In this document: positions 1 to 46,832 of the stretch, one piece after another
Layout of the letters: each line of letters starts with the position of its first letter
How positions within the stretch are numbered: the stretch's first letter is position 1
Position numbers and translations under genes: made by a program
Notes under the pieces: model-generated
The model's database searches: none
The model's input: only the letters and a program-made list of their open reading frames with translations
Told to the model about the DNA's origin: nothing
Source: Candidatus Staskawiczbacteria bacterium
GTDB lineage: Bacteria; Patescibacteriota; Minisyncoccia; Minisyncoccales; Staskawiczbacteraceae
Direction of reading: 5' to 3'
Length of the DNA: 46,832 nucleotides
Assembly: GCA_903928565.1 (NCBI GenBank)
Contig: CAIYRH010000009.1
Location: 1 to 46,832, forward strand

Positions 1-36
1 AAGTAGGTTTTTTGCCTCGAGGCAAAAAACCTACTT
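1..36. repeat. Perfect 36-bp palindrome AAGTAGG-T6-GCCTC|GAGGC-A6-CCTACTT, possibly also a terminator
   Basis: Self-complementary over 1-36 and followed by extra Ts. The central 24 bp recur at 39375-39398. Confidence 0.85.
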
Positions 37-73
37 TTTTTATAATATAGATTTATTGCGGCTTTTTAAAATC

Positions 74-102
74 TTGACGTTATAGTTTAATTGTGATAAA
101 AA
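74..102 (+). promoter_or_regulatory. Putative sigma70 promoter of ORFan islet A
   Basis: TTGACG-17-TAAAAA with TG upstream of the -10. The -10 is imperfect. Confidence 0.4.
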
Positions 103-198
103 CAACTAATCTAGTTCGGCGGAAACACTTTCTGCCTTTCCCAAATTTCCGCCACAATGCGGAACATCCCAACCCCAACCCCAACCAAAATCACTGCC

Positions 199-447
199 AT
201 GAAAAAATTAAAACGCTTCAGGCAATTCAAGGCTCCCCCGCGGAGGTTTAGAGTAATCTGCATCGGCTTTTACAGAGGCTTGCGATATTTAGTCGGCGAC
301 TACAAACATCGCCGAAGTGCAAGAAGGGCTGCCAAAAGAGAGTATAGAAAAACAGATAGCTGTTTCTATATTCACGATGACGCCGGAAATGAAATCGGCA
401 AATTCATACAGCCAGCCCGACACAACAACCAACCGACCCCAAACTGA
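199..447 (+). CDS. Hypothetical small basic protein (82 aa)
   Basis: ORF 157..447. Start moved to ATG 199 because the upstream part is a CCAACC-rich leader. No family recognised. Confidence 0.6.
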   Translation: MKKLKRFRQFKAPPRRFRVICIGFYRGLRYLVGDYKHRRSARRAAKREYRKTDSCFYIHDDAGNEIGKFIQPARHNNQPTPN

Positions 448-458
448 AACCAATCCCC

Positions 459-794
459 ATGACACCACAACTGCTTGCACAAAAGGAAAAAGAACTGCGG
501 GAAAAATATCCCGCCATGTTTTCTCATCCAGAATTGAGAGCGGGCGAAGTCCAAATTGAAGATGCGCTCTATGAACTCAGTGGTCATCGCCGACAAACTT
601 TAAAGAATATTGGCTTCCAAAGTGCCCGTTTCGGTTCAAGCCATGTGGAAAAAGTAGCCATCTTAATCGTCAATAATGACTCCAGCTTAACCCCAACTTC
701 TACAAACCTTAGCTTTTTTCCCATATTTGTCAGCCTTGAAGAATACTTCAAGGTAGTAGAAGCGCACGAACCCCAACCAAAACCAAAGCAATGA
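459..794 (+). CDS. Hypothetical protein (111 aa)
   Basis: ORF starts 11 nt after the previous stop. Its stop overlaps the next ATG (ATGA). Confidence 0.65.
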   Translation: MTPQLLAQKEKELREKYPAMFSHPELRAGEVQIEDALYELSGHRRQTLKNIGFQSARFGSSHVEKVAILIVNNDSSLTPTSTNLSFFPIFVSLEEYFKVVEAHEPQPKPKQ

Positions 795-937
795 ACACAA
801 CAATCCGAATTCTGCTCTTTCTCGCTTTTTTAGCAGTTGGAGCATGGTTGCTTCGGGCGTGGCATAATAGCCAGCCACCCCCGCGCCACCACCAACCCAT
901 CGCCGCACCCACCCAAAGCGAACCGGCGAGGAAGTAA
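791..937 (+). CDS. Small single-pass membrane protein (48 aa), not in the ORF track
   Basis: Hand translation: MNTTIRILLFLAFLAVGAWLLRAWHNSQPPPRHHQPIAAPTQSEPARK*. ATGA overlap with the upstream gene, terminator downstream. Confidence 0.6.
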   Translation: MNTTIRILLFLAFLAVGAWLLRAWHNSQPPPRHHQPIAAPTQSEPARK

Positions 938-959
938 GTTGCAAAGCGCAACATCACAA

Positions 960-988
960 AACCGCATGGTACGCCCAGCGGTTCTTTT
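960..988 (+). terminator. Intrinsic terminator of islet A
   Basis: AACCGC-12 nt loop-GCGGTT followed by CTTTT. Confidence 0.55.
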
Positions 989-1002
989 ATTGAAACGAGT
1001 CT

Positions 1003-1031
1003 TTGACTTAATCTGTTTTTTAGCGTATAAT
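1003..1031 (+). promoter_or_regulatory. sigma70 promoter of typA
   Basis: TTGACT-17-TATAAT, 31 nt before the ATG. Confidence 0.75.
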
Positions 1032-1062
1032 TATTGGTATTATCTAAGACAATAAATAATAA

Positions 1063-2892
1063 ATGAAAAATATTAGAAACATCGCAATTATTGCTCACGT
1101 TGACCACGGAAAAACCACACTGGTGGACGCGCTTTTAAGGCAAAGTAAAACTGAAATGAAGAAAGAAGTTGCCGCCCAAGAAATGATAATGGACAGCAAC
1201 GAACTTGAAAGAGAACGCGGAATTACTATTTTCTCAAAAAATGCTTCCGTAATGTACGGTGAAGTTAAAATAAATATAATTGACACACCCGGTCACGCCG
1301 ATTTTGGCGGTGAAGTTGAAAGAGTTTTAAACATGGCCGATGGTTGTTTACTTTTAATCGACGCCAAGGAAGGCCCAATGCCCCAAACTCGTTTTGTTTT
1401 AAAAAAGGCGTTAGAAATGGGCCACAAAATTATTGTAGTTGTAAATAAAATAGACAAACCCGGCGCTTGCCCAGAATTTGCACTAGAAGCAACTTTTGAA
1501 TTATTTTTAGAATTGGGCGCTGGCGACCACAGTTTAGATTTTCCTGTTTTGTATGCTTCGGGCCGCGATGGCAAAGCCGGCCTACAAGCCGACTTATCAA
1601 AAATGACAGACATTACTCCTGTTTTCGACGCCATTGTAGAACACATTCCCTCACCCATTGCAGACATTTCAAAACCTTTGCAAATGCTGGTAACCTCAAT
1701 TGCTCCAGACGACTTTAAGGGCAGAATTGCCATTGGCAGAATTCACAACGGAGTTTTAAAAGCCGGCCAAGAAGTAGTTCATATAAACAGGCAGGGCGCT
1801 TCAGCAAAATGCAGAATAACTTCACTTATGACATTTGCAGGTTTGGGCAGGCTTGAAGCCGAAGAAATAAAAGCTGGTGACATTGTTGCCCTTGCCGGCA
1901 TTGAAGACGTTACAATTGGTGAAACAATTGCCGACCCCGAAAACCCCACAGCCCTCCCAGTAATTAACATCGACGAGCCAACTGTAAAAATGACATTTAT
2001 GGTTAACGACTCCCCGTTTGCGGGCAAAGAAGGCGAATTTTCTACAACTCGCCAAATTAGGCAACGGCTTTTTAAAGAATTAGAAACCGATGTTTCATTA
2101 AAAGTTGAAGAAAACGATAAAAACCAATGGATTGTTTCTGGCCGTGGTGAATTACATTTGGCAATTTTAATTGAAAGAATGCGCCGTGAAGGTTATGAAT
2201 TTCAAGTTTCCCGCCCACAAGTTATTTTGCGCGAAATAAACGGCAAAACAATGACGCCGTACGAAAAAATATTTATAGAAGTCCCCGACCAATACCAAGG
2301 TGTTGTTATGCAAAAAATGGGCGTTAGAAAAGGTGAATTAAAAGAAATGCGCAACCACAACGGCATTGCCTTTTTAGAATTTATAATTCCAACCAGAGGC
2401 TTGTTTGGCTACAGAAACGAATTTTTAACAGACACCAAGGGCCTTGGAATAATTAATACAATTTTCTTTGAATACATGCCCGACCAAGGCAACTGGAAAG
2501 AACGCGACAATGGCTCACTCGTTGCCACCGAAACCGGCGAAACTCGCCTTTATGGTTTGAAAAATGTTCAAGACCGCGGAGTTTTATTTATTGGGCCGGC
2601 TGTTACAGTTTATGAAGGCCAAGTTGTTGGGCAAAACTCGCGCCCCAACGACATTAGGGTAAATGTTTGCAAAGAAAAACAACTTTCTAATATGCGCTCA
2701 AAGGGTGAAAAAAACCGCGAGCATTTTAATGTTCCCAAATTAATGAACTTAGAAGATTCGTTAGAGTACATTGGTGACGACGAATTAGTTGAGGTTACTC
2801 CAAAAAATATTCGCATCAGAAAAATGCACTTAAAAGAAGTTGATGCCAAGCGTGCCGACCGCGCCGAAGCCGGTGTGAAGTTTGACTACTAA
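1063..2892 (+). CDS. typA: Translational GTPase TypA/BipA
   Basis: NIAIIAHVDHGKTT, RERGITI, DTPGHADFGGEVER, NKID, GRGELHL and the BipA C-terminal NVCKEKQLSNMR. Confidence 0.97.
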   Translation: MKNIRNIAIIAHVDHGKTTLVDALLRQSKTEMKKEVAAQEMIMDSNELERERGITIFSKNASVMYGEVKINIIDTPGHADFGGEVERVLNMADGCLLLIDAKEGPMPQTRFVLKKALEMGHKIIVVVNKIDKPGACPEFALEATFELFLELGAGDHSLDFPVLYASGRDGKAGLQADLSKMTDITPVFDAIVEHIPSPIADISKPLQMLVTSIAPDDFKGRIAIGRIHNGVLKAGQEVVHINRQGASAKCRITSLMTFAGLGRLEAEEIKAGDIVALAGIEDVTIGETIADPENPTALPVINIDEPTVKMTFMVNDSPFAGKEGEFSTTRQIRQRLFKELETDVSLKVEENDKNQWIVSGRGELHLAILIERMRREGYEFQVSRPQVILREINGKTMTPYEKIFIEVPDQYQGVVMQKMGVRKGELKEMRNHNGIAFLEFIIPTRGLFGYRNEFLTDTKGLGIINTIFFEYMPDQGNWKERDNGSLVATETGETRLYGLKNVQDRGVLFIGPAVTVYEGQVVGQNSRPNDIRVNVCKEKQLSNMRSKGEKNREHFNVPKLMNLEDSLEYIGDDELVEVTPKNIRIRKMHLKEVDAKRADRAEAGVKFDY

Positions 2893-2897
2893 AACCT

Positions 2898-2919
2898 AAC
2901 CGCCACATGGCGGTTTTTT
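2898..2919 (+). terminator. Intrinsic terminator of typA
   Basis: AACCGCCA-CA-TGGCGGTT-TTTT. Confidence 0.75.
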
Positions 2920-2929
2920 GTTGCATGGA

Positions 2930-3024
2930 TTGACATTTTCACAAAAAGTCATAAGATATAAATACTCAGCCCTGACAGTTTTTTTACAACATCCAAACCA
3001 ACCAAACCAATCGGAGACACCAAA
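2930..3024 (+). promoter_or_regulatory. Repeated promoter-leader module, copy 1
   Basis: TTGACA-16-TAAGAT, then CTGACAG-T tract-ACAA, a CCAA-repeat leader and GGAG. Near-identical to 3709-3802 and 4441-4529. Confidence 0.8.
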
Positions 3025-3633
3025 ATGAAAAAAAATATCTTTTACGCATTATTTACTATTGCTGGCGTCATCAGCGTCTGCTACATAGCCAAACATGAGA
3101 AGCTGAATATACTGCTTGCTGGAGGAGTTGTCACTCTATTGAGTGCTTGGGGTGGCTTGAAAATTATATCGAACATCCTCAATCCAAAACGGGCGCAACG
3201 CCAAGTGGCGCCCGAAGTGGTCCACAAACCAATAAAGGTATATAATATCAAAATTGACGCGTTCCTCAATGCTATGAGCGAGCTTGCCGCGAACACCGAC
3301 ACCACTAATTTGATGTACCAGCAATGGTATCATAATCGAGTCCACTCAGAATGGTTCAACTTGGCAGCGGCAAAAGAACCCGACTATTTTCTCAAGCTGC
3401 CAGTGGACAGCGATCTTGCAAGTGATTTTGTTGACAGTATGGCGGAAATGTTCGAAGGTTTGATTGTATACACTTGTGCCAATGACAAGGTGCGTCGTGA
3501 ACTGTTGCAAGCAAGCCAAGATTTTCTACGCGCCGTCGAAACAAAGTACTTGGAACTCGGAATTGATATCGACGACATCAACTTCGCTTCGGCACTTTTA
3601 TTCGCCGACGCTATGGCGCTAGGCAGCGCCTAA
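3025..3633 (+). CDS. Membrane-anchored ORFan paralog 1 (202 aa, 2 N-terminal hydrophobic segments)
   Basis: GGAG upstream. Shares FL.AM and F.RAV..K.LELG..ID.I.F motifs with the next two ORFs. Confidence 0.85.
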   Translation: MKKNIFYALFTIAGVISVCYIAKHEKLNILLAGGVVTLLSAWGGLKIISNILNPKRAQRQVAPEVVHKPIKVYNIKIDAFLNAMSELAANTDTTNLMYQQWYHNRVHSEWFNLAAAKEPDYFLKLPVDSDLASDFVDSMAEMFEGLIVYTCANDKVRRELLQASQDFLRAVETKYLELGIDIDDINFASALLFADAMALGSA

Positions 3634-3645
3634 TGCAAACTTTAT

Positions 3646-3683
3646 GTCGCGGCAGATAACATCTGTATTCGCGACTTTTTTTT
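3646..3683 (+). terminator. Terminator of paralog 1 (identical to that of paralog 2)
   Basis: GTCGCG-GCAGAT-AAC-ATCTGT-ATT-CGCGAC-T8. Confidence 0.8.
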
Positions 3684-3708
3684 GCTTGTCTTGAGCGAAG
3701 CCTAAGAA

Positions 3709-3802
3709 TTGACATTTTCACAAAAAATCATAAGATATAACTACTCAGACCTGACAGTTTATTTGACAATCCAAACCAACCAAACCAATCGGAGACACCA
3801 CA
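3709..3802 (+). promoter_or_regulatory. Repeated promoter-leader module, copy 2
   Basis: TTGACA-16-TAAGAT. About 7 differences from copy 1 over about 95 nt. Confidence 0.8.
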
Positions 3803-4381
3803 ATGAAAAACATCATCACCATGATTTGCACGCCACTCGCTGCCGCTATCGCATTTTGCTATCTCATAGACAAACAGCCTATATTGGCATTCTTATCTGT
3901 GGCATTATTTGCCATGGCCGGAACTGCCATCATCATATTCTTTCCTAAGCATCGCAAAACAACTTGCCAAGCGCCGCCCGCGCCAACCAAACCGGTCCGC
4001 AAGCCGGTAAAGGTGTATAAGCTGAAATGTGGCGAATTCCTGGAGGCCATGAAAGAGGTGTTCAACGCACCCGAAACTCCACATTGGCTCTTCCGGACTT
4101 GGTACAAAGACGACATCAAAATAGGTTGGGAAAACTTCAGCAATACCTCGCTGACACAGCTCATCTTGGAGGGTTTCGTCGAAGACATGATTTGCACTTT
4201 CCAAAAAATGGCTTCCGAGTCTAATGGCAGCGAAGACTACCAACGATTACTAGTGCAAAAAGGCCACACCTTTATGCGTGCAGTTCGGGCTAAATGCCTT
4301 GAACTAGAACTTAACGTTGATGGAATTGACTTCGACGCGTCACTTTCATATGCCGACGCCGTAGCGCACGCCAGCGCCTAA
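3803..4381 (+). CDS. Membrane-anchored ORFan paralog 2 (192 aa)
   Basis: KPVKVY, EFLEAM, FMRAVRAKCLELELNVDGIDF and a C-terminal ADAVAHASA match paralog 1. Confidence 0.85.
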   Translation: MKNIITMICTPLAAAIAFCYLIDKQPILAFLSVALFAMAGTAIIIFFPKHRKTTCQAPPAPTKPVRKPVKVYKLKCGEFLEAMKEVFNAPETPHWLFRTWYKDDIKIGWENFSNTSLTQLILEGFVEDMICTFQKMASESNGSEDYQRLLVQKGHTFMRAVRAKCLELELNVDGIDFDASLSYADAVAHASA

Positions 4382-4391
4382 AACCGCCCAT

Positions 4392-4428
4392 GTCGCGGCA
4401 GATAACATCTGTATTCGCGACTTTTTTT
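4392..4428 (+). terminator. Terminator of paralog 2
   Basis: The 32-nt stretch starting at 4390 matches the one starting at 3644, followed by T7. Confidence 0.8.
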
Positions 4429-4440
4429 GCCTTATTATGG

Positions 4441-4529
4441 TTGACAATTTTGCAAAAAGTCATAAGATATAGATACTCAACCTGGACAGCTTTTTTGACA
4501 ATCCAAACCAACCATCGGAGACAACCAAT
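4441..4529 (+). promoter_or_regulatory. Repeated promoter-leader module, copy 3
   Basis: TTGACA-16-TAAGAT, GGACAGC-T6-GACAATCCAAACCAACCATCGGAG. Confidence 0.8.
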
Positions 4530-5117
4530 ATGAAACCAACACACTTGCTCCTACCAGCTACTATAATAGTTGGTATTATCTGTCTATTTTGCCCGCCCTC
4601 TGGATTGGCAATTATCGCTAAAACTCTGACGGTTATTGGCATTACCTGCTTGGTAGTTGACTTCATCCGGTGCAGATGGATTAATCGCCAAGCGCCGCCC
4701 GAACCAACCGAAATTACATACGCTGAATTCCTGCATGCCATGCGCGCGGTGGCAGATGCTTTTCCTAATGCAAAGCTGTTTTTTGGAAAGCTGTACCAAG
4801 CCACTACCAGCTATAAATGGGAAGAACGTCGCAAATGGCACCGCCCTGCATCCCAAGCGAACAGCTTTATCAATAGCATGCACAAATATTTTTGGGATTT
4901 AATAAGCGCTACCCACGACCACACCGCCGTACAAGAAGAAGCGCGTCAATATTTTTGTGCGGTTCGGGCCAAGTGTGTTGAACTGGGTATTAATATCGAT
5001 GGCATCAATTTTAACCCGCCGCTTTTGCCTAGAGAAGCATCCGAAACGCAGGCTGATATGAATCTAACCCTAACGCATATAGCCATAAACAACGACCCGC
5101 CGGGGGACGTATTCTAA
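4530..5117 (+). CDS. Membrane-anchored ORFan paralog 3 (195 aa)
   Basis: RQAPPEP, EFLHAM and YFCAVRAKCVELGINIDGINF. Different C-terminal tail. Confidence 0.85.
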   Translation: MKPTHLLLPATIIVGIICLFCPPSGLAIIAKTLTVIGITCLVVDFIRCRWINRQAPPEPTEITYAEFLHAMRAVADAFPNAKLFFGKLYQATTSYKWEERRKWHRPASQANSFINSMHKYFWDLISATHDHTAVQEEARQYFCAVRAKCVELGINIDGINFNPPLLPREASETQADMNLTLTHIAINNDPPGDVF

Positions 5118-5142
5118 TAAGACGCAAAGTCTCGCGACCTAG

Positions 5143-5172
5143 GCTGACGTATCCAATCGTCGGCTTTTTTTT
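5143..5172 (+). terminator. Terminator of paralog 3
   Basis: GCTGACG-8 nt-CGTCGGC-T8. Confidence 0.7.
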
Positions 5173-5183
5173 GTGCCGACTTG

Positions 5184-5213
5184 CCCCGTTAGAGAGCTTA
5201 TTCTCTCACGGGG
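5184..5213. repeat. Short inverted-repeat element CCCCGTTAGAGA...TCTCTCACGGGG
   Basis: 12-nt arms with one mismatch. Directly abuts TTGCAT at 5214. Confidence 0.6.
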
Positions 5214-5242
5214 TTGCATTTTGGCCATAATCGTGGTATGCT
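5214..5242 (+). promoter_or_regulatory. Putative sigma70 promoter
   Basis: TTGCAT-17-TATGCT. Confidence 0.55.
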
Positions 5243-5269
5243 TAAATACCTTAGTAATTAAGGTCAACT

Positions 5270-5533
5270 ATGATATTAATAAGCAAGGAACAATTTTTAG
5301 AGGAGCATAATAAGTTATCGCCTTCTAATCTGCAGGCCACGCTTGCTTTGCTTAATAGATTTAAAGAGGAAAAAAAGCCTCTTTTAAAAGACGACAGCTG
5401 GTGTTTAGACAAACATCGTGTTCCATTTATTGCTTGGCTGTCTTCATTAGAAAAACCAAAAGAAAAAAACGCCAGACTTTCAACTAAAAAAGAAATTTTC
5501 CGCAACTACCCCGAAACTCACTACGAAGGTTAA
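5270..5533 (+). CDS. Hypothetical protein (87 aa), AT-rich core-like composition
   Basis: ORF with its own promoter and terminator. No function recognised. Confidence 0.75.
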   Translation: MILISKEQFLEEHNKLSPSNLQATLALLNRFKEEKKPLLKDDSWCLDKHRVPFIAWLSSLEKPKEKNARLSTKKEIFRNYPETHYEG

Positions 5534-5537
5534 ATAG

Positions 5538-5568
5538 AAAAATCGTCTTTCAATTAAGGCGATTTTTT
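5538..5568 (+). terminator. Intrinsic terminator
   Basis: AAAAATCGTCTT-TCAATT-AAGGCGATTTTT. Confidence 0.7.
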
Positions 5569-5569
5569 G

Positions 5570-5651
5570 TTGACAAATTATAGAAAAGATATAAACTATA
5601 AATATCTAAACCCGACAGTTTTTTGACAACCCCAACCCCGATACAACCACC
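5570..5651 (+). promoter_or_regulatory. Divergent fourth copy of the promoter-leader module
   Basis: TTGACA-16-TAAACT-ATAAATA, CCCGACAG-T6-GACAA, CA-rich leader. Confidence 0.65.
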
Positions 5652-6464
5652 ATGAAAACGCCAACGAAACAAGAACTAATGGAATCAGCCAGTCAATGGT
5701 TTCTTACAATGCGCAGGGGCCCCTGCTTTATTCTTCATTGGACAGGTGGCTACGGAAGTCCGCTATACTCCCAACTGGAATTCAAGGGTCAAACCCTAGA
5801 CGATTTTCTCCGCTATGTGTGGAAGAAATTTCGTTCACTGCAAAAGGGACTCAACCGCCTGTTTACCAAACTCGACTTCGACGCACCCAACAACCCAACC
5901 AACAAAAGGGTCTTCGCCAAATTCATGGACAGCGCTATCTGGGCAATGTCAGCGGCTATTGATATAAGGCCATACCTGGATCACTACACGCATGACCCTA
6001 CGAATTTCCTATATATTGATTTCGTTTTCCGCCTAGAAGAAATCTATACAAAGTGCTTATCGCTGGTTTATATTTTCGGCGACAAAACGCAGAAACAGCA
6101 GGCCTACATCAACCTGCTCCACGACTTCGTCCAAATGGGTGGAATATCTGCCGACGGAGGACCAGGCCATGGGCTGGACTGTTCAATAACAGCCTACTAC
6201 CGCGCCTTTTTCTCGTCAACGATGCGCCATGCCATGGCCTATCAACGTTTCGGCGCGCTCATCGCTGACTTGGCAAAACTTGTCCAAGAGAAATATCCCA
6301 AAGCCGCCAATAAATTGGCGGGGTCTGTCGATCATCTTTTGAAAAGTGCTACCTGCGGTTTTTCTTCAACGGAGTTTTCCTCTCCGGCAAAGTCCGCCAT
6401 GATTGAGGTGCTTCAACAAGTGGTTACTGACCTACAAAGCTCTACCGCCGAAAAGGCCGCCTGA
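5652..6464 (+). CDS. Hypothetical soluble protein (270 aa), unrelated to the paralog triplet
   Basis: Long ORF directly behind the fourth promoter module. Confidence 0.85.
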   Translation: MKTPTKQELMESASQWFLTMRRGPCFILHWTGGYGSPLYSQLEFKGQTLDDFLRYVWKKFRSLQKGLNRLFTKLDFDAPNNPTNKRVFAKFMDSAIWAMSAAIDIRPYLDHYTHDPTNFLYIDFVFRLEEIYTKCLSLVYIFGDKTQKQQAYINLLHDFVQMGGISADGGPGHGLDCSITAYYRAFFSSTMRHAMAYQRFGALIADLAKLVQEKYPKAANKLAGSVDHLLKSATCGFSSTEFSSPAKSAMIEVLQQVVTDLQSSTAEKAA

Positions 6465-6527
6465 GCCAAAAACTCTTTCGGCTTGCAACAACCCCTGTTC
6501 ATTGATTTTATTGAAGGGAGAATTTCT

Positions 6528-7037
6528 ATGAAAACGAAACAAGCCAGCAAAGTTGCCACGGTCGAAGCGCCGCTTTTGGGAACATTTTATGCAGTGACAA
6601 TGACGTCCATCTACCGGGCGGTAATTAATGAAAAAGGAGCGCCTTACGTTGAAAAAATTGCCATTCGTGCAGGGCAAAACAGTGCAGTTGCCGTTGGAGA
6701 GAGATTTTCAAATGGAACAATGCTCTCGGTGGGTCAGCAATTGATTCTCTTTGTGCCAGAAGGGCATGGTTTTATGTCGCCCATGACATCGGTTGAACGC
6801 GAAATCGCCAATGTTAACACCCAATGGTGGGGTGGCGGAACTTCGGGAATAGTTGCCCTTTTCCTATTCGAAAATGACGCAGTCGTCTGTGGCAGGGCGG
6901 ATAACCTCACTTCTGGCGATAAACGGTGGCATCAAAACACCGTTGAAGTTCTCCGCGCCATCGGTGAAAATCACCCCTTTTGCTCTGTGACAAAGCATCC
7001 AGAAATGGAACTAGTCCCAGTGCGGGAATGGCTTTAA
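6528..7037 (+). CDS. Hypothetical protein (169 aa)
   Basis: ORF 6483..7037. ATG 6528 is preceded by GAAGGGAG. Confidence 0.8.
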   Translation: MKTKQASKVATVEAPLLGTFYAVTMTSIYRAVINEKGAPYVEKIAIRAGQNSAVAVGERFSNGTMLSVGQQLILFVPEGHGFMSPMTSVEREIANVNTQWWGGGTSGIVALFLFENDAVVCGRADNLTSGDKRWHQNTVEVLRAIGENHPFCSVTKHPEMELVPVREWL

Positions 7038-7052
7038 TAGCCCTTAGTTATA

Positions 7053-7086
7053 ACCCCCTATTAGGAAACGAACGGGGTCTTTTTTT
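7053..7086 (+). terminator. Putative terminator of islet C
   Basis: ACCCC-16 nt-GGGGT-C-T7. Short stem, long loop. Confidence 0.45.
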
Positions 7087-7128
7087 ACATTTTTATGCTA
7101 TAATGAATAATAAAATTAACCAATAAAT

Positions 7129-7521
7129 ATGAAAAGTTTATACAAAAATTTGGCAGTAGTTTGTTGGGTTATGGCAATTTTGCCAATAATCGCTTATTTT
7201 ATTACAAACAGCAACCACGATTTAAATTTAAATACAATGCTATTAGCCTTAATTCCCGCAATTTTGCTAATATTGGTGGGGCTTATATTTAATTCTTACT
7301 CAAAGAAAGTTGCTACCAGTAAAATGGTTACCATTGCATCAATTCTCGTTACGCTATCAATAGTTTCCGGCCTTTTGGGCTCAATAATTGAATATTCTTT
7401 GTATGGCGAGGGCAATGCAATTTTGGGCGGGATACTTGTACTTCTTTTTTCTCTCCCCCTACTCTGCATAGGGTTTATAATCGCCGTAATAGGTTTTTTA
7501 TTAACAATAAATAAAGCATAG
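7129..7521 (+). CDS. Integral membrane protein (130 aa, about 4 TM)
   Basis: Four hydrophobic segments. Stop is 1 nt before uppP. Confidence 0.75.
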   Translation: MKSLYKNLAVVCWVMAILPIIAYFITNSNHDLNLNTMLLALIPAILLILVGLIFNSYSKKVATSKMVTIASILVTLSIVSGLLGSIIEYSLYGEGNAILGGILVLLFSLPLLCIGFIIAVIGFLLTINKA

Positions 7522-7522
7522 A

Positions 7523-8347
7523 ATGTTTAATTATTTAATTGCGGTAATTTTGGGCGTGGTTGAAGGGTTTACAGAGTTTTTGCCCATTTCTTCAACCGGC
7601 CATTTAATTTTAGTAAATCAATTTATAGCATTTGATAAGAATTTTACTTTGCTTTTTGATATTGTAATACAGCTTGGAGCCATTTTGGCGGTTGTAGTTT
7701 ATTTTTGGAAAAGGCTTTGGCCATTTAGTTCAGATAAAGCAAAAAATAAAGAAATTTGGGCAATTTGGTTTAAAACCTTGGTTGGAGTTTTGCCGGCAAT
7801 TATTTTGGGCGCACTTTTCGCCAGCAAAATTGAAGACAAATTGTTTAACCCATGGACAGTTGCAATTGCCTTATTAATTGGTGGAATAATTATTTTATCA
7901 GTAGAGGCACACGAAAAACGCGCTACGAATGCGCCCATACGAATAAATACTATAAAAGAGTTAAGTTTTAAAACTGCTTTTTTTATTGGTTTAATTCAGT
8001 GCTTATCCATGATTCCTGGCACCTCACGTTCGGGCGCTACAATAATTGGGGCAATGGTTTTGGGCGCTTCGCGCATTGTTGCCGCTGAATTTTCATTCTT
8101 TTTAGCCATTCCAACAATGGTGGCGGCCACCGCTTGGAGCTTGTTTAAATACAGGGCACTTCTAAATTTTAGCCAAATTTCGGTGCTAGCAGTTGGGTTT
8201 ATTGTTTCTTTTTTAGTGGCTTTAGTGGTAATAAAATTCCTTATGAATTATGTTCAAAAAAACAATTTCAAAATATTTGGCTGGTACCGCATTATTTTAG
8301 GCATAATTATTATTGGTTATTTTCTTGTAAAATTATATGGATTATAA
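7523..8347 (+). CDS. uppP: Undecaprenyl-diphosphate phosphatase (BacA/UppP)
   Basis: GVVEGFTEFLPISSTGHL, IQLGAILAV, PGTSRSGATI and AAEFSFFLAIP motifs. Confidence 0.96.
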   Translation: MFNYLIAVILGVVEGFTEFLPISSTGHLILVNQFIAFDKNFTLLFDIVIQLGAILAVVVYFWKRLWPFSSDKAKNKEIWAIWFKTLVGVLPAIILGALFASKIEDKLFNPWTVAIALLIGGIIILSVEAHEKRATNAPIRINTIKELSFKTAFFIGLIQCLSMIPGTSRSGATIIGAMVLGASRIVAAEFSFFLAIPTMVAATAWSLFKYRALLNFSQISVLAVGFIVSFLVALVVIKFLMNYVQKNNFKIFGWYRIILGIIIIGYFLVKLYGL

Positions 8348-8975
8348 AAAATACTTAACAAGTAAATATTTTGTGTGGTCAGCAATTTTGGGTTCAATTT
8401 TTCTGGCTTTTAGCTTGTTTGTTGAATATTCTGCCAGCCTGTACGCCACCGAACAACAAAGTAGCCCCGTCACCGACATCATTTTAAGCAACACCCCAAT
8501 TTACAACGTAGCCGACATTTTTATATACGGTTTTTTTGCCCTAATTTTATTTATAATTGTCATTTGCGTAATCAAACCAGAAAGAATTTTATTTGTGCTA
8601 AAAAGTTCTACTGTTTTTATTTTAATACGGTCTGCGTTTATTAGTTTAACGCATGTTGGCATCTACCCAAACATAATTTCCTCACAATTTGGAGTTTTCA
8701 AAAGCATCACTTCTGGTGGCGATTTGTTTTTTTCAGGCCACACTGGTTTCCCCTTCTTAATGGCCTTAATATTCTGGCAAGAAAAGAAATTACGCTATGT
8801 ATTTATTGCAATTTCTGTTATATTAGGGTTAGCAGGTTTATTGGGGCACTACCATTATTCCATAGATGTTATTGCAGCATTCTTTATTACTTATGGCATT
8901 TATCACATTTGCTTAAAATTATTTAAAAAAGATTATAAAACAATAAAAGAAAATGAATATGAACATAACAGATAA
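8337..8975 (+). CDS. PAP2-superfamily membrane protein with sphingomyelin-synthase-like motifs
   Basis: GDLFFSGHT and HYHYSIDV resemble the SMS D3/D4 motifs. Multiple TM segments. Confidence 0.75.
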   Translation: MDYKKYLTSKYFVWSAILGSIFLAFSLFVEYSASLYATEQQSSPVTDIILSNTPIYNVADIFIYGFFALILFIIVICVIKPERILFVLKSSTVFILIRSAFISLTHVGIYPNIISSQFGVFKSITSGGDLFFSGHTGFPFLMALIFWQEKKLRYVFIAISVILGLAGLLGHYHYSIDVIAAFFITYGIYHICLKLFKKDYKTIKENEYEHNR

Positions 8976-9273
8976 AAATTTTGAAGAACAATTAAGCGCC
9001 ACAGACAAATTTGTACTGGTAGATTTTTTTGCCACTTGGTGCGGGCCCTGCCAGGTTTTAGGGCCAGTGCTGGAAAGAGTTGCCGAGCAATTTAAGGAAA
9101 ACGTTGTTTTGTGGAAAGTTAACGTAGACGACATCCCCACCACATCACAAAAATTTAATGTAGAAAAAATTCCTACGGTTGTCTTGTTTAAAAAAGGCAA
9201 GCAAGTTGACACTTTTGTTGGCCTAATACCGGAAAATTCTATTAAGGCTTGGCTAGAAAATTTAATTAAATAA
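8953..9273 (+). CDS. trxA: Thioredoxin
   Basis: VDFFATWCGPC active site and IPT cis-Pro loop. Start could be 8959. Confidence 0.93.
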   Translation: MNMNITDKNFEEQLSATDKFVLVDFFATWCGPCQVLGPVLERVAEQFKENVVLWKVNVDDIPTTSQKFNVEKIPTVVLFKKGKQVDTFVGLIPENSIKAWLENLIK

Positions 9274-9280
9274 AAAAATA

Positions 9281-9556
9281 ATGGAAAAAGAAGAAATTGT
9301 AAATAAATTAAAACAAGAATTTACTGACCATGCAAAGGCTAGTGGGTTTAAATTAAATCCAGACGAGAAAGTAGTAAACAGAATTATAGATGGTCTTTTA
9401 AGAAATGAAGAAAAATATGGAGCCCAATATTGCCCATGCAGGCGAGTTACAGGAGACAAAGCAGAAGATGCAAAAAAAATCTGCCCCTGCGAATGGCATA
9501 AAAGTGAAGTTGCCAAAGACGGGCATTGTTTTTGCAATTTATACGTAAAAAATTAA
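9281..9556 (+). CDS. Ferredoxin:thioredoxin reductase catalytic-subunit-like protein
   Basis: YCPCR, ICPCEW and HCFCNLY give the three CxC motifs of the FTR beta chain. Confidence 0.85.
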   Translation: MEKEEIVNKLKQEFTDHAKASGFKLNPDEKVVNRIIDGLLRNEEKYGAQYCPCRRVTGDKAEDAKKICPCEWHKSEVAKDGHCFCNLYVKN

Positions 9557-10540
9557 ATGATTGTAGACGACATAAAAATAATGGTTTCGGCTGGCCATGG
9601 CGGAAAAGGCATGTCTACTTTTAGTAAAATAAAATTTGTTTTAGGGCCAACTGGCGGCAATGGTGGAATTGGCGGAAATGTTTTTCTAGAAGGTTGCGCC
9701 GATTTGGGAGCCTTAAGAAAATTTCGTTTTAAAAAAGACTACAACGCCAAAGACGGCGAAAATGGAAAATCCGGCCTCCACGACGGCAAAAATGCCGATG
9801 ACTTTATTTTATTAGTGCCCGTAGGTACGGTTTGCCATAATATTACAGCCCACAAAGACATAGAAATTACAAAAATTGGCCAGCGCGAGTTGGTGGCAAA
9901 GGGCGGAATTGGTGGAAAAGGCAACTGGTATTTTAGAAGTGCAACAAACACCAGCCCAAGGCAATTCCAAGAAGGCAAACCCGGCGAGCGTTTTGAATTA
10001 CACCTAGAACTTAAAATGATCGCCGATGTTGGTTTTGTAGGCCTTCCAAACGTTGGAAAATCTAGCCTGCTTAACGAATTAACCAAAGCCAACGCTAAGG
10101 TTGCCAATTACCCATTTACCACCTTAGAGCCTAATTTGGGCGTTTACTACGACCTAATTTTAGCCGACATCCCAGGAATAATCGAGGGCGCTTCAACTGG
10201 CAAAGGACTTGGCATTAAATTTTTAAAACATATAGAACGCACAAAAGTTTTGTTTCATTTTATTTCCGCAGATTCGGCTAGTCCCCTGCAAGACTACAAA
10301 ACAATTAGGCAAGAACTTGAAACTTACAGCACGGCCCTTTTAGAAAAACCAGAATACATTTTCTTAAGCAAAAGCGATGTTGTTGATGAAAAAATAATTT
10401 TAAATATAGAAAAAGAATTTCAAAAATTTGGCAAAACCGCCACTCCAATTTCAATAATAGACACTAACAGTATTTCGAGCGTTAAAGAAATCCTAAACCA
10501 ACTAATCAAGGAAAAGAATATTGCAGAAAGTAACAATTAA
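9557..10540 (+). CDS. obgE: GTPase ObgE (short, no C-terminal extension)
   Basis: Gly-rich Obg fold (GPTGGNGGIGG), DVGFVGLPNVGKSS, YPFTTLEPNLG, DIPGIIEGA, FLKHIERT. Confidence 0.95.
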   Translation: MIVDDIKIMVSAGHGGKGMSTFSKIKFVLGPTGGNGGIGGNVFLEGCADLGALRKFRFKKDYNAKDGENGKSGLHDGKNADDFILLVPVGTVCHNITAHKDIEITKIGQRELVAKGGIGGKGNWYFRSATNTSPRQFQEGKPGERFELHLELKMIADVGFVGLPNVGKSSLLNELTKANAKVANYPFTTLEPNLGVYYDLILADIPGIIEGASTGKGLGIKFLKHIERTKVLFHFISADSASPLQDYKTIRQELETYSTALLEKPEYIFLSKSDVVDEKIILNIEKEFQKFGKTATPISIIDTNSISSVKEILNQLIKEKNIAESNN

Positions 10541-10582
10541 GTGGTAAAATTAGTTAATAGTAATTAACAAAAAATTTATTAC

Positions 10583-10894
10583 ATGAATTTTACATCATTT
10601 ATAGAAATACTGGTTGCTATTGTTGTTGCCTATTTTCTGCTAAAGTTTATAGTAAGCCCTGTCATTAAAATTGTAGTGGGCATTATAATAATTTTCGTTT
10701 TCATTTACCTTTTGCAACGGTTCTTTGGCTTTAATTTAAACAATGTTTTGTCGCCATTTGGCATAACAGTAGACTTAAACAAATGGCAAATGAATTTTGG
10801 TTGGCTTTTAAGCCCATTAAATTACATTGCAAACCAGGCAGATAATTTTTTAAACTTTATTTGGCAAAATATTACTAAATCTATTAAAACATAA
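10583..10894 (+). CDS. Hypothetical membrane protein (103 aa)
   Basis: Two N-terminal hydrophobic helices. Confidence 0.7.
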   Translation: MNFTSFIEILVAIVVAYFLLKFIVSPVIKIVVGIIIIFVFIYLLQRFFGFNLNNVLSPFGITVDLNKWQMNFGWLLSPLNYIANQADNFLNFIWQNITKSIKT

Positions 10895-10899
10895 AAAAA

Positions 10900-11034
10900 A
10901 TGACAACTTTTGGAGTAATCGCTTTAGCCGTAATTAATTTCTTAACCGTTCCAACATGGCATTTAGTTGTGCTTTATGTTATTTTGTTTTTAATTGTCGT
11001 GTGGTTCATGGTAAAATCTTGGGGTTTTAGCTAA
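10900..11034 (+). CDS. Putative 44-aa membrane protein, not in the ORF track
   Basis: Hand translation: MTTFGVIALAVINFLTVPTWHLVVLYVILFLIVVWFMVKSWGFS*. Fills the gap 5 nt after the previous stop. Confidence 0.5.
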   Translation: MTTFGVIALAVINFLTVPTWHLVVLYVILFLIVVWFMVKSWGFS

Positions 11035-11078
11035 TAAAAAGGTCGCAGAAATTATTAATTTATTAATTTTATAAAAAT

Positions 11079-11468
11079 ATGGAACTTGTAAATTACTTAG
11101 CATCAGTTTGGGGAATTTCTATTGTAATAGTATCGCTTGCCGTTCTATTTAAACCAAATTACCTCAAATTAACATTTGCGGGCGTAGAAAAGGAAGCAAC
11201 TATGTTTAATTGGGGCGTTATCAGTTTAGTTTTGGGAGTTGCCACGGTTCTGGCCTACAATGTTTGGGGCTCTAGTTGGCAGGTTATAATTACAATTATT
11301 GGCTGGCTTGCCTTGCTAAAAGGAATTGCCATTTTATTTGCACCCGAACAAATTAAAAAGTGGGCAAAAAAAATTGAGAATGCGCCATTTTTACCCTACG
11401 CTGTAATGGTTTTACTTCTAATTGGGCTAATACTTACCTACCTAGGGTTTACCACGCAACAAGTTTAA
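11079..11468 (+). CDS. Integral membrane protein (129 aa, about 4 TM)
   Basis: Hydrophobic segments, W..IITIIGWLALLKG motif. Confidence 0.8.
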   Translation: MELVNYLASVWGISIVIVSLAVLFKPNYLKLTFAGVEKEATMFNWGVISLVLGVATVLAYNVWGSSWQVIITIIGWLALLKGIAILFAPEQIKKWAKKIENAPFLPYAVMVLLLIGLILTYLGFTTQQV

Positions 11469-11473
11469 GCTTA

Positions 11474-11508
11474 AAACAAAAAAGGCACCTCATGGTGCTT
11501 TTTTGTTT
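11474..11508. terminator. Bidirectional terminator between convergent genes
   Basis: AAACAAAAAAGGCACC-TCAT-GGTGCTTTTTTGTTT. Confidence 0.8.
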
Positions 11509-11517
11509 GTATAAAAT

Positions 11518-12702
11518 TTAGTAGTAATCTTTTACTTTTTTAAGCTCTTTATGCTTGCGCAATTTTTCTAAAGCCTTTGCCTGAATTTGCCTAATTCTTT
11601 CTCTGGTAACACCAAATTCCTCTCCTGTTTCTTCTAATGTGTGCATTACGCCGTCGTCTAAACCAAATCTCATTCCTAAAATTTTTAATTCCCTTGGCGT
11701 CAATTCGCTAGAAATTTCTTTTAGTCTTTCTTTCAAAAGTTTTCTAGAAGCTTCGGTGTTTGGCGCAATAGTTTTGTCGTCCCTAATAAATTCAGCCAAA
11801 ACGCTGTCTTGCTTGTCTTTGTCCTCACCAACCGGCGTTTCCAAAGAAACAGCTTTCTGCGCAATTTTTCTAATGTGGTGCACTTTATCAACTTCCAAAT
11901 CCATTTCGGCGGCAATTTCTTCTGCCAAAGGTTCTCTGCCCAATTCTTGCAAAAGGTTTTTTCTAACTTTTGTATATTTAGAAATTGTTTCAATCATGTG
12001 CACGGGAATTCTAATTGTTCTGGCTTGGTCTGCTAAAGCCCTGGTAATTGATTGCCTAATCCACCATGTTGCATAGGTTGAAAATTTGTAACCCCTTCTC
12101 CAATCAAATTTCTTAACTGCCTTAAAAAGCCCCAAATTTCCCTCTTGAATTAGGTCTAGCATTGTTAAATTTGGCGAGCGTCCAACATATTTCTTAGCAA
12201 TAGAAACAACCAGTCTTAAGTTTGCTAAAGCCAAACGGTTTTTTGCGTCTTCGTCGCCGGCTTCAATTCTTTTTGCCAATTCTTTTTCTTCTCTTGCCGA
12301 CAAAAAGCTAGACTTTCCAATTTCTTTTAAATACATTTGTATTGGGTCAATTTTTCCAACAAGCGGTTTTTTTGCCTTGGCTCCCTTGGCACCTTTTTTG
12401 GGTTTTACTTCCAAAAATTCCTGCATTTCTTTTACTTGCACGCCCCTTTCTTTAAAATCGTCGTAAACTTTTTCTAGTCCTTCAATATCGTGCTCTATTT
12501 TTGGAAAGGAATATAAAATCTCCGAGGTTGTAACAAAACCCCTTTCTTCACCCTTTTTCAAAAGCGCCTCAAGCTGAACTTGGTCAATAACCGTTTTTTT
12601 GTGCACCCTTACAACCTTGTGGACTTTCTTTCCCTTTGGCAGTTTAGTCTTTTTGGCCTTAGGGGCTTTCTTTACTGTTTTAATTTTTTTCTTTTTCTTC
12701 AT
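11518..12702 (-). CDS. rpoD: Primary sigma factor RpoD/SigA
   Basis: [46 protein letters not shown], and region 4 [19 protein letters not shown]. Confidence 0.97.
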
Positions 12703-12713
12703 AATATTTATAA

Positions 12714-14471
12714 TTAAACTTGGTGCAATTCCTTAGCGGCTTTATTAAATTCTCTAATTAGGTCATCTCTTTTTTGCTCATCAGGTTCTAACTGAATCGC
12801 CAAAGAGATTTTATTTAATATGTTTCTCAATTCTATATCTTTTAGCTGTAAAAGGCAAAGGTTAATCTCGTCTTCGCCGTCGTCTTCATAATCTACTTCA
12901 GCTTTTAATGCCATCACATCAAGCACATCTTTAAATTCGTCTTTTTGAATATTGGCTCCTTTTTTTATATTTTCAATTAAATTTCTTGTTTTTTCTTCAA
13001 ATAACGCGTGGTGCGCGTCTTCAATTAAATGTAAATTTTCAGGATTTTTTAAAACCAATGAAATAATTTTATCTTCCACCAACTTTTTTCTTCCCTCCGC
13101 CGACGAACCCTTCACCTCTGCTATTCTAGTGTTCTCAAGAACATTAGAATGTGAACTATCATCAAGTTTAGTGTTCTTCAGCTCTTCTAAAATTGCTTCC
13201 TGGCTAACACCCAACCTTGCCACTAATTTTTGAATCCAGTGCGACTGTTCAATTTTGTTTTGCAGGCGCTTAATAGCCGGCAGAATTAATTTTCCAATTT
13301 CTTTTTTATCTTTAGGATTATTCTTATCAAACTTTGTAAAAGCAGAATCAAAATAATAGTCCATAATTGCACGCACTTTTTCTAAAGATGCTTTCCAGTT
13401 CTCGGGGTTTTCTAAAATAATTTCAGCCGGGTCTTTGGCCTGCCTGCCGTCAGGCATGGCACCAGAATATGTGTCAATTACTTTTATATTAAACCCCTGC
13501 ATCTCAGCTAAATTAATGCCCCTTTTTGTGGCAGTGTCTCCTGCCGAATCCATATCAAAAGCCAAAAGCAAGTTGTCGGTGTATCTTTTTAAAATACTTA
13601 AATGCCTCTCTGTTAAGGCCGTACCCGAAACTGCCACCGTGTTTTCAAAACCTGCTTGCTGACACATTATTGCATCTGTGTTGCCTTCTGTTAAAACGCA
13701 CTGGTTATTTTTTCTAATTGCAACTTTTGCAAAATTTAAACCATAAAGCACGTTGCTTTTATCGTAAAGAATAGTTTGGGGCGTATTTATATATTTTGCC
13801 GTTTCTTTTTTATCGGCGTCTTTAAAAATTCTTGCGGTAAACCCAACCACTTGCGAATTTAAATCTAAAATTGGAAAAATAATTCTGCCACGAAATCTGT
13901 CATATGGGTTGTTGCCTTTATCTGAAGGCACTGCCAAACCGGCTTTTACAATTTCGTCTCTAGTGTAGCCGCGCCCCACCAAAAAGTCAGACAAGCCCTG
14001 CCAAGTGTCGGGTGAGTACCCAAGACGCCATTTTTTAAGGCTTTCTTCTGTAATGCCCCTTTTTAGCAAATATTCTTTGGCGTCTTTGCCGTAAGTTGAA
14101 TTTCCCAACTGTTTTTCAAAAAAAGAACAAGCTAAATCACAAATTTCATACAATCTTTTTCTTTCACTAGACACCTGAGGGTTTTCTCTTTTTAATTCTA
14201 CGCCCGCCTTGTTTGCCAAAAGTCTTAAAGCATCTCCAAATTCTACCCCTTCAATTTCTTTTATGAATTCAAAAATGTCTCCCCCCTTTCCACAACCAAA
14301 ACATTTCCACATTTGCCTGCCGGGGCTCACAAAAAACGACGGCCCTTTTTCCGAATGAAACGGGCAAATCCCCCGGTAATTAATGCCGGTTTTAGTAAGC
14401 TTAACGTAACCGCCCACAATGTCTAAAACATTAAGCTTATCTTTAACTTGTTGTACTTGCGAATCTGTCAT
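12714..14471 (-). CDS. dnaG: DNA primase
   Basis: CHC2 zinc finger (CPFH...CFGC), KYINTPQT, and TOPRIM EG..D and FDMDSAG. Confidence 0.97.
13438..13460 (-). repeat. In-frame GCCATGCCTGACGGCAGGCAGGC repeat inside dnaG
   Basis: 16/20 match to the intergenic copy at 25057-25076. Encodes AMPDGRQA. Confidence 0.65.
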
Positions 14472-14472
14472 T

Positions 14473-14973
14473 TTATGTCTGCTTATTCCTTATGTCTTCA
14501 GCTAATTTTTTTAATTTTTCCGGATCTGCCATTACCCCACTGCCCGAAGAAATCCACCCTTCATATTTATCAAACCAAAATTGCTTACCGCTTAAAATTT
14601 GGGCCCAGCCACCGTTCTTAAACGCTTCTGTTCCGTGCATAGGAATAAGTTTTATGTGCGCGTGGTTTATGCCCATCCCCTCAACAATCATTCCCACCCT
14701 GCCCACATCGGCAAAATAATTTTCTAGAATACTTCCTACTTTTTTTGCCGCTACAATAAATTCTTGCAGAGCGTTGTCTGGCATTTTCAAAACATCGCTA
14801 CCATAATGTTGTTTTGGAATTACACAAGAAAAACCTTCGGTGTTTGGGTCAATAGACAAAAAAGCCATAAAATTTTTGTCTTCCCAAAAAATACCTGGCG
14901 TTTTAATATTTCCGGCAGCTATTTCGCAAAAAACACACTTGTCGTCACTTGTTTTTGGGTTATACTCTGCCAT
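14473..14973 (-). CDS. HIT-family protein
   Basis: CVFCEI N-terminus, LSIDPNTEGFSCVIPKQH, variant motif HAHIK. Confidence 0.85.
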   Translation of the reverse strand: MAEYNPKTSDDKCVFCEIAAGNIKTPGIFWEDKNFMAFLSIDPNTEGFSCVIPKQHYGSDVLKMPDNALQEFIVAAKKVGSILENYFADVGRVGMIVEGMGINHAHIKLIPMHGTEAFKNGGWAQILSGKQFWFDKYEGWISSGSGVMADPEKLKKLAEDIRNKQT

Positions 14974-14991
14974 TTTATTGCTTTAATAATC

Positions 14992-15333
14992 TTATTTACA
15001 GTCTTGTGGACAGTTACATTCGTTCTCTCTGCTTTGTTCGTCGCAGACGCCGTTTCCGCATTTACTAGTACATATTGTAACTGAACCCGGTGCCGGCATA
15101 GAAACGCACTTCCCACCATATTTCAAACTCTCTAATGCCTTTAGGCCACTGCAACATTTTGTCATGCAATTGACGCAACTGCCCACAGTCTCACCGTCCT
15201 TGGCACAATTATTTTCACTAACAACCGGAACAACTGGAGCAACGACTTTTCCATTTGAAAAATATAAATTTGCTATTAATATAATTGCAACAATTAGTAT
15301 TATTAAAAATAAAATATAAATATTTTTCTTCAT
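14992..15333 (-). CDS. Exported Cys-rich protein (113 aa)
   Basis: N-terminal signal/anchor, many Cys, CGNGVCD..E..CNCPQDC motif. Confidence 0.8.
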   Translation of the reverse strand: MKKNIYILFLIILIVAIILIANLYFSNGKVVAPVVPVVSENNCAKDGETVGSCVNCMTKCCSGLKALESLKYGGKCVSMPAPGSVTICTSKCGNGVCDEQSRENECNCPQDCK

Positions 15334-15335
15334 AT

Positions 15336-16133
15336 TTATTTTACTTGATAAGTTAAATTGATTGTGACATCAATTTCTTGTTGCCCTGGTTGAATTGTAG
15401 GAACCGCTACCGCATCGGGAGCATTTGCTACACCCTTACCCATGGCGCTATACATTACAGGGTATGGACCAGAATTTTCAAAAACATTAATTAACTTTCC
15501 TAAATTAATACCAGATTCTTTTGCTAAATTATTTGCATTGGCTTTTGCTTGTTTAATTGCTTCTGCTCTCGCCTGATCGTGAAATTTTTCTGGGTTCTCA
15601 ATTGTAAATTGCAAATCACCAATCGTGTTAGCCCCACTGGCCGTTGCTTTGGCCAAAACATCTCCAATTTTTGTAAAATCTCTTATTTTTACCTGTATAT
15701 CTTGCTCTAATTTATAACCTGTTAAAGTTGTACCATTGCCCCCAATTATGTTTGGGTACATCATTGGAACAGGTGCGTAAATTACAGAATTTTCATAAAC
15801 TGGCGTTAAACTATAATTTGTTGTTTGAATATCTTTTTCGTCAACCTTTAATGCCTTTATTGCATTGATAACAGTATTCATTTTTGCTGTATTGCTTTTT
15901 GTAACTTCTGCAACTGTTTTGCCATCTGTTGCAACTCCAAAACTTACTGTGGCAATGTCCGGTTTTGCATAGATTTTTCCTTCACCAGAAACCGTTATTT
16001 GATTTTGATTTTGCTGATCAACTGCCTTACTTTGCAAACCCAATTGACCTAACAAAAACACAACTAACGCTCCCACTAAGATGGCCACCATTAATTGGCC
16101 ACGCTTAATAAAAATTTGTAATTGTTCATCCAT
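15336..16133 (-). CDS. SIMPL-domain (DUF541/YggE-like) protein
   Basis: ITVSGEGKIYAKPDIA, ATASGANTIG, ARAEAIKQAKANA, IQPGQQEIDVTINLTY. Confidence 0.9.
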   Translation of the reverse strand: MDEQLQIFIKRGQLMVAILVGALVVFLLGQLGLQSKAVDQQNQNQITVSGEGKIYAKPDIATVSFGVATDGKTVAEVTKSNTAKMNTVINAIKALKVDEKDIQTTNYSLTPVYENSVIYAPVPMMYPNIIGGNGTTLTGYKLEQDIQVKIRDFTKIGDVLAKATASGANTIGDLQFTIENPEKFHDQARAEAIKQAKANANNLAKESGINLGKLINVFENSGPYPVMYSAMGKGVANAPDAVAVPTIQPGQQEIDVTINLTYQVK

Positions 16134-16171
16134 ATTTTTATATCTAATTTTATTTATTCAATTAGATATTT

Positions 16172-16432
16172 TTAGTTTTTTACATTTTTTAATAATATAT
16201 CACGGTATTGTCTGTGAAATAAACGTCTGCCTTCTGTACTTTTCAAAAATTTTTCTCTACGCATCGCATCACTTTTCAATAAATAAGATTCATAACCAAT
16301 TAAAATTGGCAACAACTTTTTGGTTGATTCAACCTTTCCGGATTCATGCTCGCTCATTCTTCTCTTTAAATTATCCGTGCATCCAGTATATACTTTATCG
16401 GTTTTTAATAAAAGAAAATATACGTAATACAT
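16172..16432 (-). CDS. Small GIY-YIG nuclease-family protein (86 aa)
   Basis: MYYVYFL..KVYTGCT.NLKRR.SEH..G..STK and REKFLKS. The annotated upstream extension lies inside the tRNA, so the start is ATG 16432. Confidence 0.85.
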   Translation of the reverse strand: MYYVYFLLLKTDKVYTGCTDNLKRRMSEHESGKVESTKKLLPILIGYESYLLKSDAMRREKFLKSTEGRRLFHRQYRDILLKNVKN

Positions 16433-16446
16433 AAATACGAGCTTTG

Positions 16447-16530
16447 CGGAGGAGGTGGGACTCGAACCCACGAGACCCGTGAGGGTCACAGCTTTCCAAG
16501 CTGTTGTAATGGCCACTATACGACTCCTCC
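16447..16530 (-). tRNA. trnS: tRNA-Ser (GGA), CCA not encoded
   Basis: GGAGGAG/CTCCTCC acceptor, ACAGC-TTGGAAA-GCTGT anticodon arm, long variable arm, GGTTCGAGTCC T arm. Confidence 0.96.
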
Positions 16531-16535
16531 AATTT

Positions 16536-17444
16536 TTAAACTTCCATATCTCTTAATATTTTTATTCTTTCTTCAACGGGTGGGTGGGTATCAAATAATT
16601 TTGTAAACCAATGTTTTTTCTGTTCGCCTTTATAAGGCGAATCAATAAATAAACTTGCCGTTGCGTCGTTGGTAATTTTCATTGGGTTTGGGTCTTGTGA
16701 AATTTTTTCTAAGGCGCGTGCCAAACCTTCAGGGAAACGTGTTAACAGGGCGCCATCGGCGTCGGCTAAAAATTCTCTTTTTCTTGAAATTGCCAATTGC
16801 ACCAAGGTTGCTGCAATAGGCGCCAAAATTGCCGCAACAATTCCTAAAACCATTAAAATTGCACCGGCATCTCCATTATTATCATTAGACCTTCTTCTAC
16901 CACCGCCCCAAAAACTAATTCGCATAAACATATTCGCCAAAATTGCAATTGTACCTGCCAAAACCGCCACTACGGTGCTAAGCAACATATCTTTGTTTCC
17001 AATGTGTGAAAGTTCGTGCGCTAATACTCCCTGCAATTCTGTTTTATCTAGCCGTTGCAAAAGCCCTTGTGTTACACAAACAACTGCGTGGTTTTTATCT
17101 CTACCGGTAGCAAAAGCGTTTGGTTGAATTTCGGGAATTACATAAATTCTTGGCAATGGTAACCCAGCCGTAATGCATAAATTTTCGACAACATTATAAA
17201 GTGTGGGGTTGTCTTTTTTTTCTATAGGCTGGGCTTTATACATTCCTAAAACAATTTTGTCGCTCCACCAGTAACTTCCAAAACTCATAAACACGCTTAG
17301 AAATATAGCCACATATAAAATGGCACTGCTATTTTCTAAATAAGAGAACAACCAGCCCAAAGCTATTATAAAGACCAAAAACCCAGTTAATAAAAACCAG
17401 GTTTTGCGAGTGTTTGAATCTGCTTGCGTATATATACTTGCCAT
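16536..17444 (-). CDS. htpX: Zinc metalloprotease HtpX (M48)
   Basis: PNAFATGR, HELSH, SRKREFLADA, THPPVEERI. Confidence 0.95.
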   Translation of the reverse strand: MASIYTQADSNTRKTWFLLTGFLVFIIALGWLFSYLENSSAILYVAIFLSVFMSFGSYWWSDKIVLGMYKAQPIEKKDNPTLYNVVENLCITAGLPLPRIYVIPEIQPNAFATGRDKNHAVVCVTQGLLQRLDKTELQGVLAHELSHIGNKDMLLSTVVAVLAGTIAILANMFMRISFWGGGRRRSNDNNGDAGAILMVLGIVAAILAPIAATLVQLAISRKREFLADADGALLTRFPEGLARALEKISQDPNPMKITNDATASLFIDSPYKGEQKKHWFTKLFDTHPPVEERIKILRDMEV

Positions 17445-17448
17445 AATA

Positions 17449-17566
17449 CTTTTACTTCGTAAAAGAAACTCGAAATTCGAATATCGAAATTAGAAACATG
17501 TTTTGAATATTATATATTTTGAAAATTCTAATTTGTTTCGGATTTCGGATTTCGTACTTAGAATTT
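17449..17566. repeat. Heptamer-periodic inverted-repeat element between lemA and htpX
   Basis: CGAAATT/CGAATAT units face TTTCGGA units. Overlaps the lemA stop and ends in a CTTTTAC-TTC-GTAAAAG hairpin. Confidence 0.7.
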
Positions 17567-18115
17567 TACGTTAACGGGTTGTTTTTCGGATTCGCTGGTT
17601 GTTTGGAATAATTCCATTTCTTTAAATCCAAACGAGCCTGCAATTAAGTTTGCCGGAAAACTTTCAATTTTAATGTTAAGGTCTCTAACGTTTCCGTTGT
17701 AAAACCTTCTGGCGGCTTGAATTTTGTCTTCGGTGTCTGAAATTTCTCTTTGTAATTCTAAGAAATTTGTAGAAGCTTTTAAATCGGGGTAATTTTCAGC
17801 TACTGCAAACAAACTTTTTAAGGTGCCAGAAAGTGCGTTTTCCGCTTCTGCTTTGTTGGTAAGCCCTGTAGCTCCCATTGCGGCAGTTCGGGCTTGCGTT
17901 ACCTTTTCAAACAACTCCCTTTCGTGCGTGGCATAACCTTTTACGGTTTCTACTAAATTTGGAATTAGATCGTACCTTCTTTTTGTTTGTACATCAATGT
18001 CGGACAAAGCTTCTTTTGCCCGGTTTTTTAACACAACCAAACCATTGAATACGCCAATTATCCACAAAACTAATAATACTACAACTACAACTATAAACCA
18101 CAATAATGTTGTCAT
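17558..18115 (-). CDS. lemA: LemA family protein
   Basis: DIDVQTKRRYDLIPNLVETVKGY, AVAENYPDLKAS, RRFYN, FPANLIA. Confidence 0.95.
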   Translation of the reverse strand: MTTLLWFIVVVVVLLVLWIIGVFNGLVVLKNRAKEALSDIDVQTKRRYDLIPNLVETVKGYATHERELFEKVTQARTAAMGATGLTNKAEAENALSGTLKSLFAVAENYPDLKASTNFLELQREISDTEDKIQAARRFYNGNVRDLNIKIESFPANLIAGSFGFKEMELFQTTSESEKQPVNVKF

Positions 18116-18121
18116 ATGTTT

Positions 18122-18655
18122 TTATTTTGGCAAGCCAGACTCAATAAGCATTGTTATGTGCTCATGTTGAGTCTCAAACTTGTAATTAAATAATTTTAAT
18201 ATCATTAAAAAATCTGCAACTTCAGATTTAAAAATTTCGGGCCCCGAGAACACTTCCCATAATTGTAATACGAGATTTTTAGTGTAATGGTTTAAAATTT
18301 CGTAGTCGGACTTTGTTTTTAAATAATTTATTATTTGTTTAAATTCTCCCCTATCTAGCCAAATGCCCTCGCACATTTTACAAAAGTCCACTCTGGTTTT
18401 TGAGCCGTCGTACTTTACTTCTTTCAAACCCGCTCTGCAAACAGGGCAATGTTTGTTGCCATGCACAACTTCAAACCTAGATTTGTCGCGCCATAAATCA
18501 ACGTCAACCCAATTTAATTGCGCATCTTTGTCGTCTTTTGCCTGGCGCAATTCGTCTTTATCAAACCACATACCCAAACACTTTGGGCAGTAATTAACTT
18601 CTACATTATGAAACAAAACTTTCTCTAAATACTCGTTATCTTTTGGACAATTCAT
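18122..18655 (-). CDS. Double zinc-ribbon (zf-TFIIB-like) protein
   Basis: Two CP.C/D...CP.C.G.W.D..E units. Confidence 0.85.
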   Translation of the reverse strand: MNCPKDNEYLEKVLFHNVEVNYCPKCLGMWFDKDELRQAKDDKDAQLNWVDVDLWRDKSRFEVVHGNKHCPVCRAGLKEVKYDGSKTRVDFCKMCEGIWLDRGEFKQIINYLKTKSDYEILNHYTKNLVLQLWEVFSGPEIFKSEVADFLMILKLFNYKFETQHEHITMLIESGLPK

Positions 18656-18716
18656 ATCAATATATTATTAATTTCTATATTCTAACTATAACAAAAACCT
18701 ACCAAAATACAAGCAT

Positions 18717-18750
18717 AAAAAAAGAGCCCGGCGACAAGTCGCAAGGCCTC
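18717..18750 (-). terminator. Terminator of ORFan islet D
   Basis: Minus strand GAGGCCTTGCGAC-TT-GTCGCCGGGCTC-T7. Confidence 0.65.
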
Positions 18751-19033
18751 AACTAAGCTTCCTGAGAATACAGGTGACGCAATCCACTAATGGAACTTCG
18801 GCATCTTCATCTGCGAGATCATCATCAAATAATGGGACGGGCATTGTTGACACTTCCGTGCCAACAGAAATTATTTCCGCATAACCGGAATTATTGTGTC
18901 CGCACTCCCACATAATATGGTCTCCAACCAATGGATTCCAATCTACTGGAAACTGACTCTCAACCGCCTGTCTACGGTCTAGGCACCGCATCGTATCCGG
19001 CGTTATGTCCCAGATGACATTTATAATAGGCAT
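18749..19033 (-). CDS. Hypothetical protein (94 aa)
   Basis: Start at ATG 19033 after CTAACCGAAAGGAA. A longer start would overlap the upstream gene. Confidence 0.7.
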   Translation of the reverse strand: MPIINVIWDITPDTMRCLDRRQAVESQFPVDWNPLVGDHIMWECGHNNSGYAEIISVGTEVSTMPVPLFDDDLADEDAEVPLVDCVTCILRKLS

Positions 19034-19061
19034 GGCTGTATTCCTTTCGGTTAGTGCGCTA

Positions 19062-19343
19062 TTAGAGATTATAAGCAGTTCCGCCCAATTCACGGAACAT
19101 TCGTTTAATGGGCATCGGTGGTTTCATGCCACCAGAATGAGCAACCATATAATAAGAACCATCGGGCAGCATGAGCCTAAGCTGAATGCCGTTGCAAAGC
19201 ATTTCTACTTCTTCGGCCGAAACTCGAGACGAATCCTGAACAAAAATTCTACCACCCCTATTTTCGATTTCGATGGTCGGTATGTTGCGCGGTCCCAAAT
19301 GGCCCCCTAATTCAACTAATTCCGCGATAGTTTTTATTGCCAT
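19062..19343 (-). CDS. Hypothetical protein (93 aa)
   Basis: Start at ATG 19343 after CTAACCGAGGGAAG, downstream of the promoter. Confidence 0.7.
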   Translation of the reverse strand: MAIKTIAELVELGGHLGPRNIPTIEIENRGGRIFVQDSSRVSAEEVEMLCNGIQLRLMLPDGSYYMVAHSGGMKPPMPIKRMFRELGGTAYNL

Positions 19344-19411
19344 AATTTTCTTCCCTCGGTTAGATAATTTCAAAGGTCTGATTTTGGGTGGCACCGTGCC
19401 ACGTTGTTTAT

Positions 19412-19440
19412 ACATTACCGCAAACCGCATTTTCTGTCAA
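19412..19440 (-). promoter_or_regulatory. sigma70 promoter of islet D
   Basis: TTGACA-17-TAATGT, 3 nt after the groEL terminator T tract. Confidence 0.7.
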
Positions 19441-19443
19441 ACC

Positions 19444-19464
19444 AAAAAGAGGCTCTCGCCCCTT
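19444..19464 (-). terminator. groEL terminator
   Basis: AGGGGC-GAGA-GCCTCT-TTTT on the minus strand. Confidence 0.7.
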
Positions 19465-19465
19465 A

Positions 19466-19493
19466 TTGAAAATTTAAAATTGAAAATTGAAAA
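19466..19493 (-). repeat. TTTTCAA heptamer x4 right after the groEL stop
   Basis: Plus strand TTGAAAA TTTAAAA TTGAAAA TTGAAAA. Confidence 0.6.
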
Positions 19494-19498
19494 TTCGT

Positions 19499-21139
<1,641 letters not shown>

Positions 21140-21147
21140 TTAAGTGA

Positions 21148-21273
21148 GGGCTTTTACGAAAGAAACGGCAACGGAAGCCCCGCATTGTCGGGGCTGAGTT
21201 ACAAGCGCGTTTGAAATTGTATAAATTTAAACTACAATTTCAAACGACGCTGTGTTTCTGAAGTAAAATGCCC
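21148..21273. mobile_element. MITE-like nested-hairpin element between groES and groEL
   Basis: 6-bp TIRs AGAAAC/GTTTCT (21161-21259) flanked by GAA direct repeats. Internal stems of 7 bp and 14 bp. Confidence 0.5.
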
Positions 21274-21279
21274 GAACGA

Positions 21280-21570
21280 TTATTCTATTATTGCTAAAAT
21301 ATCGCTTTCCGAAGCAATTAAATATTCTTTTCCATCTATTTTAATATCGTGCGGTCCATATTTTGTAAACAAAACTTTGTCACCCGTCTTTACCGACATA
21401 ATCATCATTTTTCCATCTTCCATTTTTTTTCCTGGGCCAACAGCAATTACTTTTCCCTCTTCTGACTTTTCTTTATTAGCGGTATCGGGTAAAAAAATCC
21501 CGGCTTTTGTTTTTTCTTCTTCTTTTACGGGTTCAATTAAAATATGATCTGAAAGTGGTCTTATAGTCAT
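21280..21570 (-). CDS. groS: Co-chaperonin GroES
   Basis: IRPLSDHILI, TKAGIFLPD, VIAVGPG, SESDILAII. Confidence 0.97.
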   Translation of the reverse strand: MTIRPLSDHILIEPVKEEEKTKAGIFLPDTANKEKSEEGKVIAVGPGKKMEDGKMMIMSVKTGDKVLFTKYGPHDIKIDGKEYLIASESDILAIIE

Positions 21571-21608
21571 TTTTTTATCTTATTTTATTATCTTAATTAA
21601 TATAATGT

Positions 21609-21637
21609 AATTTAATCAATTAAAAGCCTCTTGTCAA
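21609..21637 (-). promoter_or_regulatory. sigma70 promoter of groES/EL
   Basis: TTGACA-17-TAAATT. Confidence 0.6.
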
Positions 21638-21658
21638 TCCTTCGACTACCGCTCAGGA
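21638..21658. repeat. TCCTTCGACTACCGCTCAGGA repeat (family also at 24251 and 27745)
   Basis: Matches the CCCTTCGAC.(.)GCTCAGGG copies and abuts the groES -35. Confidence 0.75.
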
Positions 21659-21659
21659 C

Positions 21660-21684
21660 AAAAAAAATCCACGACGCGCGTGGA
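21660..21684 (-). terminator. Terminator of islet E
   Basis: TCCACG-5 nt-CGTGGA followed by T8 on the minus strand. Confidence 0.65.
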
Positions 21685-21707
21685 CATACCACTAAAAGAG
21701 TTAGCTG

Positions 21708-22109
21708 TTAGTTAATATCGCGCTCAATCCTTTCGAATTGATGCCGAGTTAAGATACCGCCAGCAAGAGTCTGAATATATTCAAGAAGTAACAGGGCATA
21801 TGATATGCCATCACTTCCTGACGGAACACACTCCGCAACAATTTTTTCTGCAGCTTTTTTTGCCAAATTAAACTTTTGTGCATCGGTGACATACGAAACA
21901 TTTTCCGATTCCGATGGGTCAATGGGATATGGGCCAAAGGTCCCATCTTTATAACAAGCTACGCCAACGCCGACGGCTCTTATCGCAACTTGTACCTCTT
22001 CCCTAAATGAGTCAAAACGAACGTTTCCGGGCTGAATATGGTAATTGGTACCGGGTATGGTACGGAGATGTTCCGGTAACAAGTCTTCTGGACGCAATAT
22101 AAGTTTCAT
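21708..22109 (-). CDS. Hypothetical protein (133 aa), islet E
   Basis: AGAAGGAA upstream of the ATG. TTGACA at 22187-22182, 2 nt after the uvrA stop. Confidence 0.75.
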   Translation of the reverse strand: MKLILRPEDLLPEHLRTIPGTNYHIQPGNVRFDSFREEVQVAIRAVGVGVACYKDGTFGPYPIDPSESENVSYVTDAQKFNLAKKAAEKIVAECVPSGSDGISYALLLLEYIQTLAGGILTRHQFERIERDIN

Positions 22110-22189
22110 AACTTTTCCTTCTAGTTTATGGTTTCTGATTGTTTAAGAACCGGCTTTAAATTAACACATTGACGCCTTTTGTGTCAAAT

Positions 22190-25006
22190 TTATAAATACC
22201 TTCCGGTGTAACTCTTTTTAATCTTCTTGATGTCAGCTGGCGTGCCTTCACCAATAATTTGGCCGCCGCCTTCTCCACCTTCGGGGCCCAAGTCAATTAA
22301 CCAATCAGCGTTTTTAATAAGCTCTATGTTGTGCTCAATAACCAAAACCGTGTTACCCTTATCAACCAACCCACCCAAAACAGATATTAATTTTTTTATG
22401 TCATCAAAATGCAAACCGGTTGTTGGCTCGTCTAAAATGTAAAGTGTCTTGCCCGTGCCCTTGCGTGAAAGTTCGGTTGCCAATTTTACCCTTTGCGCTT
22501 CTCCTCCAGACAAACTTGTTGCCGCCTGCCCCAACTCAACATAAGACAAACCAACTTCTTTTAAAGTTTTCAATTTTTCGTAAAGGCCGGTAATATTTTT
22601 AAAAAATTCCAAAGCTTCTTCAACATTCATTTCTAAAACTTCGGCAATGTTTTTGTCTTTATAAGTAACTTCCAAAACTTCTTTGCTATATCTTTTGCCT
22701 TGGCATTCTTCGCACTCAACATAAATGTCTGGTAAAAAATACATTTCAACTTTTTTCTGGCCTTGGCCCTCACAAGCCTCGCACCGGCCACCTTTTACAT
22801 TAAAAGAAAATCTTCCGGCTGAATAACCGCGCACACGGGCCTCTTTTGTTTTAACAAAAATATCTCTAATTGCCGAAAATGCACCCGTGTATGTTGCCGG
22901 GTTGCTCCGCGGAGTCCTGCCAATTGGTGACTGGTCAACTAAAACAACTTTATTTATGTTTTCAATTCCCAAAATTTCTTTATGTTTGCCGGGCTCATCT
23001 TTGGCTCTGTAAAACTTTTTTAACAAACTTTTTGCCAAAATATCGTTCACCAAAGAAGATTTTCCCGAACCCGACGCCCCGGTTACGCAAACAAACTTTT
23101 CAAGCGGTATTTTTACGTCTATATTTTTAAGATTATGTTCTTGTGCCCCAATTATTTCTAAAAATTTGGTTAAGTCGGACTTCACCAAATTTTTCTTTGA
23201 CTTTGGACGATCTACTTTTAATTTTCCAGATAAATATTTCCCAGTTAAGCAATCTGATTTTAAAATTTCTTTATACGTGCCTTCAAAAACTACTTTTCCG
23301 CCGTGCTTTCCCGCTCCCGGCCCAATGTCTACAATCCAATCGGCGGCCTGCATTGTTTGCGGGTCGTGCTCAACCACAATAACCGTGTTGCCAAGTTCTT
23401 TTAATTTTACTAAAGTGTCAATTAATTTATGCTGGTCGCGCGCATGCAAGCCAATTGATGGTTCGTCTAAAATATATAAAACTCCCGAAAGTTTTGAGCC
23501 AATTTGTGTTGCCAATCTTATGCGTTGTTCTTCTCCTCCAGCCAATGTCCCAGCTTTTCTGGAAAGCGTTAGGTAGGACAGCCCAACATCATCTAAAAAT
23601 TGTGTCCTACTAATTATTTCTTTTAAAATTGGTTTGCTAATTTTATTTTCAGTCAAACCAGAGAAAAACTTTCCAAGCTTATCAACCGGTAAATCAACAA
23701 CCTTATCAATTGACAAGTCATTTATTGTAACTGCCAAAACTTCGGGCTTTAACCTTTTGCCTTTACACTTTGGGCAAAGTTTTATAACCATATATTGCTC
23801 AATTTCTTGCCGTGTCCAGTCGGAGTCAGTTTCGTGGTATCTTCTTTCTAAATGTGGCACAACGCCTTCAAAGCCGGGCTCGCCGTACAAAATAATATCA
23901 ATAATTTTTTGGGGTAAATCTTTAACTTCATCATCTAAAGAAAATTTGTGCTTTTGCGAAAGCTCTAAAAGTTTTGTATATAAATAACCCTGTCTTCCCA
24001 ATTTGTGCGAAGCTCGGCTCCAAGGCCAAACAGCGCCCTCAGCCAAAGTTAGCCCTTTGTTTGGAATTACCAATTCGGGGTCAACTTCCAATTTTTCACC
24101 AAGCCCGGTGCATTCTGTGCAGGCGCCATAAGGGTTGTTAAAAGAAAACAATCGGGGCTCTAACTCTGGCAAAGAAATTCCGCAGTCTTCGCAAGCAAAA
24201 TGCTCGGAGAAAACAAAATCAGAATAGTTTTGTTTTTCCCGAGCATTTTGCCCTGAGCCGTGTCGAAGGGCTTCTTTGATATTCGTGCTTACAATTACTA
24301 TTCCCTTTCCTAAATGCAGGGCAGTTTCTAAAGAATCTACTAATCTTGACCTGTCCAATTCTTTATTTAAAATTAACCTGTCAACAACCACTTCAATGTC
24401 ATGTTTTTTTTGTTTATCTAAGGGTTTGTCTAGGGTTTCTTCAACCTGAAAAATAATTCCATCAATTCTTACGCGTACAAAACCACCTCTTTGAATTTCT
24501 TCTAAAACTCCGTGGTACTCACCCTTTTTACCTCTAATTACCGGCCCCAAAATAGTAATTTCAGAAGATTTTGGTAATTTCATTACTTGGTCAACAATTT
24601 GGTCAACGGTTTGGCGTGAAATTATTTTTCCGCAATTTGGGCAATGCGGTTTTCCAATTCTTGCATACAAAAGACGCAGATAATCATAAATTTCTGTTAT
24701 TGTCCCAACAGTTGAACGTGGGTTGTGAGTAGATTTTCTTTGGTCAATTGAAATTGCCGGCGAAATTCCTTCAATTTTATCTACATCGGGCTTGTCCATT
24801 ATTCCCAAAAACTGTCTAGCGTAAGCCGACAAACTTTCAACATATCTTCTTTGCCCTTCGGCGTAAAGCGTATCAAAAGCCAAAGATGATTTTCCCGAAC
24901 CAGAAAGTCCAGTAATTACAATCAACTTATTTTTGGGCAAATCTAAATCAATATTTTTTAGATTATGCACTCTGGCTCCTCGTATTTTGATAAACTCATT
25001 TTGCAT
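22190..25006 (-). CDS. uvrA: Excinuclease ABC subunit A
   Basis: Two Walker A motifs ([18 protein letters not shown]), zinc fingers, LSGGEAQR signature. Confidence 0.98.
24251..24270 (-). repeat. In-frame CCCTTCGACACGGCTCAGGG repeat inside uvrA
   Basis: Encodes ALRHGSG. Same family as 21638 and 27745. Confidence 0.75.
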
Positions 25007-25024
25007 AAATTAAAGTGGTTTGTC

Positions 25025-25053
25025 ATTATACAACTTTATTTTGCCATGTTCAA
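25025..25053 (-). promoter_or_regulatory. sigma70 promoter of uvrA
   Basis: TTGAAC-17-TATAAT. Confidence 0.7.
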
Positions 25054-25056
25054 TAG

Positions 25057-25076
25057 CCCGCCTACCGGCAGGCAGG
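25057..25076. repeat. CCCGCCTACCGGCAGGCAGG imperfect hairpin repeat
   Basis: Related copy in-frame in dnaG. Lies 3 nt from the uvrA -35. Confidence 0.7.
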
Positions 25077-25083
25077 TCAACGC

Positions 25084-25112
25084 AAAAGCCACCCCGTTGC
25101 GCGAGGTGGCTT
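25084..25112 (-). terminator. Terminator of the surface-protein gene
   Basis: GCCACC-11 nt-GGTGGC-TTTT on the minus strand. Confidence 0.7.
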
Positions 25113-25125
25113 AAAAAAGATTTAT

Positions 25126-27120
25126 TTATTTTTTCAACAACACCTGCACTTGCGCCATTATTTGCGCCAACGCAGCAGAAATTGATGCTAAATTGCTTGG
25201 TTCAACATTTGCACTGGTCGTCGATGTTTTCGGGGCCGAGCAAGAAGCAACTTTCCCACTACGCCACATTATACACGACCACGTCCATGGGCCAGAACCG
25301 GTTACCGCCGTATTTGTTCCGACTGAACAAAGATTTATTGTTGGGGCTGTTGCAACTGCCACGCCGTTAGCCGAGCCACAAACACCATCTGCAATTGATG
25401 ACTCATGCGCGCTGCAATCGGCTGTTGTTCCGCCGTTTGCACCCTTACACGACCACCACCAACCTCCTCCCACACCTGCATAAATAACATGAGACACGGC
25501 ACCAGCTTCGCCAGACAAACAAAGTTCGGTTGTTGGGGCTGTTGTGGTATAAGTTCCATTTGAAAAACCGCAACGGCCATTTATTCCCAAGGTCACAAGA
25601 TTTCCAGTAGCTGTTGAAATTCCGGCTGTTTTAGATGGAACTGTTCCACCGGGCACATTCACGGAAGGCGTTTTGTAATTTTCTAGGCCAGCTGTTTGGC
25701 GCGTTGTTGTGCCGTTAATTGTGTAATCAATTTCGCTAATTTTGAAATAAACAAAACCCGAGCCTCCTCTGTAAGTTGCGCTAACGGTTGCTGTTGCAGT
25801 TGAGCCGTCTGGAATATTGCCAACTGGCGAAGTGCTAACATTTACACTACTTACGGGCAATACTGTGCAACTGCCGTTAACGTTGCAAAACTGCACAATC
25901 ACATTACTTGAATTCAATGCTGAAATTATTCCTCCGTGAGCTGTAATTTTGTAAGTAATTACACCAGTTTCATAGCTAAGAGCTGGGTTTGAAACATTTG
26001 GGGTATAGGTTACATTGGCAGTAAGCATTGTTAAACTTGCTGAAGGCTGAGCTGGCGGAACGCCGGTAATCATAGCCGAACAAGAAGCAGTTGTTCCACC
26101 ATTAGAACCAACACATGTCCACGTTCCTGGGCCCGAGCCCAAAATGGTAACAGGCGTTGAAGTTCCAGCTGCGCAAAGGTTTGCGTCGGGTGGAAGCACC
26201 GTGTAAGTCATTCCATTTGCTGTACCGCAAGCACCATTTACTAAAGCAACTCCACCGGGCACATTCACGGAAGGCGTTTTGTAATTTTCTAAGCCGGTAG
26301 TTTGACGAGTTGTTGTACCACCAATTGTATAGTCAATTTCACTAATTTTAAAATAAACAAATCCCGAGCCTCCTCTGTAAGTTGCGCTAACTGTTACTGT
26401 TGCGGTTGAGCCGTCATAAATGCTTCCTGTTGGCGAAGTGCTAACATTTACATTGCTTGCGGGCAAAACTGTGCAAGTGCCGTTAACATTGCAAAATTGC
26501 ACAACAACGTTATTGGAATTCAACGGTGAAATTATTCCTCCGTGAGCTGTAATTTTGTAAGTAATTATACCGGTTTCATAGCTAAGTGCTGGGTTTGAAA
26601 CATTGGGAGTATAGGCAACGTTACTAAAAACATATGCAAGTGTTGCATAACCTTGGTTTTGCGCAACCATTGTAAAATTATTATCGCTTATGTCTTGAAA
26701 TAAAACTCCCTTAACTGTTGCATTTACATTAAACCTGTAATTATTGCCCACAACAGCACCGTTGGGTGCAAAAGCCATAGTTTGTATAGTGGCATTGGTT
26801 ACAACGCCATTTTGAGAAGCCATATAACCACCTCCTGTTGTGCTCAAGTCAACTTCGTATGGAGTGCCCACTGGTAAAGTGGTTGTAAAAGAGACTGTAA
26901 TTGGTTGCCCAATGGCAAATGTTTCTCCACCGTTTGGCGAAACAATAGTAATAGTTGGCATACCTTGGGCATTCTGAAGAGCATTTAATTGAGCCGCCAA
27001 AGAGGCTATTAGGGCCTGCAAATCTGATAGTTGGTCAGCATTTGTTATGGCCGGCATAGCCACGGAAAACAAAATTGCTGTTGCCAAAACAGCTACCACT
27101 ACGAGAGATTTAATTTTCAT
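25126..27120 (-). CDS. Secreted multidomain surface protein (664 aa)
   Basis: Signal peptide, LQALIASLAAQL coiled coil, PTITIVSPNGGE Ig-like start, duplicated 121-aa domain, three NG.CG..NG...LC..G...W.W.C repeats. Confidence 0.88.
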   Translation of the reverse strand: MKIKSLVVVAVLATAILFSVAMPAITNADQLSDLQALIASLAAQLNALQNAQGMPTITIVSPNGGETFAIGQPITVSFTTTLPVGTPYEVDLSTTGGGYMASQNGVVTNATIQTMAFAPNGAVVGNNYRFNVNATVKGVLFQDISDNNFTMVAQNQGYATLAYVFSNVAYTPNVSNPALSYETGIITYKITAHGGIISPLNSNNVVVQFCNVNGTCTVLPASNVNVSTSPTGSIYDGSTATVTVSATYRGGSGFVYFKISEIDYTIGGTTTRQTTGLENYKTPSVNVPGGVALVNGACGTANGMTYTVLPPDANLCAAGTSTPVTILGSGPGTWTCVGSNGGTTASCSAMITGVPPAQPSASLTMLTANVTYTPNVSNPALSYETGVITYKITAHGGIISALNSSNVIVQFCNVNGSCTVLPVSSVNVSTSPVGNIPDGSTATATVSATYRGGSGFVYFKISEIDYTINGTTTRQTAGLENYKTPSVNVPGGTVPSKTAGISTATGNLVTLGINGRCGFSNGTYTTTAPTTELCLSGEAGAVSHVIYAGVGGGWWWSCKGANGGTTADCSAHESSIADGVCGSANGVAVATAPTINLCSVGTNTAVTGSGPWTWSCIMWRSGKVASCSAPKTSTTSANVEPSNLASISAALAQIMAQVQVLLKK
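25646..26615 (-). repeat. Internal 364-bp direct duplication (25646-26009 and 26252-26615)
   Basis: No indels. About 46 mismatches (about 87% identity) by hand count. Confidence 0.9.
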
Positions 27121-27151
27121 ATTTAAAATTAAATTAAATTAATATTATATA

Positions 27152-27179
27152 ATCATACGCCTACTGGAAATCGTGTCAA
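27152..27179 (-). promoter_or_regulatory. sigma70 promoter of the surface-protein gene
   Basis: TTGACA-16-TATGAT. Confidence 0.65.
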
Positions 27180-27199
27180 GTTTGTTGTAATATATTTTT

Positions 27200-28516
27200 A
27201 TGGAAGGATTTAAATTTATTGCAAAAGAAAAGTTAAGCAACCTCCCCACAACTAGTGGAGTTTATTGTTTTAAGGAAAATTCTAGCACCATTTATATCGG
27301 CAAGGCTATAAACATCAAAAGCAGGGTTAAAAACCACTTCCAGCAACCAAGCTACAGAGACAATTTGTTTATGGACAAGGTAAATAAAATTGGCTACTTA
27401 GAAACCAACTCCGAAATTGAAGCCTTAATTTTAGAAGCTAATTTAATTAAAAAACACCAACCCAAATTTAATGTGGTCTGGAAAGATGACAAAAATTATT
27501 TTTACGTAGCAATTGTTCAAAATAAAGATAAAATCCCCTATGTTTATATTACTCACCAACTACTCACTACCAACTACAAACTACCAACTAAATATATTGG
27601 GCCTTTTGTTGAGGGCACGGCTTTGAAAAAGACTTTAAAATTTCTAAGGCGGGCGTTTCCCTATTACACTTCGGCGAGGCATCCAAAAACCAAATGCACT
27701 TGGTGCCACTTAGGTTTATGTCCCGGTCCTGAATTATTTGAAAACCCTTCGACTTCGCTCAGGGCGTCGAGCAAGCTCTCCGAATACAAAAAGAATATCA
27801 AAAAATTAATCTTAATTCTTGAAGGAAAACGAAACATGGCTTTAAATTTGCTTAAGCGTGAAATGGCACAACTGGCAAAAGCAAACAAATTTGAAGAGGC
27901 CGGCAAAGTCCGTGACAGAATTTTTAATTTACAACAAATAATGTCCCACAAAGGAGTAATCAGTGACGAAAAAAACATGTCCGCGTTTTTCGCGGCCGCG
28001 AAAAACGCGGACAACTCCCCTCTGACCGAAATTCGGAATGCTCGCAGGGTTGAATGTTACGACATTTCCAACATACAGGGAAAATTTGCAACCGGCTCCA
28101 TGGTTGTTTTTGTTAACGGCTCAGCTGACAAAAGCCAATACAAAAAATTCAAAATAAAAATGAAAAACGAACCCAATGACATTGCCATGTTAAAAGAGGT
28201 TTTAACAAGAAGGTTTAACCACCCCGAATGGACTTACCCCCAAGTAATTCTAATAGACGGCGGGAAAGCCCAACTCAACATTGCCATAAGAGTTAAAAAT
28301 GAACTACAAACTACCAACTACAAACTACAAACTATTAAAATTATTTCAATTGCAAAGGGCAGGCAAGAATTATTTATTGAAGGCGAAGCCAAACCAATTC
28401 CGCTAAAATTGCTTCCTCGCGAAATTTACAACTTGGTTTTACAGCTAGACGCCGAGGCCCACCGCTTTGCCATTACCTATCACAAAAAACTGCGCAAAAA
28501 ATCTTTACTGCAATAA
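27200..28516 (+). CDS. uvrC: UvrC-family excinuclease (GIY-YIG + UVR + RNase H-like, no HhH2)
   Basis: GVYCF..YIGKA, EALILEANLIK, ECYDISN, LIDGGKAQL, ends at EAHRFAITYHKKLR. Confidence 0.9.
   Translation: MEGFKFIAKEKLSNLPTTSGVYCFKENSSTIYIGKAINIKSRVKNHFQQPSYRDNLFMDKVNKIGYLETNSEIEALILEANLIKKHQPKFNVVWKDDKNYFYVAIVQNKDKIPYVYITHQLLTTNYKLPTKYIGPFVEGTALKKTLKFLRRAFPYYTSARHPKTKCTWCHLGLCPGPELFENPSTSLRASSKLSEYKKNIKKLILILEGKRNMALNLLKREMAQLAKANKFEEAGKVRDRIFNLQQIMSHKGVISDEKNMSAFFAAAKNADNSPLTEIRNARRVECYDISNIQGKFATGSMVVFVNGSADKSQYKKFKIKMKNEPNDIAMLKEVLTRRFNHPEWTYPQVILIDGGKAQLNIAIRVKNELQTTNYKLQTIKIISIAKGRQELFIEGEAKPIPLKLLPREIYNLVLQLDAEAHRFAITYHKKLRKKSLLQ
27559..27590 (+). repeat. ACTAC(AA/CA/TC) heptamer array in-frame in uvrC
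   Basis: ACTACTC ACTACCA ACTACAA ACTACCA ACTA, encoding LLTTNYKLPT. Confidence 0.8.
27745..27764 (+). repeat. In-frame CCCTTCGACTTCGCTCAGGG repeat inside uvrC
   Basis: Encodes PSTSLRA. Confidence 0.8.
27978..28013. repeat. Perfect 36-bp palindrome in-frame in uvrC
   Basis: TGTCCGCGTTTTTCGCGG|CCGCGAAAAACGCGGACA. Both strands read MSAFFAAAKNAD. Confidence 0.9.
28303..28334 (+). repeat. Second heptamer array in-frame in uvrC
   Basis: ACTACAA ACTACCA ACTACAA ACTACAA ACTA, encoding LQTTNYKLQT. Confidence 0.8.
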
Positions 28517-28574
28517 TTATTGATATTTACCAGTATTTGTGTTAACATACTTGAAAGTAAACTTAATTCAAAAA

Positions 28575-28793
28575 ATGAACCAAATTTTATTCTACGCACA
28601 AATTATAACCTCAATAGCATTAATCATACTTATTGTAATTCAGCAACGAGGCGCAGCCCTGGGTGCAGGCTTTGGTGGCGGTGGCGAAATTTATTCCACC
28701 AAGCGTGGAGCACAAAAAAAGATTTACTACGCAACAGTCGCCGTAGTGACCATTTTCCTTGTTTTAGGCGTATTAAATATATTAATACCTTAG
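28575..28793 (+). CDS. secG: Preprotein translocase subunit SecG
   Basis: LIVIQQRGAALGAGFGGG, TKRGAQK, two TM segments. Start at ATG 28575. Confidence 0.9.
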   Translation: MNQILFYAQIITSIALIILIVIQQRGAALGAGFGGGGEIYSTKRGAQKKIYYATVAVVTIFLVLGVLNILIP

Positions 28794-28809
28794 TCTTATA
28801 AATAACGTA

Positions 28810-30807
28810 ATGGCAAAGTTTCCGAAACTTTCTCAGTGGAAACAACTTTTTAAAGTATTAAAAAAACCTGAAAAACTCACTTTTTTGGTTTTGGTTGTTA
28901 TCGCTATCTTATCTGGCGCATACCTTGCGACTAATTTTTATGTTAATAACACAAAGGTTGTTGCCTCATATGGTGGCACATATATAGAAGGAATAGTGGG
29001 CCAACCAAGGTTTATAAACCCAATTTATGGAGAAACCAACGACGTTGATCGCACTTTAATAGATTTGGTTTATTCGGGCTTAATGACTTATGACAAAGAC
29101 GGAAAAATAGTTAATGACTTGGTTAAAAACTATCAAGTTTCGGACAACGGCAAAATTTACACCTTTCAACTAAAAGACAAACTTTTCTGGCAAGACGGCG
29201 TGCCCCTAACAGTTGACGACGTTATTTACACCATAAAAACAATTCAAAACTCCGACTACAAAAGTCCCCTAAGAGCAAACTGGCTAAATGTAGATGCAGA
29301 AAAGAAAACCAACAATACTTTAGTTTTAACGCTGGGCACTTCCTACAATTCATTTTTAGAAAACTGCACACTTAAAATACTTCCTCAACATATTTGGGGT
29401 AATGTTTTACCAGAAAATTTTGCACTTTCCCCTTACAACCTACAACCGGTTGGTTCGGGGCCATACACTCTTGCCGATTTGCAAGAAAACAGCGACGGCT
29501 TCATAAAAGCGGTAAATCTGGCTTCCAATCACAAATATTATGGCAAGCTTCCTTACATTTCAAACATAGATTTTAAATTTTTTAGCAACAAAGACGAGCT
29601 CATTTCTTCCGCAAACCAAAAATTAATTGACGGCTTTTCCGTTTCAGACATTGACAACAATGAAGCTTTAGCAGAAAAAAATATTAGCCAAGGCTGGAAT
29701 TCCAATGAAAAATTTACAATTTATTCGTTGTCACTGCCAAGGTATTTTGCAGTGTTTTTCAACAATTCTTCTTCAAATGTTTTATCAGACAACAACATAA
29801 CAAAAGCTCTTAATTATTCTGTAAATAAACCAGAACTTGTCCAAAACATTGAAAATACATTTAAGGGGAAAGTTTCTGCAGTTGACTCCCCCATTTTACC
29901 AGATTATTTTGGCTACCCTTCGCCAACAATTTTATACTCTTACAACCCAGACGCGGCAAATAAACTTTTAGACAAATCTGGCTACAAAGATTTAGGAACC
30001 GGCCAGCGCACAAAAGCAAATAATAAAAAACCGGCTTTTCAATTTAAAAATTACCTATCAAAAAATTCTAAAGGCAACGAAGTTATCGAATTGCAAGGTT
30101 GTTTGTCCAGGCTAGACGATACTTTCAAAAATCTTTTACAAAAAGAAGTCAGTGGAAAATATGGACAAGGAACCATTGACGCGGTAGTTGCTTTTCAAAA
30201 AAAATACTTGCCGGGCGTTGCAACAACAGGCGAAGTTGGTACCGGCACCAGGCAAGCTCTAAATAAATTGTGCTTTGTGCAACAAAGTAATTCTTTGCCG
30301 TTGCAATTTACCTTAACAACAATAAACCAACCACAAATGGTTTATGTGGCAAACCTTTTAAAAGATTATTGGCAAAAAGTTGGAGTTACCGTAACAATAA
30401 GAGCAATGGAACTTTCGGAATTAAAAGATGTTATTAAAAACAGAGATTACGACGCCCTTCTTTACGGCGAAGCCTTTGGAAGTTTACCAGATTTATATCC
30501 ATTCTGGGATTCAACGCAAATAAATGACCCGGGGTTAAATTTATCTGAATATCAAAATAAAATTGCCGACCAACTCTTAGTAGATGCCCGCCAGGCCACA
30601 GACACGCAAGTTAAAGCTCAAAAATATAAAAGCTTGCAAGACACAATACTATCAAGCGCTCCTGCCCTATTTTTGTACAACCCCGCCTACCATTATTGGG
30701 TTTCTGGAAAAGTGAAAGGAATAGAAACTGTAAAAATTGCTGATCCGGCAAAAAGATTTGAGAATATTCAAAATTGGTATATTAACACACATAGAACATG
30801 GAAATAA
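28810..30807 (+). CDS. Family-5 (peptide/nickel) ABC substrate-binding protein with an inserted peptidoglycan-binding-like domain
   Basis: PRFINPIY, LVYSGL, YTFQLK..LFWQDG.PLTVDDV.YT, PVGSGPY, plus an insert GNEV.ELQ...G.YG.GT..AV.AFQ...TG.VG..TR..LN. Confidence 0.9.
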   Translation: MAKFPKLSQWKQLFKVLKKPEKLTFLVLVVIAILSGAYLATNFYVNNTKVVASYGGTYIEGIVGQPRFINPIYGETNDVDRTLIDLVYSGLMTYDKDGKIVNDLVKNYQVSDNGKIYTFQLKDKLFWQDGVPLTVDDVIYTIKTIQNSDYKSPLRANWLNVDAEKKTNNTLVLTLGTSYNSFLENCTLKILPQHIWGNVLPENFALSPYNLQPVGSGPYTLADLQENSDGFIKAVNLASNHKYYGKLPYISNIDFKFFSNKDELISSANQKLIDGFSVSDIDNNEALAEKNISQGWNSNEKFTIYSLSLPRYFAVFFNNSSSNVLSDNNITKALNYSVNKPELVQNIENTFKGKVSAVDSPILPDYFGYPSPTILYSYNPDAANKLLDKSGYKDLGTGQRTKANNKKPAFQFKNYLSKNSKGNEVIELQGCLSRLDDTFKNLLQKEVSGKYGQGTIDAVVAFQKKYLPGVATTGEVGTGTRQALNKLCFVQQSNSLPLQFTLTTINQPQMVYVANLLKDYWQKVGVTVTIRAMELSELKDVIKNRDYDALLYGEAFGSLPDLYPFWDSTQINDPGLNLSEYQNKIADQLLVDARQATDTQVKAQKYKSLQDTILSSAPALFLYNPAYHYWVSGKVKGIETVKIADPAKRFENIQNWYINTHRTWK

Positions 30808-31796
30808 AAAACATAGACAAGTCAAACATGCGGGAAGTTATTACTAAGTCGCCCGAACAACTAACAAATGGGCTGGACTTGGCAAAAAATATAAAAATAG
30901 AAGGCGTTTTTAAAAATGTTATTGTTTGCGGAGTTGGAGGTTCTGCGTTGCCAGCCAACATTTTAAATTCGGTTGTAGTTACAAAAATTCCATTACTGGT
31001 TCACAGAGATTACAACCTACCTGCTTCTGCAAATGAAGACAGCTTAGTTGTGTGCATTTCTTATTCAGGAAACACAGAAGAAACTGTTTCTGCTTTAGAA
31101 AAAGCCATTCATAAAAATATTACTGCTGTGGCAATTGCAACAGGCGGAAAAATTGAAAAAATATGCGAAGAACACAATGTGGCCTTAACCAAAATTCCTG
31201 CCGGAATTCAACCACGCTCAGCTACAGGGTATTTGTTTTCTGCCTTGGCAACAATTTTAACAAATTGTGGAATAATTGATGATATTTCCGAAGACATATT
31301 AAACACTGCAAGAGAACTAGAAAAAAGAAATCCAGCCCTAGAAAAAGAAGGAAAAGCTTTAGCTAAAAAAATAGCTAAAAAAATTCCCATCGTTTATGCT
31401 TCAAACAATTTTAAAGCCGCAGCCAGAATTTGGAAAATAAAATTTAATGAGAATTCAAAAATTCCGGCATTTCACAATTATTTTCCAGAATTAAATCACA
31501 ATGAAATGGTGGGCTTTACCAACAGCAAAAACGTTAGCGGATTTTATGTTTTAATAATTAAAGACGCGCAAGACCACCCGAGAACTCTTAAAAGAATGGA
31601 CTTAATGTCTTCAATTTTAAAGAAAAAGGGTGTAAAAAACAGTTTCATTGAAACTGTTGAAGGTTCTATGGCTTTAAAACTATTTGAAGTTTTGCTATTA
31701 GGTGACTGGACTTCTTATTACATTGCCATAAACAACAAAATAGACCCAACTCCAGTTGAAATGGTAGAAGAGTTCAAAATGATGCTAAATAAGTAA
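30798..31796 (+). CDS. Bifunctional phosphoglucose/phosphomannose isomerase
   Basis: GVGGSA, ISYSGNTEET, QPRSA, WKIKFNENSK, FPELNHNE. Confidence 0.92.
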   Translation: MEIKNIDKSNMREVITKSPEQLTNGLDLAKNIKIEGVFKNVIVCGVGGSALPANILNSVVVTKIPLLVHRDYNLPASANEDSLVVCISYSGNTEETVSALEKAIHKNITAVAIATGGKIEKICEEHNVALTKIPAGIQPRSATGYLFSALATILTNCGIIDDISEDILNTARELEKRNPALEKEGKALAKKIAKKIPIVYASNNFKAAARIWKIKFNENSKIPAFHNYFPELNHNEMVGFTNSKNVSGFYVLIIKDAQDHPRTLKRMDLMSSILKKKGVKNSFIETVEGSMALKLFEVLLLGDWTSYYIAINNKIDPTPVEMVEEFKMMLNK

Positions 31797-31800
31797 GCCA

Positions 31801-31884
31801 GCGGACGTGGCGAAATTGGCAGACGCACAGGCTTCAGGAGCCTGCGGGAGCAATCTCATGAGGGTTCAACTCCCTCCGTCCGCA
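31801..31884 (+). tRNA. trnL: tRNA-Leu (CAG), CCA not encoded
   Basis: GCGGACG/CGTCCGC acceptor, CAGGC-TTCAGGA-GCCTG anticodon arm, long variable arm. Confidence 0.96.
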
Positions 31885-31910
31885 CAGAAAATAAAATTAA
31901 ATAAATAAAT

Positions 31911-33716
31911 ATGATAACACAAAGACGTCCGGCCTCTGCCGGCAAATCGCCAATTGGCTCACAAAAGCCTTGGCACGACACCAATCCTGCGCCCACGAAA
32001 CCGTGGCGTGCCGCCCCAGAGGGCGAGCCTCGCCCAGTTTGGCGGGGAGATAACAGTTTAAAAATAATTCCTCTTGGAGGATGCGAAGAAGTTGGCCGAA
32101 ACATGACCTGTTTTGAATATGGACAAGACATTGTTTTGCTAGACATGGGCTTACAATTTCCCGAAGAAGACATGCCGGGCATAGATTACGTAATTCCAAA
32201 CGTGGAATATTTAAAAGGAAAAGAAAAAAACATTCGCGCAGTTGTATTTTCACACGGCCACTTAGACCACATTGGAGCTGCCGCAGTATTATTACCAAAA
32301 CTTGGCAACCCCCAAATAATTGGCAGACCGCTTACTTTAGAAATGGTAAAACACCGCGTTGAAGACTTGCAAAGAGGAGCCTCAAAAAAATTACGAACAA
32401 CTTACATAAAAGACATAAAAGAAAAAATAAGCTTAGGTTCTTTTAATTTAAGCTTTTTTGCTATAGACCACAGCATTATGGATGCCGTTGGAGTAGTTTT
32501 AGAAACACCAGTTGCCACGGTAATACATCCCGGTGATTGGACATTAGAAAAAAATCCTGTTGGCAGAGCGGCTTTAAGCTACACTCACCTTGCAAACCTT
32601 AAAAGACCTACAATTTTAATGTTAGAAAGTTTGGGTTCTACAGATTCGGGAGACAAAGTTACCGAAGAAGAAATGTTAAAAAACTTGTACATGCTAATGG
32701 AAAAAGCTCCAGGCCGTACAATTATTGCAACATTTTCTTCACAAATAGAAAGAATACGACAAATTTTAGAGTTTGCTGCCAAAACCAACAGAAAAGTTGC
32801 TTTAGACGGTTTTTCAATGAAATTAAACGTTGAGCTTGCAACAAAATTGGGCTATATAAAGATTCCAAAAGGAACAATAATTACAACAGATAAGGCCCAC
32901 ACTTACCCCGACAATAAGGTTGTAATTGTTTGCACAGGAGCTCAAGGCGAAGAAATGGCGGCACTTTCCAGAATTGTTGCCGGCAACCACCGCTTTATTA
33001 AAATTAAGAAAGAAGACACAGTTATTTTCTCGTCTTCTGTAATTCCAGGCAACGAACGCACAGTTCAACGCGTAAAAGATAATCTTTACCGCCAGTCCGA
33101 CCACGTTTATCATTCGGGAATTATTGATGTGCACATGTCTGGACACGGCAATATTGCGGGCATAAAACAATTACTAAATGAAATTAGTCCAGATTATTTT
33201 ATTCCTGTTTATGGCAATCACTACATGTTAAAAGAAGCTTCAAAAATTGCACAAGGAATGGGTTTTAGAAAAGATAGAATTTTTGTTCCAGACAACGGTT
33301 CAATTATTAAGTTCACTCAAGGCAACGCTGAAGTTTTGAAAGAAAAAGCTCCTGTAAATTATGTTTTTGTTGACGGCCTGGGCGTTGGTGATGTTGGAGA
33401 AATAGTTTTACGCGACCGCCAAATGTTGGCAGAAGACGGAATGTTTGTTATTGTTACTGTAATAGATAAAAGAACTGGCCAAGTACGTGGCAGCCCAGAC
33501 ATTATTTCGCGTGGATTCATTTATTTGCGCGAATCAAAAGACTTATTAGCGCAAACTCGTAAAAAAGTTATTGAAATTGTAGATAAATCGGCCGGCCACG
33601 GTGGCGCCATTAATTGGACTTATGTTAAAGATGAAATCCGCAACAAAGTCGGCGACTTCCTAGCCACCAAAACCTCCCGCCGCCCCATGATTTTACCAGT
33701 AGTTATAGAAGTATAA
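31911..33716 (+). CDS. rnj: Ribonuclease J
   Basis: IIPLGGCEEVGRNM, SHGHLDHIG, TGAQGEEMAAL, HMSGHG, DGLGVGDVGEIVLRDR. Confidence 0.96.
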   Translation: MITQRRPASAGKSPIGSQKPWHDTNPAPTKPWRAAPEGEPRPVWRGDNSLKIIPLGGCEEVGRNMTCFEYGQDIVLLDMGLQFPEEDMPGIDYVIPNVEYLKGKEKNIRAVVFSHGHLDHIGAAAVLLPKLGNPQIIGRPLTLEMVKHRVEDLQRGASKKLRTTYIKDIKEKISLGSFNLSFFAIDHSIMDAVGVVLETPVATVIHPGDWTLEKNPVGRAALSYTHLANLKRPTILMLESLGSTDSGDKVTEEEMLKNLYMLMEKAPGRTIIATFSSQIERIRQILEFAAKTNRKVALDGFSMKLNVELATKLGYIKIPKGTIITTDKAHTYPDNKVVIVCTGAQGEEMAALSRIVAGNHRFIKIKKEDTVIFSSSVIPGNERTVQRVKDNLYRQSDHVYHSGIIDVHMSGHGNIAGIKQLLNEISPDYFIPVYGNHYMLKEASKIAQGMGFRKDRIFVPDNGSIIKFTQGNAEVLKEKAPVNYVFVDGLGVGDVGEIVLRDRQMLAEDGMFVIVTVIDKRTGQVRGSPDIISRGFIYLRESKDLLAQTRKKVIEIVDKSAGHGGAINWTYVKDEIRNKVGDFLATKTSRRPMILPVVIEV

Positions 33717-33755
33717 TTTAAATAAAAAGCGCGGCAATAAACTATTGTAGCGAGG

Positions 33756-33823
33756 CAAATAAATTTTTGGAGGAGGGGCAATCGCCTTTAGGACATTCCC
33801 CCGACGAGCAAAAATTTGATTTG
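33756..33823. repeat. Long imperfect hairpin upstream of trpS
   Basis: CAAATAAATTTTTG pairs with CAAAAATTTGATTTG. Inner GGGG/CCCC. Flanked by GCGAG motifs. Confidence 0.55.
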
Positions 33824-33862
33824 GCGAGCGAAGATAAAAGTTTGCTGGCGAGCGCAAACAAT

Positions 33863-34840
33863 ATGAGAATATTTTCGGGAATAAGGCCAACCGGAGGCCT
33901 ACACATAGGAAATTATTTAGGAGCCATAAAGCAATGGATTGCTTTGCAAGAAACCAACGAATGCATTTTTTGCATTGTTGATTTGCATGCAATTACAACG
34001 CCATACGACCCCAAAGAACTCCAAAAAAATATTTTAGAAGCCACCGCAATTTATTTGGCGGCTGGCATAGACCCCGAAAAATCTGTAATTTTTGTGCAGT
34101 CCGAAGTTAAAGAACACGCCGAATTAGCTTGGCTTTTAGAAACCATTACCCCCATGGGCGAACTTTCTCGCATGACCCAATTTAAAGAAAAATCTAAGCA
34201 ATTTAAAGATTACGTAAACGCGGGATTATTTAATTACCCGGTTTTAATGGCCGGCGACATTCTTTTGTACCGCGCAAAAGCCGTGCCGGTTGGCAAAGAC
34301 CAAGAACAACATGTTGAATTGGCCCGCACAATTGCCAGAAAATTTAACCAAAAATTTGGGCAAATTTTCCCCGAACCAGAAACTATTTTACCAAAAACCG
34401 GCGCCAAAATAATGAGCTTAACCGACCCTAAGAAAAAAATGTCAAAAACCGACGACCCAAAAAGTTGTATTTCACTTTTTGACTCGCCAGAAGCCATTAC
34501 TAAAAAAATAATGAGTGCCGCCACAGATTCCGGTAAAGATGTAATTTATAACGTTACCAAAAAACCTGGCATTTCTAACCTTTTAACTATTTACCATGTG
34601 CTTACCGACATGCCAATTCCCGAAATTGAAAAACAATTTAAGGGCAAAGGTTATGGAGACTTTAAAAAATCGTTAGCAAAAGTTGTTGTTGACTACTTAG
34701 AACCATTTCGCAGAAAACAAAAAGAATTACAAACTAGAGACGTTTATGTAAAAGACATTTTGGCAAAAGGCGCCGCTCGCGCCCGAATTATTGCCGAAAC
34801 CACAATGGCCGAAGTCCGCTCCAAAATGGGACTAACTTAG
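33863..34840 (+). CDS. trpS: Tryptophanyl-tRNA synthetase
   Basis: SGIRPTGGLHIGNY, YPVLMAGDI, VPVGKDQEQH, KKMSKT. Start at MRIFSG. Confidence 0.96.
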   Translation: MRIFSGIRPTGGLHIGNYLGAIKQWIALQETNECIFCIVDLHAITTPYDPKELQKNILEATAIYLAAGIDPEKSVIFVQSEVKEHAELAWLLETITPMGELSRMTQFKEKSKQFKDYVNAGLFNYPVLMAGDILLYRAKAVPVGKDQEQHVELARTIARKFNQKFGQIFPEPETILPKTGAKIMSLTDPKKKMSKTDDPKSCISLFDSPEAITKKIMSAATDSGKDVIYNVTKKPGISNLLTIYHVLTDMPIPEIEKQFKGKGYGDFKKSLAKVVVDYLEPFRRKQKELQTRDVYVKDILAKGAARARIIAETTMAEVRSKMGLT

Positions 34841-34870
34841 TTTGTAGTTTGTAGTGAGTAGTTTGTAGTA
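34838..34870 (+). repeat. TAGT(TTG/GAG) heptamer array starting at the trpS stop
   Basis: TAGTTTG TAGTTTG TAGTGAG TAGTTTG TAGTA. Confidence 0.85.
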
Positions 34871-34873
34871 ACT

Positions 34874-34913
34874 AAAAACACTCCTGTGCTCAGGTGCATA
34901 GGAGTGTTTTTTT
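34874..34913. terminator. Bidirectional terminator between trpS and the phosphomannomutase gene
   Basis: AAAAACACTCCTGTGC-TCAGGT-GCATAGGAGTGTTTTT. Confidence 0.8.
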
Positions 34914-34916
34914 AGG

Positions 34917-43249: not shown

Positions 43250-46200
43250 CTCTTTCTCTTTTATTCTTGGAATGAATCCTGTTCCCACCGGAATAAGTTT
43301 TCCGATAATTACGTTTTCTTTTAATCCACGCAATTTATCTTCTTTTCCTTCAAGCGAAGCTTTAATTAAAACTCTTGAAGTTTGCTGGAAAGAAGCAGCT
43401 GACAAGAACGATTCCGAATTTAAAGCAACTTCGGAAATTCCAAGCAACATTTGCACCCCAATTGGAGGAGTCTTTTTTGCAGCTTTTAGCATGTCCACTT
43501 CTTCATTGAAAATTTCTCTTTCAATCACCTCGCCTCTTATCCATTGCGAATCGCCCTCTTCTTTAACTCTTATTCTAGAGAACATTTTTTGAATAATTAT
43601 CTCAACGTGTTTATCGTTAATATCCACTCCCTGAGAGGAATAAATTTTTTGAACTTCTTGTAAAATATATCTTTGAGTTGCTTCAACTCCAGCAGATTTG
43701 TAAAGTTTCTTTAAGTCCAAACTTCCATCGCAAAGAGGTTGATTTTCTTTAACCTCTTGCCCCTTCTCAACCAAAATTGCAATTCTTCCAGGAATTTTAT
43801 ATTCCATTATGTCTTTTTTGGCACCTGTTTTCTTAGCAGACTGAATTTTAACAATTCTGCTTTCTTCGTTAACTTCAATAACTTTTCCTTCCACTAAAGA
43901 CATTATAGCCTCTCCTTTTGGAGCACGGCATTCAAAAATTTCTTCAATTCTTGGCAAACCACTAGTAATATCTCCTGCTCCCACAATACCTCCCAAGTGG
44001 TGCGTTCTAAGTGTTAACTGAGTACCAGGTTCTCCAATGGCCTGAGCGGCAACAATTCCCACCGCTTCGCCGGCTTTAACCGTGGTGTTTCTTCCCATAT
44101 CCCAGCCATAACATTTCTGGCAACATTTTTGCGAAGATTTACAAGTTAATGGTGAAGCAACAACAACGCGTTCAATTCCCTTTTCTTCTGCAATTGCCTT
44201 GGCTGCCTGCCAATTAATAACTTCATTTTTCTTAACAAAAGTCATTTTAGCGTGCTCAACTGTTTCAAGGGCGGTTCGGCCAACTATTTTGAAAACAAAA
44301 TCTTGCTCAATGGCGTCGGCGTCTTTTCTGTAAATGGTTAAACCAGTTTTGTCTCCGCAATCTGCTTCTGCAATAATTACATCATGAGCCACGTCAACCA
44401 ATCTTCTAGTTAAATATCCCGCCGATGATGTTCTTAATGCGGAGTCTGCTGTACCCTTTCTGGCTCCGTGAGTTGAAATAAAGTATTCCAAAACATTAAA
44501 ACCTTCTGTAAAAGATGATTTAACCGGAAGCTCAATAATGTCTCCTGAAGGGTTGTTCACCAAACCCTTCATACCGGCCATTTGAACTGGTTGCGCCCAA
44601 GTAGCTCTAGCTCCAGCGGTAATAATAGACATAACTGGGCCATCTTTTGGCAAAGTTGTTTTTAATAAAGCCTCTAATTTTGATTTGACTGTTTGCCAAA
44701 TCAAAATTTTCTGCGAAGTTTTTTCGTCGGCAGACAAAAGACCTTTTTCAAAATGAGTATCAATTTTTCTAATTTCTCCCTCGGCTGCATCAACTAAACC
44801 TTTCTTTTCTTTTGGAACAATTAAGTCATCCATGCCCCAGCTAACTCCAGACAAAGTGCAGTATTCAAAGCCCAACATTTTAATTTTATCAATAATAACA
44901 ACGGCATCTTCGTTGGGATATTTTTCAATAATTTCTCTAACAATTCCTTTTAATACTTTGTTGTCTATTAATTTATTTATGTATGGGTAGTCGTCGGGCA
45001 AAACTGCATTTAAAATTAATCTTCCAACAGTTGTTTCAAGTAATTCGTGCTTTCCTTCTGGGTGTTTTGGATGAGGAACCATAATCACATCATTTTGGCC
45101 CAAAAATTTATACTCAAAAGCCGTTGTTGCTTCAGAAGAGCTTGAATACACCTTTATGCTTTTTGGATCTGTTCGGTCTTGCGTGTTGCTTAATTTTGTT
45201 AAATAATAGCAACCCAAAGCAATATCTCTAAACGGCCCCATAATTGGCATACCGGTTGCTGGCCTTAATAAGTTTAGGGTTGAAAGCATAATTTCTCGGG
45301 CTTCCTTTTGAGCTTCGTCAGACAATGGCAAATAAACAGCCATTTGGTCACCGTCGAAGTCAGCGTTAAAAGCTTCACAAACCAATGGGTGCAATTTAAT
45401 TGTTTCTCCTTCAGTTAAAATGGGCCTGAAAGCTTGAATACCAAGCCTGTGCAAAGTTGGAGCTCTGTTTAACAATACCAACTTATCTTTAATTATTTCT
45501 TCCAAAATTGCCCAAACTTCGGGAGTTTTTTCTTCAACCAAACGGGCTGCTCCCCTAATGTTGTAAGCTAGTTCTTTATCTAAAATTCTTTTAATTACAA
45601 ACGGTTTAAAAATTTCCAAAGCCAAGGTTTTTGGCAAACCGCATTGCGAAAACTTTAGTTCGGGCACTACTGAAATAACAGATCTTCCAGAATAATCAAC
45701 ACGTTTTCCCAAAAGGTTTTGCCTAAACCTTCCTTGCTTTCCTGCCAACATTGCGGCCAAAGATTTTAATAATCTTTTTCCTCCGGTTGTGGCGGTTGTT
45801 GTAACGCCCTTTCTCATTTCGTTGTCTATTAAGGCGTCAACAGCTTCCTGTAACATTCTTTTTTCATTACGCACAATAACCGGCGGAGCTTTTATTTCCT
45901 GCAAATACTTTAACCTGTTATTTCTGTTTATAACTCTTCTATATAAATCGTTTAAATCAGACGAAGCATAACGGCCACCGTCTAATTGTACCATTGGCCT
46001 TAAGTCTGGTGGTAAAACCGGCAAAACATCCATAAACATCCATTCTGGTCTTACACCGGCTCGCAACATTCCTTGAAAAAGTTTTAACCTTCGCAAAACT
46101 TTTTTCTTCATTGCTGGAGGTGCTTCTTGTGCCTCTAATTTAATTTTTTCTGTTTCTTTTTCTAAATCAATGTGTGAAAATATTTCTTTTACAACTTCTG

Positions 46201-46832
46201 CTCCTGTTCCCGCTTCAAAAACTTCACCGTATTTCATTGAAATTGTATGGTAAACAACCTCAGACAAAATTCTTAATGGCTTTATGTCTAATAATTCTTC
46301 TTTAGCTTTTTCTCTGGCTTGTTTTAATTCTGTTTTAGCGGCTTCAGTTTTTTCTTTCTTAACTTTTGTTTTATATTCTTGCTCAATAGCTTCCATTATT
46401 GCGTCACGAGCGGCTTCGTTAACTTTTGTTACAATGTAGGAAGAAAAATAAATAACCTTTTCTAGTTGTTGCGAGCTTTTGTCTAAAACCAAACCCATTC
46501 TAGAGGGCACGCCTCTTAAAAACCAAATATGCGAAACCGGAGTGTACAACTTAATGTGTCCCATTCTTTCTCGCCTTACAGAAGATTTTGTAACTTCAAC
46601 GCCACATCTGTCGCAGACTACTCCTTTGTACCTAATTCTTTTGTATTTTCCGCAGGCACATTCGTAATCTTTTTCTGGGCCAAAAATTCTTTCATCAAAA
46701 AGGCCGTCCTTTTCGGGCTTTTGTGTGCGGTAGTTAATTGTTTCGGGCTTAATTACTTCACCATGAGACCAGGACATTATATCCTCGGGCGAAGCAATTT
46801 TGATTCTTATTGATTCTAAGTCTAATACTCGC
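43247..46832 (-). CDS. rpoC: RNA polymerase beta-prime subunit; frame is open to the window edge (5' partial)
   Basis: NADFDGD, LLGKRVDYSGRS, NRAPTLHR. The upstream frame reads RVLDLESIRIKIASPEDIMSWS, so the true start lies just beyond 46832. Confidence 0.98.
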   Translation of the reverse strand, partial: RVLDLESIRIKIASPEDIMSWSHGEVIKPETINYRTQKPEKDGLFDERIFGPEKDYECACGKYKRIRYKGVVCDRCGVEVTKSSVRRERMGHIKLYTPVSHIWFLRGVPSRMGLVLDKSSQQLEKVIYFSSYIVTKVNEAARDAIMEAIEQEYKTKVKKEKTEAAKTELKQAREKAKEELLDIKPLRILSEVVYHTISMKYGEVFEAGTGAEVVKEIFSHIDLEKETEKIKLEAQEAPPAMKKKVLRRLKLFQGMLRAGVRPEWMFMDVLPVLPPDLRPMVQLDGGRYASSDLNDLYRRVINRNNRLKYLQEIKAPPVIVRNEKRMLQEAVDALIDNEMRKGVTTTATTGGKRLLKSLAAMLAGKQGRFRQNLLGKRVDYSGRSVISVVPELKFSQCGLPKTLALEIFKPFVIKRILDKELAYNIRGAARLVEEKTPEVWAILEEIIKDKLVLLNRAPTLHRLGIQAFRPILTEGETIKLHPLVCEAFNADFDGDQMAVYLPLSDEAQKEAREIMLSTLNLLRPATGMPIMGPFRDIALGCYYLTKLSNTQDRTDPKSIKVYSSSSEATTAFEYKFLGQNDVIMVPHPKHPEGKHELLETTVGRLILNAVLPDDYPYINKLIDNKVLKGIVREIIEKYPNEDAVVIIDKIKMLGFEYCTLSGVSWGMDDLIVPKEKKGLVDAAEGEIRKIDTHFEKGLLSADEKTSQKILIWQTVKSKLEALLKTTLPKDGPVMSIITAGARATWAQPVQMAGMKGLVNNPSGDIIELPVKSSFTEGFNVLEYFISTHGARKGTADSALRTSSAGYLTRRLVDVAHDVIIAEADCGDKTGLTIYRKDADAIEQDFVFKIVGRTALETVEHAKMTFVKKNEVINWQAAKAIAEEKGIERVVVASPLTCKSSQKCCQKCYGWDMGRNTTVKAGEAVGIVAAQAIGEPGTQLTLRTHHLGGIVGAGDITSGLPRIEEIFECRAPKGEAIMSLVEGKVIEVNEESRIVKIQSAKKTGAKKDIMEYKIPGRIAILVEKGQEVKENQPLCDGSLDLKKLYKSAGVEATQRYILQEVQKIYSSQGVDINDKHVEIIIQKMFSRIRVKEEGDSQWIRGEVIEREIFNEEVDMLKAAKKTPPIGVQMLLGISEVALNSESFLSAASFQQTSRVLIKASLEGKEDKLRGLKENVIIGKLIPVGTGFIPRIKEKE

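Follow-up and report, generated by a model that had tools for sequence, protein, structure and literature searches.

How three adjacent genes can diverge widely while the non-coding DNA around each of them stays nearly the same is the question raised by a chromosomal locus in a lake-water Candidatus Staskawiczbacteria genome (Patescibacteria, 718 kb). In the window, the whole stretch of 46,832 nucleotides that was analysed, three tandem units lie head to tail at 2930–5172 between typA and a conserved 87-aa gene, here called orf87, with uppP beyond; each unit consists of a predicted promoter, TTGACA-N16-TAAGAT, a CA-rich leader, an ORF of 192–202 aa and a predicted intrinsic terminator (Table 1). 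A pattern search for TTGACA-N16-TAAGATATA returned exact matches at 2930, 3709 and 4441, and 7 matches in the window when up to three mismatches were allowed, against 2.3 expected. Together with the ORF listing and the folding of the terminators, the exact pattern confirms the three promoter-ORF-terminator units of a preliminary description of this DNA. In the following, G000 denotes the source genome (units u1–u3, proteins W1–W3), G005 (genes a and b) and G003 are genus relatives, and L065 is a metagenome contig.

Table 1. Features of the array, its borders and the adjoining fourth unit, in window coordinates; promoters, start sites and terminators are predictions.
Feature	Position	Strand	Basis or remark
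Intrinsic terminator of typA, upstream of unit 1	2898..2921	+	hairpin AACCGCCACATGGCGGTT, then T-run
Unit 1 promoter core: -35 TTGACA, 16-nt spacer, -10 TAAGAT, ATA	2930..2960	+	exact pattern match
Unit 1 leader: GACAG, T-run, ACAA, CCAACC repeats, SD (GGAG) at 3013–3016	2961..3024	+	sequence reading
W1, 202 aa: TM hairpin, Pro-rich linker, helical C-terminal domain (predicted)	3025..3633	+	ORF listing, family alignment, hydropathy
Terminator 1, two-level hairpin then T8	3644..3690	+	-18.6 kcal/mol, z = -3.7; 39 nt identical to terminator 2
REP-like spacer element (degenerate), immediately 5' of unit 2 -35	3688..3706	+	related copies elsewhere
Unit 2 promoter core	3709..3739	+	pattern match; 30/31 vs unit 1
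Unit 2 leader	3740..3802	+	58/65 positions vs unit 1 leader; RNA unstructured
W2, 192 aa	3803..4381	+	ORF listing; AlphaFold2 model
Terminator 2	4390..4428	+	identical to terminator 1
Unit 3 promoter core	4441..4471	+	31/31 vs promoter of orthologous G005a gene
Unit 3 leader	4472..4529	+	sequence alignment
W3, 195 aa; C-terminal tail common to G005a only	4530..5117	+	ORF listing, alignment
Terminator 3, different hairpin, related to G003 terminator	5141..5174	+	comparison and folding
orf87, right-hand border gene of the insertion site	5270..5533	+	found in 24/26 genus genomes
Fourth, diverged promoter and leader	5570..5651	+	20–22/31 core positions vs units 1–3; leader 0.66–0.73
270-aa orphan ORF following the fourth promoter, no relation to W1–W3	5652..6464	+	hhalign probability 0.5%

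The flanks are as similar as the preliminary description, which counted about 7 differences in 95 nt between leaders 1 and 2, had suggested: across the 97 nt of promoter and leader, units 1 and 2 have 92% identity. Along the units, identity sets in exactly at the -35 hexamer, collapses about 10 nt past the ATG and rises a second time towards the 3' end of the coding part, over its final ~100 nt. At the 3' end, terminators 1 and 2 are the same over 39 bases, ATGTCGCGGCAGATAACATCTGTATTCGCGAC followed by T7, slightly more than the 32 nt noticed before, and all three terminators fold far better than shuffled sequences (z from -3.0 to -3.8). The leader RNAs are less stably folded than shuffled sequences (z = +0.6 to +1.2, with +1.2 for unit 1) and no Rfam match was found in 2930–5172, so that a riboswitch or other structured cis-regulatory leader was rejected. 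The idea that the promoter doubles as an Xer/dif-like site was dropped, as by eye the two have no evident resemblance. Other promoters in these genomes, for example that of typA, likewise have a conserved core.

The proteins encoded between these flanks are 26–31% identical in pairwise comparison, close to the earlier estimate of about 30%, and the motif F.RAV..K.LELG..ID.I.F that had been picked out by eye is present in the alignments. The units are homologous including their coding part (W1/W2 E = 1e-24, W2/W3 E = 2e-14, W1/W3 E = 8e-11), and an ADAxAxxSA tail is common to W1 and W2 only. The AlphaFold2 model of W2 places TM helices at residues 2–21 and 26–46, a disordered segment at 47–66 and a helical domain at 76–167, and the C-terminal domain modelled alone reaches a pLDDT of 85.8 and a pTM of 0.81. 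The W proteins are thus predicted to consist of an N-in/C-in TM hairpin, a disordered Pro-rich linker and a helical domain of ~120 aa, whose cytoplasmic placement rests on the positive-inside rule; the first hydrophobic segment is followed by the second TM helix and by no lipobox. The helical domain carries a GHxF(L/M)-like motif. In other bacteria it also stands alone as a small protein (39 clusters at E<1e-3, for the most part soluble and of 110–160 aa); the family is sparse and unannotated. The profile and fold searches that the preliminary description had proposed returned no family or fold match: hits to Pfam and PHROGs had E>0.05 throughout, NCBIfam and PADLOC gave no match and hence no known defence family, the best PDB sequence profile had E = 0.48, and Foldseek searches with the full-length model against PDB and with the domain model (pLDDT 86) against PDB and BFVD gave best E values of 0.65–0.86, every match having E>0.6 and being a generic helical bundle. 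The W proteins define a helical domain family that has yet to be annotated; its members stand alone or are attached to a membrane hairpin, its fold is predicted with confidence and it has no known relatives. Across six loci, the soluble relatives have no common neighbours; some of them sit among runs of small ORFs of no assigned family or beside an integrase. With low confidence, the W proteins may be regarded as cytoplasmic binding modules, tethered to the membrane, whose partners change fast.

The family is found in 3 of 26 genus genomes and on L065, and in 6 of the 301 genomes of the order. The preliminary description had looked to related genomes and metagenomes for variation between constant flanks, and this expectation is borne out between species: the locus holds three copies in G000, two in G005 and one each in G003 and L065, and the order of ORF types differs, with typA and orf87 constant on either side. 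Within the four lake-water metagenome runs, in contrast, no variant was seen. Most genus members lack the insert; orf87 lies immediately 3' of typA in most genus genomes, and the two genes adjoin in six other members examined. The named carriers are each other's nearest relatives by typA (94% identity versus at most 88% for others), which fits a single gain. In the protein tree, W3 groups with G005a as its sister (support 100/100); this pair and that of the G003 and L065 proteins, which are 43% identical, are the closest. The two G005 genes are arranged as an operon, and the 43 nt between them contain neither promoter nor terminator. A protein match in a further genome, G010, was spurious and sits in a restriction-modification locus.

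Comparison across species indicates what keeps the flanks alike. The promoter block is identical at all 31 positions between u3 and G005a and at 63 of 64 between G003 and L065, even though dS of the neighbouring genes is about 0.7–1.5 between species and third positions of typA are just 62–68% identical. Since the flanks are kept despite near-saturated synonymous sites next to them, they appear to be maintained mainly by purifying selection on regulatory signals, although for the near-complete identity of 64 non-coding nucleotides in G003 and L065 recent recombination between lineages could be an alternative to constraint alone. Terminator 2 and the terminator of G005b differ at four positions, all unpaired or G-U.

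A second influence is suggested by comparisons within genomes. In the same alignment, leader identity is 0.76–0.89 among the G000 copies versus 0.67 for the orthologous u3/G005a pair (0.79 once the promoter core is included). All three G000 copies share the ribosome-site state ATCGGAGACA and both G005 copies share AACGGAAACAAC, where they match at 20 of 20 positions. Because these genome-specific states and the identical terminators 1 and 2 exist despite the orthology of W3 and G005a, gene conversion or unequal crossing-over would account for them, and the greater likeness of flanks within a genome than between orthologs points to concerted evolution, a signal drawn from four loci and amounting to a few dozen nucleotides with two diagnostic sites. 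The recombination or gene conversion proposed in the preliminary description is thus matched, as far as conversion goes, by the homogenised leaders and terminators 1 and 2, whereas its other part, the swapping of ORFs between flanks, is not. Its observation that conserved flanks around diverged coding DNA go beyond simple drift is upheld by the identity profile and by the conservation across species.

The locus is probably best explained as an ordinary lineage-specific tandem array of three monocistronic paralogs, whose regulatory flanks are constrained and kept alike by selection and gene conversion together. An ancestor of the small carrier subclade within Staskawiczbacteria would have gained one promoter-leader-ORF-terminator unit at the typA/orf87 junction, from which duplication of whole units and unequal crossing-over may have produced one to three copies and the varied gene order. 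The flanks would have stayed alike for two reasons. First, they would act as working signals under purifying selection, namely a near-consensus sigma-70-type promoter with a constrained spacer, an unstructured CA-rich leader with its SD, and an intrinsic terminator; a common regulator that binds the conserved spacer and the early leader may co-regulate the units. Second, short gene-conversion tracts would homogenise the leaders and, in units 1 and 2, also the 3' ends and terminators; the pattern is seen directly, the mechanism is the presumed one. The W proteins themselves evolve fast, yet some constraint on them persists.

Alternatively, diversifying (positive) selection on host- or phage-facing proteins could be the main cause of the coding divergence, the flanks being ordinary conserved regulatory DNA. 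The W orthologs do evolve fast, with dN of 0.45–0.66 compared with 0.05–0.20 for their neighbours (typA 0.05; orf87 0.10–0.20; uppP 0.14–0.18), that is 3–10 times higher at equal species divergence, and both the patchy, accessory distribution of the family and the setting of some soluble relatives described above would suit such a role. The strong diversifying selection envisaged in the preliminary description is nevertheless not demonstrated by the NG86 dN/dS values, which range from 0.2 to 0.5 with none above 1 and which saturation of dS makes unreliable (for several pairs the value came out as -1), so that site-specific positive selection is possible. As the variable domain is predicted to be cytoplasmic and hence without exposure to a host cell, the host- or phage-facing role put forward earlier is not obvious, nor do the proteins match known defence families. 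Moreover, diversifying selection alone leaves the genome-specific leader states and the identical terminators 1 and 2 unexplained, and we regard it as unlikely to be the main cause.

The preliminary description had further proposed an integrase-free cassette array, in which promoter-leader and terminator serve as homology handles, variant ORFs are swapped within a population or between species and the array is a store of alleles. Several features have the appearance expected of such exchange: copy number and the order of ORF types vary between species within constant outer flanks, near-identical flanks of units 1 and 2 enclose a saturated interior, the promoter block with 63 of 64 matches in G003 and L065 precedes proteins just 43% identical, and a diverged promoter-leader copy stands before an unrelated orphan ORF. 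However, promoter and ORF subtypes co-descend across the four loci (u3 with G005a, G003 with L065), and promoters that travel with their ORFs argue against free shuffling of ORFs between constant flanks. The G005 gene pair has no promoter or terminator between its members, and contigs of the four metagenome runs show no alternative arrangement, the lone backward joint, in run X3, lying within a shared 32-nt repeat. A search of the 718-kb genome for leader, promoter and proteins, of the kind the preliminary description had suggested for the leader, found no further copies beyond the array locus and no spare cassettes. Exchange of this kind is quite improbable here.

Very doubtful is also a broader form of recombination, in which the promoter-leader of ~100 nt and the terminator would additionally act as handles by which small ORFs are captured, duplicated and exchanged at a typA/orf87/uppP hotspot without a dedicated recombinase, with unit 4 as a captured cassette. 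The fourth promoter at 5570 is weaker, with two mismatches to the pattern, and the ORF behind it was found in none of the other genomes among 79 of the family; no kinship was detected among this ORF, the extra ORFs of L065 and a 139-aa ORF of G002. Pfam scans of the ORFs neighbouring the array (typA, orf87, uppP and the orphans) revealed no recombinase domain. The ORFs were also considered as targets of a diversity-generating retroelement, which was rejected, since neither they nor their surroundings contain near-identical coding repeats and no RT-like ORF lies within 1–9 kb.

That the repeats are an artefact of assembly or binning, with collapsed or chimeric contigs joined via short repeats, is practically negligible and largely refuted already. 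Logan contigs do end at the leader and terminator repeats common to the units, and one contig of run X3 joins 3768 back to 2991 ('goes back 778'). Contigs from four lake-water metagenome runs nevertheless match the window with 100% identity and cover each of the unique spacers between units, leading from typA into unit 1, from terminator 1 into unit 2, and from terminator 2 across unit 3 into orf87, as in the assembly. Arrays in syntenic position are also present in two MAGs that were assembled independently and in a metagenome contig. The caution once attached to the identical flanks is thereby answered, as these independent contigs confirm the unit order. The joint in run X3, which has no coverage of 2884–2990 and 3832–4053 and hence none of the competing paths, is probably a low-coverage de Bruijn path through a shared 32-nt repeat.

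The reading as a tandem paralog array under selection and gene conversion has familiar counterparts; the pattern is already known, and no new cassette system is present. Tandem multigene families evolve in concert by gene conversion or unequal crossing-over, as do the vlp/vsp lipoprotein arrays of Mycoplasma with their conserved 5' regions. The W array resembles such families in its head-to-tail paralogs, in the change of copy number among close relatives and in flanks that are closer within a genome than between orthologs. Unlike vlp/vsp, it lacks a phase-variation device (such as a homopolymer tract between -35 and -10, or a site for an invertase), its variable part is not a repetitive surface domain, and conversion is apparently limited to ~100 nt at the 5' and ~40–140 nt at the 3' end. 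Integron cassettes are similar in being serial short units with unrelated or diverged ORFs and an imperfect hairpin at the end, but the array has no integrase, its 3' hairpins carry the T-runs of terminators and are not attC sites, and each of its units comes with a promoter, which integron cassettes normally lack.

In the erp or 'upstream homology box' (ospE/F-related) paralogs of Borrelia burgdorferi, promoter, operator and leader DNA is highly conserved while the protein bodies are very diverse, recombination is held to have joined one promoter/leader with many coding sequences, and the conserved operators lead to co-expression (PMC10016077). The likeness to the W array, conserved regulatory DNA before diverse proteins, is one of pattern only. 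The erp genes are carried on cp32 prophage plasmids, each replicon with a single locus, whereas the W units stand head to tail in the chromosome; the erp products are surface lipoproteins with a conserved signal peptide rather than a TM hairpin with a predicted cytoplasmic domain; their regulators BpaB, BpuR and EbfC are known, while that of the W array is hypothetical; and the host is B. burgdorferi as opposed to a free-living or episymbiotic lake Patescibacterium. Promoter reuse in prokaryotes ('putative mobile promoters') is described as highly similar promoters before different genes of one genome (PMC3575422). The promoter-leader of the array likewise stands before three diverged paralogs and, in diverged form, before the orphan ORF at 5652. 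Most copies, however, stem from duplication of whole units, gene included; just unit 4 resembles reuse before a non-homologous gene, and no transposable carrier is evident.

Apart from this familiar combination of paralogs in tandem, promoters under purifying selection and gene conversion, the locus offers a clean small case, in a Patescibacteria genome of ~0.7 Mb, of regulatory DNA far more constant than the genes it drives, and it shows new genes gathering at one chromosomal junction. If a regulator does bind the invariant promoter spacer and leader, the array would be one of the few entry points to transcriptional control in uncultured Patescibacteria. The REP-like element in front of unit 2 has relatives 5' of the G005 promoter and, in minus-strand orientation, at 21638–21658 of the window.

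The array consists of three units in head-to-tail order over positions 2930-5172 of the window sequence, each opening with a promoter that agrees with the sigma-70 consensus at 10 of 12 positions, continuing through a leader of about 65 nt in which GACAG, a T-run, (G)ACAA, CCAACC repeats and ATCGGAGACA follow in that order, and closing with a hairpin and T-run (a far more stable fold than in shuffles, z -3.0 to -3.8). The encoded proteins W1-W3 are 26-31% identical in pairwise comparison. When units 1 and 2 are aligned as wholes, identity is about 90% from exactly the -35 hexamer to about 10 nt past the ATG, drops to 35-50% in the gene interior and rises again over the last ~100 nt. A recheck of the window sequence bore out the figures of the preliminary description for this array, apart from the terminator stretch identical between units 1 and 2, which is present but measures 39 nt (39/39) rather than 32. 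The array is real and not an artefact of assembly, as contigs from four lake-water metagenome runs, 100% identical to the window, span all the unique spacers between units and give them in the order reported. One run, X3, contains a single odd joint from 3768 back to 2991, inside a 32-nt repeat, which we read as a low-coverage assembly path; competing paths have no X3 coverage. Across the 718-kb genome of the window (G000; 18 contigs, ~95% complete), whose lineage, Candidatus Staskawiczbacteria, is named in the public record of an ortholog, neither the leader nor the W proteins have a copy outside the array locus.

Features of the array, the typA/orf87 junction and their surroundings (window coordinates unless a contig or locus is named)
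Feature	Position	Size or remark
Promoters TTGACA-N16-TAAGATATA	2930, 3709, 4441	exact pattern matches
W1	3025-3633	202 aa
W2	3803-4381	192 aa
W3	4530-5117	195 aa
Diverged fourth promoter and leader copy	5570-5651	heads G000-only insert; weaker match than units 1-3
Orphan ORF, first in insert	5652-6464	270 aa
Second insert ORF	6528-7037	169 aa
Extra ORFs at typA/orf87 junction, metagenome contig L065	L065 1045-1685	112 aa and 91 aa, 3' of family gene
Unrelated ORF at typA/orf87 junction, G002	L026 941-1360	139 aa
Genes with CA-rich leader	C2:15506, C5:10909, C5:589, C5:375, C7:51681, C15:641, C18:90855; window 199, 791	
Small basic protein upstream of typA	199-447; G003, L021 9983-10225 (minus strand)	~80 aa
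REP-like element GTCCTGAGCG..AGTCGAAGGAT	3688-3706 (degenerate); G005, L020 ~7181-7203; 21638-21658 (minus strand)	
Tandem-repeat protein, G005	L020 10072-12060	662 aa
Direct repeat	25645-25944 and 26251-26550	300 nt, 606 nt apart

Of the 26 genomes of the genus only 3 have the protein family, which was also found on one metagenome contig (L065); every locus lies between typA and orf87, a conserved 87-aa gene upstream of uppP. In six other members of the genus orf87 directly follows typA, which marks the array as an insertion. By typA, the three named carriers are mutually closest (94% identity vs at most 88% for others), a kinship that would fit a single gain. In the genome G005 a W3-type gene (G005a) is followed after 43 nt by a W2-type gene (G005b), with neither a promoter nor a terminator in the gap, while in L065 one family member and two unrelated ORFs stand behind the same promoter. 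The junction (window 2893-5269) is a hotspot at which small ORFs specific to single lineages sit; the extra ORFs of G002 and L065 show no relatedness to one another by BLASTP. Between orf87 and uppP, G000 alone carries an insert of ~2 kb, whose 270-aa orphan bears no relation to W1-W3 and lacks homologs across 79 genomes of the family; the segment 5570-7037 looks like promoter reuse ahead of a non-homologous gene.

Synonymous sites between these species are near saturation, with dS of 0.8-1.1 for typA (third positions 62-68% identical) and 0.7-2.0 for orf87 and uppP. Despite this, unit 3 and its ortholog G005a have identical 31-nt promoter cores; G003 and L065 agree at 63 of 64 positions over the promoter and first leader half (protein identity only 43%, neighbouring typA 3' end ~82%); and terminator 2 differs from the G005b terminator at four positions, all of them unpaired or G-U. 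Such conservation reads as the signature of purifying selection on the regulatory flanks as working signals. Conservation of the core promoter is not peculiar to the array locus, as G000 and G005 also share an unchanged typA promoter core; over the whole 100-nt regions upstream of typA and orf87 identity is only 59-75%, and for the full-length orthologous promoter-leaders of the W family it is 79-89%.

Selection alone does not explain everything about the likeness of the flanks within the genome, because leaders within G000 are closer to each other (0.76-0.89 identity in a leader-only alignment) than the orthologous pair of unit 3 and G005a (0.67), because all three G000 units carry ATCGGAGACA at the ribosome site where both G005 genes carry AACGGAAACAAC, with a 20/20 match there, and because the identity of terminators 1 and 2 extends to loop positions. 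The split between W2-type and W3-type genes is older than the species split, the C-terminal tail ADAxAxxSA is confined to the proteins of units 1 and 2, and the interiors of these two genes are saturated (dS at least 1.5). The homogenised flanks would be best explained by short tracts of gene conversion, or by unequal crossing-over via the flanks, judged on a small sample of four loci and a few diagnostic sites. The preliminary description had proposed, as one of two options, that variant ORFs are swapped through the conserved flanks without an integrase. Among relatives, copy number does vary at a fixed site (three in G000, two in G005, one each in G003 and L065), but this exchange is at most an unlikely reading, with no support in the evidence gathered: promoter spacer variants track ORF type, with W3 and G005a as sisters (100/100 support) sharing a common C-terminal tail and G003 and L065 as the closest pair on the opposite side, a link that would be lost if ORFs were freely shuffled between constant flanks. 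The locus is a tandem array of paralogs, set in a junction prone to insertion, with flanks that are constrained and partly homogenised. Its pattern matches cases already known: the erp/UHB genes of Borrelia (PMC10016077) and promoter reuse (PMC3575422).

The W proteins are fast-evolving, with ortholog dN of 0.45-0.66; at equal divergence, orf87 and uppP have 0.10-0.20 and typA 0.05. The NG86 dN/dS estimates, themselves unreliable, are 0.2-0.5 and do not demonstrate positive selection, the strong diversifying selection suggested earlier. All members contain two hydrophobic helices, with Lys/Arg at the N-terminus and again directly behind helix 2; the positive-inside rule puts both ends in the cytoplasm, which probably leaves the variable domain unexposed. 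In the AlphaFold2 model a TM hairpin is joined by a disordered Pro-rich linker to a helical domain, which reaches pLDDT 85.8 and pTM 0.81 when modelled alone from a 14-sequence alignment. Foldseek found no fold match in PDB and BFVD (best E 0.65-0.86), and the C-terminal domain had no match in Pfam, NCBIfam, PHROG, PADLOC or PDB. Searching 1.84 billion representatives with a profile returned 39 clusters at E<1e-3, most of them soluble proteins of 110-160 aa that match the C-terminal domain only and carry a near-invariant GHxFL motif; within the order only 6 of 301 genomes have the domain, in gene contexts unrelated to one another. The array proteins are an accessory, fast-evolving, membrane-tethered and unannotated family, predicted to face the cytoplasm.

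No Rfam family matches the leaders, which have less structure than shuffled sequence. As CA-rich (CCAACC-type) tracts also abut the ATGAAA start at ~10 other genes in the genome, the CA-rich part of the leader is probably a general translation signal, and it may serve translation initiation of one gene class in this organism; only the combination of promoter, TTGACAA box and CCAACC is locus-specific. Several of the genes with such leaders encode small membrane proteins. The small basic protein upstream of typA, 43% identical between G000 and G003, has a CA-rich leader in G000 and no family match.

A degenerate REP-like element lies directly upstream of the unit 2 -35 hexamer, with a copy likewise placed ahead of the G005 promoter and a further intergenic one in the window. 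The sister species G005 encodes, immediately 3' of uppP, a protein built almost entirely of ~30-aa tandem repeats (KPETLNANAEESAVALGITKQQFVEA...), which is absent there in the window. The largest repeat of the window, a direct one, has 86% identity, and G+C is 41-44% over positions 1-7100 (typA and the small-ORF region) vs 34-40% in most of the remainder.

What the first reader, a model, noticed from the sequence alone, without database searches (positions are those of the whole stretch)
27200..28516. uvrC carries four separate in-frame repeat insertions
Seen: a heptamer array at 27559-27590 (LLTTNYKLPT), a 20-nt hairpin repeat at 27745-27764 (PSTSLRA), a perfect 36-bp palindrome at 27978-28013, and a heptamer array at 28303-28334 (LQTTNYKLQT). 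All preserve the frame. The heptamer and 20-nt families also occur intergenically in this window, so they are DNA elements being translated rather than protein motifs. Precedent: Rickettsia palindromic elements inserted in-frame in conserved proteins. Four in a single 1.3-kb repair gene is a striking density.
Basis: partly seen in the sequence, partly recalled or inferred. Interest (0 to 1): 0.7.

Follow-up and report, generated by a model that had tools for sequence, protein, structure and literature searches.

The report
Repeat DNA translated inside a uvrC gene
A DNA-repair gene (uvrC) of a tiny-genome candidate-phyla-radiation (CPR) bacterium is read straight through four short pieces of repeat DNA that also litter the rest of the genome, which shows how small repeat elements can live inside essential-type genes without breaking them.

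Summary
All four tracts are real and in frame in an intact 438-aa uvrC (GIY-YIG, UVR and RNase H-like domains; catalytic residues conserved).

They belong to three dispersed DNA families:
- ACTACAA-type heptamer arrays: 37 in this 718-kb genome.
- A CCTTCGACTTCGCTCAGG motif: 18 copies, translated at least four different ways in other genes.
- A 36-bp perfect palindrome of a shared 8+5+10+5+8 design.

Each tract lies at an indel hot spot between structural elements of UvrC. uvrC is the most repeat-laden of 537 long ORFs.

The simple "four insertions" picture needs correcting. Only sites 2 and 4 are longer than the typical orthologue. Sites 1 and 3 are hypervariable linkers that other species fill with other repeats.

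Arrays survive in ORFs only in sense orientation (13 of 13), because the antisense strand has TAG in every frame. The full form of the heptamer element is an inverted pair of arrays, once around a 23S-IVS-protein (PF05635) gene.

Five species carry different, each perfect, 35-44-bp palindromes at the same uvrC site. In one species the uvrC palindrome is 38/40 identical to the palindromes flanking a PaaX-like gene.

The outcome resembles Rickettsia palindromic elements, but these tracts are not members of that family. I found no published description.

The parts
27200..28516 (+). uvrC coding sequence, 438 aa: GIY-YIG, UVR and RNase H-like endonuclease domains, with no C-terminal (HhH)2 domain
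   Evidence: ORF. Pfam. PDB UvrC matches. 24 orthologues with invariant Y22, Y32, G34, R42, E79, N91, D288, D353 and H421.
27559..27593 (+). Site 1: sense-oriented ACTACAA-family heptamer array (5 units, ending ACTAAAT), translated as LLTTNYKLPTK (residues 121-131)
   Evidence: It lies in a loop between strands E113-118 and E131-136, with pLDDT below 50 at residues 123-127. The linker is 6-21 aa long among orthologues.
27731..27781 (+). Site 2: a 17-codon tract (ELFENPSTSLRASSKLS); G000 is 12 residues longer here than most orthologues. It contains the dispersed 19-mer CCTTCGACTTCGCTCAGGG at 27746-27764.
   Evidence: The P177-N199 segment is 21 aa here against a median of 9. pLDDT is 61-67.
27978..28013 (.). 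Site 3: perfect 36-bp palindrome TGTCCGCG-TTTTT-CGCGGCCGCG-AAAAA-CGCGGACA, translated as (M)SAFFAAAKNAD in the UVR-to-RNase H linker
   Evidence: The linker at residues 253-271 has pLDDT below 50. G003 is exactly 12 codons shorter over the L244-E285 segment (DNA alignment). The sibling copy is at C5:6753-6788.
28303..28337 (+). Site 4: sense-oriented ACTACAA-family heptamer array (5 units), translated as ELQTTNYKLQTI (residues 368-379)
   Evidence: It lies between helix 356-369 and strand 380-385. The query has 6 extra residues here relative to T. maritima UvrC 2nrt. It is 4.5 aa longer than the orthologue median and 9 aa longer than the shortest.
34835..34869 (-). Heptamer array of the same family. 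Read antisense by the class I (Trp/Tyr) tRNA synthetase gene, it supplies that gene's stop codon and abuts a terminator hairpin.
37713..37754 (-). Intergenic heptamer array of the same family, directly after a terminator-like hairpin, 33 nt downstream of the stop of the 353-aa ORF 37787-38848 (recA-like by its sequence; not checked against Pfam)
43218..43252 (+). Heptamer array of the same family. Read antisense by rpoC, it contains the rpoC stop codon.
24250..24269 (-). Diverged copy (3 mismatches) of the 20-nt motif, inside uvrA
1..36 (.). 36-bp perfect palindrome of the same 36-bp design (7+6+10+6+7: AAGTAGG-TTTTTT-GCCTCGAGGC-AAAAAA-CCTACTT) at the contig start. The identical palindrome starts contig C5. 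A shortened copy lies at 39374-39399 inside a 186-aa ORF.

Best explanation
uvrC of this 718-kb Patescibacteria/CPR genome is an intact gene, apparently under purifying selection, whose loops and inter-domain linkers are indel hot spots. Four of these hot spots are currently occupied by members of three dispersed families of short structured DNA. The tracts are transcribed and translated passively as loop or linker residues.

(1) Heptamer arrays. The two arrays are solo, sense-oriented copies of the ACTAC[AC/CA/TC] family.
- The complete form of the element is an inverted pair of 4-5-unit arrays. The pair sits either exactly between two cistrons or around a PF05635 (23S rRNA intervening-sequence protein) gene, like an IVS (23S rRNA intervening sequence) stem.
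- The antisense strand carries TAG in all three frames. The sense strand has no stop and no G, and gives the same 7-aa repeat (TTNYKLQ) in every frame.
- Selection therefore leaves sense copies inside genes and antisense copies only at gene ends.

(2) The 19-mer CCTTCGACTTCGCTCAGG(G/A) is a genus-wide motif with a conserved loop and a variable stem. It lands in ORFs in either orientation.

(3) The 36-bp palindrome belongs to a family of 36-42-bp perfect palindromes that flank PaaX-like (winged-helix plus Cas2-fold) genes. It is probably a site bound by such a protein.

Once a hot spot is occupied, the tract turns over in place. Array units are homogenised, so the unit can differ between species while length is kept. 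Palindrome arms change as mirror pairs.

Shown: the family memberships, the positions in the protein, the orientation filter, the variability among orthologues, and the links to PF05635 arms and PaaX flanks.
Inferred: how the tracts move or are written, protein binding, RNase III processing of paired arms, and that the tracts are neutral for UvrC function.
For: Gene integrity:
- Pfam domains.
- 24 orthologues with invariant catalytic residues.

Loops and linkers:
- AlphaFold model and pLDDT.
- A 6-residue gap in T. maritima UvrC opposite site 4.

Hot spots:
- Segment lengths across 24 orthologues: site 1, 6-21 aa; site 2, 9-24; site 3, 27-51; site 4, 15-39. At least four further variable sites exist.

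DNA-level families:
- 37 arrays, 34 of them with 4-5 units, sharing end units such as ACTAAAT.
- 13/13 in-ORF arrays are in sense orientation. 11 arrays contain the stop codon of an ORF that reads them antisense. 7 arrays end 0-8 nt before a start codon.
- The 19-mer has 18 copies, 11 of them in long ORFs, read in four orientation/frame combinations. It is found in 18 of 41 related genomes.
- uvrC is the top gene for repeat tracts among 537 long ORFs; 502 have none.

PF05635 link:
- The gene at C7:47376-47690 is flanked by inverted ACTACAA arms. Two other PF05635 genes have arms made of other heptamers.
- In G010 a weak, sub-threshold PF05635 fragment lies between ACTAC arrays.
- The published Coxiella IVS carrying S23p (the PF05635 protein) has tandem heptamers and a stem cut by RNase III (PMC4990558).

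Palindrome:
- Five species have different perfect palindromes with 17-21-nt arms at the same uvrC site, against a maximum of 10 in shuffles.
- The G000 sibling copy at C5:6753 differs by two mirrored pairs.
- Identical palindromes flank two PaaX_M genes in G000, and an identical, only partly palindromic 27-mer flanks the third.
- In G016 the uvrC palindrome is 38/40 identical to those flanking a PaaX-like gene. The two differences form one mirrored pair.

Turnover in place:
- tsaD: CTACAAA x4 in G000 against CTAAACC x4 in G005, same 33 nt, while other species are 15-18 nt shorter.
- uvrB: equal length everywhere, with AACTACA x4 in G000, AAATTCA x4 in G022, and degenerate sequence elsewhere.

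Real sequence, not artefact:
- Contigs from four metagenomes match across all junctions.
Against: - No insertion event was caught with clean empty and filled sites plus target duplications, so mobility is inferred.
- Sites 1 and 3 are not longer than the median orthologue.
- The uvrC arrays have no partner arm, so they cannot form the IVS-like stem.
- In G000 none of the three PaaX-like genes is flanked by the same sequence as the uvrC palindrome. Only the 36-bp design is shared.
- G005 has two PF05635 genes but no ACTAC arrays. G003 has one ACTAC array, in uvrC, but no PF05635 gene. The protein link is therefore not one-to-one.
- There is no transcript or protein evidence.
- The read data are low-depth contigs that would hide rare length variants.
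Confidence: 0.72

Rival explanations
1. Purely local origin. The arrays and palindromes are not dispersed elements. They are generated and kept perfect in place, by replication slippage and by hairpin template-switching (quasi-palindrome correction), in linkers under weak protein constraint.
For: - Orthologous arrays keep their length but differ in unit between species.
- Five different perfect palindromes occupy the same uvrC site, and changes occur as mirrored pairs.
- The conserved ITHQ codons ATTACTCACCAA next to site 1 resemble array units. G003 has AAACTGCC at site 4, which could be a seed for an array or a remnant of one.
Against: - The same 19-mer is found at 18 loci here and in 18 of 41 relatives.
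- Arrays share end units and a narrow size of 4-5 units in 34 of 37 cases.
- The ACTAC unit is amplified in a few unrelated genera of the class, while the reversed control pattern is almost absent.
- The G016 uvrC palindrome is 38/40 identical to copies at other loci.
- Local processes explain maintenance better than origin.
Confidence: 0.17
2. The repeats are selected protein motifs, for example beta-hairpin modules YKLxxxxYKL, that serve UvrC and the other host proteins.
For: - The units of different heptamer families encode similar patterns of an aromatic residue, any residue, then an aliphatic residue (NYKLQTT, PYTLNPK, KFEIRNS).
- The uvrB site has a conserved xYKLxxxxYxL pattern of fixed length.
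Against: - The same DNA occurs in non-coding positions and as inverted pairs.
- The nucleotide repeats are perfect even at synonymous positions.
- The 19-mer is read in four frame/orientation combinations.
- Most orthologues lack the motifs.
- Three of the four uvrC sites have low to moderate model confidence (site 1, pLDDT below 50; site 2, 61-67; site 3, below 50), whereas site 4 is about 83.
Confidence: 0.04
3. The heptamer arrays are phase-variation switches: gain or loss of one 7-nt unit would shift the frame and turn uvrC off or on.
For: - The unit length is not a multiple of three.
- The Coxiella IVS heptamers vary in copy number between strains (PMC4990558).
Against: - The units are imperfect within each uvrC array.
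- Host genes are housekeeping genes (ligA, tsaD, gatA, eno, murC, pth and others, by my reading of the translations; only uvrC was checked against Pfam).
- All 13 in-ORF arrays are in frame.
- Array length is conserved between species.
- No length variants appear in four metagenomes, although contigs hide rare variants.
Confidence: 0.03
4. Assembly or binning artefact: repeats were wrongly joined into the gene.
For: - Logan contigs break at the arrays and at the palindrome.
- Two contigs of this assembly start with the same palindrome.
Against: - Every junction is spanned by independent contigs with zero mismatches.
- The reading frame is preserved.
- Orthologues in many other assemblies carry the same kinds of tract at the same sites.
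Confidence: 0.01

Closest known systems
Rickettsia palindromic elements (RPE; Ogata et al. 2000, as summarised in PMC10969869)
   Same: Short repeat DNA sits in frame in unrelated housekeeping genes of a reduced genome. It is translated and tolerated at positions compatible with the protein fold.
   Different: - RPEs are about 100-150 bp, form ten sequence families with conserved peptides, and are restricted to Rickettsia.
- The tracts here are 19-36 nt, and two of the three families are not palindromes.
- The heptamer arrays give the same peptide in every frame.
- The sites are recurrent hot spots with turnover in place.
Cyanobacterial STRR (short tandemly repeated repetitive) heptanucleotide repeats and the small dispersed repeats nested in them (Mazel 1990; Elhai 2008; from my own knowledge, not retrieved here)
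   Same: Short tandem arrays of a 7-nt unit are dispersed through a genome, with several unit types per genome and GC-rich mini-hairpins associated with them.
   Different: - Different phylum and different units.
- A third of the arrays here lie in frame inside conserved genes.
- The antisense strand encodes stops in all frames.
- The arrays pair up as inverted arms.
23S rRNA intervening sequences with an S23p/PF05635 ORF (Coxiella burnetii IVS, PMC4990558)
   Same: A PF05635 gene is bordered by complementary arms, with tandem heptamers next to the ORF. This genome has one such gene with ACTACAA arms.
   Different: - The cassettes here sit between protein genes, not in 23S rRNA.
- The uvrC copies are single arms without a partner and without an ORF.
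- RNase III cleavage was not tested.
REP/BIME (repetitive extragenic palindrome / bacterial interspersed mosaic) elements and other hairpin repeats mobilised by RAYT (REP-associated tyrosine transposase) or IS200/IS605-type enzymes
   Same: Dispersed short stem-loops with a conserved core and a covarying stem, like the 19-mer family.
   Different: - Those elements are extragenic by definition.
- No RAYT-type gene was looked for or found here.
- Eleven of the 18 copies here are inside long ORFs.
PaaX-type repressors with palindromic operators
   Same: Perfect palindromes flank genes carrying the PaaX central Cas2-like domain. A near-identical palindrome sits in uvrC of one species.
   Different: - These proteins are short (178-208 aa), match Pfam only in the PaaX_M domain, and are each bracketed on both sides by the same site.
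- Copies of the site lie inside coding DNA.
- Binding has not been shown.

Membership tests
UvrC (excinuclease ABC subunit C) | N-terminal GIY-YIG nuclease domain with catalytic Tyr, Arg, Glu and Asn | tested here: met
   PF01541 at residues 20-91. Y22, Y32, G34, R42, E79 and N91 are invariant in 24 orthologues. The protein matches PDB 1yd6 and 1ycz.
UvrC (excinuclease ABC subunit C) | UVR motif and RNase H-like endonuclease domain with the DDH triad | tested here: met
   PF02151 at residues 215-246 and PF08459 at residues 280-425. D288, D353 and H421 are invariant. The protein matches PDB 2nrt and 3c65.
UvrC (excinuclease ABC subunit C) | C-terminal (HhH)2 DNA-binding domain | tested here: not met
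   The protein ends at residue 438, right after the RNase H-like domain. Nearly all orthologues of the order are 420-473 aa (one open frame is 512 aa). This is a naturally short UvrC.
Rickettsia palindromic elements | An element of about 100-150 bp with palindromic potential and a family-specific peptide | tested here: not met
   The tracts are 19-36 nt. Only site 3 is palindromic. Sizes were compared with PMC10969869.
Rickettsia palindromic elements | In-frame presence in unrelated conserved genes at structurally permissive positions | tested here: met
MITE (miniature inverted-repeat transposable element) | Terminal inverted repeats plus target-site duplication | tested here: inconclusive
   No duplication is evident at the uvrC, tsaD or uvrB sites in alignments of filled against shorter orthologues. 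The sites are too diverged for a clean empty-site comparison.
IVS-like PF05635 cassette (inverted heptamer arms) | Two inverted arrays of the same heptamer forming a stem, with or without the PF05635 ORF | tested here: not met
   This feature is met elsewhere in the genome by 7 ORF-less pairs and one ORF-bearing cassette. The two uvrC arrays are both in sense orientation, 744 nt apart, with no inverted partner, so they are solo arms at most.
Phase-variable simple-sequence contingency locus | A near-perfect repeat tract with copy-number polymorphism that switches the frame | tested here: not met
   The units are imperfect. No length variant appears in 4 metagenomes (weak test). Length is conserved between species at tsaD and uvrB.
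PaaX-associated palindrome family | The same palindrome flanks a gene with a PaaX_M domain | tested here: inconclusive
   Met for the uvrC palindrome of G016, 38/40 identical. In G000 the uvrC palindrome shares only the 36-bp design with the copies flanking the C2 PaaX-like gene.
Known RNA families (Rfam 15) | A match at gathering score | tested here: not met
   The only hit is a spurious sub-threshold miRNA match on the palindrome: 22 bits against a gathering score of 245.

The most novel reading that the evidence does not exclude
The tracts are not junk. They are the cis-sites of two protein-partnered systems that have colonised the coding DNA of CPR housekeeping genes.

- PF05635 four-helix-bundle proteins would work with unit-specific heptamer arms.
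- Small PaaX-like (winged-helix plus Cas2-fold) proteins would work with 36-44-bp palindromes.
- The palindrome inside uvrC would be kept perfect because the species' PaaX-like protein binds it. Binding could, for example, act as a transcription roadblock or a structural site inside a repair gene.
- Site and protein would co-evolve, which would explain five different perfect palindromes at one codon position.
- The heptamer units would be rewritten genome by genome by the cassette's own machinery.
Probability: 0.22. Interest if true: 0.85.

Novelty: new variant of a known kind. Interest (0 to 1): 0.6.

Why it matters
CPR/Patescibacteria have the smallest free-standing bacterial genomes. Yet a conserved repair gene here carries four pieces of repeat DNA in its reading frame, and at least ten other housekeeping genes carry one or two.

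- This explains part of the protein length variation seen between CPR species.
- It warns annotators and structure predictors that some "low-complexity loops" are DNA elements.
- It extends the Rickettsia RPE phenomenon to a second, unrelated reduced-genome lineage, with much smaller elements.

Two observations are testable leads towards function for sequences that have had none.
1. Heptamer arrays have a stop-free, structure-free sense strand and an all-frame-stop antisense strand, and they pair as arms around an IVS-protein gene.
2. Perfect palindromes are kept at one codon position of uvrC across species and match those flanking PaaX-like genes.

Tried and rejected
- Rfam scan of 27000-28800: only a spurious sub-threshold miRNA hit on the palindrome.
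- The 116-aa antisense ORF 27664-28014, which starts in the palindrome, has no Pfam match and is taken as a by-product of palindrome symmetry.
- A stable hairpin for the 20-nt element was rejected (z = 0.06).
- Idea that each genome has one dominant heptamer unit that converts all arrays: rejected. The CCCTA-type unit of G005 occurs in only one array (two overlapping pattern hits), at the tsaD site.
- Idea that the small genes next to arrays are IVS-protein genes: those checked read as a ksgA C-terminal piece, a DksA-type zinc finger, NusB and L15 by my inspection of the translations. Only C7:47376-47690 is PF05635 with ACTACAA arms.
- Read-level search for array length variants: only low-depth contigs were available and no variants were seen, so it was uninformative for rare variants.
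- Literature searches for heptanucleotide, in-frame or palindromic repeats in CPR/Patescibacteria, and for PaaX/Cas2-like palindromes, found no description.
- Python access to loci of other genomes was not available, so orthologue DNA was read through the alignment tools.
Full report
**What is there**

The window is contig C9 of a 718-kb, 18-contig, roughly 37% GC genome of the small-genome CPR/Patescibacteria type. The ORF 27200..28516 (+) encodes 438 aa with GIY-YIG, UVR and UvrC RNase H-like domains. It matches solved UvrC domains. It lacks the C-terminal (HhH)2 domain, as do its orthologues across the order.

- Heptamer arrays at 27559-27593 and 28303-28337.
- The core CCTTCGACTTCGCTCAGGG at 27746-27764.
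- A perfect 36-bp palindrome at 27978-28013.

Contigs assembled independently from four lake metagenomes match across every junction without a mismatch. Those contigs tend to break at the repeats, as expected for multi-copy sequence.

**Where the tracts lie in the protein**

I aligned 24 orthologues from the same genus and order. In that alignment the catalytic residues of both nuclease domains are invariant. The gene is a mosaic of conserved blocks and about eight indel hot spots. An AlphaFold model built on this alignment places the four tracts as follows:
- Site 1: a loop between two strands (residues 121-131, pLDDT below 50 at 123-127).
- Site 2: directly after the CPGP motif (residues 178-194, pLDDT 61-67).
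- Site 3: the disordered linker between the UVR and RNase H-like domains (pLDDT below 50 at 253-271).
- Site 4: the connection between helix 356-369 and strand 380-385. T. maritima UvrC has a 6-residue gap opposite this tract.

Segment lengths across orthologues qualify the word "insertion":

| Site | G000 | Median | Minimum |
|---|---|---|---|
| 1 | 11 | 11 | 6 |
| 2 | 21 | 9 | 9 |
| 3 | 40 | 40 | 27 |
| 4 | 24 | 19.5 | 15 |

- G000 exceeds the typical orthologue only at sites 2 and 4.
- At site 3 the close relative G003 is exactly 12 codons, or 36 nt, shorter over the same segment (DNA alignment).
- Sites 1 and 3 are long-lived variable linkers. Other species fill them with other repeats: other heptamer types (KLEIRNSKF, HPKPYTLNP) and GC-rich tracts (FGSAQGKP, AKASEGQA).

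**These are DNA elements, not protein motifs**

- The ACTAC-type heptamer word is the most frequent non-trivial word in the genome. There are 37 arrays, and 34 of them have 4 or 5 units. They share end units such as TCTAC... at the start and ...ACTAAAT at the end.
- Thirteen arrays lie inside long ORFs, all in sense orientation. By my reading of the translations, the hosts are ligA, tsaD (two arrays), gatA, uvrB, uvrC (two), pth, eno, ppsA, murC, mnmA and a 1770-aa gene. Of these, only uvrC was checked against Pfam.
- The reverse complement, TTGTAGT, gives TAG in all three frames. The sense strand has no stop and no G, and folds to about 0 kcal/mol. It yields the same heptapeptide cycle, TTNYKLQ, in every frame.
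- Eleven arrays contain the stop codon of an ORF that reads them antisense. In this window these ORFs include rpoC and a class I tRNA synthetase gene. Seven arrays end 0-8 nt before a start codon.
- The 19-mer has 18 copies, 11 of them in long ORFs. They are read as PSTSLRA, PFDSAQG, LSEVEG/ALSKAEG or DPERSRR, depending on orientation and frame. Its 12-nt loop is conserved while its 4-6-bp stem covaries (TCCT/AGGA, CCCT/AGGG, TCCC/GGGA).
- The 19-mer is present in 18 of 41 related genomes. One copy lies in the uvrC of G003 at a different site, site 1.
- With a strict detector, 502 of 537 long ORFs have no such tract. uvrC ranks first with three, and has four when its less perfect first array is counted.

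**What the heptamer arrays belong to**

- Seven pairs of arrays form inverted repeats with an AT-rich spacer of about 15 nt. Each pair fills the gap between two cistrons exactly: the upstream gene's stop codon lies in the antisense arm, and the next gene's start follows the sense arm.
- One PF05635 (23S rRNA intervening-sequence protein) gene, at C7:47376-47690, is bracketed by inverted ACTACAA arms. Two other PF05635 genes have arms made of other heptamers, AGAAATT and GAAATTC. The GAAATTC unit also occurs in frame in mnmA.
- In G010, a weak, sub-threshold PF05635 fragment lies between ACTAC arrays.
- The published Coxiella IVS, which carries the same protein family, has tandem heptamers next to the ORF and a terminal stem cut by RNase III (PMC4990558).
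- The uvrC arrays are therefore best read as solo sense arms of this element family. They have no partner arm and cannot form the stem.
- The family is amplified in G000 (42 pattern hits). It is moderate in G010 (14 hits) and absent from the closest relative, G005. G003 has it only in uvrC.
- Across 301 genomes of the class it occurs in 43 genomes from 40 genera. It is strongly amplified in a handful of unrelated genera, while the reversed control pattern is nearly absent.

**Turnover in place**

- At tsaD site a, G000 has CTACAAA x4, G005 has CTAAACC x4, and G003 has a degenerate version. All three occupy the same 33 nt, and other species are 15-18 nt shorter.
- At the uvrB site every orthologue has the same length. 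G000 and G029 have AACTACA units, G022 has AAATTCA units, and the rest are degenerate.
- A genome from a different family, G029, has ACTA-type arrays at both uvrC sites 1 and 4.
- A one-off insertion followed by decay does not fit these patterns. Arrays at fixed sites appear to be homogenised or rewritten.
- A simple rule of one unit per genome was rejected, because the CCCTA unit of G005 is confined to that single array.

**The palindrome**

- At the same position of uvrC, five species carry different perfect palindromes with arms of 17-21 nt: G000, G016, G013, G021 and G006. Shuffled sequences reach arms of 10 nt at most. G005 has a decayed palindrome, and G003 and G020 have none.
- The G000 copy has an intergenic sibling at C5:6753-6788. 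The two differ at two mirrored pairs of positions.
- Its 8+5+10+5+8 design is shared by the 36-bp palindromes that flank, on both sides, a gene with a PaaX central Cas2-like domain at C2:51771-52397. A second PaaX-like gene is bracketed by its own pair of identical palindromes. A third is bracketed by an identical 27-mer that is only partly palindromic.
- In G016 the uvrC palindrome core occurs ten times. Two of these copies flank a PaaX-like gene. The uvrC copy is 38/40 identical to a flanking copy, and the two differences form one mirrored pair.
- This makes protein recognition the leading idea for why the symmetry is kept. Hairpin-templated correction could produce the same pattern. In G000 no PaaX-like gene carries the uvrC sequence itself.

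**Comparison with known systems**

- The outcome is that of Rickettsia palindromic elements: in-frame repeat DNA in housekeeping genes of a reduced genome (PMC10969869). Size, sequence and structure all fail the membership test.
- The arrays resemble cyanobacterial STRR heptamers (from my own knowledge) and the arms of IVS elements.
- Five literature searches found no description of these tracts in CPR bacteria.
- Earlier notes from this scan report the same kinds of tract in many other Patescibacteria windows. I used two of them as leads and re-tested them here.

**Verdict**

- The reading "translated DNA elements" is supported.
- "Four RPE-like insertions" is only partly right.
- Mechanisms of spread, protein binding and any effect on UvrC remain inferred.

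Noticed in passing
G000 contigs C2:49098-49175, C3:22141-22220, C3:24028-24110, C6:2301-2392, C10:97804-97873, C12:6386-6472, C16:7166-7242: Seven inverted pairs of ACTACAA arrays with an AT-rich spacer of about 15 nt fill intercistronic gaps. At five of them the upstream gene's stop codon lies in the antisense arm. At four or five the next gene's start follows the sense arm within 0-8 nt; the proteins that follow begin like DnaJ and ribosomal protein S13, among others. They look like IVS-type stems placed between cistrons.
   Followed up: partly
G000 C7:41150-42520 and C7:47180-47860: Three PF05635 (23S rRNA IVS protein) genes each have inverted arms made of a different heptamer: AGAAATT-type, GAAATTC-type and ACTACAA-type. 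The same units occur as solo arrays elsewhere in the genome.
   Followed up: partly
G000 C2:51665-52438, C13:13381-14034, C18:4470-5110; G016 locus L050:840-1530: Each small PaaX_M-domain gene (178-208 aa) is bracketed on both sides by the same sequence: a 36-42-bp perfect palindrome at the C2, C13 and G016 genes, and an identical 27-mer that is only partly palindromic at the C18 gene. Different paralogues have different sequences.
   Followed up: partly
window 1-36 and G000 C5:1-36: Two contigs of the assembly begin with the identical 36-bp palindrome AAGTAGGTTTTTTGCCTCGAGGCAAAAAACCTACTT. This suggests an unassembled short cassette between two copies.
   Followed up: no
window 27650-27735 (UvrC residues about 155-178): Orthologues of four other families have four cysteines (RSC...PC...C.GPC), the pattern I recall for the UvrC [4Fe-4S] ligands. 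This genus and most other orthologues in the alignment have C-x2-C-H-x3-C and no cysteine after CPGP. The site 2 tract sits exactly where the fourth cysteine would be.
   Followed up: no
window 22190-25006 (-): uvrA lies 2 kb from uvrC, separated from it by an unrelated 664-aa repeat protein. It contains a diverged copy of the 20-nt motif at 24250-24269. uvrB (C7:11414-13363) carries a perfect ACTACAA x4 array. All three excinuclease genes therefore hold such tracts.
   Followed up: partly
G000 C18:33551-33640 (mnmA): Two heptamer arrays of different units (TCGAAAT/GAAATTC, then ACTACAA) lie a few bases apart in frame, read as EIRNSKFEIRNKSKNKKLQTTNYKLQT.
   Followed up: no
window 17465-17496, 17536-17554, 19465-19495: Tandem Repeats Finder reports further period-7 arrays of other units (GAAATTC, TTTCGGA, ATTGAAA) in the window. 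Their context was not examined.
   Followed up: no
window 27566-27584 and 28310-28328: The two uvrC arrays share an identical 19-mer, ACTACCAACTACAAACTAC, in the same codon phase, 744 nt (248 codons) apart. Recombination between them would give an in-frame deletion.
   Followed up: no
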